Source: Flavobacteriales bacterium (GTDB lineage: Bacteria > Bacteroidota > Bacteroidia > Flavobacteriales_F > PHOS-HE28). Taken from it: DNA of 64,000 nucleotides. The stretch lies in assembly GCA_046329105.1 (NCBI GenBank), contig JAXLVH010000007.1, positions 128,515 to 192,514 of the forward strand, read 5' to 3'. The notes below the pieces were generated by a model. The model saw only the letters and a program-made list of their open reading frames with translations, had not been told where the DNA came from and did not search any database. A program made the translations under genes and the position numbers. Numbering within the stretch: the first letter of the stretch is position 1; each line of letters starts with the position of its first letter. This document shows, piece after piece, positions 1 through 64,000 of this stretch.

Positions 1-1
1 G

Positions 2-1219
2 TGGCCCGGATCGGCCGAAGCACTGGCGCAAGCTGGCGTACTGCCCATTCCGACCAGCAGGACCGAGGCGTGGAAGTACACCCGCGTGGGAAGACTGTTC
101 GATCAGCCGTTTGCGAAGGCGAATGGCCATGCGACGGTGGTGCTTCCGGACCGGCTTCCATTCGCGGCCACGCGCGTGGTCTTCGTGAACGGCCACTTCC
201 GGGCCGACCTCAGCGATGAACTGAAGGTCCAGCGTGGCCTGGTGATCGACAGCTTGATGCGCCACCTCTCGCATGGTCCTGTGCAGGAGAACTACGGCAA
301 GCTGGCCCCCACTGACGATCGCCTCTTCACGGCCATGAACACCGCCGCACCCACGGATGGCATGATCCTGCTGGTGACCCGGGGTGTGAAAGTGGAGAGG
401 CCCATCCACCTCATCCACCTCACCACTGCGGAGCGCCAGCTGGTGCAACCCCGTGACCTGTTCATGCTCCATGATGGTGCGGATGCCGAGGTGATCATCG
501 AACACATCGCGGTGGATGCGCCGGGAGCACTCATCAACAGCGTACGCGAGTGCGTGGTGGGCAAGGGCGCACGACTGACGACACATAAGCTTCAGCGCGA
601 GGGACACCGCACGACAGCGGGAGGTCCTGTGAGCATCAACTTTGACGGGGTGCGCGTGGGCAGCAGGGGGCACTTCAGTTCGAGCACCACGACGCTTGAT
701 GGCGCGTTGGTCCGGAACGATGTGAACGTGGTGCTGGCCGGGCCCGGAGCGCACGCCGAACTGAACGGTGTATACCTGTTGAACGGTACCGCGCATTGCG
801 ACAATCACACGTACATCGGACATGATGTACCGGATTGCACCAGCGACGAGCTCTACAAGGGCATCGTGACGGAGAAGGCCACCGGCGTGTTCAACGGCAA
901 GGTGTACGTGGCGCCCGATGCCCAACGCACCCGGGCGTACCAGAACAACGCCAACATCCTGTTGGGCGACAACGCCAAGGTGTACACCAAGCCCGAGTTG
1001 GAGATCTACGCGGACGATGTGAAGTGCAGCCACGGTTGCACCATCGGCCGCCTGGATGAGAAGGGCCTGTTCTACCTGCGTTCGCGCGGGGTGAGCGAGG
1101 TGGAAGCGCGCCGCATGCTCGCGCACGCGTTCATGACCGATGTGATCGAGCGCATCGCGAACCAGGACTGGCGAGCGCACCTTGCGAACATCATCGATGC
1201 GAAATTGGAAACGCTGTGA
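2..1219 (+). CDS. sufD: Fe-S cluster assembly protein SufD (5' end outside window)
   Basis: The frame stays open back to position 2 and reads ...LPIPTSRTEAWKYT..., the conserved SufD N-terminal motif. The ORF-track start at 86 is an internal Met. The stop overlaps the sufS start (GTGA). Confidence 0.9.
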   Translation, partial: WPGSAEALAQAGVLPIPTSRTEAWKYTRVGRLFDQPFAKANGHATVVLPDRLPFAATRVVFVNGHFRADLSDELKVQRGLVIDSLMRHLSHGPVQENYGKLAPTDDRLFTAMNTAAPTDGMILLVTRGVKVERPIHLIHLTTAERQLVQPRDLFMLHDGADAEVIIEHIAVDAPGALINSVRECVVGKGARLTTHKLQREGHRTTAGGPVSINFDGVRVGSRGHFSSSTTTLDGALVRNDVNVVLAGPGAHAELNGVYLLNGTAHCDNHTYIGHDVPDCTSDELYKGIVTEKATGVFNGKVYVAPDAQRTRAYQNNANILLGDNAKVYTKPELEIYADDVKCSHGCTIGRLDEKGLFYLRSRGVSEVEARRMLAHAFMTDVIERIANQDWRAHLANIIDAKLETL

Positions 1220-2487
1220 GCACCAAGGCCAGCACGGTTGAGAAGAAGGGCTACGACGTTGAGGGGATCCGTGCGCAGTTCCCGATCCTGAGGGAGTTGG
1301 TCCACGGCAAGCCGCTGGTGTACTTCGACAATGCGGCCACCAGCCAGAAGCCGCGCCGCGTGATCAAGGCGGAGAGCGCGTACTACGCCACGATCAACGC
1401 GAACGTGCATCGCGGTGTGCATACCTTGAGCACCAAGGCCACCGAAGCGCAGGAGGCAGCACGGGAGACCATCCGCAAGCACATCCACGCGGAGCACGTG
1501 CACGAGATCATCTTCACGAGTGGCACAACGGCGAGCATCAACCTGGCCGCGGCAAGCCTTGGTCAACTGCTCCTGAAGAAGGGCGACGAGGTGGTGATCA
1601 GCGGGATGGAGCATCACAGCAACATCGTGCCCTGGCAACTGGCATGCGAACGGCACGGAGCGATGCTGAAGGTGATCCCGATCACGGATAACGGGGAGTG
1701 GGATCTTGGCGCGATTCCGGCCCAAGGCCCGAATGACAACGCTCTTCTTTCAGAGAGGACACGCATCCTCGCGATCTCGCACGTCAGCAACACAATGGGC
1801 ACGATCAACCCGGTGAAGAAGCTCATCGCACAGGCGAAGAAGCAGGGGATCACAACCGTGGTGGATGGCGCGCAGGCGATGCCGCACCTTAACATCGATG
1901 TGCAGGACCTCGGTTGCGACCTCTATGCTTTCAGCGGGCACAAGGCCTACGGACCTACCGGGACCGGCGTGTTGTACGGCCGCGAAGAACTGATGGGGTG
2001 CATGCCGCCTTGGCAAGGTGGCGGCGAGATGATCGATACCGTTACGCTGGAGAAGAGCACGTGGGCGAAGTTGCCGTTCAAGTTCGAGGCCGGCACGCCA
2101 CACATCGCCGGCATCATCGGTCTCGGCGAGGCCGTCCGCTGGATGGAGGACTACGACAAGTCAGCGATGGCCGTGCATGAACACCAACTGATCGAGCACG
2201 CGACAAAGGAGCTGCTCGCGATCGAAGGCCTGCGCATCATCGGAACGGCGAAGGAGAAAGCGGGCGTGATCAGCTTCGTCATCGAGGGTGTGCATCATTA
2301 CGACCTCGGCACCCTGCTTGACCAACAAGGTATCGCCGTACGCACGGGCCACCATTGCACGCAGCCGCTGATGGACCGCTTCGGCGTGAGCGGAACGACC
2401 CGGGCCAGCTTCGCGTGCTTCAATACGCTCGCGGAGGTGGATGCCCTGGTAGCCGGGGTGAAGAAAGCGGTGAAGATGTTGCGATGA
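1216..2487 (+). CDS. sufS: cysteine desulfurase SufS (class V aminotransferase)
   Basis: 423 aa with the typical SufS N-terminus (FPIL..LVYFDNAATSQKP) and PLP-fold motifs. The GTG start overlaps the sufD stop. Confidence 0.95.
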   Translation: MSTKASTVEKKGYDVEGIRAQFPILRELVHGKPLVYFDNAATSQKPRRVIKAESAYYATINANVHRGVHTLSTKATEAQEAARETIRKHIHAEHVHEIIFTSGTTASINLAAASLGQLLLKKGDEVVISGMEHHSNIVPWQLACERHGAMLKVIPITDNGEWDLGAIPAQGPNDNALLSERTRILAISHVSNTMGTINPVKKLIAQAKKQGITTVVDGAQAMPHLNIDVQDLGCDLYAFSGHKAYGPTGTGVLYGREELMGCMPPWQGGGEMIDTVTLEKSTWAKLPFKFEAGTPHIAGIIGLGEAVRWMEDYDKSAMAVHEHQLIEHATKELLAIEGLRIIGTAKEKAGVISFVIEGVHHYDLGTLLDQQGIAVRTGHHCTQPLMDRFGVSGTTRASFACFNTLAEVDALVAGVKKAVKMLR

Positions 2488-2536
2488 GATAGGTGAAAGT
2501 GGAAATAGTGGTGAAAAAGTGAAATACAAGTAACCC

Positions 2537-3007
2537 GTGATCATGGAGAACATGACAAACGATCCAGTGAAGCGCGACTGGAACATGAACGGGCTCTATG
2601 ATCTTGGGGAAACGATCTCCGTGGTGGCAGAACAAGCTGGCCGCAAGGTGAACAACTTCAAGGATCTTTGGGTGTGGAAGACCGGCATGGAACTGCTGAA
2701 GCCGGTCTATCAGGTCACACGTAAGCTCCCCAAGGAGGAACTCTATGGATTGACGTCTCAGTTACGTCGGGCTGCTGTATCCGTGCCGAGCAACATTGCC
2801 GAAGGGTGGGGTCGGAACAAGAAGGGATATCTACTGCTTGGCCTGAGCTACTCGCGGGGCTCTCTTCATGAGATCGAGACGCAACTCCTCGCCTGCGTTG
2901 AGCTGGAATTCCTGAAGCATGAGGACATTCAACCCCTGCTGGACAAGATCGCCGGAATAAGCACCGGACTTCTCCGATTCATGAATAACCTGGAGTCGAA
3001 GCGCTGA
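2537..3007 (+). CDS. four-helix bundle protein (TIGR02436, 23S rRNA intervening-sequence protein family)
   Basis: Family-typical motifs FKDLxVW and LTSQLRRAAVSVPSNIAEGWGR. GC is about 52% against ~66% in the flanks. The N-terminal extension is uncertain and the true start may be internal. Confidence 0.8.
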   Translation: MIMENMTNDPVKRDWNMNGLYDLGETISVVAEQAGRKVNNFKDLWVWKTGMELLKPVYQVTRKLPKEELYGLTSQLRRAAVSVPSNIAEGWGRNKKGYLLLGLSYSRGSLHEIETQLLACVELEFLKHEDIQPLLDKIAGISTGLLRFMNNLESKR

Positions 3008-3049
3008 GGCCACTTTATCACCACCCTCACCATTCTCACCACCCTCACC

Positions 3050-3469
3050 GTGTCCCTCGCCCAAACCCAACAAGACCTCGTTGAGGAGTTCGCCCTGTTC
3101 ACGGATTGGCAGGACCGCTACGAACACCTGATCGAATTGGGGAAGGACCTTCCGTTGATCGCACCAGAGAACAAGGTGGATGCGAACCTGGTACGCGGTT
3201 GCCAATCGCGCGTGTGGCTCCATGCGGAACTGAAGAACGGCGTCGTGCATCTCACCGCCGACAGCGATGCCATGATCACCAAAGGCATTGTGGCCCTGCT
3301 CGTTCGCGTGTACAACGACCGTACGCCGCAAGAGATCCTCGGGGCCTCCACGGACTTCATCGACCGGATCGGCCTGCGCGAACACCTGAGTCCCAACCGG
3401 GCGAACGGCCTGAGCGCGATGATCGACCAGATGAAGCGCTACGCACTTGCTTACTCCTCCAACTCATGA
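3050..3469 (+). CDS. sufE: cysteine desulfuration protein SufE
   Basis: 139 aa SufE-fold protein with DWQDRYEHLIELGK and the conserved Cys region (VRGCQSRVWL). Confidence 0.9.
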   Translation: MSLAQTQQDLVEEFALFTDWQDRYEHLIELGKDLPLIAPENKVDANLVRGCQSRVWLHAELKNGVVHLTADSDAMITKGIVALLVRVYNDRTPQEILGASTDFIDRIGLREHLSPNRANGLSAMIDQMKRYALAYSSNS

Positions 3470-3786
3470 CACCCGAGGACAAGCACCAGTTGGAGGAGAG
3501 CATCATCAATGCGCTCAAGTCGGTGTATGATCCGGAGATCCCCGTGGACATCTACGAGCTGGGGCTGATCTACGATGTTGTGGTCCACGACGATGCCAGT
3601 GTGTACATCAAGATGACCCTGACCAGCCCTGCGTGCCCCGTGGCCGGTTCACTGCCCGGTGAGGTGGAACAGAAGGCGGCCGGTGTACAAGGGGTGAAGA
3701 GCGCCAAGGTGGAACTCACCTTCGAGCCGCCTTGGGACCGTACCATGATCAGTGAAGCGGCGCAGTTGGAGCTGGGGTTCATGTGA
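3466..3786 (+). CDS. sufT: SUF-associated DUF59 Fe-S assembly protein (SufT-like)
   Basis: ATG at 3466 overlaps the sufE stop (ATGA). The 106-aa product MTPEDKHQLEESII...TSPACP.. is a typical DUF59/MIP18 protein. The ORF-track entry 3106..3786 is the same frame with a spurious 5' extension. Confidence 0.8.
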   Translation: MTPEDKHQLEESIINALKSVYDPEIPVDIYELGLIYDVVVHDDASVYIKMTLTSPACPVAGSLPGEVEQKAAGVQGVKSAKVELTFEPPWDRTMISEAAQLELGFM

Positions 3787-3856
3787 TACCCTCCCCCGGA
3801 TAGGGGAGGCAGGACCGGGGTGTGGCTACCTACATTTGATGGAAAGTTCCCTGCCT

Positions 3857-4894
3857 ATGCTGACACGCTACATTTCCAGCACCTTCGCGCTCCTGACCGT
3901 GTTGTCGACCTCGGCACAGCTGAGCATCCTCACCCAGTTCGATCCGTCCAACACCGCGGGCACCTGCGGCATCGCGTACAACGCACCGGACGGCGAGATC
4001 ATGGTGATCGGTTGTTCGGCCAGCGTGATAGACCGGTATACCGAGGCCGGGACCTTCCTTTCCTCGGCGAATGTCGTTGGTGAAGGTGCCAATGACGTGG
4101 ACATCGATATGGCGCCGGCGGACCTGGTGATGAACGGCACCTTCGTCGCGCAAGGCCAGTTGTTGTTGGTGAACGGAGAAGTCGGCGTTGCAGAGGTGTA
4201 CGCGATCGACGAGGTGACCAACGAGGTGATCGATACGCTTGTGAGCGGCTTCGGTGTGAGCCACGTGGTGGGCGGCTCGTACCATTCGCAACGGGGCACG
4301 TTCTTCCTGGTGCAGGACATCCAGCCTGGCGGGTTCGACCGCAACCGGATCGCGGAGATCGATGCCACCACGGGCGATACCCTCCGCACGTTCTCCTTGG
4401 ATCCCTATTTCAATGTGAACTATGGCGACCTGGATATTTCCCAGGTCTCAGGCAACCTTTTTCTCGTGAGCAGCGAAGAGAGCGGGATCGCGGAGTTCAC
4501 CCCCGATGGCATGTTCATTGCCGAACATCCGCTGCCTTCCGGAGTGTCCGGCCTGAGCGGTATCGCGCTGGACAATGACCTTGAGGGGGCGTGGGTGTGC
4601 AATACCAGCGGCGTAGTATACAAACTGGGGAATTTTCCCATGGGGACGTTCGGGAACATCGGGACCCCGGACCTTCACGTTCACCCGAATCCAACAAGCG
4701 ATGTGCTATTGGTGACATGTGATCGCGCGAGCACCAACGACGTTATCGCGATCGTCGATGCGGCAGGAAGGACCCTGTTGCGGGAACGCATCACGAACGC
4801 GCTCATGCGGTTGGATGTCTCCCCGCTCCCGGCCGGGCCGTACATCATGCGACTCGAAGCGAGCGGAAAGAGCCGTCGCTTCATGAAGGACTGA
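3857..4894 (+). CDS. T9SS C-terminal-sorting-domain secreted protein, function unknown
   Basis: Signal peptide (MLTRYISSTFALLTVLSTSAQ) and a C-terminal Por-secretion sorting domain (HVHPNPTSDVLLV...YIMRLEASGKSRRF). Start chosen at the internal ATG that begins the signal peptide. Confidence 0.7.
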   Translation: MLTRYISSTFALLTVLSTSAQLSILTQFDPSNTAGTCGIAYNAPDGEIMVIGCSASVIDRYTEAGTFLSSANVVGEGANDVDIDMAPADLVMNGTFVAQGQLLLVNGEVGVAEVYAIDEVTNEVIDTLVSGFGVSHVVGGSYHSQRGTFFLVQDIQPGGFDRNRIAEIDATTGDTLRTFSLDPYFNVNYGDLDISQVSGNLFLVSSEESGIAEFTPDGMFIAEHPLPSGVSGLSGIALDNDLEGAWVCNTSGVVYKLGNFPMGTFGNIGTPDLHVHPNPTSDVLLVTCDRASTNDVIAIVDAAGRTLLRERITNALMRLDVSPLPAGPYIMRLEASGKSRRFMKD

Positions 4895-4899
4895 ACGGA

Positions 4900-5961
4900 T
4901 CACTCCCCGCCCTTCTCCTTCTTCTGCGGCTGAAGCGGGTTGGCGCTCATTCGCTTCCACCGCTCACGGTTCCGGATGATGTCCAGCCCGAGCCACACGG
5001 CGTGTCGAAGGCTGCCGGGGTCCGCCTCGTTCCTGCCGGCGATGCCCAGTCCGGTACCGTGATCCGGTGATGTACGCACGATGGGCAGTCCGGCCGTATA
5101 GTTCACGCCATGTCCGAAGCTGAGGGCCTTGAACGGTGCGAGCCCCTGGTCGTGGTACATGGCGAGCACGCCATCGAAGTGCTTGTAACTGCCGTTGCCG
5201 AAGAAACCATCGGCGGGGTATGGACCCATGGCGTTGATGCCTTCCTCCTGCAGCTTGCGCACGGCGGGCGCGATCCGTTCCTTGTCCTCACTGCCGATAG
5301 CGCCACCATCACCCGCGTGGGGGTTCAGGCCGAGCACGGCGATGCGAGGCTGATTGATACCGAAATCCGACTGCAACGACCTGTTGAACAACCGGGCTTT
5401 GCCGATGATGCGTTCGGTGGTCACGGCCTCGGCCACCTGATTGATCGGCAGGTGACCGGTGACCAGTGCCACACGCAGCCCATCGCCCACCAGGATCATG
5501 AGCACGGGCGAATCGCTACCCGCAAGATGGGAAAGGAACTCGGTGTGACCCGGGAACTGGAAGCCGGCCAGCTGCATGCTGTGCTTGTCGATCGGAGCGG
5601 TCACCAGCATGTCGATCTTGCCCTGGCCGAGGTCCTGCGCAGCGGCTTCAAGGCTTTGGATGGCGTACTTGCTCTGCTGCCCGCTGGGCTTGCCCAGCTC
5701 GATGGGCACATCCTCGTCCCACAGATCCACCACGTTGAATTTGCGTGGTATGATATCGTTCACGCTTTTGACCCCGTGGATCTGCATGTCATCCAGCTTC
5801 AATGCCTTGCGATGGTGGCTCACGGCTTTCACCCCGCAGTACAGCACGGGCGTGATGTCCTGGTGCATCCGGTTGTCCTCAAAGGCCTTCAGCACCACTT
5901 CGAGGCCGACACCGTTGAGGTCGCCGCAACTGATGCCCACTCTCATCGTTTTCTCGCTCAT
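4900..5961 (-). CDS. pdxA: 4-hydroxythreonine-4-phosphate dehydrogenase PdxA
   Basis: 353 aa PdxA-fold protein with the HGTGLGIAG region, recognisable along its full length. Confidence 0.9.
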   Translation of the reverse strand: MSEKTMRVGISCGDLNGVGLEVVLKAFEDNRMHQDITPVLYCGVKAVSHHRKALKLDDMQIHGVKSVNDIIPRKFNVVDLWDEDVPIELGKPSGQQSKYAIQSLEAAAQDLGQGKIDMLVTAPIDKHSMQLAGFQFPGHTEFLSHLAGSDSPVLMILVGDGLRVALVTGHLPINQVAEAVTTERIIGKARLFNRSLQSDFGINQPRIAVLGLNPHAGDGGAIGSEDKERIAPAVRKLQEEGINAMGPYPADGFFGNGSYKHFDGVLAMYHDQGLAPFKALSFGHGVNYTAGLPIVRTSPDHGTGLGIAGRNEADPGSLRHAVWLGLDIIRNRERWKRMSANPLQPQKKEKGGE

Positions 5962-6009
5962 TCTTTCCTGGTGCGGGGCGCCGAGCCCCGGTGTGTTGCC
6001 CGCCCCCCT

Positions 6010-7443
6010 CTACCGCCCGGTGGCGCGGCGTTTGATGAATTCGTAGAACAGCCGTACCCCGACACCGGTGCCACCTTTGGTGCGATATTGATCCCGCTTG
6101 TTGATGAAGGCAGGTCCTGCGATGTCCAGGTGGATGAAAGGCCTGGTCGTGAAGCGCGCGAGGAACTTGCCGGCGGTGATGGCCCCGCCCAGGTCGCTGC
6201 CCATGTTCTTGATATCGGCCACATCGCTCTTGATCTCCTCATCATACTCATCCCAGAACGGCATGCGGGCCAGGCGCTCGTACACCTGCTCACCGGCGTC
6301 GTTGAGCCGCTCGAACTGCTTGTCATCGGCCGTACCCATGGTCACGGTGCCGTAGGTGCCGATCGCACGCATGGCGGCCCCGGTGAGCGTGGCGATGGTG
6401 AAGACGAGTTCGGCATCGAACTGCTCGCCATAGCTGAGCGCGTCCGCAAGGATGATCCGTCCTTCGGCATCGCTGTTCAGGTTCTCCACGGTGAGCCCGC
6501 TGTGCATGCGGATCACGTCACCAGGGGCGTAGGCGTTCCCACCGGGCCGGTTGTCGGTGGCGGGGATCAGGCCGATGACGTGGACAGGAAGTTCCTGCTT
6601 GGCCACGGCCGAGATCGCACAAGCCACCGCTGCGGCCCCGGCCATGTCACACTTCATGGAGTCCATGCTGTTGGGCGTTGGCTTCAGGCTCAGGCCGCCG
6701 GTATCATATACCACGCCCTTGCCCACGAGCAGGATGGGCTTCCTGTTCACCGCGTTCTTGGGCTTCCATTCCAGCACATTGAAGGTGGGAGGATCGATAC
6801 TGCCCTTGTTCACGGCCAGAAGACCGCCCATACCCAGCGCCTCGATACGGCTCTTGTCGAAGGTCTGTAGTTTGAAGCCCGCGTTCCTTGACAAGGTCCA
6901 TAGTTCCTTGCCGAGCTGCACGGCGGTGAGGAAGCTGTTGGGTTCATTCACCAGGTCGCGTGCGGTGAGCACGGCTTCGCACACGTCCACCAATTCGCCC
7001 AGCGCCTTGCTGCTCAGTTCCGGAGCCAGGATGGACAGTTTTTTCAACGAACCGTTCTTGCCGGAGGTCTTGTACTTGCGGAACTCGTACGCCCCGAGCA
7101 CGGCCCCTTCCGCAAGGGCGAGTGTGATCGCGGTATCATTCTGCAGGCTGATCAACTGGGCCTCATCGCGCTTCGCCAGGATCAGTTTCTGGACCATCTC
7201 GTTGCCCGCACAACGGGCCCTTTCGAGTTGGGCGGTCTGCCGACCCTCCCGGATGCGATGCACGAGCACCAACCTTCCGCTGATGTCACACGTGGCCACG
7301 TTGGCATCGCCATTGAGTTGCTCCACCAGGTACTGGCGGTCGTTCCGCTCCAGTTCGAGCCCGCGCAGTTGGGTCGGATCCTTCAGCACGACCAGTGTGT
7401 CCTTGGTCGCACTCGGGGTTTTCGCTTTTATCAGGTTGATCAT
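6010..7443 (-). CDS. pepA: leucyl aminopeptidase (M17 family)
   Basis: M17 signature NTDAEGRIILADALSY. Start placed at MINLIK; the ORF track extends 26 codons further upstream. Confidence 0.85.
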   Translation of the reverse strand: MINLIKAKTPSATKDTLVVLKDPTQLRGLELERNDRQYLVEQLNGDANVATCDISGRLVLVHRIREGRQTAQLERARCAGNEMVQKLILAKRDEAQLISLQNDTAITLALAEGAVLGAYEFRKYKTSGKNGSLKKLSILAPELSSKALGELVDVCEAVLTARDLVNEPNSFLTAVQLGKELWTLSRNAGFKLQTFDKSRIEALGMGGLLAVNKGSIDPPTFNVLEWKPKNAVNRKPILLVGKGVVYDTGGLSLKPTPNSMDSMKCDMAGAAAVACAISAVAKQELPVHVIGLIPATDNRPGGNAYAPGDVIRMHSGLTVENLNSDAEGRIILADALSYGEQFDAELVFTIATLTGAAMRAIGTYGTVTMGTADDKQFERLNDAGEQVYERLARMPFWDEYDEEIKSDVADIKNMGSDLGGAITAGKFLARFTTRPFIHLDIAGPAFINKRDQYRTKGGTGVGVRLFYEFIKRRATGR

Positions 7444-7613
7444 GGGGGCGGGATCCGCTCTTGGGGCCAATGGAAGCAGTGCGGAAGCGGGGCAAGATAG
7501 AAACCGGGTCGCAGGCCTCATGCTCCCCGGGCCACCACCGGCCCCAAGCGTCCTACCGTTCCTCGTTCGGCGTCGGTGCGGCCCGGGAATGTGCGAACTT
7601 CGGCCCGCTGCTC

Positions 7614-10247
7614 ATGAGCATCCTCTTCCGCTCCCTCCTCACCTGCTTTGTGCTGGCGGCCACGCTGCCCTCCTTGGCCACGCACAACGAAGCGGGCGAG
7701 ATCCTGGTTTGCCACCTCGGGGGCCTGGAATACGAGGTCACCATCGTTACGCATACGAACCCGAACTCCCAGGCCGACCGGCCGGAATTCGTGATCGAGT
7801 GGGGCGACGGGGAGTTGGATACCGTGCCCCGCCTGTCCGATACGATCCTCACCTTCGGCTCGGTGCAGGTGAAGCGGAACCTCTATGTGGCCACACACAC
7901 CTACGCTGCGGCCGGGGTGTACACCCTGCAGTACATCGATCCGAACCGTGTGGCGGGCATCATGAACATTGAGGGATCGGTGGACATCCCGATGTGCGTG
8001 CAGTCGCAGATCATCGTAACGGCTGCCCTGAACGACTGCCTGCCGCGCTTCCTGAACGCACCGATCCAGTTGGCATGCATTTACCAGCCCTGGATCCACA
8101 ATCCGGCGGCCTACGATGAGGATGGTGATAGTCTTTCGTATGAGCCGGTGATCTGCCTCGGGCCGGATGGTGATGACCCGAACAGCCTTGGGGATCCCAT
8201 CAGCAACTACCTCTACCCTGACCAGTACATGCCGGGGCCGGGCAATCAGTACTCGATGGATCCGGTCACGGGCACCATCACGTGGGATTCACCCCCCATG
8301 CAAGGCTGGTACAATATCGCCTTCATCGTGCGCGAGTGGCGTGATGGGGCGATGATCGGCTGGGTGGAGCGCGATATGCTCATCATCGTGGTGTCCCCGT
8401 GCGCGAATGAACCACCGGAATTGGGTGAAATGATCGATACCTGTGTGGTCGCTGGAACACCGCTCACCTTCCCGGTCTCCGCCACCGATCCGGACTTCGG
8501 ACAGGTGATCACCCTTCAAGCATTCGGAGGACCCTTGGTGGTCGACCAGAGCCCTGCGGTCTTCACCACCAATCCGGGCACCAGCCCCGTTTCGGGCACG
8601 TTCGCATGGAATACGCAGTGCGCCCATGTCCGCCAGCAACCCTGGCAGGTCACGTTCAGCGTATACGACAACTACAACCCGTCGCTCTATGATTTCGGGG
8701 CCGCGTATGTGACCGTGGTAGCGCCGGCCCCACTGAACCCTTCGGCCACACCGGACGGCAGCATCATGCATCTGGCCTGGGACCCGGACGCGTGTTCCAA
8801 CGCCATTGGATACCGCATTTACAGGAGACAACAGTTGTACGGGTTCAGCCCCGACCACTGCGAGACCGGTGTGCCCGGCTACACCGGTTACACCCTCATC
8901 AGCACCACCACGGGCTGGGGAAGCACCACGTACGATGACCATGACCTGTCCTTCGGGGTAACCTACTGTTACATGGTGACCGCCATTTTCGCGGACCTCG
9001 CCGAGAGTTACGCCAGCGTGGAGTTCTGCAATATGCTCGAACGGGACGTGCCCATCCTGACACATGTGAGCGTGGGCGCCACGGATGTGATCGCCGGTAT
9101 CGATACCGTTCGTTGGAGCAACGCCTGGGACCTGGACACCGTGCAGCATCCGGGCCCGTACCACTTCAAGTTGTTCGTGGGCGATGGTTTCACATCGGCG
9201 AGCACCCTGCTGTACACGAGCGGCCCTTCACCCTTCCTCCAGCATCCGGACACCAGCTACCTGCATACGGGCATCAACACGGTGAACGGAGCACATGCCT
9301 ACCGCGTTGAATTGTACGGTGCGAACGACACTTTCATCGGCAGTGGCAACACCGCCTCCTCGGTCTTCCTGGTGCCGGAACCGAACGATGAAGCGGTGAC
9401 CCTCCACGCGCAGCACAGCACACCTTGGATCAACACGCTGTACGAATACTACCGGGAGACCTCCCCGGACGTGTTCACCCTCGTGGGCACCGGTACCACG
9501 GGCACGTACGTGGACACCGGCCTGGTGAACGGACAGGAATACTGCTGGTACGTGCGCACCACGGGAGCCTACAGCGACCCGTCCATCGTAGCACCGCTCC
9601 TCAACTTCAGCCAGATCGTGTGCGCCAGCCCGGTGGACCTGACACCGCCTTGCCCGCCCACGGTGAGCCTGGACAACGATTGCGAGACACCGCTGAACTC
9701 GCTCACTTGGAACAACCCGAACGAGAGTTGCGCCGACGACACGTACCAGTACCACATCTGGTTCACGCCCTCGTTCGATGAGCCGTTGCAGGTGATCGCC
9801 ACGCTGATCGGCGCGGAGAACACCTTTTACCAGCATACCGACGGACAGAGCGTGGCCGGCTGCTATGCCGTTTCAGCGATCGATACCGTAGGCAACGAAA
9901 GCCTGTTGAGCGATACGGTGTGCGGCGACAATTGCCCGACATACGAACTGCCCAACGTATTCTCGCCCAACAGCGACGGAACGAACGACCTCTTCGTCCC
10001 TTTCCCCTACCGTGGTGTGAAAGAGATCGACCTGCACATCTACAACCGTTGGGGCCAGCTCGTGTTCACCAGTACCGATCCGGACATCGAGTGGCCAGGC
10101 ACCTACAAGAACGCCGGTGAGCCGGTGCCCGATGGTGTGTATTACTACACCTGCGATGTGATGTTACGACGCCTGGCCGGTGACGAACCGCTCCGCTTGA
10201 AGGGCTACGTGCATGTGCTGCGCGGCAACCAGGCCCGTATCAACTGA
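7614..10247 (+). CDS. large secreted protein with gliding-motility-associated / T9SS type B C-terminal domain
   Basis: Signal peptide MSILFRSLLTCFVLAATLPSLA. The C-terminus YELPNVFSPNSDGTNDLFVPFPYRGVKEIDLHIYNRWGQLVF matches the CHU_C type B sorting domain. Confidence 0.8.
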   Translation: MSILFRSLLTCFVLAATLPSLATHNEAGEILVCHLGGLEYEVTIVTHTNPNSQADRPEFVIEWGDGELDTVPRLSDTILTFGSVQVKRNLYVATHTYAAAGVYTLQYIDPNRVAGIMNIEGSVDIPMCVQSQIIVTAALNDCLPRFLNAPIQLACIYQPWIHNPAAYDEDGDSLSYEPVICLGPDGDDPNSLGDPISNYLYPDQYMPGPGNQYSMDPVTGTITWDSPPMQGWYNIAFIVREWRDGAMIGWVERDMLIIVVSPCANEPPELGEMIDTCVVAGTPLTFPVSATDPDFGQVITLQAFGGPLVVDQSPAVFTTNPGTSPVSGTFAWNTQCAHVRQQPWQVTFSVYDNYNPSLYDFGAAYVTVVAPAPLNPSATPDGSIMHLAWDPDACSNAIGYRIYRRQQLYGFSPDHCETGVPGYTGYTLISTTTGWGSTTYDDHDLSFGVTYCYMVTAIFADLAESYASVEFCNMLERDVPILTHVSVGATDVIAGIDTVRWSNAWDLDTVQHPGPYHFKLFVGDGFTSASTLLYTSGPSPFLQHPDTSYLHTGINTVNGAHAYRVELYGANDTFIGSGNTASSVFLVPEPNDEAVTLHAQHSTPWINTLYEYYRETSPDVFTLVGTGTTGTYVDTGLVNGQEYCWYVRTTGAYSDPSIVAPLLNFSQIVCASPVDLTPPCPPTVSLDNDCETPLNSLTWNNPNESCADDTYQYHIWFTPSFDEPLQVIATLIGAENTFYQHTDGQSVAGCYAVSAIDTVGNESLLSDTVCGDNCPTYELPNVFSPNSDGTNDLFVPFPYRGVKEIDLHIYNRWGQLVFTSTDPDIEWPGTYKNAGEPVPDGVYYYTCDVMLRRLAGDEPLRLKGYVHVLRGNQARIN

Positions 10248-10837
10248 TGTTCACGGGCATCGTGGAGGGGACGGGTGAAGTGACCGGGCTGTCGCGGGCC
10301 GGTTCGAATCTTGAACTCGTCGTGCGCGCGAACATCACCGGTGAGTTGCGCATCGACCAGAGTGTGAGCCACAACGGGGTGTGCTTGACGGTAGTGGAGC
10401 TGATGGGCGACCGCTATCGCGTGACCGCCGTGGAAGAGACCCTGCAACGCAGCAACCTCGGCGACTTGAAGCCCGGCGACCCCGTGAACCTTGAACGTTG
10501 CCTGCGCCTGGGCGACCGTTTGGACGGCCACATGGTGCAGGGGCACGTGGACGCCGTGACCACCTGTACGGCCGTGGAAGACCGCGACGGCAGCTGGTGG
10601 TTCTCCTTCGCGCTGCCCGAGCAGAAGCACCTGCTGGTGGAGAAGGGCTCCGTCTGCCTCAACGGCGTGAGCCTGACCATCGCCCAGTTGACGGACCGCG
10701 ACTTCAGCGCGGCGATCATCCCCTACACCTTCGCACACACCAATTTCCATGCACTGCGCCCGGGCCATCGGGTGAACGTGGAATTCGACGTGCTGGGGAA
10801 GTACGTGGAGAGGATCATGCACCTGCGGGCCGGATGA
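10247..10837 (+). CDS. ribE: riboflavin synthase alpha subunit
   Basis: MFTGIVEGTGEV... N-terminus and the duplicated lumazine-binding repeats. The start overlaps the upstream stop (TGATG). Confidence 0.9.
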   Translation: MFTGIVEGTGEVTGLSRAGSNLELVVRANITGELRIDQSVSHNGVCLTVVELMGDRYRVTAVEETLQRSNLGDLKPGDPVNLERCLRLGDRLDGHMVQGHVDAVTTCTAVEDRDGSWWFSFALPEQKHLLVEKGSVCLNGVSLTIAQLTDRDFSAAIIPYTFAHTNFHALRPGHRVNVEFDVLGKYVERIMHLRAG

Positions 10838-10874
10838 GCAGCGAGCGTGGAGCGGATCACGCCATCTTCGCGAC

Positions 10875-13736
10875 ATGTCCGCCCACCCCGATACCGACAA
10901 GCGCCTCTTCCTGCTCGACGCCTTCGCGCTGATCTACCGCGCCTACTTCAGTTTCATCCGCGCACCGCGCGTGAACAGCAAGGGCTTCAACACCAGTGCG
11001 GCCTTCGGTTTCACCACCACCCTGCTGGACCTGATCAAGCGGGAAAGACCCACCCACCTCGCGGTGGTCTTTGATACCTCTGCGCCCACCGAACGGCACG
11101 AGACCTTGCTGGACTACAAGGCCAACCGCGAGGAAATGCCCGACGACATCCGCAGCAATCTGCCATACATCCGCCGCATCATCGAGGCGCTCAACATCCC
11201 CATCCTCGAGAGCGATGGTTACGAGGCCGACGATGTGATCGGCACCCTGGCCAAGAAGGCCGAACTCGAAGGCTACACCACCTTCATGGTGACACCGGAC
11301 AAGGACTTCGGGCAGCTCGTTACGGACCGGATCATCATGTACAAGCCCGGTCGCGGTGGCGATCCACCGGAGAAACTCGGACCCAAGGAGATCCGTGATC
11401 GCTGGGGCGGGCTCAGCAGCACCGAACAGGTCAAGGATATCCTCGGCCTCATGGGCGATGCGGTGGACAACATACCGGGCATACCAGGTATCGGGGAGAA
11501 AACCGCCATCAAACTGGTGCAGCAGTTCGGCTCACTGGAAGGCGTGATCGACGGGGTGGAGCAACTGAAGGGCAAACAGAAGGAGAACGTGATCCAGTTC
11601 GCGGAACAAGGCCGGATGAGCAAGATGCTGGCCACCATCAACACCGACGCGCCGGTGGATCTCGACCACGATGCGTTGCACCTCGATCCGCCGGACAAGG
11701 ACAAGGTGATGGAGGTCTTCAGTGAGCTGGAGTTCAGGACACTGGCCGCCCGTGTGCTCAGCCCTGCGGATGCAGGTGGCGCCGATGCGGGTCCGAAGAG
11801 CAACGGGGCCACCGGTCGGCGCGGGTCCAACGCGCAGGAACCGTCCGCGCAAGTGGACCTGTTCGGCACCACCATGGATGCGGACGGCAACGTGGCGTTG
11901 ACGGAGTTCTCCACCATCGACACGGTGAAGCACCGCTACCTGCTGGAGGACACCAACGAGAAGATGTACATGCTCGCGGCCCAACTGAAGAAACAGCCGC
12001 GTTTCTGTTTCGATACCGAGACCACGGGAACCGATGAGCGTACGGCGGAGCTGGTGGGATTGGCGTTCAGCTTCAAGGCGAACGAGGGCTACTACGTGCC
12101 CGTGCCGGCCGACCGCCAAGAGGCCCAACGCATCGTGGACATCTTCAAACCCGTGCTGGAGAACGAGGCCATCGGCAAGGTGGCGCAGAACGCCAAGTAC
12201 GACATCCGCGTGCTGGCGCGGTACGGCGTGGAGTTGAAGGGACCCCTCTTCGATACCATGGTGGCGCACTACCTGCTGAAGCCCGACCAGCAGAAGCACG
12301 GCATGGACGACATGGCCGAGGCTTACCTGAACTACCGCCCTGTGAGCATCACCGCACTCATCGGCGAGAAGGGGCGCGGCAAGGTGCAGAAGTCCATGCG
12401 CGAGGTGGACCCGGAACTGGTGAAGGAGTACGCCGCCGAGGATGCCGACATCACCTGGCAGCTCGCCCAACGATTCGGGCCGCTGTTGGAGCAGGATGAA
12501 GTGACCGCGCTCTTCAACGAAGTGGAGATGCCGCTGGTGCATGTGCTCGCCGACATGGAGACCGAAGGCATCCGCATCGACATCCCCGCGCTGAAACAGT
12601 TCAGCGAAGAGTTGGGCACGGACCTGCTCCGCCTCCAGGAGGAGATCCATGCGGCCAGCGGTGTGCCCTTCAACATCGACAGCCCCAAGCAACTGGGCGA
12701 CGTGCTCTTTGAAACGTTGAAGCTCGGTGGCGACAGTGTGAAGAAGACCGCAAAGACGGGCCAGTACCAGACCAGTGAGGACATCCTCCAGGGTTTGAGC
12801 AACGCGCACCCGGTGGTACCGCTCATACTGGACTATCGCAGTCTGCGCAAATTGAAGGGGACCTATGTGGATACGCTTCCGGAAGCCGCTGACCCTGTCA
12901 CGCATCGGGTGCATACAAGCTACCTGCAGACCGTGGCGGCCACCGGGCGCCTGGCCAGCAACGACCCGAACCTCCAGAACATCCCCATCCGCACCGAGAA
13001 AGGCCGCGAGATCCGCAAGGCCTTCGTTCCGCGCGATGCGAACTACCAACTGCTCAGTGCCGACTACTCGCAGATCGAATTGCGGATCATCGCGCACATG
13101 AGTGGCGACAAGAACATGCAGGAAGCCTTCCGGCACGGGCTCGATATCCACGCGGCCACGGCGGCCAAGGTGTTCAACGTGGACATCGCTACGGTCACAC
13201 GGGATCAACGGAGTCGGGCCAAGGCCGTCAACTTCGGTATCGCGTACGGCCAGGGTGCGTTCGGGCTTGCCCAGAATCTGGGCATCCCGCGTGCGGAGGC
13301 CAAACAGATCATCGATGACTACTTCGGGCAGTTCCCCGGCGTACGCAACTACATGGACGAGATGATCGGTTTCTGCCGGACCAACGGATACATCAAGACC
13401 CTCATGGGCCGTCGCAGGTATCTGCCGGACATCACCAGCGGCAACAACACCGTGCGCGCACAGGCCGAGCGCATCGCCATCAACGCACCCATGCAGGGCT
13501 CGGCTGCCGACATCATCAAGGTGGCCATGGTGAACATCCATGGCGACCTGAAGCAACGGGGCATGCGCAGCAGGTTGCTGTTGCAGGTGCATGATGAACT
13601 CGTGTTCGATGCCCACAACGACGAGACCGCTGCGTTGAAGGAGTTGGTACGTGATCGTATGGAAGGCGCCCTGGCGCTGGATGTGCCACTTGTTGTTGAC
13701 ATGGCGGTGGGGAAAAACTGGCTGGAGGCGCACTGA
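10875..13736 (+). CDS. polA: DNA polymerase I
   Basis: 953 aa with 5'-3' exonuclease, 3'-5' exonuclease and polymerase palm motifs (e.g. the DYSQIELR region). Confidence 0.95.
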   Translation: MSAHPDTDKRLFLLDAFALIYRAYFSFIRAPRVNSKGFNTSAAFGFTTTLLDLIKRERPTHLAVVFDTSAPTERHETLLDYKANREEMPDDIRSNLPYIRRIIEALNIPILESDGYEADDVIGTLAKKAELEGYTTFMVTPDKDFGQLVTDRIIMYKPGRGGDPPEKLGPKEIRDRWGGLSSTEQVKDILGLMGDAVDNIPGIPGIGEKTAIKLVQQFGSLEGVIDGVEQLKGKQKENVIQFAEQGRMSKMLATINTDAPVDLDHDALHLDPPDKDKVMEVFSELEFRTLAARVLSPADAGGADAGPKSNGATGRRGSNAQEPSAQVDLFGTTMDADGNVALTEFSTIDTVKHRYLLEDTNEKMYMLAAQLKKQPRFCFDTETTGTDERTAELVGLAFSFKANEGYYVPVPADRQEAQRIVDIFKPVLENEAIGKVAQNAKYDIRVLARYGVELKGPLFDTMVAHYLLKPDQQKHGMDDMAEAYLNYRPVSITALIGEKGRGKVQKSMREVDPELVKEYAAEDADITWQLAQRFGPLLEQDEVTALFNEVEMPLVHVLADMETEGIRIDIPALKQFSEELGTDLLRLQEEIHAASGVPFNIDSPKQLGDVLFETLKLGGDSVKKTAKTGQYQTSEDILQGLSNAHPVVPLILDYRSLRKLKGTYVDTLPEAADPVTHRVHTSYLQTVAATGRLASNDPNLQNIPIRTEKGREIRKAFVPRDANYQLLSADYSQIELRIIAHMSGDKNMQEAFRHGLDIHAATAAKVFNVDIATVTRDQRSRAKAVNFGIAYGQGAFGLAQNLGIPRAEAKQIIDDYFGQFPGVRNYMDEMIGFCRTNGYIKTLMGRRRYLPDITSGNNTVRAQAERIAINAPMQGSAADIIKVAMVNIHGDLKQRGMRSRLLLQVHDELVFDAHNDETAALKELVRDRMEGALALDVPLVVDMAVGKNWLEAH

Positions 13737-13793
13737 TCCGTTGCGGCCGAGCGGGACCTTTACCCCGACCTCTCCAAGCACCCCGGAACACAC

Positions 13794-14678
13794 ATGCGCA
13801 CCAGTTGCTGGAACCTCGCCCCGTTGGCGCTGGTCCTCTTGGCGGCCTGCGGTGGCAATGCGCCCCAGCAGGACACGCTCACCACGGACCCCGTCGCCGA
13901 CAGTACCCAGGCCGAACGCCTGCGGAAGACCAAGAACATCTTCCACAACATCCCGAGCCCCATGGAAACGGCCTCGCTCCTGAAAAAGGCCGGAGCCGGG
14001 TATGATAAGAGCGTGCTCAACGATGTGAAGAACGTGGACAACTACACCAGCGCGAGCAAACAAGCACTCAACCTGGGCATCTACGGGGCCGATCTGAGCT
14101 ACGCCGGCGTTTTCAACAACACCCAGGAGAGCATGCTCTACACGGCTTGTGCGCAGAACCTGGCCAAACGGCTCGATGTGGCCAATGCATTCGGGCAGGA
14201 GACCGTGGACCGTATGGAGAAGAACCGCAACGACCGCGACTCCCTGCTCGACATCATCAGCAGTACCTATTGGGATGTGGACGCTTACCTCAAGGACAAT
14301 GGCCGCGACAACATCAGCGCACTCATGATCGCCGGTGGTTGGGTCGAGGGCCTGTACATGGCCACGCAGGTCTGCAAGACCCACGACACGCCCGAGCTCC
14401 GGCAACGCATCGCCGACCAACAGTACCCATTGGGCGAGTTGATCGAACTGATGGGCACGTACAGCACCGATGATCCCGCGGTGAGCGGTGTGAAGAGCGA
14501 CCTGGACGCACTCGCGGGTCTCTTCGCCGCACTGCCCACGCCGGCCGCCAGCACCGTTACCCAGGAGAACGGCGTTGCCGTGATCGGCGGCGGGGCCGCC
14601 CCGGCCGCCATCACCGATGACCAGTTGAAGGCCATCACCGAGAAGACCGCCACCATCCGCAACGGCTATATCAACTGA
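13794..14678 (+). CDS. hypothetical lipoprotein
   Basis: Lipoprotein signal LLAACGG. No family recognised. Confidence 0.5.
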   Translation: MRTSCWNLAPLALVLLAACGGNAPQQDTLTTDPVADSTQAERLRKTKNIFHNIPSPMETASLLKKAGAGYDKSVLNDVKNVDNYTSASKQALNLGIYGADLSYAGVFNNTQESMLYTACAQNLAKRLDVANAFGQETVDRMEKNRNDRDSLLDIISSTYWDVDAYLKDNGRDNISALMIAGGWVEGLYMATQVCKTHDTPELRQRIADQQYPLGELIELMGTYSTDDPAVSGVKSDLDALAGLFAALPTPAASTVTQENGVAVIGGGAAPAAITDDQLKAITEKTATIRNGYIN

Positions 14679-14683
14679 TCCCG

Positions 14684-15121
14684 ATGAAGCACCTCCATCT
14701 GCTCGCCCTCATCGCCGCGATCTCCGCATTGCCCACGGCCGCCACCGCGCAATGCCGTGCGTTCGTGAAGAACAAGTGCGCCGCGAACATGTTGCCGTAC
14801 AAGTTCAACGAGACCTTCAATGCCGCCCAACTCGGCCCCGGCGAGGAGGCGGAGGTGGACCTGACCTTCTTCAGCGGCCAGGACTACAGGCTCATGGTGT
14901 GCGCCCACCCGATCATCGGCGAAGTGAACTGGAAACTTATGGATGGTACCGGTCAGACGCTTTTTGAAAGCCTCGCCAGCGCCCCCAAACCCAGTTTCGA
15001 GTTCAAGGTGGCCACCACGCAGAAGCTCAAAGTGCATATTGACGTGCCAGAGGACAAGTCTTCCGCGACCGAGATGCTCAACTACGGATGCGTCGGTATC
15101 CTGGTCGGCTTCAAGGAGTAG
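14684..15121 (+). CDS. hypothetical secreted protein
   Basis: N-terminal signal peptide. 145 aa, no family recognised. Confidence 0.5.
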   Translation: MKHLHLLALIAAISALPTAATAQCRAFVKNKCAANMLPYKFNETFNAAQLGPGEEAEVDLTFFSGQDYRLMVCAHPIIGEVNWKLMDGTGQTLFESLASAPKPSFEFKVATTQKLKVHIDVPEDKSSATEMLNYGCVGILVGFKE

Positions 15122-15289
15122 CCCTCCATCGATATTCAACCGGACAACGCGGTGGACCCGTCGAAGCGGTCGAACAAGCTCACCGTGTCCCGCCCTTGGT
15201 ATGGCGCCGGACGATCGGAGCGGAGGTCCAATGGTCCCCGGCGCACCCGGTGATCCCTGTCGCCAGGGGTCAAGTTCCGGAGTTGGGCC

Positions 15290-16915
15290 CTACTTCGCAA
15301 GCACGTACCGTGCGTCCTGGAACACGTGCCGGTCCCGCAGGTTCACCGAGATCCCCAAGCGCAGGTAGTTCGTCATCAGGTCATCGCCCCGCTCCGGCAC
15401 ACGCACACGCAAGGTCCAGGCGGCCTCCAGCATCCATCCGCTGCGCGGCTCGATGATCCAGCCGGCCCGTAGTTCGTTATGGTACAGATGTACCATGCTG
15501 GGTCCTCCCAGGTAGTAGCCGTAGTTCTCCAGGCGCCCATCGCTATCGCGCACAGGCCGGGCACTCTCGGGCAGGAACATGTTGTTGCCGTAGCTCTGGT
15601 CGTTCGCCGTACTGGTGTCCTGGCCCAGCACGGCGAAACTGAACACCTCGCGTACGAGCCAGTGGTCCTTCCGCCACTCGCCTTGGACGAGAGCCTCCCA
15701 GAAATTGCTCCCGTACGGGTGCGCCAACGGCTGGTTGAAATGCGCGTAGTTCTGCCGCGTGTCGCTGTGCGTGTACATGAAGGGGCGCACGTAATTGAAC
15801 TCGGCACGAAGGGTGAGGCCCTTCCGGTTGAACGCATCGTGGCCCACCGCACCGAACTGAACGCCCTGCTTGTTGGCGAACCATCCACGGCCCCCGCGCA
15901 CTTCGCGCAACAGGAACTCGTCGAACATGAGCTGGCCGTACAGGAGCGTCCTGCGGCCCACCCGGGTATTCACCGCGAAACCGAGCAACGCGTTGTCCGG
16001 CGAGCCCAGTCCGAATTCGGCAGGCCGGTAGAAGATCACCGGGTTCAGGTAATTGATGTCGAAGCCCCGACGGTACGCCGGGTCGTTATCCTGCCAGATG
16101 ATGGCTTCGAAAAGCGAGATGTTCAGTCGGCTCAACGCGTTCCAGCTGAGGTAGTGCATGCTGGTCCACTTCAGATCGAAGCTGTTCCACTGCCCGTTGG
16201 TGCCGCGTATGTCACTCATGGCGGCGAAGAGGTTCACGTACCGCACCTTCCACACGGTGGTCGTGATCCTCAAGTAGGGATAGCTGTACGCATTGTCGCT
16301 GAGGAACAAGGAGCGCAACCCCTCGCCGAAGAAATTCTTGCCGCGCCCCAGGGTGATGTGGAAGTACTGTCCAGCCTTGTGGTCCACCCAAGCGCTCCAA
16401 TCATGATGGGTGCGCACGGAGCCCGCCCCTGCGTCCCCGTACGCATAGCCCTCCCCGGGCGTCACATGGATGGACCGCACGACGCTGTCCAAATAATTGG
16501 GGAGTGTTTCAGCCCAGACCATGCCGTCCACGTGCAGGCTCCAACGCTTCCCGGCACTCCAGTCCAGTTGGCCACCCAGCCCGGTCCGGAACTTGATCGG
16601 ATCCTTCTCGCCGAATGAACCACCGATCATCGCTTCGGCGAAGGGCGTACCGTACACACCATGCCGGGGTTTGGAGAGGCTGTCCAGCCAGGGCCGCCAC
16701 GCCTTGGGGACCAATGAGTCCGCACCGGGGATCAGCTTCAGGTCCTCCCGCAGATAGGGGCGAATGCCACTGTGGAGTGCGGGATCGGCCTTGATGGACC
16801 GGATACGGCCTCCGATGGGGCCGTCGATGTCCGTGCTCAAAGGCAACCATCCCTGTTGGGCGGTAGCCATGAACGCGGAAAGCAAGGTGGTCACCACCAG
16901 ACAGGTCCTTCTCAT
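15290..16915 (-). CDS. outer-membrane beta-barrel protein (porin-like), paralog 1
   Basis: Signal peptide MRRTCLVVTTLLSAFMATAQQ and aromatic-rich beta-strand periodicity. Clearly homologous to 18034..19614. Its start overlaps the stop of the upstream GT4 gene. Confidence 0.6.
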   Translation of the reverse strand: MRRTCLVVTTLLSAFMATAQQGWLPLSTDIDGPIGGRIRSIKADPALHSGIRPYLREDLKLIPGADSLVPKAWRPWLDSLSKPRHGVYGTPFAEAMIGGSFGEKDPIKFRTGLGGQLDWSAGKRWSLHVDGMVWAETLPNYLDSVVRSIHVTPGEGYAYGDAGAGSVRTHHDWSAWVDHKAGQYFHITLGRGKNFFGEGLRSLFLSDNAYSYPYLRITTTVWKVRYVNLFAAMSDIRGTNGQWNSFDLKWTSMHYLSWNALSRLNISLFEAIIWQDNDPAYRRGFDINYLNPVIFYRPAEFGLGSPDNALLGFAVNTRVGRRTLLYGQLMFDEFLLREVRGGRGWFANKQGVQFGAVGHDAFNRKGLTLRAEFNYVRPFMYTHSDTRQNYAHFNQPLAHPYGSNFWEALVQGEWRKDHWLVREVFSFAVLGQDTSTANDQSYGNNMFLPESARPVRDSDGRLENYGYYLGGPSMVHLYHNELRAGWIIEPRSGWMLEAAWTLRVRVPERGDDLMTNYLRLGISVNLRDRHVFQDARYVLAK

Positions 16916-18027
16916 GGGGCCTTGCGGGAAGTGAGCGTGAAGGGAAGCACCGCCAGTACGAATGCGGTGACACCGAGAACGAGGAGCCCCTTGTTCGGCA
17001 GGATGTCGCGTGTGATCAGGCTGAGCGCGATCATGGCCACCGCGTAGCAATAAAGGATGAGGGTGACGCTCCGGTGCCCGAGACCGAGATCCATCAGGCG
17101 GTGGTGGATGTGGTTGCGGTCGGCCGCCAGTGGACTGCGGCCCTTGGCAAGGCGGATGCTGAAGATGCGCAGGGTGTCCACAAGCGGATAGGCGATCGCG
17201 CTCATGGCGAAGAGCGGCGTGGGCACGGCGGCCAGCCAGCGCGGCAGCTTGCTGACGTCGTGATCGATCACCCGCATGGCCAGGATGCTGATGATGGCCC
17301 CGATGATGAGCGACCCGCTGTCACCCATGAAAATACGAGCGGGATGGTAGTTGAAGACCAGGAAGCCCACCAGGGCACCGGCCAGGGTGAAGGCCAAGAG
17401 GGCCAGCGCAACATCGCCCGCCCAGTACAGCCAAAGGCCATAGGCGCTGGCAGCGATCAGGCCGATGCCGGCGGCCAGGCCGTCCACCCCGTCGATCAGG
17501 TTGAATGCGTTCACCAGCACCACGTACGTGAAGCATGAGAACGCGATGGAGATCTCCTCCGGCAGCTCGTACACGCCGAGGATGCCGTGCATGTCCCGGA
17601 TCCGCACCCCGCCCATCACCACCAGGATGTACGCCACGATCATGTGGCCCACCAGCTTCTTCACCGGGCTGAAGCCGATGATGTCGTCCTTCACGCCGAT
17701 GAAGAACAAGAGCACCATCACCGCAATGGTGAACTTGAAGTCCTTGTACGCCGCACCCATGTCCTGGTACAGGACCTTGAAATCCTCGATGCTGAAGCCC
17801 AACACCGAGGCCTGCGGGAACCACAGGCTGTAGCTGAAGAGGATCGCTGCGAAGATGATGATGCCGCCGATGGTGGGCACGCTACGGCTGTGGATCTTGC
17901 GTTCCTCGCTGGGCTCATCGACCAGGTGCTTCATGCGCGCTACCTTGATCAGGCTGGGCATGGTGAAGAGGGTCACCACGAAGGAGGTGATGAACCCGAG
18001 GAGCAGGATGTACCGGTGCGGTCCCAA
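16912..18027 (-). CDS. glycosyltransferase family 4 (MraY/WecA-type polyprenyl-phosphate sugar-1-phosphate transferase)
   Basis: 371-aa multi-TM protein with the MraY/WecA-like DxxD and cytoplasmic loop motifs. Confidence 0.8.
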   Translation of the reverse strand: MGPHRYILLLGFITSFVVTLFTMPSLIKVARMKHLVDEPSEERKIHSRSVPTIGGIIIFAAILFSYSLWFPQASVLGFSIEDFKVLYQDMGAAYKDFKFTIAVMVLLFFIGVKDDIIGFSPVKKLVGHMIVAYILVVMGGVRIRDMHGILGVYELPEEISIAFSCFTYVVLVNAFNLIDGVDGLAAGIGLIAASAYGLWLYWAGDVALALLAFTLAGALVGFLVFNYHPARIFMGDSGSLIIGAIISILAMRVIDHDVSKLPRWLAAVPTPLFAMSAIAYPLVDTLRIFSIRLAKGRSPLAADRNHIHHRLMDLGLGHRSVTLILYCYAVAMIALSLITRDILPNKGLLVLGVTAFVLAVLPFTLTSRKAP

Positions 18028-18033
18028 TCGGTG

Positions 18034-19614
18034 TCAGTGATCGTAGTAGCGGTTGAACAACCCCGTGCGCAAGCAGACGTAGAGGTAGTGGCAGTTCTGC
18101 GTGTCCGGAGCGGGGTTCACATCACGTGTACTGAGGCCGATGCTCAGGCTCGTGTTCTGGTTGTGGTTGATGCGCCACGCGAAACTCACGTCCAGCCATG
18201 CCCGGGTGCGCTTCACCGCCAGGCTGTCGGCCCCCATGGCATCGCGCGGATCGAAGATGTTCCCCCCGCTCACCGTGGTGGCCGTGGTGTCCACGGTGAA
18301 GGTGGCCAGGCTGCCCTGCACGCGGAACCACCACGTCTGGTTGATGCCGTAGTCGAGGATGGCGACGGCTTCGTTGTATCCGGCACCCAAGGGGCTCGCC
18401 AGCGGTTCGTTGTACTGGCTGTAGCTGCCGCGGGTGAAGCTGCTGGTGTACGCGAACGGGGTTGCGCTGTTGTATTCGGCCAGAAGGTGCAGGTCGCGCA
18501 CCAGGATGTCGAACCATTGGAACCCCGCCTGCCACGCGTAGCGCTGTCGCGCCGGGTCGTCCAGGGCGAATTGGCCATAGACGAAGAACTTGTCGGTGAT
18601 CCGGTATTTGGCATCCAGGCCGATCAGTTGCTTGTGCTCGCCATCGAAGCCGTTCACCAACGTGTTCACCACCGGCACGGGGTTCAGTTGCCAGGCATTG
18701 AACGGCCGCACGCCGGAGCTATCGATGGTGCGCCAGAGCGTGGCTTCGAACAGGCCGAGTTGAACGGGGCCCAGATTCACGCTCAAGTGCTTGAGACCGA
18801 CCCGCCGCCACCAGAAGAGGCTTTCGGCACTCTCCCCGGTGGGCAGCCGGTCGGCCGGGTCGTTCACCGACTGGAAGCGCGCGTTGATCCAGGTGTACTG
18901 CAGGCGCTGATCCGGTGTAATAAAGCTGAACTTCAGGTATGGATACGGGAAGGTATTGTCTCCCAGCAGCACGCTCCGGTATCCGTTGCCAACGAAATGG
19001 CGTCCATTGCCGAACTGCACATTGATCCAGCGGCGAGGGCTCCAGCTCACGTTGCCCATGGCCCACGCGAAATCGAGGCCGCGCTGGTTGAAGGCCTTGA
19101 TGCGCCCCTGCCCGGGCACCACGCCCGTACGTTGGGCGTACTGGTACAGGTACAAGGGAAGCACCGCCTGGTTCTCGTAGAACGTGGTCTGGAAGCTCAC
19201 GTCCTTGCCCAGGTCGGCCTTGATCCAGAAGCCACGCGCGTTGAAGTTGTTGGTGGCCTGGTTGGTGTTGGCCACGGAGGTCTCCACCATGTCGCGTCCC
19301 ATCTCGAAGCGGAACACCGGATCGATGCTCAACTTGAACCCCCCGTGTCTGGCGTTGATCAGGTGCTCGGCGAACAGCTTCTTGGTGAACAGGTAGTAGT
19401 GTCGCCCCTTGTCCGGCCGGAAGCCCATCACGTTGTCCAGATCGGCCCGACTCTCGATCATGGGTCGCAGGCCCGTGTGCATGGTGCTCGTGCGGCAGGC
19501 CCCGTTCCGGTCGATGTCGTAATAGATGTCCCGGTTCAAAGGCACGTCATTCTGCTGGCCGAGGCTCGCACAGGCGCAGCCGCACAGGATCAGGGTGGTC
19601 GCGCAGGAACGCAT
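18034..19614 (-). CDS. outer-membrane beta-barrel protein (porin-like), paralog 2
   Basis: Signal peptide MRSCATTLILCGCACASLGQQ. Shares block similarity with 15290..16915, e.g. the FPYPYLK / YSYPYLR segments. Confidence 0.6.
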   Translation of the reverse strand: MRSCATTLILCGCACASLGQQNDVPLNRDIYYDIDRNGACRTSTMHTGLRPMIESRADLDNVMGFRPDKGRHYYLFTKKLFAEHLINARHGGFKLSIDPVFRFEMGRDMVETSVANTNQATNNFNARGFWIKADLGKDVSFQTTFYENQAVLPLYLYQYAQRTGVVPGQGRIKAFNQRGLDFAWAMGNVSWSPRRWINVQFGNGRHFVGNGYRSVLLGDNTFPYPYLKFSFITPDQRLQYTWINARFQSVNDPADRLPTGESAESLFWWRRVGLKHLSVNLGPVQLGLFEATLWRTIDSSGVRPFNAWQLNPVPVVNTLVNGFDGEHKQLIGLDAKYRITDKFFVYGQFALDDPARQRYAWQAGFQWFDILVRDLHLLAEYNSATPFAYTSSFTRGSYSQYNEPLASPLGAGYNEAVAILDYGINQTWWFRVQGSLATFTVDTTATTVSGGNIFDPRDAMGADSLAVKRTRAWLDVSFAWRINHNQNTSLSIGLSTRDVNPAPDTQNCHYLYVCLRTGLFNRYYDH

Positions 19615-19696
19615 GATGCCGGGCGCCGAAGGTAGAAGGACGGCCCAACCCGCGACCTGCTCCATGCGTACACCGTTCGCCCTTCGAGGGTCCACC

Positions 19697-20083
19697 ATGC
19701 GCTTTCCGCAAGAACGCAATGATCACCTGGTGAACCTGCTCACTATCGCCCGGTTCGACCCATCATCCGAGAACCGCGCAGCCGTGCAGGAGGAATTGTT
19801 GCGTGGCCGTGCTTTGCTCATCGTTCAGGCTCGTCCCGTACCGGGTGATCCGCGCAGTCTGGAGTTCCTGCACGCACCGGTGCTCGATGGCCGCCCCACG
19901 CTGTTCGCCTTCACCAGCGAGGTGGCCTTGCGCAGCTGGTCCACGCAGGACATGGAACTGGTGATCGTGCCGGCCGGGGCATTTTTCCAAGGCTGTCTCA
20001 AGAACGGGATCGGTACCGTGGTGGTGGATGCGAGCACCCCCAACGAGTTGCGCATCGCACTGGGCCGTTCGGCCGCTGCCTGA
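19697..20083 (+). CDS. SseB-family protein (putative)
   Basis: Pattern ..VPG....L.F....DGRPTLFAFTSEVAL...ELVIVPAGAFF resembles the SseB N-terminal domain. Start chosen at the internal ATG. Confidence 0.4.
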   Translation: MRFPQERNDHLVNLLTIARFDPSSENRAAVQEELLRGRALLIVQARPVPGDPRSLEFLHAPVLDGRPTLFAFTSEVALRSWSTQDMELVIVPAGAFFQGCLKNGIGTVVVDASTPNELRIALGRSAAA

Positions 20084-21022
20084 TCAGGCTTTCGCCAGCT
20101 CGCTCTTGGCGAACTCCTCATAAACCGCCGTGATCCCCTCGCGCAAGCCGATGCGGTGCTTCCACCCCAACTTGTGCAAGCGCGAAACATCCATCAGTTT
20201 ACGCGGCGTACCATCGGGCTTCTCGGTGTTCCACTTCAGTTCACCGCTGTAGCCCACGATCTCCTTGATCATCTCGGCGAGCGCCTTGATCGTGAGGTCC
20301 TCGCCCGTACCGATGTTCACGAACAGTTCCTCGTCGTAGTTCTGCAGCAGGAAGAAGCAGGCGTCGGCCAGGTCGTCCACGTGCAGGAACTCGCGCATGG
20401 GCGAGCCCGTGCCCCAGACCTCCACACTCGGGGCGTTCGTGACTTTCGCCGTGTGGAACTTGCGGATGAGCGCGGGCAGCACGTGGCTGTTGTTCAGGTC
20501 GTAGTTGTCGTTGGGCCCGTACAGGTTGGTGGGCATCGCACTGATGTAGTTCACCCCGTACTGACGGCGGTAGCTCTCGGCCATTTTGATACCGGCGATC
20601 TTGGCGATCGCGTATGGCTCGTTCGTCTGCTCGAGCAGCCCGGTGAGCAGGCTTTCCTCCTTCAACGGTTGCGGGGCCATCTTCGGGTATATACACGAGG
20701 AGCCCAGGAACAGCAGCTTCTTCACGCCGTTGCGGTAGGCGCTGTCGATCACGTTGTTCTGGATCATCAGGTTCTCGTGCAGGAACTGCGCGCGGTACAC
20801 GTTGTTGGCATGGATGCCGCCGACTTTCGCCGCTGCGAGCACCACGATGTCCGGCTTCTCACTGGCGAAGAAGTCGCGTACGGGCTGCTGCTCGCGCAGG
20901 TCGAGTTCCTTGCTGGTGCGGGTGACGATGTTGGTGAAACCGTCCTTCTGCAGACGGCGAACGATGGCCGAGCCCACCATGCCGCGGTGGCCGGCGACGA
21001 AGATCTTGTCTGTTTTGTTCAT
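20084..21022 (-). CDS. fcl: GDP-L-fucose synthase
   Basis: 312-aa short-chain dehydrogenase/epimerase with the Fcl N-terminus [15 protein letters not shown]. Confidence 0.9.
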
Positions 21023-21131
21023 CTGTCGAGGCGACGTTCACGTCGTCCGGGATTTTGAAGGTCGTCCTTGAGGGATCCGCACGGATCGGGGCGACATGAA
21101 TGTCGTCCCTGCGGAATGATCGCGAATGCGA

Positions 21132-22247
21132 TCATTCCTGTTCGTGCAGGATCCTATGCCCTCCCTTCTTCAGGTACACGTCGCGCTTGAAAAGCTCCAC
21201 ATCGCTGCTCACCATTTCTTTCACCAGGGCCTTGAGGTCGTACTTGTGCTTCCAGCCGAGCACCCGCTGGGCCTTGCGGGGGTCGCCCTCCAGGTGGTCC
21301 ACTTCCGCCGGGCGGTAGTAGCGCTTGTCGATGGCCACCAGGGTCTTTCCGGTTTTTTTATCGATGCCCTTCTCCTTCTCGCCCTTCCCCTTCCACTCGA
21401 TCCTGATGCCCACCTCGGCGAACGCGAGCTCGATGAAGTGGCGCACGGTGTACGTCTTGCCTGTGGCGAGCACGTAGTCGTCCGGTTTGTCGTGCTGCAA
21501 CATCAGCCACATGCCCTCCACATAGTCCTTGGCATGGCCCCAGTCGCGCTTGGCGTCCATATTGCCGAGGTAGAGTGTTTGCTGCAGGCCGAGCTTGATC
21601 TTGGCCACGGCGCGCGTGATCTTGCGGGTGACGAAGGTCTCACCGCGCAGCGGGCTCTCGTGGTTGAACAGGATGCCGTTGCAGGCAAAAATGTTGTAGC
21701 TCTCGCGGTAGTTCTTGGTGATCCAGAAGCCGTAGAGTTTGGCCACGCCGTACGGGCTCTTTGGGTAGAACGGCGTTTCCTCATTCTGCGCACGGGGCAG
21801 TACGCCGCCATACAGTTCTGAAGTGGAGGCCTGGTAGAAGCGGGTCTTCTTCTCCATACCCAGGATCCGTATGGCTTCCAGGAAGCGGAGCGTACCGATA
21901 CCGTCGGCGTTGGCCGTATACTCGGGCATCTCGAAGCTCACCGCCACATGGCTCATGGCGGCCAGGTTGTAGATCTCGTCCGGTTGGATCTCCTTCACGA
22001 GCCGGAGGCAGTTCACGCTGTCGGTGAGGTCGCCGTAATGCAGGTGGAACGGGCGCCCCTGCTCATGCATGTCATGATAGAGGTGGTCGATGCGGTCCGT
22101 GTTGAACAGGGAACTGCGGCGTTTCACACCGTGTACCTCATACCCCTTGTTCAACAGGAATTCGCTGAGGTAAGCACCGTCCTGACCGGTCACACCGGTG
22201 ATCAGGGCCACTTTACGCTTTTTGCCGGATGCCTTCTTCTTCGCCAT
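21132..22247 (-). CDS. gmd: GDP-mannose 4,6-dehydratase
   Basis: 371 aa; [19 protein letters not shown] is diagnostic for Gmd. Confidence 0.95.
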
Positions 22248-22286
22248 TTCGTCTGGGCGACGCTTGGATCGCCGTGATTTTGGTTG

Positions 22287-23126
<840 letters not shown>

Positions 23127-23187
23127 CGGGCCGAAAATATCCCCGTCATCGCTTGTGACGGAGCCGCACGCGGAGGACTGTCAACGA

Positions 23188-24552
23188 TCAGGGTTTGGCA
23201 TAGCGATCACGGTACTGCCGATAGAGCGCTTTTTGATGGTCGTCCAGCACGATGTGCCGCCCGTCGATGAACGCGTGGACCACGTTGTTGGTGCGCATGT
23301 CCAGCGCGTCGCCGGTGGAAACGAACAAGGTGGCGCTCTTGCCTGTGGTCAGGCTGCCGTAGCGCTGGTCGATACCCAGCACACGAGCGGCGTCGAGGGT
23401 GATGGCTTGCAGGGCCGCTTCGCGCTCCAACCCATAAGCGGCGGCGGTTCCGGCCGTGAAGGCGAGGTTGCGCCCACCGGGCCGCTCCTGGTCCCCTGCA
23501 TAACCCAGGCAGAACCGGACACCTTTGCTCCTTAACAGGACAGGCAGCCTGTAGGGCAGGTCCGTGTCGTCATCGTCGCGCAAGGGCAGGCTGTGAATGC
23601 GGCGCAGGATCACATCCACCTTCTTGTCCCGCAGGAGATCCGCCACCCGCCAAGCATCGTAGCCGCCCACGATCACGGTGCGTTGCACACCCATCGCCTG
23701 TGCGAACAGGACCGCCTCCTGGATCTCCTGCGCCCCATCGGCCTCCACATACAGCGTCATGCTCCCGTTGAAAAGTCCGCGCATGGATCCCATCCGCTGA
23801 TCAACGAGGGGATGCTCCCGGCTGGCCGCGTATGCCGCAGCCTTGCGGAAGAATTCCTCTATCTGTTGTATTTTTTTTGAGCGTTCGTCGGCGCTGGAAC
23901 GACGGGTATCCCCTGGTTCGGCCCACCAGCCCGTGCGTTCGTAGGCCCGGGGCCAGGTCATGCGGATGCCGTCCACCGCACGGATCGGGGCCGCGGCGTT
24001 GTCCCAGGCATCCAACCGCACCACCGTGCTCGATCCGGCGATGGTTCCGCCCCGCGGCGTGACCTGGGCGATCAGAACGCCGTTGGCCCGCACCGTGGGG
24101 ATGATCCGCGAGTCGGTGTTGTAGGCCGATATGGCGCGCACCTCAGGCTCCATGTCACCGGTCTCCTCCTCATCGGCGGTGGAGTTCACCAGATCGATCT
24201 CGTGCAGACCGAGCGTGTTGTCCGGCAGGATCAGTCCGGGGTAGATATGCTGGCCGTCGGTATTGATAACGGTATCATATTTCGCCGTGGTGCCGTAACT
24301 GTGCCCTACGAAGTCGATCGTCCCGTTGCGGAAGCCGACCGCCGCATCGTCTATGACCGTTCCATCCCCCGCATGGACCGTACCGCCCTTCAGCAGGATG
24401 CTCCTTGTCTCCGGAGGTGCGGGCGTGGGCTTCTGGGCCTGTGCGGCAACGGACAACAGGCAGCACGCGATGAGCAGCGCCCCGAGGGTCACGGTACCTG
24501 GTTGGCCGCTGCTGCCCGCCTTCTGTCGCTTGCCGCTTGCTGGCATGTTCAT
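23188..24552 (-). CDS. amidohydrolase-family protein, secreted
   Basis: Signal peptide and a metal-dependent hydrolase fold. Start at the internal Met that overlaps the upstream stop. Confidence 0.7.
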   Translation of the reverse strand: MNMPASGKRQKAGSSGQPGTVTLGALLIACCLLSVAAQAQKPTPAPPETRSILLKGGTVHAGDGTVIDDAAVGFRNGTIDFVGHSYGTTAKYDTVINTDGQHIYPGLILPDNTLGLHEIDLVNSTADEEETGDMEPEVRAISAYNTDSRIIPTVRANGVLIAQVTPRGGTIAGSSTVVRLDAWDNAAAPIRAVDGIRMTWPRAYERTGWWAEPGDTRRSSADERSKKIQQIEEFFRKAAAYAASREHPLVDQRMGSMRGLFNGSMTLYVEADGAQEIQEAVLFAQAMGVQRTVIVGGYDAWRVADLLRDKKVDVILRRIHSLPLRDDDDTDLPYRLPVLLRSKGVRFCLGYAGDQERPGGRNLAFTAGTAAAYGLEREAALQAITLDAARVLGIDQRYGSLTTGKSATLFVSTGDALDMRTNNVVHAFIDGRHIVLDDHQKALYRQYRDRYAKP

Positions 24553-27500
24553 GGCTCTTCCCCGATCGTTCCGCATTCCCAACGACCCCGACCCTCACGT
24601 TCGGCCTTCCGGACCGGCGCTCCCGCCTTCTTCGCCGCGATCATCTTGCTGATGAGCCGCTCGCGTTCCGCCTTGATGGCCGCTCGCAGTTCCCGGTCCA
24701 CTTTCGCATCGAAGCGCCGCACGCCGTCCACGAAGGTCATCTCGGCCTTGGCACCGATGCTCAGCGGGTCCGTGTTCCAAAGCACGATGTCCGCGTCCTT
24801 GCCCGTTTCCACCGAGCCCATGCGGCCGTCCAGGTGAAGGGCCTTCGCGGGGTTCAACGTTACCATTTTCCAGGCATCTTCCGCCGGGACACCACCGTAC
24901 TTCATGGTCTTCGCGGCCTCCTGGTTCAACCTGCGGCCCATCTCGGCATCGTCGCTGTTGATGCACGTGTTCACGCCCTGATCATGGAGCAACGCGGCGT
25001 TGTACGGGATGGCGTCCATGACTTCCATCTTGTAGGCCCACCAATCGCTGAAGGTGGCCGCGTTGGCATCGTGCTTCGCGAGCAGCTCCGCCACCTTGTA
25101 CCCTTCCAGGACATGGGTGAAGGTGTTCACCCGGAAGCCCATGCTGTCGGCCACATGCATGAGCATGGCGATCTCGCTCTGCACGTAGCTGTGGCAGGTG
25201 ATGTGACGCTTCCCTTCCAGGATCCCCACCACCGCATCGAGTTCCAGGTCAGGTCGTGGTGCGGATACCAAGCCGGTGTGATCGCCTTTCCCTCCCTTGG
25301 AGGCACGCTTCGCCTGGGCCCGGGCTATTTCATCCCGGTATTCCTTCGCTCGGAAGAAGGCGTCGTACATCACCTGCTCCACGCCCATGCGTGTGGTCGG
25401 GAAGCGGCCCCCATCGCCCCAGTGGCTGCGCTTCACGTTCTCGCCGAGGGCGAACTTGATGAAGCCCTCCGCACCTTCGATCCTCATGTCATCGGCGTTC
25501 CGGCCCCAACGCAGCTTCACCAGTGCGCTCTGCCCACCGATGGGGTTCGCGCTGCCATGCAGGAGTTGCGCCGCCGTGACCCCGCCCGCGAGCTGGCGGT
25601 AGAGGTCGATGTCGTCCGGATCGATCACATCGCCGATGCGTACTTCGGAGGTCACGGCCTGCGAACCCTCGTTCACGCCCCGTGCGATGGCGATGTGCGA
25701 ATGCTCGTCGATGATACCTGAGGTCAGGTGTTTGCCCGTGGCGTCGATCTCGGTGACCGCTGGCGGACGGCCCGCGAACAAGGCCGTTACCGACAGGTCA
25801 CGCCCCACACCCAGGATGCGGCCGCCCGAGATGCACACATCGGCATCGGTCAGGATCCCCTGTGGCCCGTTGGTCCACACCGTGGCGTTCCGGAAAACCA
25901 GTAGTTCCGTATCGGGCAGCATGGGCACACCGTAGGCCCCCAGCGGGAACCATACCTGTCCTACGGGAGCTGACCAGAGGCTGTCCAGCACGTTCTTCTC
26001 TTTGGGCCCGCCGGTCAGCGCCCCATCCCTCTTCCCTGCCTGCCGCACGGCGCTCCAGGCGGCCCAATCCCCTCCCGGAAGCTGCCCTTGTCCATCCCAG
26101 ATGCCACCACGTTCGTGGATGACCCCGTTCAGCCTGACCGGCCCGTTCATGCCGAATGGGCCGCCGTCGAACAACAGCGAGACCGATGAGCGTTCGATGG
26201 TGATGGCGGCCGTGGTGGTCCGCGTGCTGTCGTCGGGTCGTTGCACGGTGGCCTTCGGGCTGGCCGCCTCACCCGTCACCTTGAGCTTCAGGATATCGCT
26301 GCGCAGATTGAGTGTGAAGGTGCCGCGAGGGTCCTCCAACGGTACCGTCTGTTGGGTAAAGCGCGACCCGGCCACCCAGGTCTCGTGGATGGTGTTGCGC
26401 GGATCGAGCAGGTGGTGCGAACTGATGATGAGGTTGGCCAGCATCCCGGGCTTCAGCACGCCCAGCCGGTCGTCCAGCCGGAAGAACTTCGCGGGCACGG
26501 TGGTCAAGGCGGCGATCGCCGTGGAACTGTCCAGCCCGCAGCGGACCATGTGCCGCAGGGCTTCCCACATGGCCCCGGGTTCATTCAGGCCGTTGCCGGT
26601 GAAGCAGAAGCTGCCACCCGCTTCCGCGATGCGCGCCGCGTTGGTGGGGGCCAGTTCCCAATGTTTCAGTTTCGCCAGGCTCACCTCGAGCGCGGCGAAC
26701 GGGTCCTCCACATCGTACGCTTCGGGCAGGGCCAGCGGGACGATCAACGGGCATTTCGTGGCGAGCACGTCGCCCAGCCGTGCGTACGCATCGCCCGCTT
26801 CCTTCACGATGGGCACCAGCCCGTGTTCCTGGGCGATGCGTGCGATGCGCATCACATCGTTGCGCTCCGATGCCTCGAACACGAGCGGAAGATCCCGTTG
26901 CCCCGCCAGGGCCCGAAGGTCCGCGTCCACTTCGGAAAGCCTCCCTTGCGCCGCGTACCATTCCGCGTCGAACAGCGTTTGCCGCAACAGGGCGATGGCG
27001 CCCATGAGCGAACTCGGGTAGTCATCGGGACTTGTCCCCTTCCTGAAGGAGAAATGTGCCGATGCCGCGGGCAGGATCATGTCTTCCAAGGGCGACCTTC
27101 CGGCGGCCAGCACGGCGCAACCCGTACCCCGCGCAATGCCGTCCATCCGGTGGGTGATGAACGTGGTGATACCCTGTGCGCGCAATGCTTTCTGCCGGTC
27201 CCGGTCCACCACGAACAATTCATCGGCACGAACACCGGCACGAATGGCCCGGTTCCAGTGGCGATCGCCCCGATCGACCGAGGCATCCCGCTCCTTCTTC
27301 CCTGGGCCCAAGGGCTCGTACGGCTCAATGATCCCGGGCCACATATGCATCCCTCGGAGATCATGGATCACCGCGCCAACAGGTATGCTCACTTTCGGGC
27401 CCGTCGCGATGATGCGATCATCCTGGATGAGCACGGTGCCATCGGCAATGACCTCCCCGGGGGCGGGATGCACCGTGGCATGCGTGAAGGCGATCACCGG

Positions 27501-27602
27501 ACGGGCCTTGTCCGCCGGTCCGTTGGCGGGCGGCTTCACCTGGGCCGAGCTCGTCACCACGAACAGTGCGGTACACGCTGAAAGGAACTGGCGGCCGATC
27601 AT
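24549..27602 (-). CDS. large amidohydrolase-family protein with duplicated domains, secreted
   Basis: 1017 aa with a signal peptide and two amidohydrolase-like halves. Confidence 0.7.
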   Translation of the reverse strand: MIGRQFLSACTALFVVTSSAQVKPPANGPADKARPVIAFTHATVHPAPGEVIADGTVLIQDDRIIATGPKVSIPVGAVIHDLRGMHMWPGIIEPYEPLGPGKKERDASVDRGDRHWNRAIRAGVRADELFVVDRDRQKALRAQGITTFITHRMDGIARGTGCAVLAAGRSPLEDMILPAASAHFSFRKGTSPDDYPSSLMGAIALLRQTLFDAEWYAAQGRLSEVDADLRALAGQRDLPLVFEASERNDVMRIARIAQEHGLVPIVKEAGDAYARLGDVLATKCPLIVPLALPEAYDVEDPFAALEVSLAKLKHWELAPTNAARIAEAGGSFCFTGNGLNEPGAMWEALRHMVRCGLDSSTAIAALTTVPAKFFRLDDRLGVLKPGMLANLIISSHHLLDPRNTIHETWVAGSRFTQQTVPLEDPRGTFTLNLRSDILKLKVTGEAASPKATVQRPDDSTRTTTAAITIERSSVSLLFDGGPFGMNGPVRLNGVIHERGGIWDGQGQLPGGDWAAWSAVRQAGKRDGALTGGPKEKNVLDSLWSAPVGQVWFPLGAYGVPMLPDTELLVFRNATVWTNGPQGILTDADVCISGGRILGVGRDLSVTALFAGRPPAVTEIDATGKHLTSGIIDEHSHIAIARGVNEGSQAVTSEVRIGDVIDPDDIDLYRQLAGGVTAAQLLHGSANPIGGQSALVKLRWGRNADDMRIEGAEGFIKFALGENVKRSHWGDGGRFPTTRMGVEQVMYDAFFRAKEYRDEIARAQAKRASKGGKGDHTGLVSAPRPDLELDAVVGILEGKRHITCHSYVQSEIAMLMHVADSMGFRVNTFTHVLEGYKVAELLAKHDANAATFSDWWAYKMEVMDAIPYNAALLHDQGVNTCINSDDAEMGRRLNQEAAKTMKYGGVPAEDAWKMVTLNPAKALHLDGRMGSVETGKDADIVLWNTDPLSIGAKAEMTFVDGVRRFDAKVDRELRAAIKAERERLISKMIAAKKAGAPVRKAEREGRGRWECGTIGEEP

Positions 27603-27743
27603 GAAGCGCGGCGAATGTACCCTTCACCTCCGCTCAAGATGACATCCGGCCCGCTGGTGCGGAGGAGTCCGGATGGAATGCCACTGGCCATGCGCGTGTC
27701 CGACTTCCACTGACCCCGAAGCGGGCGGGTCCACCGCCTACCT

Positions 27744-28244
27744 TTGGCGCGCTCCAACCTCGTGCCCATGGCGGAAGCCAGCCTGCTCTCCCTTTTCCAC
27801 AGCATCCTGCGCTGGCTCATCCTGCTCTCGGTGAGCGTGGCGGGTTTCGCAGCGCTGATCGGTTATTTGCGCAAGGCGCCCATCATCGTCTGGGAGCGCT
27901 CCGTCGCGATCATCGCCATGGTGCTCTGCCATGTGCAACTCGTGCTGGGTCTGGCCTTGTACGCCTTGCGGTTCAAATACTACGGGGAGTTGACCCCGAG
28001 CGGCCGGCAGTCATTCCTCGCACAGTCGGTGGTCCGCTTCTGGAAATTCGAGCACATCGGCATGATGATCCTGGCCATCGCGTTGGTGACCATGGGCCGC
28101 ATGCTCAGCAAGCGTGCCAGGACCGAACCGGGCAAGCAGCTGCGCATCGCCATTTTCTACCTGTTGGGATTGATCATCATGCTGATGATGATCCCTTGGC
28201 CGTTCACCGGGGTCGGGCAGGCACAAGCGATCGGATGGTTCTGA
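27744..28244 (+). CDS. hypothetical integral membrane protein
   Basis: Four predicted TM helices. The start may be the internal Met at 27768. Confidence 0.5.
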   Translation: MARSNLVPMAEASLLSLFHSILRWLILLSVSVAGFAALIGYLRKAPIIVWERSVAIIAMVLCHVQLVLGLALYALRFKYYGELTPSGRQSFLAQSVVRFWKFEHIGMMILAIALVTMGRMLSKRARTEPGKQLRIAIFYLLGLIIMLMMIPWPFTGVGQAQAIGWF

Positions 28245-28573
28245 TGCGGAGAGGTGCCATTGTCCTGTGCATGGCCATCCTGGCGTGCGGTGGTGCGGGG
28301 GGTGATGCGCCCGGTACCGCATCCGAAGCGCCACCTTCACAAGGTGAGATGCTCTTCAACACGCATTGCGCCACCTGCCACGGCCGCACCGGGGATCTCG
28401 GCATGAATGGCGCCAAGGACCTGGTGACGAGCACGATCCCGCGCGACGAGGCCATCGCCGTGATCACCAGTGGCAGGGCCGGCATGATGGCGTACGGAAC
28501 CATGCTCTCCAAGAAGGAGATCGCGGCCGTGACCGACCATGTGCTCACCCTGCGTACGAAGTCCGCCCGATGA
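28244..28573 (+). CDS. c-type cytochrome (class I), lipoprotein
   Basis: CATCH heme-binding motif and lipobox LACGG. ATG overlaps the upstream stop. Confidence 0.8.
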   Translation: MRRGAIVLCMAILACGGAGGDAPGTASEAPPSQGEMLFNTHCATCHGRTGDLGMNGAKDLVTSTIPRDEAIAVITSGRAGMMAYGTMLSKKEIAAVTDHVLTLRTKSAR

Positions 28574-29832
28574 TCGACGTCAGGATCAGTGGCGCACAAG
28601 GTGAAACGGCGGTGCTCGTCGGACTCATCACCGCGCCCGATCGCGACCAGCCCGGGCAGTCCATCGAGCAGGTGACCGAGTACCTCGACGAGTTGGAGTT
28701 CCTGGCCACCACCGCCGACATCCGAACGCTGAAACGCTTCACCCAGAAACTCCACAAGCCCGATGGCCGCACCTATGTAGGCAGCGGCAAGTTGATGGAG
28801 ATCAAGATCTGGATGGAGGAGCACGGCGCGGAGATGGCCATTTTCGATGATGAACTCACGCCCGCCCAGCAGCGCAACCTGGAGAAGGATCTGGGCAAAC
28901 CGGTATTGGACCGTCCCCGCCTGATCCTGGACATCTTCGCCCGGCGCGCCCGCACATCCCACGCCCGCACCCAAGTGGAACTGGCGCGGTACGAGTACAT
29001 GCTGCCGCGACTCACCAAGCTCTGGACCCATTTGGAGCGCCAGCGCGGGGGTACCGGAACTCGCGGTGGTGCGGGCGAGAAGGAGATCGAGACCGACCGC
29101 CGACTGGTGCGCGACCGCATCGCGCTGCTCAAAGGCCAGTTGCGCGATATCGACAAGCAAATGGCCACCCAGCGCGGCAACCGGGGCAAACTTGTCCGTG
29201 TTGCGCTCGTGGGGTACACCAACGTGGGCAAAAGCACGCTCATGAACCTGCTGAGCAAGAGCGAGGTCTTCGCGGAGAACAAGCTCTTCGCCACGCTCGA
29301 CACCACGGTGCGCAAAGTGGTGCTGGGCAACCTCCCATTCCTGCTGAGCGATACGGTGGGCTTCATCCGCAAGCTGCCGCACCAGCTGATCGAGAGCTTC
29401 AAGAGCACACTGGATGAAACGCGCGAGGCCGATCTGCTGCTCCATGTGGTGGACATCAGCCATCATGCCTTCGAGGAACAATACATGACCGTGAAGCAGA
29501 CGCTCAGCGGGATCGGTGCAGGGGACAAGCCCGTGATCACCGTGTTCAACAAGATCGACGCCTACCGACCCGACGCGTACGACCCGCATAGCCTCTCCCG
29601 CGACGGCGGGGACCTGTCGCCCAAGCGCTCCGGCCAGTTCACCCTGGAGGAACTCACCGAAACTTGGATGGCGCGCATGGCCGACGAGGAATGCGTCTTC
29701 ATCAGCGCCGCCCAGCGCGCCAACATCGATGCGCTGCGCAAGCTGTTGTATCAGCGCGTGAAGGCCATCCATGTGGCGCGCTATCCGTACGAGAGCGACC
29801 TGCTGTTCAAGGACGAGTACCTGGAGCCTTGA
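28570..29832 (+). CDS. hflX: GTPase HflX
   Basis: HflX N-terminal domain followed by a G domain (GYTNVGKST, DTVGF). ATG overlaps the cytochrome c stop. Confidence 0.9.
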   Translation: MIDVRISGAQGETAVLVGLITAPDRDQPGQSIEQVTEYLDELEFLATTADIRTLKRFTQKLHKPDGRTYVGSGKLMEIKIWMEEHGAEMAIFDDELTPAQQRNLEKDLGKPVLDRPRLILDIFARRARTSHARTQVELARYEYMLPRLTKLWTHLERQRGGTGTRGGAGEKEIETDRRLVRDRIALLKGQLRDIDKQMATQRGNRGKLVRVALVGYTNVGKSTLMNLLSKSEVFAENKLFATLDTTVRKVVLGNLPFLLSDTVGFIRKLPHQLIESFKSTLDETREADLLLHVVDISHHAFEEQYMTVKQTLSGIGAGDKPVITVFNKIDAYRPDAYDPHSLSRDGGDLSPKRSGQFTLEELTETWMARMADEECVFISAAQRANIDALRKLLYQRVKAIHVARYPYESDLLFKDEYLEP

Positions 29833-29889
29833 GAAGCCCCGGCAAGGCCCGCGCATACACGGCCGTTCGCCCGCGTTACCGCTGAAGGA

Positions 29890-32160
29890 ATGGCCAAAAA
29901 ACAAGCGTCCGGGAAGAAAGGGAAGAAGACCAGGGCCAGGGCGGGGACCAATTGGTTGAAGGTCGCGCTGGTCGTATTCGCGGTGCTGCTCATCGGCTTC
30001 TTCGGCTTCATGCAGGCCGTGCGAGCGGGCCTTTTCGGCAGGCTGCCCACCGAAGAGGAACTGCGATCCATCCGCCACGAACAGGCCACCCTGGTGCTCG
30101 CGGCCGATGGCTCACTCATCGGCAAGCTGTTCGCTGAGGACCGCACCAACGTGCGCTTCGAGGACTTGCCGCAACACCTCATCGATGCGCTCGTCAGCAC
30201 CGAGGACGCGCGCTTTTTCAGCCATCAGGGCGTGGATGGAAGAAGTTATATGCGGGTATTTTTCCGGACCCTGCTCGGTGGCGATGCCAGTGGTGGCGGA
30301 GGGAGCACCATCAGCCAGCAGACGATCAAGAACTTGTACGGACGCCAGAACCACGGCCTGCTCACTGTACCCGTGAACAAGATGAAGGAGGCCCTGGTCG
30401 CCCAACGACTCGAGCGTGTGCTCAGCAAGAACGACGTGCTCACCCTCTACTTCAACTCGGTGCCCTTCGGGGAGAACGTCTTCGGCATCGAGGCCGCGGC
30501 ACAACGGTTCTTCAACACCACCACGCGCCGACTCACCGTGGAGGAGAGTGCCGTGCTGGTGGGCATGCTGAAGGCGAACACCACGTACAACCCACGCCTC
30601 CATCCCGACCGATCACGCGACCGCCGCGACCAGGTCCTCACCCTGATGAAGGAGCACGGCCACCTCAGTCAGGCCGGCCTTGACAGCCTGAAGAACAGGC
30701 CCCTCGTACTGGACTATGAAGGCAACGATGCCTTCGACCTCTACGGCTACTTCAACGCACAGGTGGCGGCACAGGCCCGCACGATCCTGGCCGGAATTGA
30801 AAAAAGCACCGGAAGAACGTATGATATGTACAAGGATGGCCTGCGCATCACCACCACCATCGATCCCGCGCTCCAGGGAGCCGCGGAGCAGGCGCTGCAC
30901 ACCCAGCTCGCCACCATGCAGCAACGCCTCGATCGCGAACTGCGCGCGGCCAAGGCCCGTGCCGCCTGGGAGAAACGCTACAAGCCGAAGGACCGCCGTT
31001 GGAAGACCAACGAACGCATCGTGTGCGGGCTGTACGATCACGGTGGACGCCGGGTGGATACACTGAGCTACCGGGACAGCCTGTGGCACTACCACAAGAT
31101 GCTGCACGGCGCCGTGCTCATGATGGAACCCGGGACCGGAGCCGTGCGCGCGTGGATCGGCGGGAACGACCACCGCTACCTGCCCTACGATCAGGTGCGG
31201 GCCCGACGCTCCGTGGCGAGTACCATCAAGCCGGCCGTGTACGCGGCCGCGATCGAACGGGGCCTGACGCCCTGCGACTACTTCAGCAACGAGAAGAAGA
31301 CCTACGCCGCGTTCGACGACTGGGCCCCGGACAACTTCGGGCACGATACCACCGGTGGGCAGGTGGCCATGTGGTACGCCCTGGCCCGCAGCATGAACCG
31401 GCCCACGGTAGACCTATACTTCCGGACCGGTACGGATACACTGAGGCGCACCTTCGCCGCACTCGGTCTCCCCACCACCGATGTCGACAAACCCGCTGTG
31501 GCCCTCGGTGCGTCCAGCGTGGCGCTGGAAACGCTGGTCCCGGCGTATGGGGCCTTCGCCAACCGCGGCAAGCGGCTACCACCCCGGTTGATCACCCGGA
31601 TCACCGATGCGCAGGGCAAGGTGATCCACGAGGCGAAGGCCCCCAAGCCCCTGCAGGCCCTCAAGGAGTCCACGGCGGCCGCGATCGCGGTCATGCTCCA
31701 GCGGGCGGTGAACGAGGGCACCGGCACCGCCCTGCGCACACGATACGGGCTCTCGGGTCCCTGGGCGGGCAAGACCGGCACCGCGCAGGACTACAGCGAT
31801 GCCTGGTTCGTGGCCTTCACGCCGGGCCTGGTGATCGGCACCCATGTGGGCGCTTTCGACCCGTCAGTACATTTTCAAAGTGCCCATGGTACCGGAGGCG
31901 CACTTGCCCTGCCTATCGCCGGGCAGGTGCTGCAACGGATCGAACGGAGGCCCGACCTGCGCGGGAAGTACGTGCGATCGTTCGACTGGGCCGATGCGTA
32001 TGCGATCGACCTGGATTGCGACCCACGGCGGGAACGTTCACCCTTCGGTGAATGGGTGAAGGATGTGTTCCGGCCGAAAGGCTCCCGAGCGGACAGCTTA
32101 CCGGCCGCACCGAAGAAGGACAAGGGATTCTTCGACCGTTTGTTCAACCGGGAAGACTGA
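29890..32160 (+). CDS. penicillin-binding protein 1A (bifunctional transglycosylase/transpeptidase)
   Basis: GT51 motifs (EDARFFSH, QTIKN) and the transpeptidase SxxK motif (STIKP). Confidence 0.9.
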   Translation: MAKKQASGKKGKKTRARAGTNWLKVALVVFAVLLIGFFGFMQAVRAGLFGRLPTEEELRSIRHEQATLVLAADGSLIGKLFAEDRTNVRFEDLPQHLIDALVSTEDARFFSHQGVDGRSYMRVFFRTLLGGDASGGGGSTISQQTIKNLYGRQNHGLLTVPVNKMKEALVAQRLERVLSKNDVLTLYFNSVPFGENVFGIEAAAQRFFNTTTRRLTVEESAVLVGMLKANTTYNPRLHPDRSRDRRDQVLTLMKEHGHLSQAGLDSLKNRPLVLDYEGNDAFDLYGYFNAQVAAQARTILAGIEKSTGRTYDMYKDGLRITTTIDPALQGAAEQALHTQLATMQQRLDRELRAAKARAAWEKRYKPKDRRWKTNERIVCGLYDHGGRRVDTLSYRDSLWHYHKMLHGAVLMMEPGTGAVRAWIGGNDHRYLPYDQVRARRSVASTIKPAVYAAAIERGLTPCDYFSNEKKTYAAFDDWAPDNFGHDTTGGQVAMWYALARSMNRPTVDLYFRTGTDTLRRTFAALGLPTTDVDKPAVALGASSVALETLVPAYGAFANRGKRLPPRLITRITDAQGKVIHEAKAPKPLQALKESTAAAIAVMLQRAVNEGTGTALRTRYGLSGPWAGKTGTAQDYSDAWFVAFTPGLVIGTHVGAFDPSVHFQSAHGTGGALALPIAGQVLQRIERRPDLRGKYVRSFDWADAYAIDLDCDPRRERSPFGEWVKDVFRPKGSRADSLPAAPKKDKGFFDRLFNRED

Positions 32161-32218
32161 TCCCAACGGACGCGATCGCCGACCGCTGGGTGGCACCGCA
32201 CGAACCGTTCCGTATGGA

Positions 32219-34042
32219 TCACTGCCCGAACGCCTGCATGTCGCACAGCTTGCGGTACTGCCCGCCCGCTGCGTACAGCTGATCATGCGTGCCACGCTCG
32301 ATGATCCGGCCCTGGCCCATCACGCAGATCTCGTCGCAATGCTGGATCGTGCTCAGCCGGTGCGCGATCACCAGACTCGTACGGCCTTCGAGCATTTTGA
32401 AGAGCGCTTCCTGCACCAACCGCTCACTTTCGGTGTCCAGCGCGCTGGTGGCCTCGTCCAGGATCAGGATCGGCGGGTTCTTCAGCACAGCCCGTGCGAT
32501 GGCCAGCCGTTGTTTCTGTCCGCCGCTCAAGCGGTTGCCACCGTCGCCGATGTTCGTCTGGTAGCCCTGTTCCAGTTGCGTGATGAAACCGTGCGCGTTG
32601 GCGATGCGGGCCGCCCGCTCGATGTCGGCCTGCGACACGCCCGGCGCGCCCAGGGCGATGTTGCCCGCCACGGTATCATTGAACAGGATGCTGTCCTGCG
32701 TCACGATGCCCATCAGCGCACGCAGGTCGCGGATGCGCAGACCGCGGGTGTCCTTCCCGTCCATCAATACCGAACCTCCGGTAACGTCGTGGAAGCGCGG
32801 TAGCAGGTTCGCCAGGGTGGTCTTGCCGCCGCCGCTGGTGCCCACGAGTGCCACGCTGCGTCCCTTGGGCACAACGATGTTGATGTCCTGCAGCACAGGC
32901 GCGTTGTCGTACGCGAAGGAGACCTCCTTGAATTCGACCTGATGATCGAAGGAATGCACCGCTTGCGCATCGGCCGCTTCCTTCACGGTGTTCTCCACCG
33001 CCAGCAGATCGAAGATGCGTTGGGCCGCCGCGCCACCCCGCGTTATCGCGCTCCAGCCCTGCGAGAAGCCTTTGATGGGAGCCAGCAGTTGCGAGAAGAT
33101 GATGATGAAGCCCAGGAAGCTGTCGCCGCCCAAGCTGGGCTCCTGGCCCAGCACGAAGCTGCCACCGATGTAGGCGATGGCCGCCATCACCACCGCGCCC
33201 AGTGTTTCGCTCAGGGGCGATGCCAGGTCCTGCCGCCGCATCATGCTCACGTGGGCCCGCATCAATAGCTCGTTCTCGCGGGCGAAACGATGCTGCATGG
33301 CCGCCTCGCTGTTGAATGCTTTGATCACCCGGATGCCCGTCAGGGTCTCTTCCACCCGCGCCAGCAGGTCCGCATCCTTCTCCTGCACCCGGGCGCTGCG
33401 CTTCTTCAGGCTGCGGCTCACCCGTGCGATCAGCAGGCCGCTCACGGGCAGCATCAGCAGCGAGATCCCCGTGAGGCCCGGACTCAAGGTCACCATCGTT
33501 CCCAGGAACATCAGCACGGCGATGGGCTCGCGGAAGACCATTTCGATGTACTGCATCACGGAGAACTCGATCACGTGCAGGTCGCTGGTCATCAGGGCCA
33601 GCAGGTCGCCTTTGCGCTCGTTGCTGTGGTAGCGCAAGGGCAGGTCCAGCAGCTTGCCGTACATCTGTTGGCGCAGGTCGTACACGATGTGGTTGCGGAA
33701 ACGCGTGATCGCCAGCAGGGCCACGTACCGGAACAGGTTCTTGCACGCGAAGAGGCCCACCACCAGAAGGCAGATGGTGAGCAGCGCGCCCATGTTGCCG
33801 TACACCTCGATCAGCCGGGTGAGGCCCCAGTTGAAGGTGCCCTCTAGTCCGTCCTTGGTCCACAGTTCCAGCGGGCGCTCGTGCACCGGCTTCACCTGCC
33901 CCAACAGCAGGCGGAGGAAGGGAATGAAGAGCAGCAGGGACAGCAGGTGGAACACCGTGGCCAGCAGGTTGAACAGCGCGTTCAACACCGCGAAGCGCCG
34001 GTACGGGCGGCCGATGCGGAGGATGCGCAGGAACTGGTGCAT
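32219..34042 (-). CDS. ABC transporter ATP-binding/permease protein (MsbA-like exporter)
   Basis: Six-TM domain plus an NBD with Walker A GTSGGGKTT and signature LSGGQKQR. Start at internal Met 79 of the ORF-track entry. Confidence 0.85.
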   Translation of the reverse strand: MHQFLRILRIGRPYRRFAVLNALFNLLATVFHLLSLLLFIPFLRLLLGQVKPVHERPLELWTKDGLEGTFNWGLTRLIEVYGNMGALLTICLLVVGLFACKNLFRYVALLAITRFRNHIVYDLRQQMYGKLLDLPLRYHSNERKGDLLALMTSDLHVIEFSVMQYIEMVFREPIAVLMFLGTMVTLSPGLTGISLLMLPVSGLLIARVSRSLKKRSARVQEKDADLLARVEETLTGIRVIKAFNSEAAMQHRFARENELLMRAHVSMMRRQDLASPLSETLGAVVMAAIAYIGGSFVLGQEPSLGGDSFLGFIIIFSQLLAPIKGFSQGWSAITRGGAAAQRIFDLLAVENTVKEAADAQAVHSFDHQVEFKEVSFAYDNAPVLQDINIVVPKGRSVALVGTSGGGKTTLANLLPRFHDVTGGSVLMDGKDTRGLRIRDLRALMGIVTQDSILFNDTVAGNIALGAPGVSQADIERAARIANAHGFITQLEQGYQTNIGDGGNRLSGGQKQRLAIARAVLKNPPILILDEATSALDTESERLVQEALFKMLEGRTSLVIAHRLSTIQHCDEICVMGQGRIIERGTHDQLYAAGGQYRKLCDMQAFGQ

Positions 34043-34097
34043 GGGGTCCGGTGCGAATGTAGGGGCATGGTTTTCCGCGCACCTACATTCGCGGCCC

Positions 34098-34439
34098 ATG
34101 GACAGTTTGCGCCAGAACAAGGTGAACAGCCTCCTGCTGAAGGAGATGGCGGCCATCCTCCAGACCGAGAGCCATCGCCTGCTGCCCGGTGGGCTCATCA
34201 CCGTTACCGGCGTGCGGGTGAGCCCCGACCTCGGTGTGGCCCGTGTGTACGTGAGCCTCTTCCCGGTGAAGGACAAGGCCGCAGCGCTGGAGCGCGTACG
34301 CGAGGATGCCCATCACATGCGCGGCATGCTCGGGCGGCGCGTGGGCAAGCACATGCGCGTGATCCCCGAGATCCTCTTCTACCTGGATGATTCGCTCGAC
34401 AAGGCCGAGGAGATCGACAAACTGCTGAAGGGGTCGTAG
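34098..34439 (+). CDS. rbfA: ribosome-binding factor A
   Basis: 113-aa RbfA fold (LLKEMAAIL...VTGVRVSPDLGVARVYVS). The ORF-track entry is 5'-extended. Confidence 0.85.
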   Translation: MDSLRQNKVNSLLLKEMAAILQTESHRLLPGGLITVTGVRVSPDLGVARVYVSLFPVKDKAAALERVREDAHHMRGMLGRRVGKHMRVIPEILFYLDDSLDKAEEIDKLLKGS

Positions 34440-34440
34440 G

Positions 34441-35250
34441 ATGCAGTACGACCCCGTCAAACGCCAGCTCGGTTCGGTCTTCAACCGATCGCCGCTGCTG
34501 CGCAAGTTCTTCTACGGTCTGCTGGACCTGCTGCTGCTGCGCGCCTGGCACATCCACAAGGAGTTGCGGGCGTGGGCGGTCGACAAGAAGGACCGCGCGC
34601 TCACCATTTACGATGCGGGCGCCGGCTACGGCCAGTACAGCTACTGGCTCAGTGGGCTATCTCCCCACTGGAGCATCTCCGCCGTGGATGTGAAGGAGGA
34701 GCAGGTGGCCGATTGCAACGCCTTCTTCCAACGCATCGGTCGTTCCCGGGTGACCTTCAGCGTGGATGACGTGACCACCCATGTGCGACCCGACACCTAC
34801 GAACTGGTGGTGTGCGTGGACGTGATGGAGCACATCCTGGAGGACGAGCGCGCGCTGCGCTGTTACAGCACCAGCCTGAAGCCCGGCGGCATGCTCATCA
34901 TCAGCACCCCCAGCGACCAGGGGGGCAGCGACGTGCATGGCGAAGGCGAGGGTTCCTTCATCGAGGAGCACGTGCGCGACGGGTACAATATCGACGACAT
35001 CCGCGCCAAGTGCCTGCGCAACGGCTTCAGCAAGGTGGAGGCCCGCTACAGCTACGGCGCGCCCGGCAAGGTGAGCTGGAAGCTCAGCATGAAATGGCCC
35101 CTGCTGATGCTGAACGCCAGCAAGCTCTTCTTCATCGTCCTGCCGCTCTACTACCTGATCGCCTATCCCATCGCGTACGTGCTCAACTGGTGCGATGTGG
35201 CCATGAAGCACACCACGGGAACCGGGCTCATTGTGAAGGCGTGGCGGTGA
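34441..35250 (+). CDS. class I SAM-dependent methyltransferase
   Basis: Motif I DAGAGYG and the post-I acidic residue. Confidence 0.7.
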   Translation: MQYDPVKRQLGSVFNRSPLLRKFFYGLLDLLLLRAWHIHKELRAWAVDKKDRALTIYDAGAGYGQYSYWLSGLSPHWSISAVDVKEEQVADCNAFFQRIGRSRVTFSVDDVTTHVRPDTYELVVCVDVMEHILEDERALRCYSTSLKPGGMLIISTPSDQGGSDVHGEGEGSFIEEHVRDGYNIDDIRAKCLRNGFSKVEARYSYGAPGKVSWKLSMKWPLLMLNASKLFFIVLPLYYLIAYPIAYVLNWCDVAMKHTTGTGLIVKAWR

Positions 35251-35337
35251 GGCACGCACCTCTCCAGCCTGTTGCGGAGCCAGCGTCGCGATCAGGATGC
35301 CATACAAACTCCTGATATCTAACAACATATCTCTCAT

Positions 35338-35374
35338 CCCTGCATTTTTACAATAGAATTATAAATTTGCAGGG
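35338..35374 (+). promoter_or_regulatory. 37-nt palindromic element CCCTGCA-N23-TGCAGGG abutting the ATPase ATG; contains a Bacteroidetes-type -7 motif TAAATTTG
   Basis: Read directly from the sequence. TAnnTTTG is the Bacteroidetes sigma-A -7 consensus, implying a leaderless transcript. Confidence 0.4.
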
Positions 35375-36553
35375 ATGGCACACAATCCCTTGATAGACAG
35401 AGGGCTTCTTGTCGTTGTACTGGACCGACTGCACCACTTCCCCGCAGCAGCCATTCTGGGCCCCCGGCAAATCGGCAAGACCACACTCGCACGCATGGTG
35501 GCGGAGCGCGTTGGCAGGCCGGTGTTGTGGCTCGATCTGGAGCGCCCTTCGGATCGCGCTCTCCTGACGGATCCGTACGCCTACCTGCCGCAACATGCCG
35601 ACAAATTGGTAGTGATCGACGAGGTGCAGCGCATGCCCGAGGTGTTCCAGGCGCTTCGCGTGCTGATCGACGAGCGCCGCCGCCCGGGGCGCTTCCTGCT
35701 GTTGGGCTCCTCATCGCCCGAGATCGTGCGCCGCGCTGCCGAATCGCTGGCAGGCCGCATCGCATACATGGACCTCTATCCGCTCAACATGCTGGAAGTC
35801 GGCATGGACCACGCACATGACCTGTGGCTGCGTGGTGGTTACCCCGATGCCTTCCTGGCCCCTTCGAACGGACAGGCGGCCCATGTGCAGCTGGCCATTC
35901 TACGTTCGTTGGTGGAGCGCGATCTGCCCCAACTCGGCCTACCCGCCGCGCCGGAGGTCACGTTCACGCTCCTGCGCATGCTGGCATCGGTGCATGGCCA
36001 GCCGCTCAACATGAGCATGCTGGCCAAGTCCATGGGCCTCACGGTGAGCACCGTGCGTACCTACATCGAATTCTTCGCGCAGGCGTACATCGTTTTCCGC
36101 TTGTACAGCCACCACACCAACACGCGCAAGCGGATCACCAAGGCGCCTAAACTGTACATCACCGACAGCGGCCTGCTGCATGCGCTGCTCAACATCACGG
36201 AATTGGACCAGCTCCGCGCCACGGCCCTCATCGGGCTTTCGTGGGAGGGCTTCGTGGTGCAACAGGTACGAGCGTGGGTGGGCGGCAGGGCCGAACTGCA
36301 CTACTTCCGCACACAGGACGGGGCCGAGCTCGACCTGGTGATCACCCAGGGCACGCGGCCCATGGCGGCCATCGAGATCAAGACCACCGATGCTCCCACC
36401 TTGAGTCGCGGCAACCGCTTCGCCTTTGATGCGGTGGGCGCTCCCGTTGCGCTGATCTGCACACCAACTGCGCAGGACCATGCGCATGGCGGCGGGGTCC
36501 AGGTGTGCTCCTTGGGCACGCTGTGGGCGCATCTGGACCAGGCGCTGCGGTGA
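35375..36553 (+). CDS. AAA+ ATPase with DUF4143 C-terminal domain (AAA_14 family)
   Basis: Walker A GPRQIGKTT, Walker B VVIDEVQ, and a DUF4143-like C-terminal half. Host-like GC. Confidence 0.8.
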   Translation: MAHNPLIDRGLLVVVLDRLHHFPAAAILGPRQIGKTTLARMVAERVGRPVLWLDLERPSDRALLTDPYAYLPQHADKLVVIDEVQRMPEVFQALRVLIDERRRPGRFLLLGSSSPEIVRRAAESLAGRIAYMDLYPLNMLEVGMDHAHDLWLRGGYPDAFLAPSNGQAAHVQLAILRSLVERDLPQLGLPAAPEVTFTLLRMLASVHGQPLNMSMLAKSMGLTVSTVRTYIEFFAQAYIVFRLYSHHTNTRKRITKAPKLYITDSGLLHALLNITELDQLRATALIGLSWEGFVVQQVRAWVGGRAELHYFRTQDGAELDLVITQGTRPMAAIEIKTTDAPTLSRGNRFAFDAVGAPVALICTPTAQDHAHGGGVQVCSLGTLWAHLDQALR

Positions 36554-36663
36554 TGGTCCTCCCGCGCGACTTGGCGCAGCACCGTGCAGGCGGCTATATT
36601 GGCGGCTGGGTTCGTAAAAGGCACACCCGTTCGGCGGATGAACGAAGATCTACGTCGATTCAA

Positions 36664-37736
36664 CGTTAGCCGCAATTAAAACAGACCATGAGTGTTGAGA
36701 TAACTTTATATACTAAAAAATCAACCAAGACGGGATTGATAAAATTTCTGTCAGCAAATAATTTTAAGAAAGCTAGACATTTCATTGATGAGATGAACAC
36801 GCCTGAGAGGATTGGTTTTATGTGGTTTGAATATGACAACTATGAATCAACAACTGGTGTGGAGGCAACAGTAATAAAAATATCAGAGGAAGATAGATAT
36901 AAATATAATTGCTCTGATTGGATATTACACACAAGAACACGAGCCAGTGGGTCATTTGAGGATAAACAGAAGCAGAATGAAATAATAAAAACTGCAAGAC
37001 AGCAATTTGGAGGAACATTATACAACGATTGGTACGGAACAAATAAATATACCAATTTAGATGACTACAGGAAGTTTTCTGCACTTGAAAAGGGTATATC
37101 AATTATAGCCAACGGTTCTTTGGAGAAACTCTCACAAATAAGAAATTGCCTAAATGATTATAGGAACGAAATGTCAGAGACCCTGGCAAACATAAAACCA
37201 GAAAGTATGCGAACAATGCTTGTTTCAATAGACCCAAGTATTGTTCTTTACAACAGTTTAATGCCTTTTCTAGTTTCTGTAATTGAATATTTTTTCGGAC
37301 AAATCTTTGCAAATTATATAAAATACCATGAATCTTCAAGGCGTATGTTAGCCGAAGAAAAAGTAAAGATTGAAATATCAGACGTTATAAGCATCTTAAA
37401 AAGTGAAGATTCCCTTGAACAAATTGTGATGAAGTCTTACAATTTTCAAAATCTTGACTCAATCAACAAAGCATTCAAAAAATACACCTCCATTGATATC
37501 AACGAAACTTTAAGTCAAAAGAAGAAAGTTAGCGGAAAGATAATTAGGGTTTTGACAAACCTAGAGGCCATATTGAACGCAAGACATAAGTTTGTTCACG
37601 AACTTGACATTGATTACTGTTTATCCAAAGAAAAATATTTAGTCAATGTTTCAACGGTGGAAAAGGCGATAGAGTTGACTATTCAACGAATTAAGAAAGA
37701 TGGATTGAATATTGAAATTGAACACTAGCAGCGGCT
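36664..37736 (+). mobile_element. AT-rich (~33% GC) single-gene cassette bracketed by 9-bp inverted repeat GTTAGCCGC / GCGGCTAAC
   Basis: The compositional break against ~66% GC flanks is sharp. The inverted repeat lies 16 bp upstream of the ORF start and overlaps its stop codon. Confidence 0.55.
36688..37728 (+). CDS. hypothetical 346-aa protein with C-terminal HEPN-like motif (Rx4H: NARHKFVHE)
   Basis: Foreign AT-rich codon usage. The Rx4-6H motif near the C-terminus is the HEPN RNase catalytic signature seen in Abi-type proteins. The N-terminal ~250 aa match no family. Confidence 0.5.
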   Translation: MSVEITLYTKKSTKTGLIKFLSANNFKKARHFIDEMNTPERIGFMWFEYDNYESTTGVEATVIKISEEDRYKYNCSDWILHTRTRASGSFEDKQKQNEIIKTARQQFGGTLYNDWYGTNKYTNLDDYRKFSALEKGISIIANGSLEKLSQIRNCLNDYRNEMSETLANIKPESMRTMLVSIDPSIVLYNSLMPFLVSVIEYFFGQIFANYIKYHESSRRMLAEEKVKIEISDVISILKSEDSLEQIVMKSYNFQNLDSINKAFKKYTSIDINETLSQKKKVSGKIIRVLTNLEAILNARHKFVHELDIDYCLSKEKYLVNVSTVEKAIELTIQRIKKDGLNIEIEH

Positions 37737-38070
37737 AACACGGTTTTTGCGTCAGGAGGGCTGACGTGCAATCTTGGAACTTTGTGCTCCGAAACCCGCC
37801 CGAACACAAAGCCCGAAACCGTTAGCGGCACCCCTTCGGAAAGGCAATGAGGTTCGGCACGCACAACGCGGGCACCCCTGCATAGCACATGAATGGCGGA
37901 CTCCCCTGGGCGGCAAGGATCATCGGCAGGGGTGCGTTCGCCCAGGCCGGGATCGAGGTTCCGGTGGAGGCCGATCCGGTCGTTGCTGGAATGCCTCCGA
38001 TCGGGCGCGATCATTCCGAAGCGCATCTGCTTGCGTGATCCGACCCGTCCCGCCGTCCCGCGTTGATCCC

Positions 38071-38367
38071 ATGAACCTCTCCCTCCTCTTCGCCCGCCGC
38101 TACCTCCTGGCCAAACGGAGTACCAACGCGGTGAACATCATCACGGTGATCAGCATCACGGTGGTGGCGGTGGTCACGGCGGCCATGGCGGTGGTGCTCA
38201 TCACCCTCAACGGCATCAGCGCACTGGTGGACAAGTTGTACAGTCCCTTCGATCAGGATGTCACCATCACCTTGCGGGAAGGGAAAACATACCCGCGTGA
38301 TAGCCTGCCGCTGATCGGATCGCAAAGCCGTAACAATGGCGTTTGGAACGTTCAAGAAACTGGCTGA
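38071..38367 (+). pseudogene. N-terminal fragment (98 aa) of a LolC/LolE/FtsX-family ABC permease
   Basis: MNLSLLFARRYLLAKRSTNAVNIITVISITVVAVVTAAMAVVL matches the LolC/E N-terminus and first TM. The ORF stops after 98 codons and does not continue in any frame. Confidence 0.6.
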
Positions 38368-38444
38368 TCGCTTCCGTCGGATCGATCCGGCCGAGAGCGT
38401 ATCCCAGGTACGGTGGGGCCGGATCTTCCCCATGGCCTCAGTAT

Positions 38445-38605
38445 TATTGCAATAGACCTCCGTCCCAATTGCTCAGGGGAATGAAAAAGACTTGTCACGG
38501 TGAGCCTGCCGAACCGGTCCTTGCTTCGCCGTAGCGGCTACGCAAAGGCGCGGTCGATGGGCTCACCGTGACATTCAATAGGAATTACGACGGAGGTCGA
38601 ATGAA
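38445..38605. repeat. palindromic dispersed repeat (R1 family, copy A): TGTCACGGTGAGCC...GGCTCACCGTGACA nested inside outer inverted repeat GACCTCCGTC/GACGGAGGTC
   Basis: Perfect 14-bp inverted repeat. The internal segment GCGCCTTTGCGTAGCCGCTACGGCG is homologous to the tails of copies B and D. Confidence 0.7.
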
Positions 38606-38807
38606 GTAACCATATACCCATGGGCCATTTGTGCCAGAACGGTCGGGAATGGAACGATGCATAACTTTGATCATGCGCGAACAAGGGCCACCACATTGCG
38701 AATGATCCAGGACCCCCCCGGCTCCATCCCCCGATCCGGCAGGCCCGCTCCACGCCGACCACTACACACGACGTGATGCCATGCGGAACCAACGGCCCGG
38801 CCACCTG

Positions 38808-39467
38808 ATGTTCGTTCGATCGTTGTCCGGAGCTCTGGCCGCATTTGCGATGGTCCCTCCGCTCTTGTCCATCGCTCAGTCAAGCACGAGCGCATCATAC
38901 CACGATTGGACACTCCTGGAAAGTCGTGACGGGATCGTGTCCTATCGCGGTGGTACCAAGGTTGATGGGGCTGTTCCCACGAAAGTGGAATTGACGATCG
39001 TGGCGGAACCCGCGGATGTGGTGGCGGCGATCACCGATTTTGACGGGTACAAGGACTGGATACCGTATTGCACGTCCAGCGAGGTTTTGCGAACGGTGAA
39101 CGCTGACGAATGCTACGCGTACTATTTCATTTCACCGCCCATGGTGGCCGACCGGGATGTGGTGGTCCATAGCGTCACGATCAGGGTGATCAATGGATCC
39201 TACGAAGTCGTGATCGCCGATACGCAGGACATGTTGAAGGAGGGGCCGGAGGGTGTCATCCGCATGCCGCACTTCCTCAGCCATTACTGGATCTCGGTGG
39301 ATGGGTCCGGCGTTACGCACATCACCCACATCAACGAAACGACCCTGGGTGGGAGCATTCCCGAGTTCCTCACCAGTTGGTCCAGCCACGGGCAACCGCT
39401 CAGTACCATGCAGGCCTTGAAGGAGCGGATCCTGAAGCACAAGACCTCTGCGCTCCACCAACGCTGA
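38808..39467 (+). CDS. START/SRPBCC lipid-binding domain protein, secreted
   Basis: Signal peptide and a START-like fold (DWIPYC, alternating beta pattern). Confidence 0.55.
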   Translation: MFVRSLSGALAAFAMVPPLLSIAQSSTSASYHDWTLLESRDGIVSYRGGTKVDGAVPTKVELTIVAEPADVVAAITDFDGYKDWIPYCTSSEVLRTVNADECYAYYFISPPMVADRDVVVHSVTIRVINGSYEVVIADTQDMLKEGPEGVIRMPHFLSHYWISVDGSGVTHITHINETTLGGSIPEFLTSWSSHGQPLSTMQALKERILKHKTSALHQR

Positions 39468-39661
39468 CCGCCTGTTCGGGCAGCATGAGCGGCACGCACT
39501 GGTTGAGCCGTACCGGACAATAGCCTCGGGCGGTCACGGGTGAAAGCCTGAACGCCGCCGTGATCATGCCTGCCCGACCTGAGGAATACGGATCGCGGGC
39601 ATCGCCCCCGAACAACCCGAACCGGAAGCAGGGGACCGTACCAGGCGTTCACCCCGCCCGA

Positions 39662-40588
39662 TCATGACGCCAGGAAATCCAGGTTGCGGCGCAATCCCGC
39701 GTATTTGGTGCGTTTGACGGCGCTGCCTTCGAAGAGTTCATCAAAGAGCACCTCGGTCATGTCGTGCCATTCCGCGCTGGAGAGGTCCATCACCCGCTCC
39801 TTCGGTGCGAAGTCGGGCTCATTGTGCGCCGTGCTGAATCGATTCCACGGGCACACGTCCTGACAGATGTCGCAACCGAAGACGCGGTCTGCGAATCGCG
39901 CACGCAGATCCTGCGGCAGCGCGTCCTTCAGCTCGATCGTGAAATAGCTGATGCATTTGCTACCGTCAACCTGATATGGGGCGATGATCGCATCGGTGGG
40001 GCAGGCATCGATGCACCGGCGGCAGGTGCCGCAATGGTCGGTGGCGGGCGCATCGGTCTCCAACTCAAGATCGGTGATCAGTTCGCAGAGGAAAAAGAAG
40101 GAACCCGCACCCTGGCGGATCACGTTGGTATGCTTGCCCTGCCAGCCGATGCCCGCACGTTGGGCCCACGCTTTCTCCAGCACCGGGGCGCTGTCCACGA
40201 AGGCGCGCATGTCCACATCGCCGAAGTGCTCCACGATGAAGGCCATGAGGGGCTTGAGCCGCTTCTTCACCACCTTGTGGTAGTCGCGGCCGTAGGCGTA
40301 GGTGCTCAGTTTGGGTGCGGCGGGGTCCGTCTGCTTCACTGGCGTGTGGTAGTTGTACGCCAGGCTGATCACGCTCTTCGCGCCAGGAACCAGTTTTCGG
40401 GGATCCAAACGCATATCGAAGTGGTTGCCCATCCAGCCCATCTCCCCTTGGCGGCCTTCGCGCAGCCATCGCTCCAAGCGGGGCGCTTCCTCCTCCAGGA
40501 AAGCGGCCTTCGCCATACCGCACGCCATGAACCCGAGTCGATGGGCTTCGGCCTTGATCAGGTCGGCCTTCTCGCGGGGTGTGCGCAT
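39662..40588 (-). CDS. queG: epoxyqueuosine reductase
   Basis: QueG N-terminus plus 4Fe-4S ferredoxin motifs (CGTCRRCIDACPTDAI). Confidence 0.9.
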   Translation of the reverse strand: MRTPREKADLIKAEAHRLGFMACGMAKAAFLEEEAPRLERWLREGRQGEMGWMGNHFDMRLDPRKLVPGAKSVISLAYNYHTPVKQTDPAAPKLSTYAYGRDYHKVVKKRLKPLMAFIVEHFGDVDMRAFVDSAPVLEKAWAQRAGIGWQGKHTNVIRQGAGSFFFLCELITDLELETDAPATDHCGTCRRCIDACPTDAIIAPYQVDGSKCISYFTIELKDALPQDLRARFADRVFGCDICQDVCPWNRFSTAHNEPDFAPKERVMDLSSAEWHDMTEVLFDELFEGSAVKRTKYAGLRRNLDFLAS

Positions 40589-40718
40589 GCGGGCAAGGTA
40601 CAGGCACCGGAGGACCGTTCACAACCGGCCTTACCAGCGTGCCTTCTTGTTCCTGTCCGTTCGATGGCCGGAACAAGATCACTCGCTCGGGATCGGCCGA
40701 CTGAAGAAGGGGTTGGGA

Positions 40719-40877
40719 TCAGGGCTTGATGCCCACCAGCTTGCCGTCCTGGATCACCCACACCTTGGTGCCATGCATCTTGGCAATGCGACGGGCCTCC
40801 TTCGCGGCCCGTTTGAGGGCCTTCGTGACCGCGTCCACAAATTCGTCCGACTGCTTCTTTGCGGATGTTTTACTCAT
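40719..40877 (-). CDS. 52-aa hypothetical protein translationally coupled to the zeta-toxin-like gene
   Basis: MSKTSAKKQSDEFVDAVTKALKRAAKEARRIAKMHGTKVWVIQDGKLVGIKP. Its ATG overlaps the upstream gene's stop (ATGA). It is below the ORF-track size cutoff. Confidence 0.5.
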   Translation of the reverse strand: MSKTSAKKQSDEFVDAVTKALKRAAKEARRIAKMHGTKVWVIQDGKLVGIKP

Positions 40878-41398
40878 GGGTGTCGCTCAAGTAGTAAGGG
40901 AACAGGACCGGAGTTCTCATACACCGCCCAAACATCAGCAAGCGGGCGATAGAGCGCCGCGAAGTTAGGCCATCCGCGTTCGTAGCGTCTACGCACATCG
41001 GCATCCGGCACATGGTGCCCACCATGCTTCACCCGGTGGGCTACACGTCTGATCGCCAGTTCTGCGGACTCCAGCCGAAGGAAGACGATCTCGATGCGGT
41101 AACCATTGTCCTTCATGCGTCGAAGCAGATCCACGTAGGTACGGCCGCTCAGCGTGGATTCCAGCGCGAACGATTCACCTTTTCTGGTCAACCGCTCCAG
41201 TTCCGACAACAACAAGCGACCAGCCGCGCGAGCAGCGAGTTCAGGGTGCAACGGAGAGAGGCCCGAGGCGATCAGGTCCGCATTCACGAAGTGCAGAACA
41301 CCCTCTGCCTCAGTAAGGAACTGACGTGCGAAGGTGGTCTTCCCCGCCCCGTTCGGACCGGCAATGATGATGCACCGGGGTGAAGTGCGCTTCTTCAT
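40874..41398 (-). CDS. zeta-toxin-family P-loop kinase (AAA/UDP-GlcNAc kinase-like)
   Basis: Walker A IIIAGPNGAGKTT near the N-terminus and ~170 aa size typical of zeta toxin domain proteins. Confidence 0.7.
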   Translation of the reverse strand: MKKRTSPRCIIIAGPNGAGKTTFARQFLTEAEGVLHFVNADLIASGLSPLHPELAARAAGRLLLSELERLTRKGESFALESTLSGRTYVDLLRRMKDNGYRIEIVFLRLESAELAIRRVAHRVKHGGHHVPDADVRRRYERGWPNFAALYRPLADVWAVYENSGPVPLLLERHP

Positions 41399-41724
41399 CG
41401 GGCCGTCAACGTGGCCTGACCACCGCATGCCAAGCTCGCGAAGATCAACGTAACTTCGGCTTTCATGGGTTCCCTGTTCCCTGTTCCCTGTTCCCTGTTC
41501 CCTGTTCCGGTTCCAAGCAGCAGATCATCTACGCTCATTCGATAAAGACCTGCCAGCTTGATGGCCCGTTCCGCGCTCAGTTTCACATGCGCGCTTTCCA
41601 ACTCGCTATATGCGGACTGCCCGATGGCCAGCACCTCGGCCAGATCCTCCTGGCTCAGGCCATGTGCCGAACGCAACTCCAGCAAGCGAAGAGCGATGCG
41701 CTTCTGTTCGCGACGATGCTCCAT
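41395..41724 (-). CDS. XRE-family helix-turn-helix protein (putative antitoxin/regulator) with repeat-encoded C-terminal tail
   Basis: HTH LSQEDLAEVLAIGQSAYSELES. The C-terminus GTGNREQGTGNREQGTGNREP is encoded by the heptamer tract. The start is uncertain (Met at 41724 or 41763). Confidence 0.55.
   Translation of the reverse strand: MEHRREQKRIALRLLELRSAHGLSQEDLAEVLAIGQSAYSELESAHVKLSAERAIKLAGLYRMSVDDLLLGTGTGNREQGTGNREPMKAEVTLIFASLACGGQATLTAR
41470..41504. repeat. heptanucleotide tandem repeat (TTCCCTG)x5
   Basis: Five perfect 7-nt units, read directly. They lie inside the 3' coding tail of the HTH gene, ~70 nt upstream of the toxin start. Confidence 0.9.
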
Positions 41725-41832
41725 GAAGCACGAAAGTATACCAGCAACACGCAATATCGGCATTGCCAATGACGATCCGCCGCTTGTTGCTCGAACATTC
41801 GCTCTCACCCTCAAATGGACGAACTTCATGGC

Positions 41833-42309
41833 ATGAGAACGATGATCGGTTTCGCTTGCGCAGCACTGTTGCTGGCAGGTTGTCAGAAAGAAGAGCCTGC
41901 CTCGGACAAAACCAATGTTGTGGCGAACGAGAGTGGCGATAGGGCCATCAAGCTGCGCACGATGGTCTGCGGCGGATGTGACCAGGATGGACACGATTGC
42001 GATTGGTGCGAGTGCGGCGGAGTCCCTTCCAATTGCTTACCGGACGTCATTGTCACCCGGCTTCACAAGCCTGCGGTGGATGAGGTCATCACGGCCATCC
42101 GATCCGGGGATCAGTCCAGTATCAAAACCGCATTCTCGGCGAACGCTTCTGTGCTGGCCCACTACCTGATCGTATCGGATATCGATGCGGTGATCACTGG
42201 CGACGCCTTGGCAACTTCGGAACCCCGCAGCCATGGTGAGCGCTTCATAGTCATTAGCGACCTCCACGATGCCGTCATTTCGGCGTATCCACTTTATGAG
42301 GAGGAATAG
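41833..42309 (+). CDS. hypothetical Cys-rich lipoprotein
   Basis: Lipobox LLLAGCQ and a CGGCDQDGHDCDWCECGG segment. Confidence 0.5.
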   Translation: MRTMIGFACAALLLAGCQKEEPASDKTNVVANESGDRAIKLRTMVCGGCDQDGHDCDWCECGGVPSNCLPDVIVTRLHKPAVDEVITAIRSGDQSSIKTAFSANASVLAHYLIVSDIDAVITGDALATSEPRSHGERFIVISDLHDAVISAYPLYEEE

Positions 42310-42408
42310 ATGGCCGAAGATCCATGCCATCCCTTTTGGCGGGCTGTCCAGCATTGGTCGATATGCCGCAGCCCATGGAGCCAAGGCATAGTTCTTCCTT
42401 CGTGCTAT

Positions 42409-43605
42409 ATGGCTGCATTGGTCGCTGTGATGGTGGCTTTAGGGTCTTGCCGCAGCGCGCCCCCTTCAGAAATAAAACTTGGATGGGGCGATAGCCTTAC
42501 CTACAACACAGGGTTTGCGGTCACCGCTCATCTGAGCGGGCGATGTCCGTGCCCAGACCGTGCGGACAAGAGTGAATGCGTCTATTTCGCCGATGCGGTC
42601 ACTGAGAAGAAAATCGCAATTTTCTCCCTCACAGGATTGTTACTCCAAACCGTCCCACTCGGCGAGGTGCTGAACAACCTCCATCAGATTGATGGTATCA
42701 CTGTGCTGCACCCGGACACCATTGTCATCAACGGAAAGTACAATAACAGGGTCGCCATCATCGACCGGACGGGCCGTTGTTCGGTATTGGCTGACCTTAG
42801 CGAACACATGCGGCGACCTGATGGTTTGACCTACGAACTCTGGACCTCGAATTTCGGCCCATTCGTGCTCGAAAAGCACCTATGCTTCCATGTCTCGCTG
42901 GTCGCCAATTCGATCGGCGGATATTGTGGCCAAGATGCGCCGCGTGTGAATGAAACGTACAGGTATGAATGGCTGGACCGAAACGGCCCCCACTTCGCCT
43001 CCCTCTCATTGGACTCTATAACCGATGGACCACGACTAATATGGGGCCCAACCGAATCGGACAAAGACACCATCCAGAATATCGCGCTGGTGCATCGCCT
43101 CGGATCCTATGCATGCGTCAATGGGCTATGGTTCGCTTTCTCGATCAACAGCCCCGACATCCTCATTCTTGACCCGGTGCGGATGCGCGACGTACGGCGC
43201 ATCCCAGTGCGTTCAGACTTCACCTCCACCTGTCGCGAGCCGGTGATGCTGCCCAAAGGCAAGGTACTCAACCTGCAAGACTCGCTGAATGACAGGCTGT
43301 ACAACGGCGGCTTCATCGAAACCATCCATTTCGATCGACCCAGCCAGCGCTATCTTGTGATTTTGCGCCACCGCGTCATCAAGGAGATCATGGATGGGAA
43401 AGAGCACCGACGCGGGGCCTATACCTTGCAGCAATACGACCGCGACTTCAATTTTATCAATGAAACGCCCATCACCGACAACAAGCACAAATTGCCCTTC
43501 ATGCTCTGTCTCCCGCAAGGCACTTACGTCATCCGTTCCGAGAGCAAACGGGAGAAGATGCGCGGCGTACACATATATGATCGCATCCTGCTTGATGAAC
43601 AATAA
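42409..43605 (+). CDS. hypothetical lipoprotein
   Basis: Lipobox VALGSC at the chosen internal start. No family recognised. Confidence 0.45.
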   Translation: MAALVAVMVALGSCRSAPPSEIKLGWGDSLTYNTGFAVTAHLSGRCPCPDRADKSECVYFADAVTEKKIAIFSLTGLLLQTVPLGEVLNNLHQIDGITVLHPDTIVINGKYNNRVAIIDRTGRCSVLADLSEHMRRPDGLTYELWTSNFGPFVLEKHLCFHVSLVANSIGGYCGQDAPRVNETYRYEWLDRNGPHFASLSLDSITDGPRLIWGPTESDKDTIQNIALVHRLGSYACVNGLWFAFSINSPDILILDPVRMRDVRRIPVRSDFTSTCREPVMLPKGKVLNLQDSLNDRLYNGGFIETIHFDRPSQRYLVILRHRVIKEIMDGKEHRRGAYTLQQYDRDFNFINETPITDNKHKLPFMLCLPQGTYVIRSESKREKMRGVHIYDRILLDEQ

Positions 43606-44089
43606 GACCGTTCCAGCATTCGTACTGCTTTCGGTGGTCGCGGGCTGCCAACACGTGGGCGCGGGCAAGGACAGTGCTACCGAGCAGCTGCGCGGCCTGG
43701 TAGGCCAGTACCGGAACGATGTGCCCATGTCGGGACTGAAATCGATCCTGGTCGTCACTGAAGAAGGATGCCCCGGGTGCAACAAGTCCCTGGCCCGGCT
43801 GGTGGAAGACTACCTGGCCGATACATCAACTCTGGTATGGGTATCCGCCGTGGGGGGCATGGTGGACATCAGCCCCTTCAAAGCCGAGCCGGAACGCGTG
43901 GTTTGGGACTATGGCGATAGTCTGCGGTCCCTCGGGATCATCAAAGGCTCCGGTGCCATCTTTTTGGACTCGGGCAAGATCGATACGGTCATCCAGCTTG
44001 ATGCCCGCAACCTGGGGACCGCGTTGGCGTTGGTTTCCGACCGCCTGAGCACGCCGGCCAACGCTCCGGCGGACAACCCCTCCAGATAG
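43595..44089 (+). CDS. hypothetical lipoprotein with thioredoxin-like CxxC (CPGC)
   Basis: Lipobox VVAGCQ and a CPGC motif. Confidence 0.5.
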   Translation: MNNKTVPAFVLLSVVAGCQHVGAGKDSATEQLRGLVGQYRNDVPMSGLKSILVVTEEGCPGCNKSLARLVEDYLADTSTLVWVSAVGGMVDISPFKAEPERVVWDYGDSLRSLGIIKGSGAIFLDSGKIDTVIQLDARNLGTALALVSDRLSTPANAPADNPSR

Positions 44090-44119
44090 CGTACCCTGCT
44101 GCGCTAAGTTGCGCCCGGC

Positions 44120-44584
44120 TCATTGTTTCCTTCGTTTCAACTCATGCACATCCAGCAGATCCTTCGGACGTGCGCTGCGCACCTTGCTCTCGATCAGGTC
44201 GTCCCGGCCGATCACCCGGTAGCGTGCCAATGGTACCCCGTCCGTTTCGGCGAGTACGCACCGCGACCACGCCTCTTCGAAGGTGCATCCGGGGTTGAAG
44301 CGCGTGATCAATTCGATCTCCTGCTCCGGCGAGATCTTGATCGAAATGTTCTGCTCAGCGGCCAACACCTTCGTCGGGAGCGCGTCGACCTCGTAGCCTA
44401 TGGCCTTCAGCACCGTCAGGAGCCTGTTGAAGTTCTCTGGTGAAGATTCGATCCACAGGTCAATATCGGCTGAATGACGTTTGTAGCCATGGTGATTCAC
44501 CGCCGCGCCTCCGACCATGATGATGCGCAGGCCCTCCCGCTGGGCCAATGAAAGGAACACCTTGACCTCAGCCTCGAACTCCAT
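44120..44584 (-). CDS. nucleotidyltransferase-like protein (putative)
   Basis: GG..N..G..R...DIDLWI is reminiscent of the minimal NTase fold (GS/GG...D.D). Weak call. Confidence 0.35.
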   Translation of the reverse strand: MEFEAEVKVFLSLAQREGLRIIMVGGAAVNHHGYKRHSADIDLWIESSPENFNRLLTVLKAIGYEVDALPTKVLAAEQNISIKISPEQEIELITRFNPGCTFEEAWSRCVLAETDGVPLARYRVIGRDDLIESKVRSARPKDLLDVHELKRRKQ

Positions 44585-44771
44585 CCGCCCGCTTCCAGAT
44601 GATGAAGTTGCCCTTCGCCTCTCCGCGCTCTTCCCGCGTTGGGGGGTTGCGGGTGATCTCGCGCAGATACAGCGCCAAGCGCTCCCACGGTGTCAGCGCC
44701 ATGAACTCCCGCTCGCGCCGGGCGTTGCTCTCCTCCTTCGTCTCAAAACGGATACGGGGATCGGTGCGCAT
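44568..44771 (-). CDS. small hypothetical protein overlapping the start of the NTase-like gene
   Basis: 67-aa ORF with a 17-nt overlap with the downstream gene. No family recognised. Confidence 0.3.
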   Translation of the reverse strand: MRTDPRIRFETKEESNARREREFMALTPWERLALYLREITRNPPTREERGEAKGNFIIWKRADGVRG

Positions 44772-44783
44772 CGTTGGGCGCCG

Positions 44784-46727
44784 TTATGCGGAGGCTATCG
44801 ACTTCTTCACGCCTTTCTGCGGCATCATCTCCTTCACCGCCGCGACGAGCGCAACCTCATCGAATCCACATTCGGCGTAGAGTTCCTTCTGCGACCCGTG
44901 CTCGATCCACTTGTCCGGGATCCCCAAGCGCTTCACGTGGGCACTGTATCCATGATCGGCCATGAACTCCAGCACCGCGCTGCCCATGCCGCCCTGGATG
45001 CAACCGTCCTCGATGGTGATCACATACTTGAACTTGCCGAAGACCTCGTGCAGCAGCATCTCGTCGATGGGCTTGGCGAAACGCATGTCGTAGTGGGCGA
45101 TGGAATACCCTTCCGCCTGTAGCGCATCGATCCCCTTCGCGGCGATGTTGCCGATATGACCGATGCTGAGCACCGCGAGATCATTGCCCGTGCGCACACG
45201 CCGACCGGTACCGATGGGGATCTCCTTGAACGGGGTCTTCCACTCGGTCATCACGCCTTCGCCGCGTGGGTAGCGGATGCTGAAGGGTCCCTGGTCCTTC
45301 AGTTGCGCGGTGTACATCAGGTTGCGCAGTTCCTCCTCGTTCATCGGCGCACTCACGATCATGTTGGGGATGCAACGGAAGTACGCGATATCGAAGGCGC
45401 CATGGTGTGTGGGGCCATCCGCTCCGGCCAGTCCGCCGCGATCCAGGCAAAAGACGACGTGCAGGTTCTGCAAGGCCACATCATGCACCACCTGATCGTA
45501 GGCACGCTGCATGAACGAGCTGTAGATGTTGCAGAACGGTACCATGCCCTGCGTGGCGAGGCCGGCGCTGAAGGTGACGGCGTGCTGTTCGGCGATGCCC
45601 ACATCGAAGGCACGATCGGGCATGGCCTTCATCATGATGTTCAGCGAGCAACCGGTGGGCATGGCCGGTGTGATGCCGACGATCCGATCGTTCTTCTCGG
45701 CCAGTTCCACGATGGTGTGGCCGAAAACATCCTGGTATTTGGGTGGCTGCGGGCTTTTGGGCACCACCTTGATGATCTCGCCGGTCTCCTTGTTGAAGAG
45801 GCCCGGTGCATGCCAGACGGTCGGACTGCCGACCTCCGCAGGCGCGTAGCCCTTGCCTTTCACCGTCACCGTGTGCAACAGCTTGGGGCCGGGGATGTCG
45901 CGCAGGTCCTTCAACACTTTCACAAGGCGCTCCACGTCGTGCCCGTCCACCGGACCGAAGTAGCGGAACTTGAGGCTCTCGAACAGGTTGCTCTGCTTGA
46001 GCAGGGCGGTCTTGAGCGCGGCATCGAACTTCTGCGCAATGGCCTGCGCGTTCGGGCCGAACTTGCTGAGCTTGCCGAGCACCTTCCACACCTCGTCCTT
46101 CACCTTGTTGTAGGTATGGCTGGTGGTGATGTCGGTGAGGTACTCCTTGAGCGCACCCACGTTCGGGTCGATGCTCATGCAGTTGTCGTTGAGCACCACG
46201 AGCAGGTCGCTGTTGGCCGTACCCGCGTGGTTCAGAGCCTCGAAAGCCATGCCGGCGGTCATAGCGCCATCGCCGATCACGGCCACCACCTGGCGATCGT
46301 TCTCGTGCTTGAGCTTGCTGGCGACGGCCATGCCCAGCGCACCGCCCACGGAGGTGGAGCTGTGGCCTACGCCAAAGGTGTCGTACGCGCTCTCACTGCG
46401 CTTGGGAAAGCCGCTGATGCCCTTATGGATGCGATTGGTGTGGAAGACCTCGCGCCTTCCGGTGAGGATCTTATGCCCGTACGCCTGGTGGCCCACATCC
46501 CACACCAGCTGGTCGTAGGGTGTGTTGAACACGTAATGCAGCGCCACGGTCAGTTCCACCACGCCGAGGCTGGCACCGAAATGGCCACCCTTCACGCTCA
46601 CCACATCAATGATGAAATCGCGGAGTTCCTTGCAGACCTGCTCCAACTGGACCTCCTCCAGCTTGCGCAGATCAGCAGGATCCTGGATCCGTTCGAGCAA
46701 GGGGTAGGTGCCAGTGGGTCGGTCCAT
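44784..46727 (-). CDS. dxs: 1-deoxy-D-xylulose-5-phosphate synthase
   Basis: TPP-binding motifs (GHxGxSLG, DVGHQAYGHKILTGRR) and transketolase-like C-terminal domains. Confidence 0.95.
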   Translation of the reverse strand: MDRPTGTYPLLERIQDPADLRKLEEVQLEQVCKELRDFIIDVVSVKGGHFGASLGVVELTVALHYVFNTPYDQLVWDVGHQAYGHKILTGRREVFHTNRIHKGISGFPKRSESAYDTFGVGHSSTSVGGALGMAVASKLKHENDRQVVAVIGDGAMTAGMAFEALNHAGTANSDLLVVLNDNCMSIDPNVGALKEYLTDITTSHTYNKVKDEVWKVLGKLSKFGPNAQAIAQKFDAALKTALLKQSNLFESLKFRYFGPVDGHDVERLVKVLKDLRDIPGPKLLHTVTVKGKGYAPAEVGSPTVWHAPGLFNKETGEIIKVVPKSPQPPKYQDVFGHTIVELAEKNDRIVGITPAMPTGCSLNIMMKAMPDRAFDVGIAEQHAVTFSAGLATQGMVPFCNIYSSFMQRAYDQVVHDVALQNLHVVFCLDRGGLAGADGPTHHGAFDIAYFRCIPNMIVSAPMNEEELRNLMYTAQLKDQGPFSIRYPRGEGVMTEWKTPFKEIPIGTGRRVRTGNDLAVLSIGHIGNIAAKGIDALQAEGYSIAHYDMRFAKPIDEMLLHEVFGKFKYVITIEDGCIQGGMGSAVLEFMADHGYSAHVKRLGIPDKWIEHGSQKELYAECGFDEVALVAAVKEMMPQKGVKKSIASA

Positions 46728-46870
46728 GCGTTGGGGGCTGGAAAAGAGCAACAAAGGTAGAAGGAGGGCGGCTTGCTGTCCCGGTCTTCAACGTGATCCT
46801 GGTCCGTCCATTGTGGAATGGATCAAACCCGGCATGATCTTCGTACTCTAATGGGCATCAACCGAACGCC

Positions 46871-47908
46871 ATGAAACGCTGGACCCTCTTCCCGCTCGCC
46901 ATCGCCATAGGCTCGTCTCTTCTGGCACAGGACACGGCACGCGACAGCACCGGCCTGCCCGGCGATCAATTCAACTTGGAAGGCGCGCTCGACCTCTTCA
47001 AGCGGAACCTTGAGATGGAGGGCTTCGAGAAAGCGCTGAACACCGACAGCAACCGGGTGAACAACCTGGACCTGGACGGCAATGGCCGGATCGACTACGT
47101 GCGGGTGGAGACCCAGCGCGAAGGCAACGCGGCCTATGTGGTGATGAAGGTGGCGGTGAGCGCCACCGAGAGCCAGGACGTGGCGGTGATCGCCATTGAA
47201 AAGACCGGCGAGGAGAGTGCCATCCTCCAGATTATCGGCGATGAGGCCCTGTACGGACCGGATGCGATCGTGGAGCCATACGCCGAGGAACAGGGCATGG
47301 CCCCTTCCAAAGGTCCTTCGGCTCCTGAATTGCATGGCTTCTTCGTCACGGTGAACTGCTGGTTCTGGGAGCCGGTGCCCTGGTTCTTCAGCGACCGCTG
47401 GTACGCCTATCACTCACCTTGGTATTGGGGCTACTATCCGCCGTGGTGGAACACATGGGCCCCGTATGACTGGTTCATCTGGCACGGCTGGTGGGGCTAC
47501 CATCACCACTGGTACCGGCCCTGGGGTAGTTGTCGTGTGGGCTCCGCACAAGCGTTGTACCTGCCCCGTCGGGCGCAGAGTGCAATCGTTCGGGAGCGGT
47601 ACCGGGATGTGCGTGCGCGCTATGAGAAGAACCCCGCCCGCCTGCAGAAGGGACCGGCTGACGGCTTGCAGAAAGAGCGGCATGGGAAAGATGCGGTACG
47701 AGAGCGGCCGGTGACCCCGGATCGCCCTCAACGGGCGAAGGCTCCGGAAGCCCGCCCCAGCAAGGAACCGGGCAAGAACGGAGTGGCCCGGCCCGGCAAA
47801 GCACCACGCCAGCCGGAGGCCCGGCCCGCGCGCAGGCCAGCTAAAGCGCGACCCGCACCCGCGCCGCGGCCGACCCCACGTCCTTCGCCACGGCCACGCG
47901 GCAGATAG
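46871..47908 (+). CDS. secreted protein with Trp/Tyr-rich core and Pro/Arg/Ala-rich C-terminal tail
   Basis: Signal peptide, then a WFWEPVPWFF...WYWGYYPPWWNTWAPYDWFIWHGWWGYHHHWYRPWG segment, then PRPxPRP repeats. Confidence 0.5.
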   Translation: MKRWTLFPLAIAIGSSLLAQDTARDSTGLPGDQFNLEGALDLFKRNLEMEGFEKALNTDSNRVNNLDLDGNGRIDYVRVETQREGNAAYVVMKVAVSATESQDVAVIAIEKTGEESAILQIIGDEALYGPDAIVEPYAEEQGMAPSKGPSAPELHGFFVTVNCWFWEPVPWFFSDRWYAYHSPWYWGYYPPWWNTWAPYDWFIWHGWWGYHHHWYRPWGSCRVGSAQALYLPRRAQSAIVRERYRDVRARYEKNPARLQKGPADGLQKERHGKDAVRERPVTPDRPQRAKAPEARPSKEPGKNGVARPGKAPRQPEARPARRPAKARPAPAPRPTPRPSPRPRGR

Positions 47909-48008
47909 GTCCTCCACATACGGGGATAACAGGAGGCTCCCGGTGGTCGTGATCACCGGGGGCCTTCCGCTTTCCGTACTACCCCTTCTTCAGGAAAGCG
48001 TCCCATCC
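47897..48008. repeat. ~112-bp direct repeat, copy 1 (duplicate of thiL 3' end plus terminator hairpin)
   Basis: About 92% identical to 48420..48532. Re-encodes GWDAFLKKG* and the CCCGGTGGTCGTGATCACCGGG hairpin. Confidence 0.8.
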
Positions 48009-48184
48009 TTCCTGCATTCAGTGATCGCCGCGAGTTCCAACCCGATCGTACGCTGCAAGCCTTGATGACCGGGCACATCCGAATTTGATCGGGTGACTCG
48101 CCCAATCCCCCATTCCCGAGCAAAATAGTGTTCAGACCGGCCTGAACGTGCTGAGGATCGCGTATTCAGAAACGATACCGGCTT

Positions 48185-48330
48185 GTTGCAGCGCTTCGGC
48201 AGGCTCAGCGTGACAGCTCATCGGGAGTGTTCAAGAAAAGTGCTCTTGGACACTCATGTCCCCACTGTCACGCTGAGCCCGCCGACTGCGCCTATGCGTA
48301 GCCGCTCCGGCGAAGTGAGGAGCGCCATAC
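48185..48330. repeat. palindromic dispersed repeat (R1 family, copy B): GGCTCAGCGTGACAG-N48-CTGTCACGCTGAGCC + tail GCCGACTGCGCCTATGCGTAGCCGCTCCGGCGAAGTGAGGAGCGCC
   Basis: Perfect 15-bp inverted repeat. Roughly 85% identical to copy D. Confidence 0.8.
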
Positions 48331-48419
48331 TCCCGTTCCCGGCGCTCGTTCCGGATCTTGAACACAAACACTTGCCCTCACCGATCATCTCGGGTGTCCC
48401 GATCGCTGAAAACAGGGCA

Positions 48420-48532
48420 GCGCGGCAGATAGGTCGTCCACATACTGGAATATCAGGAGGCTCCCGGTGGTCGTGATCACCGGGGGCCTTCCGCTTTCCG
48501 TACTACCCCTTTTTCAGGAATGCGTCCCAGCC
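48420..48532. repeat. ~112-bp direct repeat, copy 2 (authentic thiL 3' end and terminator)
   Basis: See 47897..48008. Confidence 0.8.
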
Positions 48533-49546
48533 CTGCGCGCGCAGCTCGTGCTGGCCGCCCTGCTTGTCGATGAGCGCGTACCCGCTGTTCCTGTCGGTCA
48601 TGTACCCGATCACGGTGAGGCTCGGGTTGCCCTTCACCTTGTCGTAGTCGGCCTGGGCGATGGTGAAAAGCAGTTCGTAGTCCTCGCCGCCGTTGAGCGC
48701 GCAGGTCGTGGGGTCCAGGTTGAAATCGCGGGCGGTCTGATAGGTCCCGGGGTCGATCGGTATTTTTTCGTCGTGGATGCGCACGCCAAGGCCCGAACTG
48801 CGAGCCAGGTGTATGGCCTCGCTGGCCAGTCCATCGCTCACGTCGATCATGGCGGTGGGCCGCACATGCAACTGCTTCAGCAGCGCAATGATGTCCCGCC
48901 GGGCTTCGGGCTTCAACTGGCGCTCGAGGATGTAGTCGTGTCCTTCGAGGTCCGGTTGCGCGCTGGTCTCCCGGAACACGGCCTTCTCGCGCTCCAGCAC
49001 CTGGAGGCCCATGTAGGCGCCGCCCAGATCGCCGCTTACCACCAGCAGATCGTGCTCCTTCGCACCGCTGCGGTACGTGATGTCCTCCTTCCGCGCCGCG
49101 CCGATGGCGGTGATACCGATGACCAGCCCGCTGGTGCTGCTGCACGTGTCGCCGCCCACGAGGTCCACGCCATAGTTCTTGCAGGCCAGCAGCATGCCCT
49201 CGTACAACTCGTCGATGGCCTCTACGGGAAAGCGGTTGCTGAGGGCCAGCGCCACCGTCACCTGTCGGGGTTCGGCGTTCATGGCGTACACATCGCTCAG
49301 GTTCACCACGATGGCCTTGTAGCCCAGGTGCTTCAGCGGCACGTAGCCCAGGTCGAAATGGACACCTTCCACCAGCATATCGGTGGTGACCACTTGGTGC
49401 AGGCCCTGCGGATCCAGAACGGCGGCATCATCGCCGATGCCCTTCACCGAGGAGGGATTCGCGAGACGAACGCGGGAGGCGATGCGCTCGATGAGGCCGA
49501 ATTCGCCGAGGGCGGAGAGTTCGGTGCGGGTGGTTGACTCGGACAT
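48503..49546 (-). CDS. thiL: thiamine-monophosphate kinase
   Basis: AIR-synthase-related fold with the GDDAAVL motif. Confidence 0.85.
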   Translation of the reverse strand: MSESTTRTELSALGEFGLIERIASRVRLANPSSVKGIGDDAAVLDPQGLHQVVTTDMLVEGVHFDLGYVPLKHLGYKAIVVNLSDVYAMNAEPRQVTVALALSNRFPVEAIDELYEGMLLACKNYGVDLVGGDTCSSTSGLVIGITAIGAARKEDITYRSGAKEHDLLVVSGDLGGAYMGLQVLEREKAVFRETSAQPDLEGHDYILERQLKPEARRDIIALLKQLHVRPTAMIDVSDGLASEAIHLARSSGLGVRIHDEKIPIDPGTYQTARDFNLDPTTCALNGGEDYELLFTIAQADYDKVKGNPSLTVIGYMTDRNSGYALIDKQGGQHELRAQGWDAFLKKG

Positions 49547-49631
49547 GGTGCGCGAAGCTATCCCTTCAACATCGCGTAGGGCGAGCACGCACGCTGGAAG
49601 CAGGGCCCAACTCCGTACCTTTGAGGCCCAT

Positions 49632-49646
49632 TTAGAACAGTTCTAA
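49632..49646. promoter_or_regulatory. perfect palindrome TTAGAAC-A-GTTCTAA 46 bp upstream of sufA
   Basis: Read directly. Its position is appropriate for an operator of the sufAB transcription unit. Confidence 0.4.
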
Positions 49647-49691
49647 AGGCGAAAAAGACCCCTCCTCCGCCAAGGCTACGGCGGGCAACGA

Positions 49692-50018
49692 ATGATCAAG
49701 GTGAGCGAGACCGCCAAAAGCGAGGTCACCAAATTGCTGGGCATGGAAGGACGTGGGCCTCAGCACTTCGTACGCGTGGGCGTGAAGGGCGGCGGCTGTT
49801 CCGGCCTGATGTACGACCTGACCTTCGACGACCAGATGAAGGACGGCGACAAGGTCTTTGAGGACAACGGCGTGAAGGTGGTGGTGGACAAGAAGAGCCT
49901 GCTCTACCTGCTGGGCACCACGCTCGACTTCAGCGGTGGTCTCAATGGCAAGGGCTTCCAGTTCGTGAACCCCAACGCCAGCCGGACCTGCGGGTGTGGG
50001 GAGAGTTTTTCGATATGA
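49692..50018 (+). CDS. sufA: HesB/IscA-family Fe-S cluster insertion protein
   Basis: 108 aa with the C-terminal CGCGESF motif. Confidence 0.9.
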   Translation: MIKVSETAKSEVTKLLGMEGRGPQHFVRVGVKGGGCSGLMYDLTFDDQMKDGDKVFEDNGVKVVVDKKSLLYLLGTTLDFSGGLNGKGFQFVNPNASRTCGCGESFSI

Positions 50019-50032
50019 ATCGATACAGTATT

Positions 50033-50139
50033 GAGAATGGTGAAAATGGAGAGAAAGTGATATGCCCTGGACGATGATCAACACCTGTAACCTGTAGTCC
50101 CACTTTCTCACCGCCTTCACCACCCTCACCGTTCTCACC
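50033..50139. repeat. cargo-less copy of the GGTGA-rich / CACC-rich complementary bracket motifs
   Basis: Left arm GAGAATGGTGAAAATGGAGAGAAAGTGA and right arm CCACTTTCTCACCGCCTTCACCACCCTCACCGTTCTCACC are separated by 38 bp. Same architecture as the brackets around 2537..3007. Confidence 0.6.
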
Positions 50140-50148
50140 CGCATTCCT

Positions 50149-51597
50149 ATGGCACAGGACACCGACGATATCCTCCGTGAGGTCACCGAAAAGGAGTACG
50201 CCTACGGTTTTGTCACGAACATCGAGAGCGAGAAGGCCGAGAAGGGCCTGAACGAGGACATCGTACGCTTCATCAGCAAGAAGAAGGAAGAGCCGGAGTG
50301 GATGCTGGAGTGGCGCCTCGAGGCCTTCCGGCTCTGGCAGAAAATGGAAGAGCCCACCTGGGCGCATGTGAACTATCCGAAGATCGATTACCAGGACGCC
50401 TATTACTACAGCGCGCCCAAAAAGAAACCGCAACTCAACAGCTTGGACGAGGCCGACCCCGAGCTGGTGAAGACCTTCGAGAAGCTGGGCATCTCCTTGG
50501 AGGAGCAGAAGCGCCTTGCCGGTGTGGCCGTGGATGTGGTGTTCGACAGCGTGAGTGTGAAGACCACTTTCCAGAAGACATTGAAGGAAAAAGGGATCAT
50601 CTTCTGCTCGTTCAGCGAGGCGGTACGGGAACATCCTGATCTGGTAAAGAAGTACATCGGCAGCGTGGTGCCACGCACGGACAACTACTTCGCCGCGCTC
50701 AACAGCGCCGTGTTCAGCGATGGCAGCTTCTGCTACATCCCGCCAGGAGTACGCTGTCCCATGGAGTTGAGCACCTACTTCCGCATCAACGAGGCCATGA
50801 CCGGCCAGTTCGAGCGCACCCTGCTGATCGCCGACGAGGGCGCTTACGTGAGCTACCTGGAAGGATGCACCGCCCCCATCCGCGATGAGCACCAGTTGCA
50901 CGCCGCCGTGGTGGAACTGGTCGCGCTGAAAGACGCGGAGATCAAGTACAGCACCGTCCAGAACTGGTACCCCGGCGACAAGGACGGCAAGGGCGGCATC
51001 TACAATTTCGTCACCAAGCGTGGCCTTTGCCTCGGCGATCGCAGCAAGATCAGCTGGACGCAGGTTGAGACCGGCAGCGCGATCACTTGGAAGTACCCGA
51101 GTTGCGTGCTCAAAGGCGACCACAGTGCGGGCGAGTTCTATAGCGTGGCCGTGACCAACAACCGCCAGCAGGCCGACACGGGCACCAAGATGACCCACAT
51201 CGGCAAGGGCACCAAGAGCACCATCGTGAGCAAGGGCATCAGCGCGGGCTTTTCCAACAACAGCTACCGTGGACTGGTGAAGATCGGTCGCGGCGCGAAA
51301 GGCGCACGGAACTTCAGCCAGTGCGATTCCCTCCTGCTCGGCGACCGCTGCGGCGCACACACCTTCCCGTACATCGAGAGCGAGAACCCCAACGCCATGG
51401 TGGAGCACGAGGCCACCACCAGCAAGATCGGTGAGGACCAGATCTTCTACCTCAACCAGCGCGGCATCGAGACCGAAAAAGCGGTATCACTCATCGTGAA
51501 CGGCTACTGCAAGGAGGTGCTGAACCAACTGCCGATGGAGTTCGCCGTGGAGGCGCAGAAGTTGTTGGCGGTGAGCTTGGAGGGGAGCGTGGGGTGA
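50149..51597 (+). CDS. sufB: Fe-S cluster assembly protein SufB
   Basis: 482 aa, conserved throughout as SufB. Confidence 0.95.
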
Positions 51598-51610
51598 TCG
51601 GCCAACGTTC

Positions 51611-52054
51611 GTGACCGTGTTCCGGCCGACGGCTGTCGCCATTTCATCCTATGCGGCCATCGGCCCCCAATGGTCATCTGCCTGGAACTGCTCGAGGACC
51701 GAGCGCCGCAACTTTGTCAAGGCCTTGCACTTGGCTGTCTCCGCCGAATTGGCACTGGGAGGCTCTATGTCGAATACAGTGGGTAGTCGAACTTGAGCTT
51801 ACCGGTGAGGAAGTATATCACGTTGATGATGTTTTGGATATTCAGGTAGCCCCTTGCCCTTGCTCTGGCGAGTTGGACCTTTGAATTGATCCCTTCGCGG
51901 ATCCCGTTGGAGAAGTGGTACTTGGTGTGGTTGGTGATGCCAGCCCAATACTGGGCAACGGTCTTCGCGAACTTGACAAAAGGGCCAATGGCTGCATCGG
52001 CGGCCAAGTCACACCAGAAGGCCAGGAAGCTCCTGTTTTAACTAAATGGGTCAC
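51611..52054 (-). mobile_element. ISL3-family insertion-sequence remnant
   Basis: It contains the transposase C-terminal fragment listed next. No intact transposase or clear terminal inverted repeats were found. Confidence 0.55.
51765..52007 (-). pseudogene. ISL3-family transposase, C-terminal ~80-aa fragment
   Basis: ...ITNHTKYHFSNGIREGINSKVQLARARARGYLNIQNIINVIYF matches the conserved ISL3 transposase C-terminus (NxxxEGxNxKIKxxKRxAxGYRN). The N-terminus is absent. Confidence 0.6.
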
Positions 52055-52177
52055 CCAAAGTCGATACGGAAGGTTTTGAGCAGTAGTTGTTGGTCTTGGG
52101 TCTTGGCCAGGATCCTGGTCTGGGAGCGGCCTGAAGCCTGGTCATGGATGGTGATGCCATAGACCATTGCGAGGCAT

Positions 52178-52420
52178 TCAAGGCTCCGCGTCAGCAATGG
52201 CGTGGCCTCATTGAAATCTGCCGAAGCGCTTCGACGGGCTCAGCGTGACATTTCAGGTGCCGCGTCGGCAAGAACGCGACCTCATTGAAACGGTGTGTGG
52301 CGATGTTCCCACGGAACATGGGCTCCACGTCAGCAATCGTATGGCGTCATTGAAACCCGTCGAAGCGGTGAGCTTGCCGAACCGTCGACGGGCTCAGCGT
52401 GACATTTCGGGCTCCACGTC
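52178..52420. repeat. ~139-bp tandem repeat (about 2.1 copies) ending in GGCTCAGCGTGACATTTC
   Basis: Units begin near 52181, 52320 and 52410 (GGGCTCCACGTCAGCAAT...CATTGAAA...CGACGGGCTCAGCGTGACATTTC). They share the R1 core GGCTCAGCGTGACA. Confidence 0.7.
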
Positions 52421-52472
52421 TTTTGTCCATGAAGGCCTTTCCGTTGATCATGCGCCCGATCGGTGGACGCCT

Positions 52473-54200
52473 CTACCGCAGCACGCGCATCACCGGATAG
52501 AGCCGATGCCCCGGCTCGTAGTGCGGCGATCGTTGGTACACCCAGTACAATTGTTGCCACGCATCCGCCGCGAAGGCGGGATCGGTGCTGCGGCGATCGT
52601 TCAACTCCTTTCGCAGTTCCGGGTCCTTGGCCAGCAGTTCTGCGGCGATGCTCTCGAAGACATAATCACTGAACCACTCCTTCTGCTGCAGCACACTGTC
52701 GAAGAAGCCCCAGGCGAAGAACCCGTCCGAGGCCCGTGGCTCGAGCATTTCCATGGCCAGGCGGTCCGTGCGGTGGCCCATGGGCACCAACACATCGCCC
52801 GGGTGGAGTACGACCTCGATGGTGTCCGTGGTGGTGCTGACCCCTTGATGCAGGTAGTGCCCTTCGTACGGTTCGCGCACCGTGCCGAAGTCGGTGATGC
52901 GCTGGGCCTCCACGCGCTCGGTCCGCTCCTCGTTCACGGTGTCCAGTGGAACACCGGCGAGGCGCAACCGCTGGATCACCTCGGGCCAGGCCTGCGGCAC
53001 CAGGTAAGCCACGGGCTTGGTGAGGGTGATCGTCGGGATCGCATGGTCCCGCCATGGCACCAGGGTGTCCATGCGCTGCGACCGGTCGTAGTGCAATTGC
53101 GGCAGGCCCGATACGGCGCTGGGTCGTTCGGAGGCCGTATACCCTTTCCACGGGAGCAGTTCTGTACGCGTGGTATCAATTTGCCAGTTGAGGCCGAAGG
53201 CTTCTGCTGCGGCCGTGTTGCTTCCGGCCTGCATGCGGCTTGTGCGCAGCTCTTCACCGTGCTGATCCATCACGGCGAGCGTGGCCAGCATGAGCTGAAA
53301 GGTGGCGTTCACACGATCGGCGTACGGCTTCAACATGTGCGATTCGGACAGCAGCCCGATGCGCCCTTGGAGCGCGGAGAATCCCGTGCTGTAGCGTGGT
53401 CCGTCCACGAAGCCCTCCAGCCCGTGCTCCGGGGGTCCGTCCACCGTTTCGAAGTACGGGCACATCCCGATGTCCTTGCGCTCCATCCAAGTGTACAGGC
53501 CGGGGAGCAAGTGGTCGTTCGCGAAGGACCTCAGCGTGGGATCCAGCTTGTCGCGATGCGTCAGCAGCAACTCCATCAGGTACCGGTGGTCGGCCCCATC
53601 GCTCACATGCGTTTCCATATAGATGTCCGGATCCCAGCGGGTGAGTGCGGCTACCAGCGATCGGGTATTGCGCGAGTCCATTTTCATGAAGTCACGATTG
53701 AGGTCCAGGTTGCGTGCATTGCCTCGGAAGCCATACGCCTCGGGGCCGTTCTGGTTCACCCGCAGGGCGCCGTTGCGTTGCAGCGCACCTCTCACGTTGT
53801 ACATGGGTACGATGCACACGGCGGTGTGGACGGTGAGCCCCATCAGTTGGTCGCTCTCCAGCAGCGCCCGTGCCAGCAAGAGGCTCGCATCCACGCCGTC
53901 GGGTTCGCCGGGATGGATGCCGTTGGTGATCCACAGGATGTTCTTCCCGCTTGCACGGATGCTGTCGGGGGAGAAGCCGCTGCCATCGCTCACCACGAAG
54001 AGGTGGATGGGGAGTCCGTTGTCGTCGTACCCCATCACCTGCAATTGGGCGCCGGTGTGCAGGCTGTCGAGCTCTGCGTAGCGCGCGATGGCCTCTTGCC
54101 AGGTGGGTGTGGTGTTTCCAGTGAAGGTCCATTGAGCGGCACAATGCGACCAGAGGAAACCAGTGACGGCACACAGGAGCCATCGTGTGCAACAGGACAT
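52473..54200 (-). CDS. M14-family zinc carboxypeptidase, secreted
   Basis: Signal peptide and the HPGE zinc-binding motif (NGIHPGEPDG), with an M14-like fold. Confidence 0.8.
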   Translation of the reverse strand: MSCCTRWLLCAVTGFLWSHCAAQWTFTGNTTPTWQEAIARYAELDSLHTGAQLQVMGYDDNGLPIHLFVVSDGSGFSPDSIRASGKNILWITNGIHPGEPDGVDASLLLARALLESDQLMGLTVHTAVCIVPMYNVRGALQRNGALRVNQNGPEAYGFRGNARNLDLNRDFMKMDSRNTRSLVAALTRWDPDIYMETHVSDGADHRYLMELLLTHRDKLDPTLRSFANDHLLPGLYTWMERKDIGMCPYFETVDGPPEHGLEGFVDGPRYSTGFSALQGRIGLLSESHMLKPYADRVNATFQLMLATLAVMDQHGEELRTSRMQAGSNTAAAEAFGLNWQIDTTRTELLPWKGYTASERPSAVSGLPQLHYDRSQRMDTLVPWRDHAIPTITLTKPVAYLVPQAWPEVIQRLRLAGVPLDTVNEERTERVEAQRITDFGTVREPYEGHYLHQGVSTTTDTIEVVLHPGDVLVPMGHRTDRLAMEMLEPRASDGFFAWGFFDSVLQQKEWFSDYVFESIAAELLAKDPELRKELNDRRSTDPAFAADAWQQLYWVYQRSPHYEPGHRLYPVMRVLR

Positions 54201-54467
54201 CGGGTCAGGCATATGTGAATTTCGGTATGATGATCCGAAGCACCTCCATCGCTCGGCCCGGAGGAAGGGGGGCCTCGATGCGGAACTGCGACAGCGTCAC
54301 CAATGTCGGTCCCCGGGTGTTCCGCGTTCCCATCACGGCAAAGGAACAGCGGGACAACCTCAGGACATCATCGGACCGGCTCCTCAATGATCGTTAACGG
54401 ATCGAGGTCCGTTGAACCTTGTGGCCCGATGCTTGTCACAACACCACCGAACCCAACGTGAACGAAC

Positions 54468-54875
54468 ATGAAGAAGCTATTGATGCTGATGGTGCTGGCC
54501 GCTATGACCGCCACCGTCCAAGCCCAGGACACCGGCAAGAGGACCACTCAGGAAAGGGCTCATGCGCGCTCGGAACGCATGGCCAAGGAACTCGGCCTGA
54601 GTCCGGAGCAACAAGCGAAAGTGGAAGCCATCGACCTGAAGTACGCCGAGCGGTCGCAAGCCTTGCGTGCCGAACGCGAAGCCAAGGAGGATGGGGCACG
54701 GAAGGATGGCCAAGGCCGCGCGATCCGCGATGCGCGCGAGGTGGAAATGAAAGGGGTGCTCACTCCGGAGCAATTCTCGCGGTGGAAGGCGAAGCGCGAC
54801 GAACTGAAAGCGCGCCGTACCGCGCAACACAAAGCGTTGCGCTCAACGAAGAAGGAGGCGATCCCGCAGCAGTAG
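54468..54875 (+). CDS. hypothetical secreted helical protein (Spy/LTXXQ-like)
   Basis: Signal peptide, Lys/Glu/Arg-rich helical repeats and an LSPEQ motif. Confidence 0.45.
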   Translation: MKKLLMLMVLAAMTATVQAQDTGKRTTQERAHARSERMAKELGLSPEQQAKVEAIDLKYAERSQALRAEREAKEDGARKDGQGRAIRDAREVEMKGVLTPEQFSRWKAKRDELKARRTAQHKALRSTKKEAIPQQ

Positions 54876-54953
54876 GAAACGGGATCTTGAAGAGTGTTCC
54901 GTTACCGCACTTCCCAAGAGCCATGGTGAGCACGCTTGCCCTGACGAGGGCTT

Positions 54954-55085
54954 GGCCGGCGGACTTCACGGTTCGGTGGGCTCGCCGCGACACGCCTTTG
55001 TGATCATCCAGGGCGATCGGCATGGAGAAGCATCCAATGAACGCCCCGCGGGATATCGGCGGGGCGTTCGCGTTCACCTGCTTCC
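54954..55085. repeat. ~131-bp direct repeat, copy 1 (duplicate of arsC 3'-flank/terminator)
   Basis: About 88% identical to 55423..55553. Contains a strong hairpin GAACGCCCCGC-gggatatcg-GCGGGGCGTTC. Confidence 0.8.
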
Positions 55086-55274
55086 TGTTTCCAGTGATCG
55101 GGATACCCGTGGCGATCCGCGAGGGCAAAAATTCGTGGTCAAGCGGGCAGGTCAGGTCCGAATACCCGACCCAAGAACGGAAGTGCCCGTCCATCAGCGC
55201 TTGTAGCGCGGGATAGCGCCAGGAGCCGGGATGAGTACTGGGAACAGGAGTATGACGCTTCGGCCCTTCCGGTG

Positions 55275-55410
55275 TCAGGGCAGGCTCGCTCAGCGTGACA
55301 GTTCATAGGGAGTAATAGAACAGTGCTCGTGGACACCCATGACCCCACTGTCACGCTGAGCCGGCCGACTGCGCCTATGCGTAGCCGCTCCGGCGATGCG
55401 AGGAGCGCTA
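55275..55410. repeat. palindromic dispersed repeat (R1 family, copy D)
   Basis: GGCTCGCTCAGCGTGACAG-N45-CTGTCACGCTGAGCC + GGCCGACTGCGCCTATGCGTAGCCGCTCCGGCGATGCGAGGAGCGC. Confidence 0.8.
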
Positions 55411-55422
55411 CAACAAGCCGGT

Positions 55423-55553
55423 ATCGGCGGACTTCACGGTTCGAGGGGCTCGTCGGGACACGCCCTTGTGATCATCCTGGGCGATCGGCAAGGAGGTGCA
55501 TCAAATGAATGCCCCGTGGAATATCGGCGGGGCGTTCGCGCTCACCTGCTTCA
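55423..55553. repeat. ~131-bp direct repeat, copy 2 (abuts the arsC stop)
   Basis: See 54954..55085. Confidence 0.8.
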
Positions 55554-55913
55554 CTTCAACTTCTTCCCGGCGGCGATCATGCCCTCCACGGCCGCCTTCG
55601 TGTTGCCGATGTGGATCGCATCACCCACCACCATCACCGGGCGCTTCAGGAAGGTATACTCCTGCAGGATGTATATGCGGTAGTCCTTCTCGGTGAGCCG
55701 TTTTTCGTGCAAGCCCAGCGGCCGGTATTTCATGGACCGACGGCTGAACAACGCTTCGTAGCTGCCGGCCAACTCCTTCATCCCGTCCAGTTCTTCCGCG
55801 GTGATCGGAGCACTCTTGATCTCGCGCAGGGTGAATTTCCCAAGGTTCGGTATGGAGCCGAGGATGCGCTGGCACGTGCTGCAGGTGGCCAGGTGGTAGA
55901 TGGTCGCGGGCAT
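55551..55913 (-). CDS. ArsC/Spx-family thiol reductase (YffB-like)
   Basis: N-terminal IYHLATCSTCQ with the catalytic Cys in the ArsC-family context. 120 aa. Confidence 0.75.
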   Translation of the reverse strand: MPATIYHLATCSTCQRILGSIPNLGKFTLREIKSAPITAEELDGMKELAGSYEALFSRRSMKYRPLGLHEKRLTEKDYRIYILQEYTFLKRPVMVVGDAIHIGNTKAAVEGMIAAGKKLK

Positions 55914-56091
55914 GCTGGAAGAAGCCTTTTCCGTGCGGTGAACGCGGCGAAGATGGGGCATGATACGCGGTCGGATCATTTTTGACCCCGCCACCCATCC
56001 CTGCAAGTTCCCGTTCATCACATTGGAAACATTTTTCCTTACATAATGTTTCCTGTGTTCCGATGGCATCTATTTTTGCGCTCCCTGAACG

Positions 56092-56763
56092 ATGGCCCCC
56101 GGCAAGAACATACCGCATCCCGCATCCGCGCTGGCACCTGTGGACGACCGTTGGGAGCGCATCGTGGACGGTGCGTGCCGCATTTTCTGGAAGCTCGGCA
56201 TCAAGAGCGTGACCATGGACGATGTGGCCACCCGCCTGGGCATTTCGAAGAAGACGCTCTACCAGTACGTCACCTGCAAGGACGACCTGGTGGGCCGCGT
56301 ACTGAAGCACCAGGAGCAGAGTTATCAGTGCGATATCGAGGCGGTCCGGTCGGTGGAGAAGCAGAACGCCATCGATGAGTTGTACGCCATCACCACCAAG
56401 GTGGCCGCGCACCTCAAGGATATGCACCCCAGCGTCCATTTTGACCTGGAGAAGTACCACCCCGAGGCCTTCCGCACCCTGGTGACCAAGCGCCGTACGG
56501 CGATCTTCCGCAACATGTCCGACAACTTGGAACGGGGCATCCGGGAAGGCCTGTACCGCGAGGACCTCAACGTTCCGATGATCGCCACCATCTACCTGGC
56601 GCGCTTCGATCTGATGTTCGAGGGCAAGTTGGTGCCGCCCGCCACGTTCAATGTGGAGGATCTGCATTGGGAGATCTTCCGGTACCATGTGCGCGGGATC
56701 GCCAGCAGGAAGGGCCTGGATCACCTGGAGAAGAAAATGAACAAGGAACACGGCACCCGATGA
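56092..56763 (+). CDS. TetR/AcrR-family transcriptional regulator
   Basis: HTH VTMDDVATRLGISKKTLYQY. Lies directly upstream of the efflux genes. Confidence 0.85.
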   Translation: MAPGKNIPHPASALAPVDDRWERIVDGACRIFWKLGIKSVTMDDVATRLGISKKTLYQYVTCKDDLVGRVLKHQEQSYQCDIEAVRSVEKQNAIDELYAITTKVAAHLKDMHPSVHFDLEKYHPEAFRTLVTKRRTAIFRNMSDNLERGIREGLYREDLNVPMIATIYLARFDLMFEGKLVPPATFNVEDLHWEIFRYHVRGIASRKGLDHLEKKMNKEHGTR

Positions 56764-58082
56764 GGTCGACCATCACCACTTTCCTTTTCTTGTCGGCAAC
56801 ACTCGGCGCATGTGCGCAGGGTCCCGTGAGCCTGAGTCTGCAACAAGCGGTCGACCTGGCCGCCAAGCAGGGATATGCCGTACAGGCCAGCGCGCTTGAA
56901 GCGGAGAAGACCCTGGCCCGCACCAAGGAGATCACCGCCGTGGGACTGCCGCAGATCAGCGGGTCCGGTACATTGAACAACTACCTGAAAGTGCCCAAGA
57001 TGGTGGTGCCCAACTTCTTCGGTGGAGAGGGTGTGGCGGCCATCGAGTTCGCTCTGCCGTGGAGCATCACGGGTGCGGTCCAGTTGCAGCAGCTGCTCTT
57101 TGATGGCAGCTACCTCGTGGGCCTGCAGGCTGCCAAGGAACTACGCACCAAGAGCGCGATGGACCTGGAGCAAACGGTACTCAACGCCAAAGTGCAGGCC
57201 ACCAAGGCGTACCTGAGCGTACTGGCGGCCGAGGAGGGGGAGCGGATCACGGCGGAAGGTCTGCCACTGCTGGAAAAGGCCTTGGCCGATGCGCAGGTCA
57301 TGTTGGAACAAGGCCTGTTGGAGACCACCGATGCCGACCGCATCACCGTTCAGTTGGACGAGACGCGGAACCAGCAGCGGAACCTGCATCAGCAGTCGAG
57401 CGTGGCACGCTCCTACCTCGCGCTCGTACTCGGCCTGCCCGCCGGCACCCCGATCAGCCTCACCGATGCCCTGCAACCGCTGATCGACGATCCCGCGTGG
57501 GCCGGACTCGCGGATGCGACCTTCGATGCCAACGGGCACATAGACCAGAAGGTGGCGCAGAGCGCCTTGCGACTGGCGGCTATGGACGTGCGCAACAAGA
57601 AGGCCGCCTACCTGCCATCGCTCGGGGGCTTCATCAACTACCAACAAGCTTATAATTACATCGAATTCGATATCGGGAACGGGAGCTGGTGGTTCCCGGG
57701 CTCGATGTGGGGCCTTCAACTGAACGTGCCCATCTTCAGCAGCGGTCGGCGCAAGAACCTGGTGAAGCAGGCCGAGTTCGCCATGGAGCAGGCCGCTGTC
57801 AACGTGAAGGCCACCGAACAACGGCTCCTTGCCGAGCGCGAGCAGCAACAGGCCGTGCTCCGCGCCGCCCAGGATGGTTATGATACCGGAAAAAAGAACC
57901 TCGCACTCGGCAGGAGCATCTTCGAGCGCACCTCCATCAAGTTCAATGAGGGGATGGCCAGCAGCTTCGAACTGACCCAGGAGCACGGCAATTACCTCAC
58001 CGCACAGCAGAATCATATCCAACGCATCATCGCCCTGCTGCAGGCCCGGGCCGATATGCGCAAGGCCCTCGGGGCGTATTGA
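56760..58082 (+). CDS. TolC-family outer-membrane efflux protein
   Basis: Signal peptide and duplicated TolC repeats. The start overlaps the TetR stop. Confidence 0.85.
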   Translation: MRSTITTFLFLSATLGACAQGPVSLSLQQAVDLAAKQGYAVQASALEAEKTLARTKEITAVGLPQISGSGTLNNYLKVPKMVVPNFFGGEGVAAIEFALPWSITGAVQLQQLLFDGSYLVGLQAAKELRTKSAMDLEQTVLNAKVQATKAYLSVLAAEEGERITAEGLPLLEKALADAQVMLEQGLLETTDADRITVQLDETRNQQRNLHQQSSVARSYLALVLGLPAGTPISLTDALQPLIDDPAWAGLADATFDANGHIDQKVAQSALRLAAMDVRNKKAAYLPSLGGFINYQQAYNYIEFDIGNGSWWFPGSMWGLQLNVPIFSSGRRKNLVKQAEFAMEQAAVNVKATEQRLLAEREQQQAVLRAAQDGYDTGKKNLALGRSIFERTSIKFNEGMASSFELTQEHGNYLTAQQNHIQRIIALLQARADMRKALGAY

Positions 58083-58212
58083 CCAAGGACGCACGCACAC
58101 CAGGAACCGGACCAACCGCCCGATCCCGCGTGGAACAGACCACATGCGCTGCCTCACCCGCTACCCGCATCAGCTCCCCTACCGCTCAACTCCCCACCGC
58201 AACTGACCACGC

Positions 58213-59361
58213 ATGAAACGTATCCTTCTCTTCACACTTGTTCCTGTGATCCTCGCGGCATGCGGCGGCACCGACAACAGCGACATCGGGCAGAAGCGCG
58301 CCGAATTGGAACGCCTCAAGAGCCATTACAAGGCCACCGCCGACAGCATCAAGGTGATCGAGGAGTGGTTGGTGGAGCATGACAGCACCATGCGTCGCAA
58401 CCTGCCGGTGGTCTCTTCCGATACCGTGGTGGCGGGGGCTTTCACCCATTACGTGGACGTACACGGCAACGTGCGCGCCGACAAGGCCGCCGCACTCTAT
58501 AGCAACGGCGGGCGCGTGCGCCGGATCCTGGTGCAACCAGGTGATGCGGTGCGGCGCGGCGACCTGATCATCTCGATCGACAACGACATGGCCGCTGAAC
58601 AGATCCAACAGGCCGAGGCCGCCTACGAACTGGCGAAGACCGCCTTCGAGAAGCAGGAGCGCCTGTGGAAGCAAAAGATCGGCAGCGAGATGCAATACCT
58701 CCAGGCCAAAAGCCAGAAGGAACAGGCCGAAGCGGGCCTCGCCACCCTGCGCGAACAACAGCGCCTCACCAACATCACCGCGCCTTTCGACGGCACGGTG
58801 GACGACATCATGGTGCGTGTTGGCGACATGACCAGTCCGCTGCAGCCCGCCGCGCGCGTGGTGGACCTGAGCGGTGTGCAGCTGGAGGCTGATGTGCCCG
58901 AGAGCTACCTCGCCACCATCCGGAACGGCGCACCCGTGAAGGTGAGCTTCCCGAGCCTTGATGTGCATTTCGATGCCACCCTGGCGCATGTGGGCAAGTT
59001 CATCGATCCTTCGAACCGTACGTTCAAGGTGACGGTGCGCGTACCCCAGGGCGAACCGAGCATGCGCCCCAACCTGCTGAGTGACATCAGCATCCAGGAC
59101 CATCACAGCGACAGTGCGCTGGTGGTGCCCGGGCGCGCGGTGCTCCAGGATGTGAAGGGCAACAATTACATCTTCACGTTGGAACCGACCCGCGGCAATG
59201 AGGCCGTCTGCCACAAGGTGATGGTCGATCGCCTGAGTGGATACAAAGGCCGCGTCAGCATTGCACCAGTGACCCCCGGTGCACTGAAGGGCGGAGAACG
59301 GATCGTGGACGAAGGCGCCAAGAATGTCACCGATGGCCTGACTGTGCGCGTGGCGAATTGA
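58213..59361 (+). CDS. efflux RND periplasmic adaptor subunit (HlyD/MFP)
   Basis: Lipobox ILAACGG, a coiled coil, and biotinyl-lipoyl-like and beta-barrel segments. Confidence 0.85.
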   Translation: MKRILLFTLVPVILAACGGTDNSDIGQKRAELERLKSHYKATADSIKVIEEWLVEHDSTMRRNLPVVSSDTVVAGAFTHYVDVHGNVRADKAAALYSNGGRVRRILVQPGDAVRRGDLIISIDNDMAAEQIQQAEAAYELAKTAFEKQERLWKQKIGSEMQYLQAKSQKEQAEAGLATLREQQRLTNITAPFDGTVDDIMVRVGDMTSPLQPAARVVDLSGVQLEADVPESYLATIRNGAPVKVSFPSLDVHFDATLAHVGKFIDPSNRTFKVTVRVPQGEPSMRPNLLSDISIQDHHSDSALVVPGRAVLQDVKGNNYIFTLEPTRGNEAVCHKVMVDRLSGYKGRVSIAPVTPGALKGGERIVDEGAKNVTDGLTVRVAN

Positions 59362-59557
59362 GGAACATCCTCACCACAGAGGCACAGAGGACACAGAGAA
59401 AGACCACATGAAGCGGCAAGGAGCGGATCAGCGAGTGCGAGTTGCATTTCTCGGTGTCTCCGTGCATCTGTGGTGAACACGAATTGAACAATGGCCCCAG
59501 CAGCCCAAGCGCATTCCTCCGTGCCCTCTGTGCCTCTGTGGTGAAAAGCATTCCAGC

Positions 59558-62500
59558 ATGAGCTCACACGACATCGAGAAAGACCTGCACGGACCGGAAC
59601 GCCAGTTCGGCATCACCACCTGGGCGGTGAACAACCGCACCACCGTGATCGTGCTCACCATCCTCATCTGCCTCCTCGGCATCCGCGCCTACATCGTGAT
59701 GCCCAAGGTGAGCTTTCCGGACGTGGTCACGCCCGAGGTGTTCATCGGTACGCCGTACAACAGCAGCTCGGTGGTCGACATCGAGAAACTGATCACCAAG
59801 CCGATCGAGAAGGAGCTGAACACCATTTCCGGCGTCGACGAGATCAAGAGCACCAGCGTCCCCAACTTCAGTTCCATCCACATCAAGTTCGACTACAGCG
59901 TTACGCCCACCGAAGCCCTGCGCAAGGTGAAGGACGCGGTGGACAAGGCGCGTGGCGACAGCGACTTCCCCACGGACCTGCCGAGCGAACCGAACGTGTT
60001 CGAGATGAACTTCTCCGAATTGATACCGGTGATGAACATCAACCTCAGCGGCGACTATCCGCTGGAGCAGCTCCACGAGTACGCCAAGCACCTGGAGGAC
60101 CGCATCGAAGAACTCCCGGAGATCAACAAGGTGGAGATCCGCGGCGTGCCCGAGCGCGAGGTGAAGGTGAGCGTGGACCTCGCCGCCATCGAGATGCTGC
60201 AGTTGAACTTCGACGACATCGCCAACGCGCTGCGCAGCGAGAACCTCACCATGAGCGGCGGGGACATCCTCACCAAGGACCAGCGGCGCAGCGTGCGTGT
60301 GATCGGGGAATTCACGGGCATGGAGCAGATCCGCAACATCGTGGTGAAGAACGAGGGCCAGCGCGAAGTGCGCCTGCGCGATGTGGCCGATGTCAGCTTC
60401 GGCTTCAAGGAGCCCGAGAGTTTCGCACGCGAGTTCGGCAAGAGCGTGGTGATGCTCGATGTGATCAAGCGGGCCGGCGAGAACCTGCTTGATGCCAGCG
60501 ACAAGATCAACGCCATCATCCAGGAGGACCACGGCACTGTGCTGCCCAAGGACCTCACCCTCACCATCACCAGCGACCAGAGCGACCAGACCCGCGTGAG
60601 CGTGGACGAACTGATGAACCACATCGTGCTCGGCGTGATCCTGGTGGTGGGCGTGCTCATGCTCTTCCTCGGTCTGCGGAACGCGGTCTTCGTGGGCCTC
60701 GCCATCCCCATGAGCATGTTCATCTCCTTCACCCTGCTCAACGCGTTCGGTGTCACGCTGAACATGATGGTGCTCTTCGCGCTGATCCTCGCGCTCGGGC
60801 GACTGGTCGACGACGGCATCGTGATCGTGGAGAACATCCACCGCCACATGAGCAACGGGGAACCCGCGCTCAAGGCCACCAAACTCGCCGTGGGCGAAGT
60901 GACCATGCCGATCATCGCCGCCACCACGGCCACCGTGATGGTCTTCGTCCCCCTGCTCTTCTGGCCCGGTATGATGGGCGAGTTCATGAAGTACCTGCCC
61001 ATCACCTTCATGATCGCGCTGGCCAGCTCGCTCTTCGTGGCGCTGGTCGTGAACCCGGCGCTCGCCTCCAAATTCATGAAGGTGGAGGAGGACCACATGC
61101 CGACCGGGAAGATGTGGCGAACGGTGCTGGTACTGGCCATCGCAGGTGCGGTGATCGGCGTGCTCGGAGCGTCCATGAAAAGCAATGCCGTTTTCGGTAT
61201 CGGCATGCTCGCCATCTTCTTCGGCCTGATGGGCATCGCGAACCAGAAGCTGTTCGCCCCGGCGGCCCATTGGTTCCAGTACACCTGGCTGCCCCGCTTG
61301 GAAACCCGCTATCGGCGGTTGTTGCGCTATGCCCTGGCGAAGCACCACCCGCGCACCTTCCTCTTCGGCACCTTCGGCCTCCTGGTCCTGGTGATCGTGG
61401 CGCTCATCGCCTTCCCGGTGCCCAGCGTGTTCTTTCCCACCAACCAGCCGCAATTCATCAATGTCTTCATCGAGGCTCCCATCGGTACAGACATCCTCAA
61501 GACCGACAGTGTGACCCGTCTCGTGGAGGCGCAAGTGATGAAGGTGATCGATGTGCCGACCTACATGGAGGTGCAGGAGGTGAAGAACGACAAGGGTGAA
61601 GTGATCGGTACCGATACGGTGAACTTCCTGGTGAACTCCGTCATCGCCCAGGTGGGAAGAGGTACCAGCGATCCTGGCAGCCAGGAGGTGGAGCTCAGCG
61701 CCACCCCGCACAAGGCACGGATCCAGATCAACTTCGTGAAGTTCGCGGATCGTCACGGTATCAATACGAACGATGTGCTGGCCCGCCTGCAGCACGATGT
61801 GGCCGGCTACCCGGGGGTGATCACCACCATAGCCAAGAACGCCGACGGCCCGCCCATGGGCAAACCCATCAACATCGAGATCCGCGGCAAGGAGATCGAA
61901 GGGCTGCTGGATGAGGCGGAACGCGTGAAGAAGTTCATCGAGGAGAAGAACGTTCCGGGCGTGGAGGCCCTGCGGATCGACATCGACCGCGCGAAGCCCG
62001 AGATGCCCATCGTGATCGATCGCGAGAAGGCGCGGCGCCTCAATGTGAGCACCTACCAGGTGGCCGATGCCATCCGCACCGCGCTATTCGGCAAGGAGGT
62101 GAGCACCTACCGCGTGGAAGGCGACGACGATGACTACGAGATCAACGTGCGCCTGAAGGACGCCTACCGCTACGACACGCAGCGGATCATGGACATGCGC
62201 ATCACCTTCCGCGACATGCTCACCGGCCAGATCCGCCAGGTGCCCATCAGCGCCGTGGCCAAAGAGGAGTACCGCACAACGTTCAGCGCCATCAAGCGCA
62301 AGGACCTGGACCGCGTGGTGCAGGTGAGCAGCAACGTGATCGCCGGTTACAACAACAACGAAGTGGTCGCCACGATCAAGGACGAGATGGCCAGCGGCTT
62401 CGAGGCCAGCGACCGGTTCAACATGCGCTTCACCGGCGAACAGGAGGACCAGGCGAAAGACCAGGGCTTCCTGGGCATGGCGTTCCTCGTGGCCATCTTC

Positions 62501-63091
62501 GTGGTGTTCCTCATCATCGTGGCCCAGTTCAACAGCATCAGCTATCCGGTGATCGTGATGAGCACCGTGGTCTTCTCCACCATCGGCGTGCTGCTCGGCC
62601 TGGTGGTCTTCCGCATGGAGTTCGTGGGGCTGATGACCACTTTGGGTATCATTTCACTCATCGGGGTGGTGGTCAACAACGCGATCGTGCTCATGGATTT
62701 CGCGCGCCTGCTCTTCCAGCGGGCGCAGCGCAAGCTCGGCCTCGATGAGAACACGATCATCCCGATCGAGGAGAGCCGCGAGGCCCTGGTGATCGCCGGG
62801 CACACGCGGTTACGCCCCGTCCTGCTCACCGCGGTAACCGCCGTGCTGGGCCTGCTGCCGCTGGCGATCGGTCTCAACTTCAATTTCTTCACCCTGTTCA
62901 GCGAGCTGGACCCGCACATCCACATGGGCGGCGACAACGTGGTGTTCTGGGGCCCGCTCAGCTGGGCGGTGATCTTCGGGCTCATCTTCGCCACCTTCCT
63001 TACCCTCATCATGGTACCGGTGATGCTGCTGATCGTGCAGAAGATCAAGCACCGCAGGCAGTGGAAGCGATCGCTGCAGGCGAAAGGGTGA
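59558..63091 (+). CDS. efflux RND permease (AcrB/CzcA family)
   Basis: 1177 aa with 12 TM helices and two large periplasmic loops, conserved RND architecture. Confidence 0.9.
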   Translation: MSSHDIEKDLHGPERQFGITTWAVNNRTTVIVLTILICLLGIRAYIVMPKVSFPDVVTPEVFIGTPYNSSSVVDIEKLITKPIEKELNTISGVDEIKSTSVPNFSSIHIKFDYSVTPTEALRKVKDAVDKARGDSDFPTDLPSEPNVFEMNFSELIPVMNINLSGDYPLEQLHEYAKHLEDRIEELPEINKVEIRGVPEREVKVSVDLAAIEMLQLNFDDIANALRSENLTMSGGDILTKDQRRSVRVIGEFTGMEQIRNIVVKNEGQREVRLRDVADVSFGFKEPESFAREFGKSVVMLDVIKRAGENLLDASDKINAIIQEDHGTVLPKDLTLTITSDQSDQTRVSVDELMNHIVLGVILVVGVLMLFLGLRNAVFVGLAIPMSMFISFTLLNAFGVTLNMMVLFALILALGRLVDDGIVIVENIHRHMSNGEPALKATKLAVGEVTMPIIAATTATVMVFVPLLFWPGMMGEFMKYLPITFMIALASSLFVALVVNPALASKFMKVEEDHMPTGKMWRTVLVLAIAGAVIGVLGASMKSNAVFGIGMLAIFFGLMGIANQKLFAPAAHWFQYTWLPRLETRYRRLLRYALAKHHPRTFLFGTFGLLVLVIVALIAFPVPSVFFPTNQPQFINVFIEAPIGTDILKTDSVTRLVEAQVMKVIDVPTYMEVQEVKNDKGEVIGTDTVNFLVNSVIAQVGRGTSDPGSQEVELSATPHKARIQINFVKFADRHGINTNDVLARLQHDVAGYPGVITTIAKNADGPPMGKPINIEIRGKEIEGLLDEAERVKKFIEEKNVPGVEALRIDIDRAKPEMPIVIDREKARRLNVSTYQVADAIRTALFGKEVSTYRVEGDDDDYEINVRLKDAYRYDTQRIMDMRITFRDMLTGQIRQVPISAVAKEEYRTTFSAIKRKDLDRVVQVSSNVIAGYNNNEVVATIKDEMASGFEASDRFNMRFTGEQEDQAKDQGFLGMAFLVAIFVVFLIIVAQFNSISYPVIVMSTVVFSTIGVLLGLVVFRMEFVGLMTTLGIISLIGVVVNNAIVLMDFARLLFQRAQRKLGLDENTIIPIEESREALVIAGHTRLRPVLLTAVTAVLGLLPLAIGLNFNFFTLFSELDPHIHMGGDNVVFWGPLSWAVIFGLIFATFLTLIMVPVMLLIVQKIKHRRQWKRSLQAKG

Positions 63092-63344
63092 GGAAGCCGC
63101 ACGGTCGAGGAACGCCTGAGCGGCCTCATGAAAGCAGGCCCCTTCGCGATGTGCGGCCTTCCTGTAAGGTCTTCGTCAACTTGCGCACGTTGGTTGATGC
63201 CGCAGCTTTTCCTTCAGCACACCCGGGCGGTGTACGGTTGGGTGCCGACCACATGCGCGTATACCGGGAACGCATTGTGCCCTGATCCAGAAGCGATCAC
63301 CCGCCATCCCGCCCGGTAAGGGTCTGCGGTCGATCTCGGGTTCA

Positions 63345-63372
63345 AGGGTGCGAGAGACGTGACTCTCGCACC
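63345..63372 (+). terminator. GC-rich hairpin GGGTGCGAGAG-acgtga-CTCTCGCACCC
   Basis: 11-bp perfect stem about 250 bp downstream of the RND gene. No U-tract follows. Confidence 0.35.
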
Positions 63373-63517
63373 CTCGCACTTACGCACCCCATGGTTCATT
63401 CTGACCACGATGATCGAGGGACCGGATCCTCATCACCGGCCCAGTAGGTGTATTCGCAAATAGTTGCATAACGAAATAATTGATATATTTGCGCCGTTAA
63501 GAACAGCGCTCATTGCC

Positions 63518-63961
63518 ATGAGCACATCAATTGAGCGGATCTCACGCCTGTTGCCCATCACCCTGCGCAACGTCTACCGGTTGATCGCCGTGGAGATGGA
63601 CAAGGGCGGCACCGAGCTCCGCCTGCCCCAGTACGGCATGCTCGACTTCCTGCTCACCCACAGCGAAGCCGTCCAGACGGACCTGGCCAATCACTTCGCG
63701 AAGGACAAGAGCGTTATGCTGCGGCAGCTGGACGAGATGGAGCGCGCCGGTTGGATCGAGCGGCAGATGGACCCCAGCGACCGCCGCCGCAAGAACCTGG
63801 TCGTGACCAAGGCGGGACTCGAAGTGCATCGGAAGGTGAGCAGGATGAGCGCCAAGGTCTTCGCGAAGGTGCTGGAAGGCATGAACGAGAAGGAGGTCGA
63901 CACCTGCCTCAAGGTGCTCGGCCACATGAACGGGATCGCCAACAACACGGATCCGGAATGA
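63518..63961 (+). CDS. MarR-family transcriptional regulator
   Basis: Winged HTH with LRLPQYGMLDFL...DPSDRRRKNLVVTKAG. Preceded by an AT-rich region containing TATATTTG. Confidence 0.8.
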   Translation: MSTSIERISRLLPITLRNVYRLIAVEMDKGGTELRLPQYGMLDFLLTHSEAVQTDLANHFAKDKSVMLRQLDEMERAGWIERQMDPSDRRRKNLVVTKAGLEVHRKVSRMSAKVFAKVLEGMNEKEVDTCLKVLGHMNGIANNTDPE

Positions 63962-63967
63962 AACGCA

Positions 63968-64000
63968 TGAGCACCATAGGGGCCACGGCGCTGTTGCTGG
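63968..64000 (+). CDS. start of a further ORF (truncated by window end)
   Basis: ATG at 63968 followed by an open frame to the window edge. Confidence 0.2.

What the first reader, a model, noticed from the sequence alone, without database searches (positions are those of the whole stretch)
47897..48532. An entire convergent 3' intergenic region (thiL end plus terminator) is duplicated 525 bp apart, flanking a 415-bp insert that carries an R1 repeat
47897..48008 and 48420..48532 are about 92% identical. Each contains the last four codons of the plus-strand gene (CGCGGCAGATAG), the hairpin CCCGGTGGTCGTGATCACCGGG, and the last nine codons of thiL on the minus strand (GWDAFLKKG*). Only the second copy is attached to a real thiL. 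The insert between them (48009..48419) carries R1 copy B. A 112-bp flanking direct repeat is far too long for an ordinary transposase target-site duplication. It fits better with Campbell-type integration of a small element carrying a homologous segment, or with a replicative/recombinational insertion mechanism. The ~8% divergence between copies says the event is not recent.
Basis: seen in the sequence. Interest (0 to 1): 0.6.

Follow-up and report, generated by a model that had tools for sequence, protein, structure and literature searches.

The report
Mini-transposon making 100-bp target duplications
The duplicated gene-end segment is the footprint of a ~400-bp non-coding mobile element that copies 55-130 bp of its target when it inserts; only two insertion sequences (IS1549, IS1634) are known to do this, and the same bacterium carries a transposase of that family whose element starts with the same eight bases.

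Summary
47897-48010 and 48421-48534 are a 114-nt direct repeat (93% identical) holding the end of the plus-strand gene, a strong hairpin and the end of thiL. They flank a 406-nt insert.

The insert is a discrete mobile unit: it has 17-nt terminal inverted repeats (CCTG(C/T)(A/T)TTCAG(T/C)GATCG) and a central "R1" hairpin. A second copy in the window (55084-55426, opposite orientation) is flanked by an unrelated 128-nt repeat. A third, in a metagenome contig, is flanked by a 55-nt repeat. All three repeats sit flush with the element ends. R1 copies without the arms have no flanking repeats.

So these are target-site duplications, long and variable in length. They are not attachment sites of a Campbell-type integration.

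About 9 kb beyond the window, two strains of the same species carry an insertion sequence. Its transposase N-terminus matches only the IS1634 family (E=9e-24), and its first 8 nt (CCTGTTTT) equal the small element's terminus. IS1634 and IS1549 are the known makers of long, variable duplications.

Two apparent "empty-site" contigs are probably assembly artefacts. No true pre-insertion site was found. The transposase link is inferred, not shown.

Verdict: new variant of a known kind, moderate interest.

The parts
46871..47908 (+). Gene A: 345-aa protein of unknown function, whose 3' end lies in the left repeat copy
   Evidence: ORF list. Homologues occur only in related Flavobacteriales and none has a Pfam hit.
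47897..48010 (.). Left copy of the 114-nt target-site duplication. It holds the end of gene A, a 14-bp hairpin at 47932-47967, and a detached copy of the thiL end (47979-48008).
48011..48416 (+). Non-autonomous element, copy A (406 nt), bounded by 17-nt terminal inverted repeats
   Evidence: Homology to the L027 copy begins and ends exactly here. The TIRs match 15/17. The flanking repeats are flush.
48011..48027 (+). Left terminal inverted repeat, CCTGCATTCAGTGATCG
48173..48195 (+). 'Outer stem' module CGATACCGGCTTGTTGCAGCGCT, shared by copies A, B, L026, L027 and L029
48196..48325 (+). R1: central palindrome (21-nt arms at 48196-48216 and 48265-48285) plus a 40-nt appendix
   Evidence: Inverted repeat I1. 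The L027 copy has a 25-bp perfect stem.
48328..48416 (+). Miniature unit with a degenerate left-type terminus and the right arm. It is homologous to 55084-55252 in inverse orientation.
48400..48416 (-). Right terminal inverted repeat, CCTGTTTTCAGCGATCG read inward
48421..48534 (.). Right copy of the 114-nt duplication. It holds a detached copy of the gene A end, the hairpin, and the real thiL end.
48503..49546 (-). thiL (thiamine-phosphate kinase, 347 aa)
   Evidence: PF00586 and source names
54957..55084 (.). Locus B: left copy of a 128-nt target duplication that contains an 11-bp GC hairpin
55084..55426 (-). Element copy B, inverted relative to A. It comprises a miniature unit with both termini (55084-55252), R1 (55260-55403) and the outer stem (55404-55426). 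The long left arm is missing, so this copy is truncated.
   Evidence: It is collinear with A once R1 is flipped. Flush repeats. The same structure appears in many strains.
55425..55552 (.). Locus B: right copy of the 128-nt duplication, abutting the stop codon of the ArsC-family gene (55551-56018, minus strand)

Best explanation
The 524-bp structure is the insertion of a ~406-nt non-coding, MITE-like transposable element: terminal inverted repeats, two arms and a central R1 hairpin. It lies between two convergent genes.

On insertion, the two element ends were joined to the two target strands about 114 nt apart instead of the usual 2-13 nt. Repair of the single-stranded gaps then duplicated the whole interval, namely both gene ends and their shared hairpin. 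Each gene therefore kept an intact 3' end and its own hairpin copy, which is probably why the insertion was tolerated and became fixed.

The element has no gene of its own. It is most likely moved in trans by an IS1634-family DDE transposase resident in the same species. Two members of that family, IS1549 and IS1634, are known to make long, variable-length duplications.

Shown:
- the element boundaries and inverted repeats;
- flush long repeats at three unrelated sites;
- an IS1634-family IS with a matching 8-nt terminus in the same species.

Inferred:
- that this transposase mobilises the element;
- the staggered-attack and gap-repair steps;
- that later homologous recombination through the 58-nt identical core reshaped the two copies.
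For: 1. Discrete element. The L027 copy matches 48009-48416 at about 90% and similarity stops exactly at the termini. The termini are inverted repeats matching 15/17.

2. Three independent sites with unrelated flanking repeats, all flush with the element. Local alignment scores are 98 (A, 112-114 nt), 100 (B, 128 nt) and 39 (L027, 55 nt), against a shuffle maximum of 15-18. R1-only copies score 9, which is background.

3. Copies A and B are collinear in opposite orientation. Further partial copies occur in other contexts (L026, L029).

4. No conserved coding capacity. Reading frames are broken between copies, the protein database has no relatives and there is no Rfam or tRNA hit.

5. Same species (99.4-99.8% identical over 12-14 kb): contigs L036 and L037 carry a strain-specific IS inserted in a 228-aa ORF that is intact in nine other strains.
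- Its 496-aa product has PF01609.
- Its first 186 aa match only NCBIfam NF033559, IS1634 family transposase, at E=8.9e-24.
- The IS starts CCTGTTTT, the same 8 nt as the element terminus (chance about 1.5e-5 per comparison; my arithmetic).
- A second TIR-like motif lies 41 nt inside it.
- Four of the five element termini compared, and the IS terminus, fit the family's terminal consensus C-----YT (PMC2266710).

6. [quoted passage not shown]
Against: - No verified empty site exists for any copy. The two 'empty' contigs (L007, L055) are exact DR1-left/DR2-right hybrids. In the junction region they are almost or fully identical to the window (L055: 0 differences in 3,826 nt; L007: 1 in about 1,060 nt). 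Both come from Logan, which to my knowledge assembles with k=31, and the repeat core is 58 nt. They are therefore probably graph artefacts, or secondary deletions.
- In the nearest relatives a ~520-aa gene lies between gene A and thiL, so no orthologous site can be compared.
- Beyond 8 nt and one subterminal motif, the IS end cannot be aligned with the element arms. The element is therefore not a simple deletion derivative of this IS copy.
- The IS's own duplication could not be seen, because its right end was out of reach.
- Most IS1634-family members make only 5-6 bp duplications.
- Copy B lacks one terminus, so its 128-nt repeat needs a later deletion to be explained.
- Only three insertions have both flanks available.
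- The transposase match (84 bits) is below the curated full-length cut-off of 100 bits, because only 186 of 496 residues were available.
Confidence: 0.65

Rival explanations
1. Campbell-type integration. A small circular element carrying a diverged copy of the gene A-end/hairpin/thiL-end segment recombined with the chromosomal segment by a single crossover. This would leave the two hybrid repeats.
For: All differences between the copies lie in the two inner halves next to the insert, exactly as a single crossover in the 58-nt identical core predicts. The three thiL-end differences are all synonymous (P about 0.008), as expected if the incoming segment came from a functional allele of another strain. 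Recombination mosaics are common at this locus.
Against: It cannot be the primary mechanism. The same element sits at two other sites with unrelated flush repeats of 128 and 55 nt, and one element cannot carry homology to all of them. No recombinase gene lies in or near the insert. At most it describes how an already-made insertion spread between strains, or how its flanks were later replaced.
Confidence: 0.1
2. The duplication is real target duplication, but it is made by something other than an IS1634-type transposase. Possibilities are another DDE family, or a replication- or repair-coupled process such as template switching at stalled forks near terminator hairpins, or a target-primed mechanism giving variable duplications and truncated copies.
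For: The IS and the element share only 8 terminal nt. Copy B is truncated at one end, like a 5'-truncated target-primed insertion. Both window targets contain very stable hairpins, and in locus A the hairpin is within about 4 nt of the centre of the duplication. An ISL3 transposase remnant also lies in the window.
Against: Clear terminal inverted repeats flush with the duplications point to a DDE cut/copy-and-paste reaction. No reverse transcriptase or poly-A-like tail was seen. ISL3 elements make 8-bp duplications (my own knowledge). The only family documented to make such repeats is the one found in this species. The L027 target has no strong hairpin.
Confidence: 0.17
3. Two-step origin without a special enzyme. 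Either a pre-existing tandem duplication was later hit by an ordinary insertion at its junction, or two nearby insertions on sister chromosomes were followed by unequal crossing-over.
For: Either route can in principle yield repeat-element-repeat.
Against: It would have to happen three times, each time with the repeats ending exactly at the element termini. No tandem duplication lacking an insert was seen in 64 kb plus about 230 kb of related loci.
Confidence: 0.04
4. Assembly artefact: an expanded or collapsed repeat.
For: None for the filled structure. The opposite artefact (loop skipping) probably explains the 'empty' contigs L007 and L055.
Against: The filled structure recurs at 98-100% identity in at least 10 samples assembled with MEGAHIT and SPAdes-type assemblers and in JGI and NCBI records. 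The copies differ at 8 positions.
Confidence: 0.01

Closest known systems
IS1549 (Mycobacterium smegmatis) and IS1634 (Mycoplasma mycoides), IS1634 family
   Same: Insertion creates long direct repeats of variable length: 8-514 bp reported (PMC2266710), 55-128 nt here. An IS1634-family transposase is present in the same species. The termini fit the family consensus C-----YT.
   Different: Those are 1.5-2 kb autonomous elements in Actinobacteria and Mollicutes. This is a 406-nt non-coding element in an uncultured high-GC Flavobacteriales bacterium. Mobilisation by the family's transposase is inferred, not shown.
[quoted passage not shown]
   Same: Under 500 bp, terminal inverted repeats, no gene, intergenic location, folds into a long hairpin, several copies, flanking direct repeats (PMC10969869).
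   Different: MITE duplications are normally 2-10 bp (my own knowledge). The review I read (PMC10969869) does not mention long ones. Here they are 55-128 nt and include whole gene ends and a hairpin. The element is not AT-rich (57-60% GC).
REP / BIME palindromic repeats
   Same: R1 is a GC-rich palindrome scattered in intergenic regions, sometimes clustered. One copy has changes on both arms that keep the pairing.
   Different: REP/BIME are not flanked by target duplications. Here R1 is only the central module of the element, and R1 alone shows no duplication. No REP-associated transposase was looked for.
Integrative elements and cis-mobilisable elements that duplicate a gene 3' end at their attachment sites
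   Same: A gene 3' end is repeated on both sides of an insert, so the gene stays intact.
   Different: Those use one conserved attachment sequence and a site-specific recombinase. Here the repeat differs at every site, no recombinase is present, and the insert is only 0.4 kb.

Membership tests
MITE (non-autonomous TIR element) | Small size (under about 500-600 bp) with terminal inverted repeats | tested here: met
   406 nt; TIRs match 15/17. Boundaries are confirmed by the independent copy L027.
MITE (non-autonomous TIR element) | No transposase or other conserved coding capacity | tested here: met
   Only short ORFs, broken by frameshifts between copies. No relatives in the protein database.
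MITE (non-autonomous TIR element) | Several copies at different loci, each flanked by a duplication of its own target | tested here: met
   A, B and L027 have flush, unrelated repeats. Partial copies occur in L026 and L029. The duplication length is atypical.
MITE (non-autonomous TIR element) | A cognate autonomous IS with matching termini in the same or a related genome | tested here: inconclusive
   An IS1634-family IS in the same species shares the first 8 nt and one subterminal motif, but no longer homology. Its right end was not available.
IS1634-family-mobilised element | IS1634-family DDE transposase available in the host | tested here: met
   NF033559, E=8.9e-24, the only hit, on 186 N-terminal residues (84 bits; the 100-bit cut-off is for the whole protein). 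PF01609 on the full 496-aa product. The host is 99.4-99.8% identical to the window.
IS1634-family-mobilised element | Terminal consensus C-----YT (PMC2266710) | tested here: met
   CCTGTTTT, CCTGCATT and CCTGCTTT fit; the copy B terminus CCTGTTTC does not. This is a weak criterion, about 1/32 by chance.
IS1634-family-mobilised element | Transposase shown to bind and move the element | not testable with these tools
   Needs a transposition or binding assay.
Campbell-type integrative element / cis-mobilisable element | The same attachment core at every insertion site, and a site-specific recombinase | tested here: not met
   The flanking repeats of the three sites are unrelated. No recombinase gene among the neighbours.
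Diversity-generating retroelement (template/variable repeat pair) | Mismatches confined to adenines of one copy; reverse transcriptase nearby | tested here: not met
   The mismatch spectrum is mixed (C/G, G/T, G/A, A/T, C/T, T/G). No reverse-transcriptase family appears among the precomputed Pfam hits of the neighbouring genes.
REP/BIME (for R1 only) | Short GC-rich palindrome repeated in intergenic regions, associated with a REP-type tyrosine transposase | tested here: inconclusive
   Palindrome and dispersion confirmed. The associated transposase was not searched for.

The most novel reading that the evidence does not exclude
This is the first non-autonomous (MITE-type) partner of the long-duplication transposition mode of the IS1634 family. 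It occurs in Bacteroidota and preferentially lands just downstream of genes. Because it duplicates 55-130 nt, including gene ends and hairpins, it insulates both neighbours and leaves repeats long enough for scarless excision by homologous recombination. A 400-nt element plus one transposase would be a minimal system for working out how the two strand transfers become uncoupled by tens to hundreds of base pairs. That question has been open since 1998.
Probability: 0.45. Interest if true: 0.65.

Novelty: new variant of a known kind. Interest (0 to 1): 0.55.

Why it matters
Long, variable target duplications are a rare and unexplained mode of transposition, known from two insertion sequences described in 1998-99. 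A short non-coding element showing the same behaviour, next to a candidate transposase, in an abundant wastewater Flavobacteriales lineage has three consequences.

1. It extends the phenomenon to a new phylum and to non-autonomous elements.
2. It offers a small, tractable substrate for biochemical study.
3. It shows a practical effect. Such insertions copy gene 3' ends and hairpins, create pseudo gene ends that confuse annotation, escape MITE-finding software that expects 2-10 bp duplications, and produce repeat-bounded loops that small-k assemblers silently delete.

Tried and rejected
- Empty site. L007 and L055 look like pre-insertion alleles. Both are exact hybrids of the two copies, (near-)identical to the window around the junction (L007 diverges only in the 5' 270 nt of thiL), and both come from the Logan collection (k=31, to my knowledge). 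I rejected them as evidence of the pre-insertion state.
- Outgroups. ThiL relatives at 85-90% identity and gene A relatives at 72-74% have different gene order, with a ~520-aa gene between gene A and thiL. No orthologous site exists in them.
- Genome-collection scan with the 20-nt terminus: 9 hits in unrelated phyla, matching only 20-21 nt, which is chance. The species is not in that collection.
- Metagenome scan with a 22-nt element-specific stretch: useful (L026, L027, L029). L024 and L028 are chance hits inside genes.
- A terminus-like hit at window 1676 lies inside a coding gene and is chance.
- Viral contigs and plasmids: nothing.
- Searching the protein database with a profile of the open frame that crosses the left arm: no hits.
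- Rfam and tRNA scans of the window: nothing.
- The simple terminator scan does not call the hairpins inside the duplications, because they lack a T-run. 'Terminator' is therefore an inference.
- DGR-type repeat pair: rejected on the mismatch spectrum.
- An 86-nt repeat pair in L036 turned out to be an unrelated 82-nt tandem array.
- The primary IS1549 and IS1634 papers are not held in the library. Their results are cited through PMC2266710.

Full report
**1.

The window contains a direct repeat reported as 47889-48008 / 48413-48532 (120 nt, 92%; BLAST E=4e-45). Base-by-base comparison places the real repeat at 47897-48010 / 48421-48534. That is 114 nt with 8 mismatches and a 58-nt identical core at 47930-47987.

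Each copy holds three things:
- the last three codons and stop of a 345-aa plus-strand gene ('gene A', 46871-47908);
- a hairpin with a 14-bp stem;
- the last nine codons and stop of thiL on the minus strand (GWDAFLKKG*).

Only the left copy is joined to gene A and only the right copy to thiL (48503-49546). The same structure occurs at 98-100% identity in contigs from at least ten samples built with different assemblers. It is therefore not an assembly artefact. The source is an uncultured high-GC Flavobacteriales bacterium from activated sludge and wastewater.

**2. The window holds a second case**

54957-55084 and 55425-55552 are a 128-nt repeat (89%) around a 340-nt insert that carries the same 'R1' repeat. 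It lies between another convergent gene pair, a DUF4890 gene and an ArsC-family gene. The two flanking repeats are unrelated to each other.

**3. The insert is a discrete element**

Insert A begins CCTGCATTCAGTGATCG (48011) and ends with the inverse of CCTGTTTTCAGCGATCG (48416), a 15/17 terminal inverted repeat.

Insert B begins with the same terminus, and its first 60 nt match the inverse of A's right end. When the palindromic R1 core is flipped, A (plus strand) and B (minus strand) are collinear: a 23-nt 'outer stem', then R1, then a miniature unit ending in the terminus. A has a further 162-nt left arm (48011-48172) that B lacks.

A metagenome scan with a 22-nt element-specific stretch found contig L027. 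It carries a full copy about 90% identical to A, apart from a 35-nt indel. Similarity starts and stops exactly at the two termini and the surrounding genes are unrelated.

Partial copies in yet other contexts occur in L026 and L029. L029 is best read as a chimera or recombinant between the locus B copy and another copy next to a Cys/Met-metabolism gene.

The element folds into a long hairpin with R1 at its centre. It has no conserved reading frame, no Rfam or tRNA match, and a base composition like the host's.

**4. The long repeats are target-site duplications**

For A, B and L027, the best local alignment between the 250 nt on either side of the element scores 98, 100 and 39, against shuffle maxima of 15-18. 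In each case the two repeat copies end flush with the element. The lengths are 112-114, 128 and 55 nt.

R1 copies that lack the arms (38493-38573; the cluster at 52225-52410) score 9, which is background. No other long repeat pair exists in the window or in about 230 kb of related loci.

Three unrelated sites, each with its own local sequence duplicated flush against the same termini, is what transposition with target duplication produces. An element integrating through a carried homologous segment would not produce it.

Copy B lacks one terminus. The simplest reading is a later deletion that removed the left arm and the start of the right repeat copy, so 128 nt is a minimum.

**5. A candidate enzyme**

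From memory, and confirmed in PMC2266710, the only bacterial elements known to make long, variable duplications are IS1549 and IS1634 (8-514 bp). [quoted passage not shown]

Extending past the window's right end with a window-encoded protein gave contig L036, which is 99.4% identical to the window over 13.9 kb. There, a 228-aa ORF that is intact in nine other strains is interrupted by an IS. An NCBI MAG contig of the same species (L037, 99.8%) breaks 53 nt into the same IS, as expected of a multi-copy repeat.

The IS gene product is 496 aa with PF01609. Its first 186 residues match a single NCBIfam model, NF033559 'IS1634 family transposase' (E=8.9e-24, profile positions 8-157 of 483).

Alignment with the empty site shows the IS starts CCTGTTTTGAACAG. 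Its first 8 nt equal the small element's terminus CCTGTTTT. A second terminus-like motif (CCTGTATCCCGTGATAG) lies 41 nt inside. These termini fit the family consensus C-----YT.

Beyond that the IS end and the element arms do not align. The IS's right end and its own duplication were out of reach. The link is therefore suggestive, not proven.

**6. Most likely mechanism**

Shown: element anatomy, flush long duplications, family of the resident transposase.

Inferred:
- The transposase binds the element termini in trans.
- The two strand transfers hit the two target strands 55-130 nt apart rather than 2-13 nt apart.
- Host repair fills the gaps and duplicates the interval.

Between convergent genes this copies both 3' ends and the hairpin, so neither gene is damaged. 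That would explain why both window copies sit in such places and are fixed in all strains.

Both window targets contain very stable hairpins, and in locus A the hairpin lies within about 4 nt of the centre of the duplication. The L027 target has no strong hairpin, so I do not claim structure-directed targeting.

**7. The 'empty sites' and the divergence of the copies**

Two contigs (L007, L055) join gene A to thiL through a single repeat copy. Both equal the left copy on the gene A side and the right copy on the thiL side. L055 has 0 mismatches in 3,826 nt to the window with the loop removed. L007 has 1 in about 1,060 nt around the junction, plus a 20%-divergent mosaic tract at the far (5') end of thiL.

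Strains that close cannot pre-date an insertion whose repeats differ by 7-8%. Both contigs come from the Logan collection, which to my knowledge assembles with k=31, while the identical core is 58 nt. Eight contigs from large-k assemblies carry the insert. They are therefore either graph loop-skips or real secondary deletions through the core. Neither is a pre-insertion state.

True outgroups do not exist, because relatives have a ~520-aa gene between gene A and thiL.

All differences between the two copies lie in the detached inner halves. The three in the thiL end are synonymous (P about 0.008), with at least one change on each copy according to outgroups. This suggests that recombination tracts ending in the core, which are frequent at this locus, contributed to the divergence. 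The 7-8% figure therefore overstates the age.

**8. Comparison and verdict**

The element meets the tested definitions of a MITE, except that its duplications are ten times longer than usual. Its behaviour matches the atypical IS1634-family members. It fails the tests for an attachment-site integrative element and for a DGR repeat pair.

The papers I could search, including a 2024 review of prokaryotic MITEs, do not describe a non-autonomous element with such duplications.

I rate it a new variant of a known kind, of moderate interest. The main gaps are the unproven transposase-element link, the small number of complete insertions (three) and the lack of a verified empty site.

Noticed in passing
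L036:22834-23534 and L037:20202-20254 (about 9 kb beyond the window's right end): A strain-specific insertion of an IS1634-family IS inside a 228-aa ORF downstream of ruvB. The ORF is intact in nine other strains, which give the empty site ...CAGCCCCAATTT^GATCCCGG.
   Followed up: partly
window 51765-52007 (minus strand): An 80-aa C-terminal remnant of an ISL3-family transposase (PF01610) in a lower-GC patch (52%), next to a cluster of R1-like repeats.
   Followed up: partly
window 52100-52420: A cluster of R1 arms (CGACGGGCTCAGCGTGACATTTC, twice) interleaved with a ~75-nt unit (...GTCAGCAA...CATTGAAA). Strain L002 has an extra ~155-nt block here (its positions 3106-3160 and 3261-3315 are identical).
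   Followed up: no
window 38493-38573: An R1-only copy in which both arms read CACGGTGAG/CTCACCGTG instead of CACGCTGAG/CTCAGCGTG. The change on both sides keeps the hairpin.
   Followed up: no
window 50019-50148 versus L036:224-591: Between the Fe-S assembly gene and sufB, strain L036 has four tandem copies of an ~82-nt unit (…GAACAGGGAATTCGCATTCTCCGTGTCCTCTGCGCCTCTGTGGTGAAGC…). The unit is related to window 59371-59553. The window carries the short allele.
   Followed up: partly
window 48868-49117 and 49327-49598 (thiL): Recombination mosaics. Strain L022 differs at 23 of ~250 nt in the first tract. Contig L007 differs by 20% in the second. Both are otherwise nearly identical to the window.
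   Followed up: partly
window 47909-48502 versus L031, L034, L009, L011: In related species a ~505-527-aa secreted (Por_Secre_tail) protein gene lies between gene A and thiL. This species has lost it, so the gene A/thiL junction is lineage-specific.
   Followed up: partly
window 39486-39515 versus L004:10436-10623: Strain L004 carries a ~186-nt insertion or rearrangement relative to the window.
   Followed up: no
L027:1-114 and 3641-3754: The contig that holds the third element copy has identical 114-nt ends. It may be a circular 3.64-kb molecule, or it may end in a repeat.
   Followed up: no
window 55042, 55049 versus 55510, 55517: In locus B the right repeat copy has two C-to-T changes in one arm of the hairpin. 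They would keep G-U pairs in a plus-strand RNA but give A-C mismatches in the minus-strand (ArsC-side) transcript.
   Followed up: no

Follow-up and report, generated by a model that had tools for sequence, protein, structure and literature searches.

A probable ORF-less, intervening-sequence-like hairpin between sufA and sufB of a Flavobacteriales bacterium has arms of the type that bracket PF05635 genes

To our knowledge, proteins of the PF05635 family are functionally known only as passengers of 23S rRNA intervening sequences (IVSs) and as relatives of Avd. The family is named after the 23S IVSs, in which this functionally uncharacterised domain is encoded; the IVSs are excised by RNase III without ligation, exist in both ORF-bearing and ORF-less forms, are tolerated by the host transcript, and show a sporadic distribution for which horizontal transfer is suspected (bioRxiv 10.1101/2024.02.27.582315). 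PF05635 proteins (representative 2GSC) are reported to resemble Avd of diversity-generating retroelements in both sequence and structure (PMC10053308). Another related type of element is represented by convergent heptamer repeats, GGGAATC in Xanthomonas and GGGGA(T/C)T in Nostoc, described by Rehm et al. 2015 (PMC4692102), who also cite heptanucleotide tandem repeats of Calothrix. There are 70-75 pairs of GGGAATC arrays per Xanthomonas genome, always convergent, mostly located between co-oriented genes and with no function assigned; heptamer arrays can fold into stem-loops, and their length differs from one close relative to the next (PMC4692102). One of them, repeat #15, lies between bccP (XCC0517) and XCC0516, overlapping the start of the latter gene (PMC4692102 supplementary table), which is listed merely as 'conserved'. 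The text and supplements of PMC4692102 make no link to PF05635, containing neither 'intervening' nor 'S23'.

The feature considered here is an inverted repeat at positions 50033-50139 of the window, i.e. of the whole 64,000-nt stretch of DNA that was analysed. The organism is uncultured, and the isolate names MBR_AS and STAS suggest activated sludge as the habitat of these MAGs. It is composed of a 28-nt GGTGANNNN-type 5′ arm, a 39-nt loop and a 40-nt NNNNTCACC-type 3′ arm, and fills the 130-nt intercistronic spacer (50019-50148, + strand) between sufA (49692-50018, + strand; PF01521, E-value = 5.7e-19) and sufB (50149-51597, + strand; PF01458). Thus, the GGTGA-rich and CACC-rich arms that the first-pass annotation placed between the two genes are indeed present, separated by 39 nt rather than by 38 bp. 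The 5′ arm, GAGAATGGTGAAAATGGAGAGAAAGTGA (50033-50060, + strand), is free of C and consists of about three 9-nt units (GAGAAT / GGTGAAAAT / GGAGAGAAA / GTGA). The 3′ arm, CCACTTTCTCACCGCCTTCACCACCCTCACCGTTCTCACC (50100-50139, + strand), is nearly free of G and consists of CCACTTTC followed by four TCACC-led 9-nt TCACCNNNN units, the last of which is truncated. The counts are 12 G and 0 C for the 5′ arm, and 2 G and 23 C for the 3′ arm. A tandem-repeat search assigned a period of 9 nt to both arms, which were scored as 28 nt with 79% complementarity in the repeat search of the window. The + strand RNA of the hairpin folds at -33 kcal/mol (z = -3.6), with 1 of 200 shuffles folding equally well. 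The antisense strand of this copy folds better than the mRNA strand, the - strand of a 136-nt spacer segment reaching -48.8 kcal/mol (z = -4.0).

The loop (50061-50099, + strand) includes AACCTGTAG, similar to the CACC[C/T]GTAG of spacers that have no periodic arms. The hairpin is flanked by CGATACAGTATT and CGCATTCCTATG without a target-site duplication, and none was found at the other two sites checked either. Scanning for promoters and terminators gave no candidate of either kind at the hairpin; what comes after the 3′ arm is CGCATTCCTATG, not the T-run that, together with a GC-rich stem, characterises an intrinsic terminator. Rfam 15 at gathering thresholds gave no matches, rRNA included, anywhere in the window. 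The GCATTCC just 5′ of sufB represents the native leader outside the hairpin and is also found in the spacer of lineage L134, which has no periodic arms. For the same reason, a 'GCATTC box' following 3′ arms was considered and rejected.

The arm pattern CACTTTNTCACCNNNNTCACCNNNNTCACC (CACTTTNTCACCN4TCACCN4TCACC) has exactly two matches in the 64 kb, at 3011 and 50101, and none in 100 shuffles. The match at 3011 corresponds to the 3′ bracket of a PF05635 gene located between sufS and sufE. This gene (2543-3007, + strand) encodes a four-helix-bundle protein (Pfam E-value = 7.3e-31; TIGR02436 E-value = 2.4e-29) identical to P0001. The 5′ arm of its bracket (2492-2522, + strand), GGTGAAAGT GGAAATAGT GGTGAAAAA GTGA (in full, GGTGAAAGTGGAAATAGTGGTGAAAAAGTGA), is invariant in 20 conspecific contigs, all of which retain the gene. 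The 3′ arm (3010-3049, + strand) has four TCACC units and abuts the start of sufE; the number of units varies among strains (3, 4, 5 or 6, with spacers of 33, 42, 51 or 60 nt, respectively), a length change that is clean 9-nt slippage. Exact stretches of 23-24 nt are common to the sufA-sufB arms and the PF05635 brackets of the window and of lineages L021, L032 and L038 (E-values from 1e-6 to 1e-9). The sufA-sufB hairpin therefore very probably belongs to the same class of brackets, in which one arm is a tandem array of a short unit and the other its complement. The sufS-sufE site, beside which sufD, sufS, sufE and a DUF59-type gene were scanned, is 46.6 kb away from the sufA-sufB site, because an ISL3 transposase fragment following sufB splits the operon. 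In relatives L021, L027 and L032 the operon is continuous, with the order sufA-[hairpin]-sufB-[PF05635]-sufC-sufD-sufS-[PF05635]-sufE.

Other periodic arrays are present in the window as well. The spacer between RND adaptor and pump genes (59371-59544, + strand) contains a second gene-less periodic hairpin, of the CACAGAG type (CACAGAGG units), with 31-nt arms that are 90% complementary, a fold of -45.1 kcal/mol (z = -3.7) and an extra internal copy of the 3′ arm at ~59444-59477. A solo tandem array, (AGGGAAC)x5.7, lies between two - strand genes (41469-41508, - strand) and is possibly an unpaired relative of the arms. Solo arrays are also found in L029, L034 and L036. These data bear on several proposals of the first-pass annotation. 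Its view that the sufA-sufB site has the same bracket as sufS-sufE minus the four-helix-bundle gene is borne out by the shared exact stretches, and its judgement that two such sites are not due to chance agrees with the shuffling result. With two pattern matches and four repeat-array sites, the motif is also not a feature of every intergenic region, which it had named as a point to be checked. Its suggestion of an element specific to suf operons did not hold, as the arm type is found upstream of unrelated genes too, and the RND efflux operon contains a hairpin of another type.

PF05635 genes elsewhere show comparable brackets. We sampled 80 diverse PF05635 loci from metagenomes of many environments, and scored 70 of them, which had enough flanking sequence, for the best inverted repeat between 250 nt upstream and 250 nt downstream of the ORF. 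The median score was 32, compared with a mean of 17.1 for mismatched upstream/downstream pairs; 47 of the 70 loci exceeded the 95th percentile of this control and 40 exceeded the 99th. Thus, other four-helix-bundle genes are flanked by bracket arms, another point the first-pass annotation had raised for checking. When same-size intervals elsewhere in the same contigs served as the control, 23/34 loci were above the 95th percentile (Mann-Whitney p = 2.7e-12). According to TRF, the layout is a G-rich array upstream and a complementary C-rich array downstream, with a period of 7-9. The arms are almost always tandem arrays, and the 7-9-nt unit differs by locus (AGTAGGGC x11, AGATGTC, CAGTGGG, AGGCATT, AGGGACC and GGCACGGA being among those seen). 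The related P0001, P0014 and P0038 have a period of 9 and GGTGA-like units, while distant paralogues have other units. The polarity is strict: G exceeds C in the 5′ arm of all 46 informative brackets (3 ties; GC skew +0.51, p = 3e-14), and it does not depend on the strand read, since reverse-complementing a hairpin with the G-rich arm first yields another of the same kind. Mismatches in 45 brackets comprise 85 wobble-type ones on the sense and 96 on the antisense strand (p = 0.46), with transversions equally common, and a general sense/antisense folding bias of the brackets was rejected on these grounds. Since there is no sense-strand wobble preference, the pairing bears no RNA-strand signature and could be kept at the DNA level; DNA-level maintenance by template switching may contribute to it.

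The brackets can also house other genes and have more complex layouts. In L022, the RND adaptor-pump spacer holds a PF05635 gene, 56% identical to that of the window, with GGGAGGTGAAGGAGG-type 9-nt arms. Both L022 and L033 have the layout arm-cargo-arm-loop-arm, and in L033 a PDDEXK_3/GxxExxY gene is housed in a like manner. In L046, a PDDEXK_3/GxxExxY gene with its own CGCAGAT/ATCTGCG arms replaces a PF05635 gene from about codon 20 onward. Overall, periodic arms were present at 4/7 GxxExxY loci. In the literature searched on PF05635, TIGR02436, four helix bundle protein and GxxExxY, the brackets around PF05635 genes were nowhere described.

Compared with the 23S IVSs, the sufA-sufB element is likewise enclosed by a stem formed from two flanks, its 28- and 40-nt arms pairing with the fold energy given above, and the PF05635 ORF is likewise optional, being absent from the 39-nt loop and present in the sister copy with the same arm units. 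Unlike the 23S IVSs, it is located between protein-coding cistrons and not in an rRNA helix, its arms are short-period tandem arrays with a fixed G-rich-first polarity, and RNase III cleavage would apply to it by analogy. Because none of the 40 PF05635 loci tested lies inside an rRNA gene, the likeness to the 23S IVSs is one of common cargo family and stem architecture only. With the convergent repeats of Rehm et al. the element shares an intergenic pair of tandem arrays with a 6-9-nt unit, the G-rich array first and its complement second; unlike the heptamers, its unit is 9 nt long and has no G-tract. Since the GGTGA/GGAGA units contain no run of three G, the G-quadruplex reading proposed for the heptamers is inapplicable here (PMC4692102). 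The closest solved structure to the PF05635 protein of the window is PDB 2GSC (E-value = 2.6e-20), which is XCC0516, the very gene with a heptamer array at its start, and this suggests that heptamer repeats and brackets are the same phenomenon. The likeness to Avd concerns only the cargo at the sufS-sufE sister site, not the sufA-sufB hairpin itself.

REP/BIME/REPIN elements are short extragenic palindromes dispersed in intergenic regions and transcribed with operons; most copies are gene-less, a minority flank the gene for a protein of one family (RAYT), and the REP sequence, conserved within a genome, is what an HUH transposase recognises. Unlike REPs, the bracket arms differ by locus and are internally periodic, and the gene between them encodes a four-helix bundle (PF05635) or PD-(D/E)XK (PDDEXK_3) protein instead of an HUH transposase. 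Similarly to MITEs, the sufA-sufB element is small and non-coding, has inverted termini and is polymorphic between strains. Unlike MITEs, it has no target-site duplication, its termini vary among the copies compared, and the polymorphism comes from homologous recombination in the flanking genes, not from transposition. In the 64-kb window there are two copies of its arm type. The element is closest to two known kinds, intervening sequences and convergent short-period repeats.

A scan for the arm pattern in one genome per species (185,579 species) retrieved 14 loci, 9 of them from Flavobacteriales or Bacteroidota MAGs (10 of the 14 records); arm length and units vary. The same gene-less hairpin is present in the orthologous sufA-sufB spacer of L027 and L032, two other Flavobacteriales species. 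In these, 27-28 of 28 positions of the 5′ arm and 38-40 of 41 positions of the 3′ arm are identical (93-100%), and overall the arms of the window, L032 and L027 are identical at 65-68 of 69 positions. The fourfold-degenerate sites of sufA and sufB are ~64% identical (61-69%) in the same comparisons, and the arms are conserved above this level with binomial p from 5e-9 to 2e-12. The loop, at 63% identity to L027, behaves as neutral (p = 0.6). At the sequence level, a drifting loop between conserved arms has the look of a constrained stem. The arms thus appear constrained across the three species, with the reservation that homogenisation with other GGTGA arrays could mimic selection, because they are conserved in sequence and not via compensatory changes.

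We compared strains through contigs encoding a SufA identical to that of the window. L002 and L006 carry the spacer of the window. Eight other conspecific contigs, with flanks 97-98.4% identical, carry an unrelated hairpin, CACCACAGAGGCACGGAGCGCACAGAG...CTCTGTGTCCTCCGTGTCTCTGTGGTG (the CACAGAG allele), which folds at -66.6 kcal/mol and is followed by one or three further 82-nt repeats of its loop together with the 3′ arm. The swapped segment corresponds to 50019-50140: homology ends at the sufA stop codon and returns at 50141. Among lineages with SufA 88-95% identical, L142 and L152 have CACAGAG-type hairpins; the spacer of L135 has a GACGCAGAG-type hairpin and that of L148 a CGACGCGA-type one. 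The spacers of L134, L136 and L021 have no periodic arms, only a small GC hairpin (GTCGACCC..GGGTCGAC). None of the approximately ten lineages examined has an ORF in the sufA-sufB spacer. The CACAGAG allele in the species of the window is identical to that of L142 at 113 of 121 positions, compared with 81% identity of the flanking genes and 60% of fourfold sites; the closer pair L142-L152 (72% at fourfold sites) has only 85 of 121 identical positions in the allele. An allele more alike than both its flanking genes and the allele of the closer pair shows lateral transfer. Donor-like bases in the recipient strains are found at positions -4 and -13 of sufA and +16 of sufB, and in L004 the converted tract is longer (-79 to -97); beyond these, the flanks are the recipient's own. 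Judging by these tracts, the allele swap is a matter of homologous recombination in the gene ends and not of transposition. Site-specific mobility was rejected as its cause, because the donor-like SNPs reach from a few to ~100 nt into the genes and the converted tracts differ in length. As for the loop of the window's hairpin, blastx and blastn-short revealed no similarity to PF05635 genes or proteins, and thus no remnant of a PF05635 ORF in it. The CACC[C/T]GTAG of spacers without periodic arms also occurs at the 3′ end of the loop, and their CCACCCGCATTCC also occurs at the outer edge of the 3′ arm. Because it shares such motifs with non-periodic spacers, the loop appears to be native spacer sequence, which argues against a deletion footprint.

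Taken together, we read the sufA-sufB feature, with a probability of roughly 0.6, as a hairpin that resembles an intervening sequence, lacks an ORF and is transcribed together with the suf genes. That the hairpin is a constrained, transcribed stem is quite likely in itself. [quoted passage not shown] In the proposed mechanism, the hairpin would be transcribed inside the sufA-sufB mRNA and form an interrupted stem of ~28 bp. By analogy with ORF-less and ORF-bearing 23S rRNA IVSs, RNase III might then cut this stem, a step that we put forward tentatively. Cleavage would separate the sufA and sufB cistrons, leaving the stem halves at the new RNA ends, and would thereby make the insertion tolerable within an essential operon. 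Repeat expansion and copying between arms probably put the arms in place around DNA that was already there, and they would not be the residue of a lost gene. As to the cause of the G-rich-first polarity, one may speculate that a C-rich, Rho-attracting 5′ arm is avoided, or that the arms originate from repeat addition at 3′ ends.

Several other explanations deserve consideration. The hairpin could be selected by the host as an intercistronic RNA structure, a REP/BIME-like mRNA stabiliser or translational insulator that tunes sufA versus sufB and has nothing to do with the four-helix-bundle gene. Its strictly intercistronic position, arm conservation far above the synonymous rate in three species and the occurrence of some hairpin in the spacer of every lineage examined, L134, L136 and L021 included, would all fit this possibility. 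We nevertheless regard it as unlikely, because the arm units are those found around the PF05635 gene in the same genomes, an unrelated hairpin sequence takes its place in conspecific strains, and the spacers of related lineages display four different arm types or no periodic arms at all. Such variation implies that the hairpin need not have any particular sequence, as would be expected more of a generic structure or a tolerated passenger than of a tuned regulator. The conservation of the arms also bears on a purely DNA-level origin, in which slippage-expanded arrays were copied across by template switching (quasi-palindrome correction) and are neutral or selfish, with no role in RNA. The 9-nt copy-number polymorphism among strains, the lack of a sense-strand wobble bias, the partnerless solo arrays and the resemblance of arm edge motifs to native spacer (CCACC before GCATTCC) are in line with such an origin. 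Yet neutral decay would be expected in this case, and the arms are 93-100% identical versus 64% for fourfold sites; in addition, the polarity of 46/46 brackets and the association with one family call for a directional cause beyond slippage. This makes an exclusively DNA-level by-product quite improbable.

The first-pass annotation had considered an empty target site or a solo footprint left after cargo loss. In such a scenario, the loop would be the place into which the four-helix-bundle gene can insert, or from which it was deleted. There are precedents: the spacer between the RND adaptor and pump genes, devoid of a gene in the window, bears PF05635 in L022, and in the arm-cargo-arm-loop-arm layout of L022 and L033 recombination between the two direct 5′ arms would excise the cargo, leaving a gene-less hairpin behind. 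However, the sufA-sufB spacer lacks an ORF in all of the ~10 lineages, which speaks against an empty target site, and the loop, unlike PF05635 genes and containing short motifs of non-periodic spacers, speaks against a footprint. Moreover, the gene at sufS-sufE is retained in every one of the 20 conspecific contigs, and the co-divergence of cargo and arms speaks against the idea that an ORF moved by itself into hairpins already in place. We therefore hold both versions to be very unlikely for this locus. The probability that the feature is a chance low-complexity inverted repeat unrelated to the sufS-sufE site is close to negligible: although the arms are of low complexity and only 79% complementary, their pattern was not seen in any of the 100 shuffles, the fold has a z-score of -3.6, and the hairpin is conserved in the orthologous spacers of two further species.

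The intervening-sequence-like reading of the sufA-sufB hairpin can be extended to a broader, more tentative one, which we see as a possibility somewhat short of an even chance. PF05635 (Avd-like) and PDDEXK_3/GxxExxY genes might be the cargo of widespread, undescribed mini-elements bracketed by hairpins inside operons. The arms would be short tandem arrays that the elements make themselves, with the G-rich array obligatorily first. Bacterial heptamer repeats, such as the convergent GGGAATC pairs of Xanthomonas and the heptanucleotide repeats of cyanobacteria, and hairpins like the one between sufA and sufB would then represent their ORF-less forms. The polarity could stem from arm formation itself, if G-rich repeats are added from a template to the 3′ ends of broken DNA, perhaps with the help of an Avd-type cofactor. 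Alternatively, it could stem from avoiding the exposure of a C-rich, Rho-attracting 5′ arm during transcription of the cargo.

The valuable part of these results is the general link between PF05635 genes and brackets. PF05635/TIGR02436 ranks among the most common uncharacterised families of Bacteroidota, cyanobacteria and soil bacteria, with at least 7966 homologues matched at E-value ≤ 1e-5. The link ties unexplained repeats of Xanthomonas and cyanobacteria to PF05635, as the strictly polar housing of these genes, and provides a rule for genome annotation. It also offers a possible account of how small selfish genes can reside between cistrons with no polar effect on them. Housings that lack a gene, the sufA-sufB hairpin among them, appear, from sequence comparison, to be kept under constraint in an operon for Fe-S cluster assembly (suf). 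Finally, mini-ORFs in the loops were considered, namely an ATG..TAG that spans the loop of both the window and L027, and an ATG..LW-TGA of the CACAGAG type. They were dropped, as the frames are inconsistent in the sufD-sufS copy of L032 and the chance expectation is high.

The 5′ arm of the brackets, the paired complementary short-period arrays that enclose PF05635 (four-helix-bundle) genes, is richer in G than in C at all 46 informative loci (46/46, GC skew +0.51; 70 PF05635 loci among the comparison loci L039-L118, together with the window and the loci L021 and L022). This G-rich-first polarity of PF05635 brackets is strand-symmetric.

Conspecific strains with the CACAGAG allele in their sufA-sufB spacer have one or three additional tandem 82-nt copies there, each comprising the loop and the 3′ arm (L001:3328-3695). 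Such copies also occur in L003, L005, L007 and L010, and over a shorter stretch in L004, L008 and L009; their number varies among strains. Since every 82-nt copy ends with GAAGCATTCATG, the start context of sufB is duplicated along with it.

The sufD-sufS-sufE genes lie at the start of the window, 46.6 kb from sufB, and the operon is intact in relatives L021 and L032. Downstream of sufB, where sufC would be expected, the window (51600-52440) has an ISL3-family transposase fragment on the minus strand and short repeats. Brackets or hairpins are present at several suf spacers of the relatives L032, L021 and L027. The sufD-sufS spacer hosts a gene-less CACAGAG hairpin in L032 (5508-5640) and a CGCGACGA array in L021 (4579-4628). 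In L021, the sufB-sufC spacer contains a second gene of the PF05635 family, whose arms are of the GTTACG/GTTGACG type (1858-2380), and a PF05635-like gene is found at the matching position in L027 and L032.

PDDEXK_3/GxxExxY genes (PF13366, TIGR04256) constitute a second cargo of periodic-arm brackets (L033:6960-7530, L046:660-1290 and L129-L133), with periodic arms at four of the seven loci examined. The bracket around the L033 gene is of the CACAGAG type and is arranged as arm-gene-arm-loop-arm; the L046 gene has its own CGCAGAT/ATCTGCG arms and substitutes for a PF05635 gene from approximately codon 20 on.

Other repeats were detected in the window. A solo heptamer array, (AGGGAAC)x5.7, is located on the minus strand at 41469-41508, where no convincing complementary partner for it was found; the genes on either side of it, judged by eye from translations, are of the helix-turn-helix type and of the P-loop (zeta-toxin-like) type. 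A further dispersed palindromic family, TCGGC(A/G)GGCTCAGCGTGACAG / CTGTCACGCTGAGCC(C/G)GCCGA, makes up hairpins resembling REP elements at several sites between genes (38493-38573, 48196-48285, 52231-52250, 52385-52404 and 55283-55366). There are also two direct-repeat pairs, one of 120 nt with 91.7% identity (47889-48008 and 48413-48532) and one of 128 nt with 89% identity (54957-55084 and 55425-55552).

At locus L028 (105-215), a GGTGA/TCACC hairpin lies apparently in frame within an ORF, the reading frame of which would be preserved by the 9-nt period of the hairpin. This ORF has a weak match, under the Pfam cut-off, to Por_Secre_tail, the C-terminal sorting domain of type IX secretion (E = 0.0035). 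Analogous periodic-arm hairpins are also found outside Flavobacteriales, namely, in a Prevotella MAG (L025:3850-4000, GGGAGNNCT/TTCTCACC units) and an Acidobacteriota MAG (L037, AAAGCGAAA/TTTTTCACC units).

Follow-up and report, generated by a model that had tools for sequence, protein, structure and literature searches.

A small MITE-like element that appears to duplicate long, variable target segments between convergent genes of an activated-sludge Flavobacteriales bacterium

The window analysed here, a stretch of 64,000 nucleotides from the assembly of an uncultured activated-sludge Flavobacteriales bacterium (GCA_046329105.1, contig JAXLVH010000007.1, positions 128,515 to 192,514), has two loci at which long, imperfect direct repeats surround a short insert. 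The structures are most probably explained by a small, non-coding and non-autonomous MITE-like element of 340–410 bp, whose insertion duplicates the target between convergent genes. The flanking repeats are read as target-site duplications that are long and vary in length (57, 118 and 127 bp, n = 3 insertions with scorable flanks). The ends of the element, its copies, the position of the repeats beside it and a presence/absence polymorphism are seen directly.

The first locus lies between a DUF4890/LTXXQ-type gene (54468–54875, plus strand; an open reading frame with a weak LTXXQ match, and with PF16231 on identical contigs) and an arsC-family gene (ArsC/Spx/MgsR, PF03960; 55551–55913, minus strand). 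These two genes are convergent, and the 675-bp spacer between them contains the entire repeat-element-repeat structure; the neighbourhood as a whole consists of genes for a peptidase, DUF4890, ArsC, TetR and efflux components. A repeat search of the window gives 54957–55084 against 55425–55552 (128 nt, 89%), and the local alignment is free of gaps, with 114 of 128 positions matching. The arsC repeat alignment scores 184; the highest score among 300 shuffles was 25. When trimmed to the borders of the element, the direct repeat that the initial annotation had described at the arsC flank proves real, with 113 of 127 positions identical and no gaps. Copy A (54957–55083) is distal to arsC and ends one base before the left inverted repeat of the element; copy A' (55425–55551) starts one base past the element and, as had also been noticed, ends at the arsC stop codon, position 55551 being the first base of the reverse-complemented stop (55551–55553).

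Both copies carry a GC-rich stem-loop. The one in copy A (55039–55069; arms GAACGCCCCGC/GCGGGGCGTTC) has a perfect 11-bp stem and no T run after it. In copy A' (55507–55537), two C-to-T changes result in C·A mismatches on the arsC-sense strand. Folding on that strand gives −31.5 kcal/mol for the distal stem-loop and −21.9 kcal/mol for the proximal one, in agreement with the earlier view that the distal copy has the better-formed hairpin. On plus-strand RNA, both C-to-T sites in the proximal stem-loop pair as G·U wobbles (−32.9 kcal/mol). The changes pair only there, and the hairpin beside arsC is thus better preserved for the opposite strand.

What is the unit enclosed by the repeats? The insert near thiL is bounded on both sides by a 17-bp terminal inverted repeat, CCTGYTTTCAGCGATCG (48011–48027 and 48400–48416), and so is a copy on contig L109 (358–374 and 712–728). 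This repeat is present at the left end only of the arsC copy (55084–55100, plus strand, read there as CCTGTTTCCAGTGATCG in an inverted-repeat search) and of the copy on contig L110. As a pair, the ends read CCTGYTTTCAGCGATCG ... CGATCRCTGAAARCAGG, and a degenerate 24-nt end pattern has two matches in the window against none expected. The thiL copy is 406 bp long, the L109 copy 371 bp and the arsC copy 341 bp. The whole thiL insert (48009–48416) recurs at the unrelated L109 locus (358–730, 84% over 409 nt), and a scan of metagenomes for the R1 hairpin, which lies inside these units, gave 14 contigs (L099–L112), with partial copies of the element on L110, L106 and L112. There are at least five copies at different loci. 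Stop codons interrupt all six frames of every copy, and the longest open reading frame of the element has no homologue among 5.8 billion proteins. Neither an autonomous partner nor a transposase with such ends turned up in the window, the fetched loci or viral contigs. In its size under about 600 bp, its terminal inverted repeats, its non-coding sequence and its multiple dispersed copies with target-site duplications, the element has the marks of a MITE.

The arsC copy (55084–55424, plus strand) was delimited by alignment with the thiL, L109, L112, L110 and L106 copies. Its first part, 55084–55142, is the reverse complement of 48358–48416 in the thiL insert (about 78%); the initial annotation had seen this match but placed its start too late, as it begins at 55084. 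The first 24 nt of the match fit a single degenerate pattern that has no further occurrence in the window. There follows an extra internal module of 80 nt (55143–55222, plus strand, alignment columns 60–139), which the arsC and L112 copies have and those of thiL and L109 lack; relatives are found at L112 1194–1281 and L100 869–938. Further on is the R1 module, copy D (55249–55424, plus strand), a GC-rich imperfect palindrome (GCTCAGCGTGACA / TGTCACGCTGAGC) with arms at 55288–55300 and 55349–55361 and a 48-nt loop. This region is 89% identical to 48203–48325. R1 copy D does lie between the arsC repeats, but ‘R1-bearing insert’ needs correction as a description: the real unit is a discrete element bounded by the inverted repeats, and R1 is only an internal module of it. 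The last ~165 nt, right inverted repeat included, are missing from the arsC copy, whose final bases (...AAGCCGGTAT) are those of the R1 ‘X’ end. Truncation or a genuine short form could account for this; termination of the L106 copy at an identical position is in favour of the latter.

The R1 loop of ~48 nt (55301–55348 compared with 48216–48265) lies between perfect 13-nt arms and can face either way with respect to the inverted-repeat end, one way in the arsC and L112 copies and the other way in those of thiL, L109, L110 and L106. The sequences suggest that the loop may be inverted by recombination between the arms. Because the loop occurs in both orientations, the two inserts of the window had appeared to be related but ‘arranged differently’.

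Two of the contigs with copies have features of their own. Contig L112 (1–2892) follows the window from 54313 to 55426, up to the R1 ‘X’ end, and then continues in foreign sequence, made up of the right part of a different element copy plus the 3' terminus of a Cys/Met-metabolism PLP-enzyme-like gene, with neither A' nor arsC. Recombination between copies of the element, or a chimeric assembly, would account for it. The L109 contig (3754 bp) has ends, 1–114 and 3641–3754, that are 100% identical over 114 nt, which may reflect circularity of the molecule or a repeat-induced artefact of assembly.

The second locus of the window, also pointed out initially, has a raw repeat of 120 nt with 92% identity (47889–48008 against 48413–48532). 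Here, an open reading frame of no Pfam family, ORF345 (46871–47908, plus strand), converges with thiL, the gene for thiamine-phosphate kinase (48503–49546, minus strand, PF00586). The complete element (48011–48416, minus strand, R1 arms 48203–48215 and 48266–48278) separates copy A on the ORF345 side (47893–48010) from copy A' on the thiL side (48417–48534), each of 118 nt, with 109 positions identical and nine different. The duplication takes in the final 16 nt of ORF345 and, at its other end, the final 32 nt of thiL, which are contained in copy A'. In copy A, the 23 nt next to the element correspond to the thiL 3' end in decayed form, and the duplicated coding fragment of thiL has three differences, all synonymous. 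The duplicated segment is host sequence and no part of the element.

Contig L109 provides a third instance, with repeats at 301–357 and 729–785 (57 nt, 49 of 57 identical; score 74, shuffle maximum 29). At thiL, L109 and arsC alike, the repeats abut the ends of the element to the base, and the three repeat pairs are mutually unrelated in sequence. Around R1 copies that have no inverted-repeat ends (38493–38573 and 52182–52420), in contrast, flanking repeats do not rise above shuffle level. The long repeats are therefore associated with the element and not with R1. R1 also exists independently of the inverted-repeat element, as there are tandem arrays of R1 arms on contigs L100 (192–843) and L101 (1082–1640), with overlapping self-matches of 75–91%; the R1 motif is absent in 1.4 Mb of related genomes.

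Could the repeats have arisen by a local tandem duplication, through slippage or unequal crossing-over, that happened to enclose repeat-rich DNA? Formally, the loci can be read as 1.25 copies of a unit of 468 or 524 bp. Such a coincidence is nevertheless extremely improbable, since the borders of the repeats match the inverted repeats of the element at three loci, the same mobile element is enclosed every time, and R1 copies that lack these ends show no such duplication. Less credible still, to the point of being negligible, is a functional repeat pair, such as the template and variable repeats of a diversity-generating retroelement. Two direct repeats of ~125 nt with about 90% identity, one of them at a gene 3' end, do recall that arrangement, but the 14 differences are of mixed type and have no adenine bias, the repeat does not lie in the coding part of arsC, the neighbouring genes include no reverse transcriptase, and no Rfam family matches. 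The retroelement pair was rejected on the substitution pattern. The Rfam search of the window had no match at the gathering threshold, and at permissive E-values the two loci gave matches at chance level only.

The thiL site offers a comparison of filled and empty alleles. Contigs with this site were obtained from look-ups of ThiL and of a 95%-identical relative, and three of them, from three samples, are element-free: L114 (SRR8797215), L136 (DRR830135) and L138 (SRR11294023). In all three, 70 nt separate thiL from ORF345, the 118-nt segment is single, and neither the inverted repeat nor R1 is present at the site. In a three-way alignment, the single copy is identical to A' towards thiL and to A towards ORF345, and a 58-nt core with the stem-loop is identical in A, A' and the single copy. 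The filled and empty alleles differ by one repeat copy plus the element, i.e. 524 bp, as a target-site duplication predicts. The pattern of identity is also that predicted by decay of redundant halves, where each copy would retain the part that serves the adjacent gene and the redundant part would be unconstrained. Together with the L109 instance, these single-copy alleles bear out the proposal that the two loci of the window represent one phenomenon, a specific insertion mechanism and not slippage.

The L136 and L138 alleles differ from the window at nine positions, all in the element-proximal halves of the thiL copies. Six are in A', in the element-proximal 37 nt (48419–48453), and three are in A, in the element-proximal 23 nt (47988–48006). 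Elsewhere these contigs are 100% identical to the window over about 3.6 kb (about 2.25 + 1.5 kb).

In which direction did the polymorphism arise? As the redundant halves differ at nine of ~60 sites and the flanks are identical, the empty allele is not a recent ancestor that was faithfully duplicated. The empty alleles of L136 and L138 can be read as recent excision products no less well than as an ancestral empty site, and empty thiL alleles alone are no proof of a single-copy site before insertion. Excision by recombination between A and A' within the identical core is the preferred explanation, since it reproduces the sequence of the empty allele exactly. An old presence/absence polymorphism at thiL that persists in a recombining population also fits. 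Least likely is that the insertion itself introduced the substitutions near the element; these, nine in about 60 nt within about 40 nt of the element ends compared with none in the 3.6-kb flank, may stem from error-prone gap filling at insertion instead of later decay. Excision, old polymorphism and mutagenic insertion have in common that a single target segment is present twice in the repeats.

Filled thiL alleles are also found in strains that diverge nearby, in L099 (about 2% divergent) and in L135 (28 differences), and L135 differs from the window only at more than 300 nt from the element. In L114, 43 of the 44 differences from the window thiL fall in the first 220 nt of the gene (49327–49546, against L114 169–388), which are about 20% divergent, and the other 824 nt differ at one site. 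The 5' stretch is a sharp recombination tract from a divergent lineage. Mosaic differences of this kind in thiL support frequent recombination, and they raise the question whether the insert spread secondarily by homologous recombination, either as a circle or fragment with the element and one repeat, by a single crossover, or as an allele, by a double crossover; the repeats would then not have been generated at these sites by transposition. The L114 mosaic, the distribution of the L135 differences and the presence or absence of the insert on identical flanks all speak for movement of this sort. It accounts for the movement of alleles within the species, but not for the origin of a duplication that abuts inverted repeats, and it cannot account for three loci with different repeats; as the source of the structures it is very unlikely.

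At the arsC locus, comparative genomics yielded the insert and no empty site. Look-ups with the exact ArsC protein, with the near-identical protein P0001 (99% identical) and with the exact DUF4890 protein gave roughly 25 contigs for examination. Every contig of sufficient length with the exact ArsC or DUF4890 protein has the insert in a spacer of 673–675 bp, a result that covers many samples, and none of the roughly 25 has an empty site. The identity of ArsC homologues falls from 99% directly to 78%, and relatives at 75–78% have other neighbours and downstream spacers of 28–106 bp. Among species-representative genomes, the M14 peptidase gene located between the two loci (52473–54212) has a best match of 66% protein identity, with no arsC or thiL near it. 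In the strain represented by contigs L123/L124, the two arsC repeat copies are identical at 115 of 127 positions, compared with 113 of 127 in the window, and three of the five differences from the window within the repeats are at sites where A and A' differ. The two copies thus seem to be still diverging or converting. The strain comparison also has 16 differences in the 675-bp spacer and none in DUF4890; the spacer evolves faster than the flanking genes. As no empty arsC site was found in the contigs examined, the arsC case is made by analogy: the left inverted repeat that abuts A, the family identity with the thiL and L109 copies and the divergence of A and A' are what point to a target duplication there.

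A sequence of events can be proposed. The element would have inserted independently between DUF4890 and arsC and between ORF345 and thiL. A transposase acting in trans would join the two ends of the element to the two target strands at points 57–127 bp apart, and gap-repair synthesis would then duplicate the intervening target segment. Since this segment holds the stem-loop shared by the genes (at thiL also both coding ends), both genes would keep an intact 3' end and a stem-loop. The redundant half of each repeat copy would decay afterwards, and homologous recombination between the long repeats could lead to a clean loss of the element. The staggered joining step and the kind of transposase are what we infer in this scheme.

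Is there a precedent for joining so far apart? IS1549 and IS1634 produce variable direct repeats of 8–514 bp on insertion, and no mechanistic model exists for these long duplications (De Palmenaer et al. 2008, PMC2266710). Beyond these two, a literature search found no other precedent for such long, variable target duplications. IS1549 (Mycobacterium smegmatis) and IS1634 (Mycoplasma mycoides), both of the IS1634 family, likewise combine inverted-repeat ends with long variable target duplications, a property of these two elements and not of the family as a whole, and the 57, 118 and 127 bp of the present element are within their range of 8–514 bp. They are, however, autonomous elements of 1.6–1.9 kb with a DDE transposase, whereas the element described here is 340–410 bp, non-coding and non-autonomous. 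The likeness is one of insertion behaviour, and the present host, an uncultured Flavobacteriales bacterium, is unlike the hosts of IS1549 and IS1634. It is conceivable, though doubtful, that the mover is an undescribed transposition system of the Bacteroidota, not of IS1634 type, that joins ends 57–127 bp apart, with the joining points perhaps flanking the stem-loop that convergent genes share. If this were true, insertion would be harmless, as the 3' ends are kept, and fully reversible through recombination between the repeats.

The initial annotation had taken the repeats for copies of a terminator and argued for a mechanism that targets or copies gene 3' ends, for which template switching at hairpins or an integrative element with its own 3'-end copy, of the kind known from tRNA-targeting islands, might be imagined. 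All three insertions (arsC, thiL and L109) are indeed between convergent genes, a strong GC-rich stem-loop is present in two of the three duplicated segments, and the synonymous nature of the three differences in the thiL coding fragment could also be cited in favour. Although the stem-loops fold strongly (−30 to −33 kcal/mol), they are not followed by a T run, and a scan for intrinsic terminators reported none at their positions. The repeats are specific to each locus and unequal in length, the element brings its own inverted-repeat ends, and no integrase is nearby. The L109 duplication has no consistent hairpin, and the hairpin was for this reason rejected as a universal target feature. Comparison with the element-free allele adds that only the redundant halves carry the ‘foreign-looking’ differences and that these did not arrive with the element. 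The notion of a copied terminator thus gives way to target duplications of 57, 118 and 127 bp. Selection against harmful insertions is alone expected to produce a bias towards convergent spacers, and as it gives the same pattern, targeting of gene 3' ends is not established. A dedicated mechanism that recognises or copies terminators or gene 3' ends is unlikely.

Bacterial MITEs such as Correia, RUP, ERIC and Nezha are small, have inverted-repeat ends, are non-coding and intergenic, exist as diverged copies and are mosaic inside. The present element is like them in size, ends, absence of coding capacity, diverged copies, intergenic location and mosaic structure. The target duplications of described bacterial MITEs are, to our knowledge, short (about 2–10 bp), and the element differs in having duplications of 57–127 bp that include the ends of coding regions. 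As selfish DNA it is ordinary; the extent of the duplicated target is what sets it apart. R1 resembles repeats of the REP/BIME type, being likewise a GC-rich imperfect palindrome that is also found solitary (38493–38573) and in tandem arrays; it differs in that R1 alone has no long duplications and no RAYT-type gene was seen. Integrative elements with att repeats also have direct repeats that include a gene 3' end and leave the gene intact, but here there is no integrase, the repeats differ at each locus and the ends are inverted repeats. An att duplication of the integrase type was rejected on these grounds.

Transposition rarely duplicates tens to hundreds of base pairs of its target, and such duplications are mechanistically unexplained. 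A non-autonomous family that behaves like IS1549 and IS1634 would add a case from a different phylum, and the natural filled and empty alleles in public metagenomes provide material on how element ends join so far apart. With a long duplication, an element can hit the ends of two convergent genes and damage neither, and recombination between the repeats can erase the insertion without a scar. For annotation, puzzling ‘duplicated terminator’ structures may be the ordinary footprints of mobile elements.

Some further repeats of the window are of note. The palindromic R1 unit of ~80 nt at 38493–38573, TGTCACGGTGAGC...GCTCACCGTGACA, is within a larger unit (38446–38608) that is bounded by the inverted repeats GACCTCCGTCCCAATTGC ... 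GGAATTACGACGGAGGTC and has no long flanking repeats. A 67%-identical copy of the larger unit is found at L110 776–915, and the unit resembles a further family of small mobile elements with R1 inside. The 52182–52420 region, between the M14 peptidase gene and an ISL3 fragment, contains a ~37-nt unit, GGCTCCRCGTCAGCAA...CATTGAAA, three to four times, alternating with R1 arm units (GCTTCGACGGGCTCAGCGTGACATTTC); one pair of 36 nt is 154 nt apart. The ISL3 fragment, at ~51765–52007 on the minus strand, corresponds to open reading frames of 80–126 amino acids with DDE_Tnp_ISL3 fragments on identical contigs (L007 6466–6708, L008 and L010). It is a decayed insertion sequence beside an R1-rich stretch and has no link to the inverted repeats of the element. 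Lastly, an inverted repeat at 59371–59544, with 31-nt arms (TCACCACAGAGGCACAGAGGACACAGAGAAA / TTCCTCCGTGCCCTCTGTGCCTCTGTGGTGA) that are 90% complementary and 112 nt apart, is located just upstream of an RND transporter gene and is unrelated to R1.
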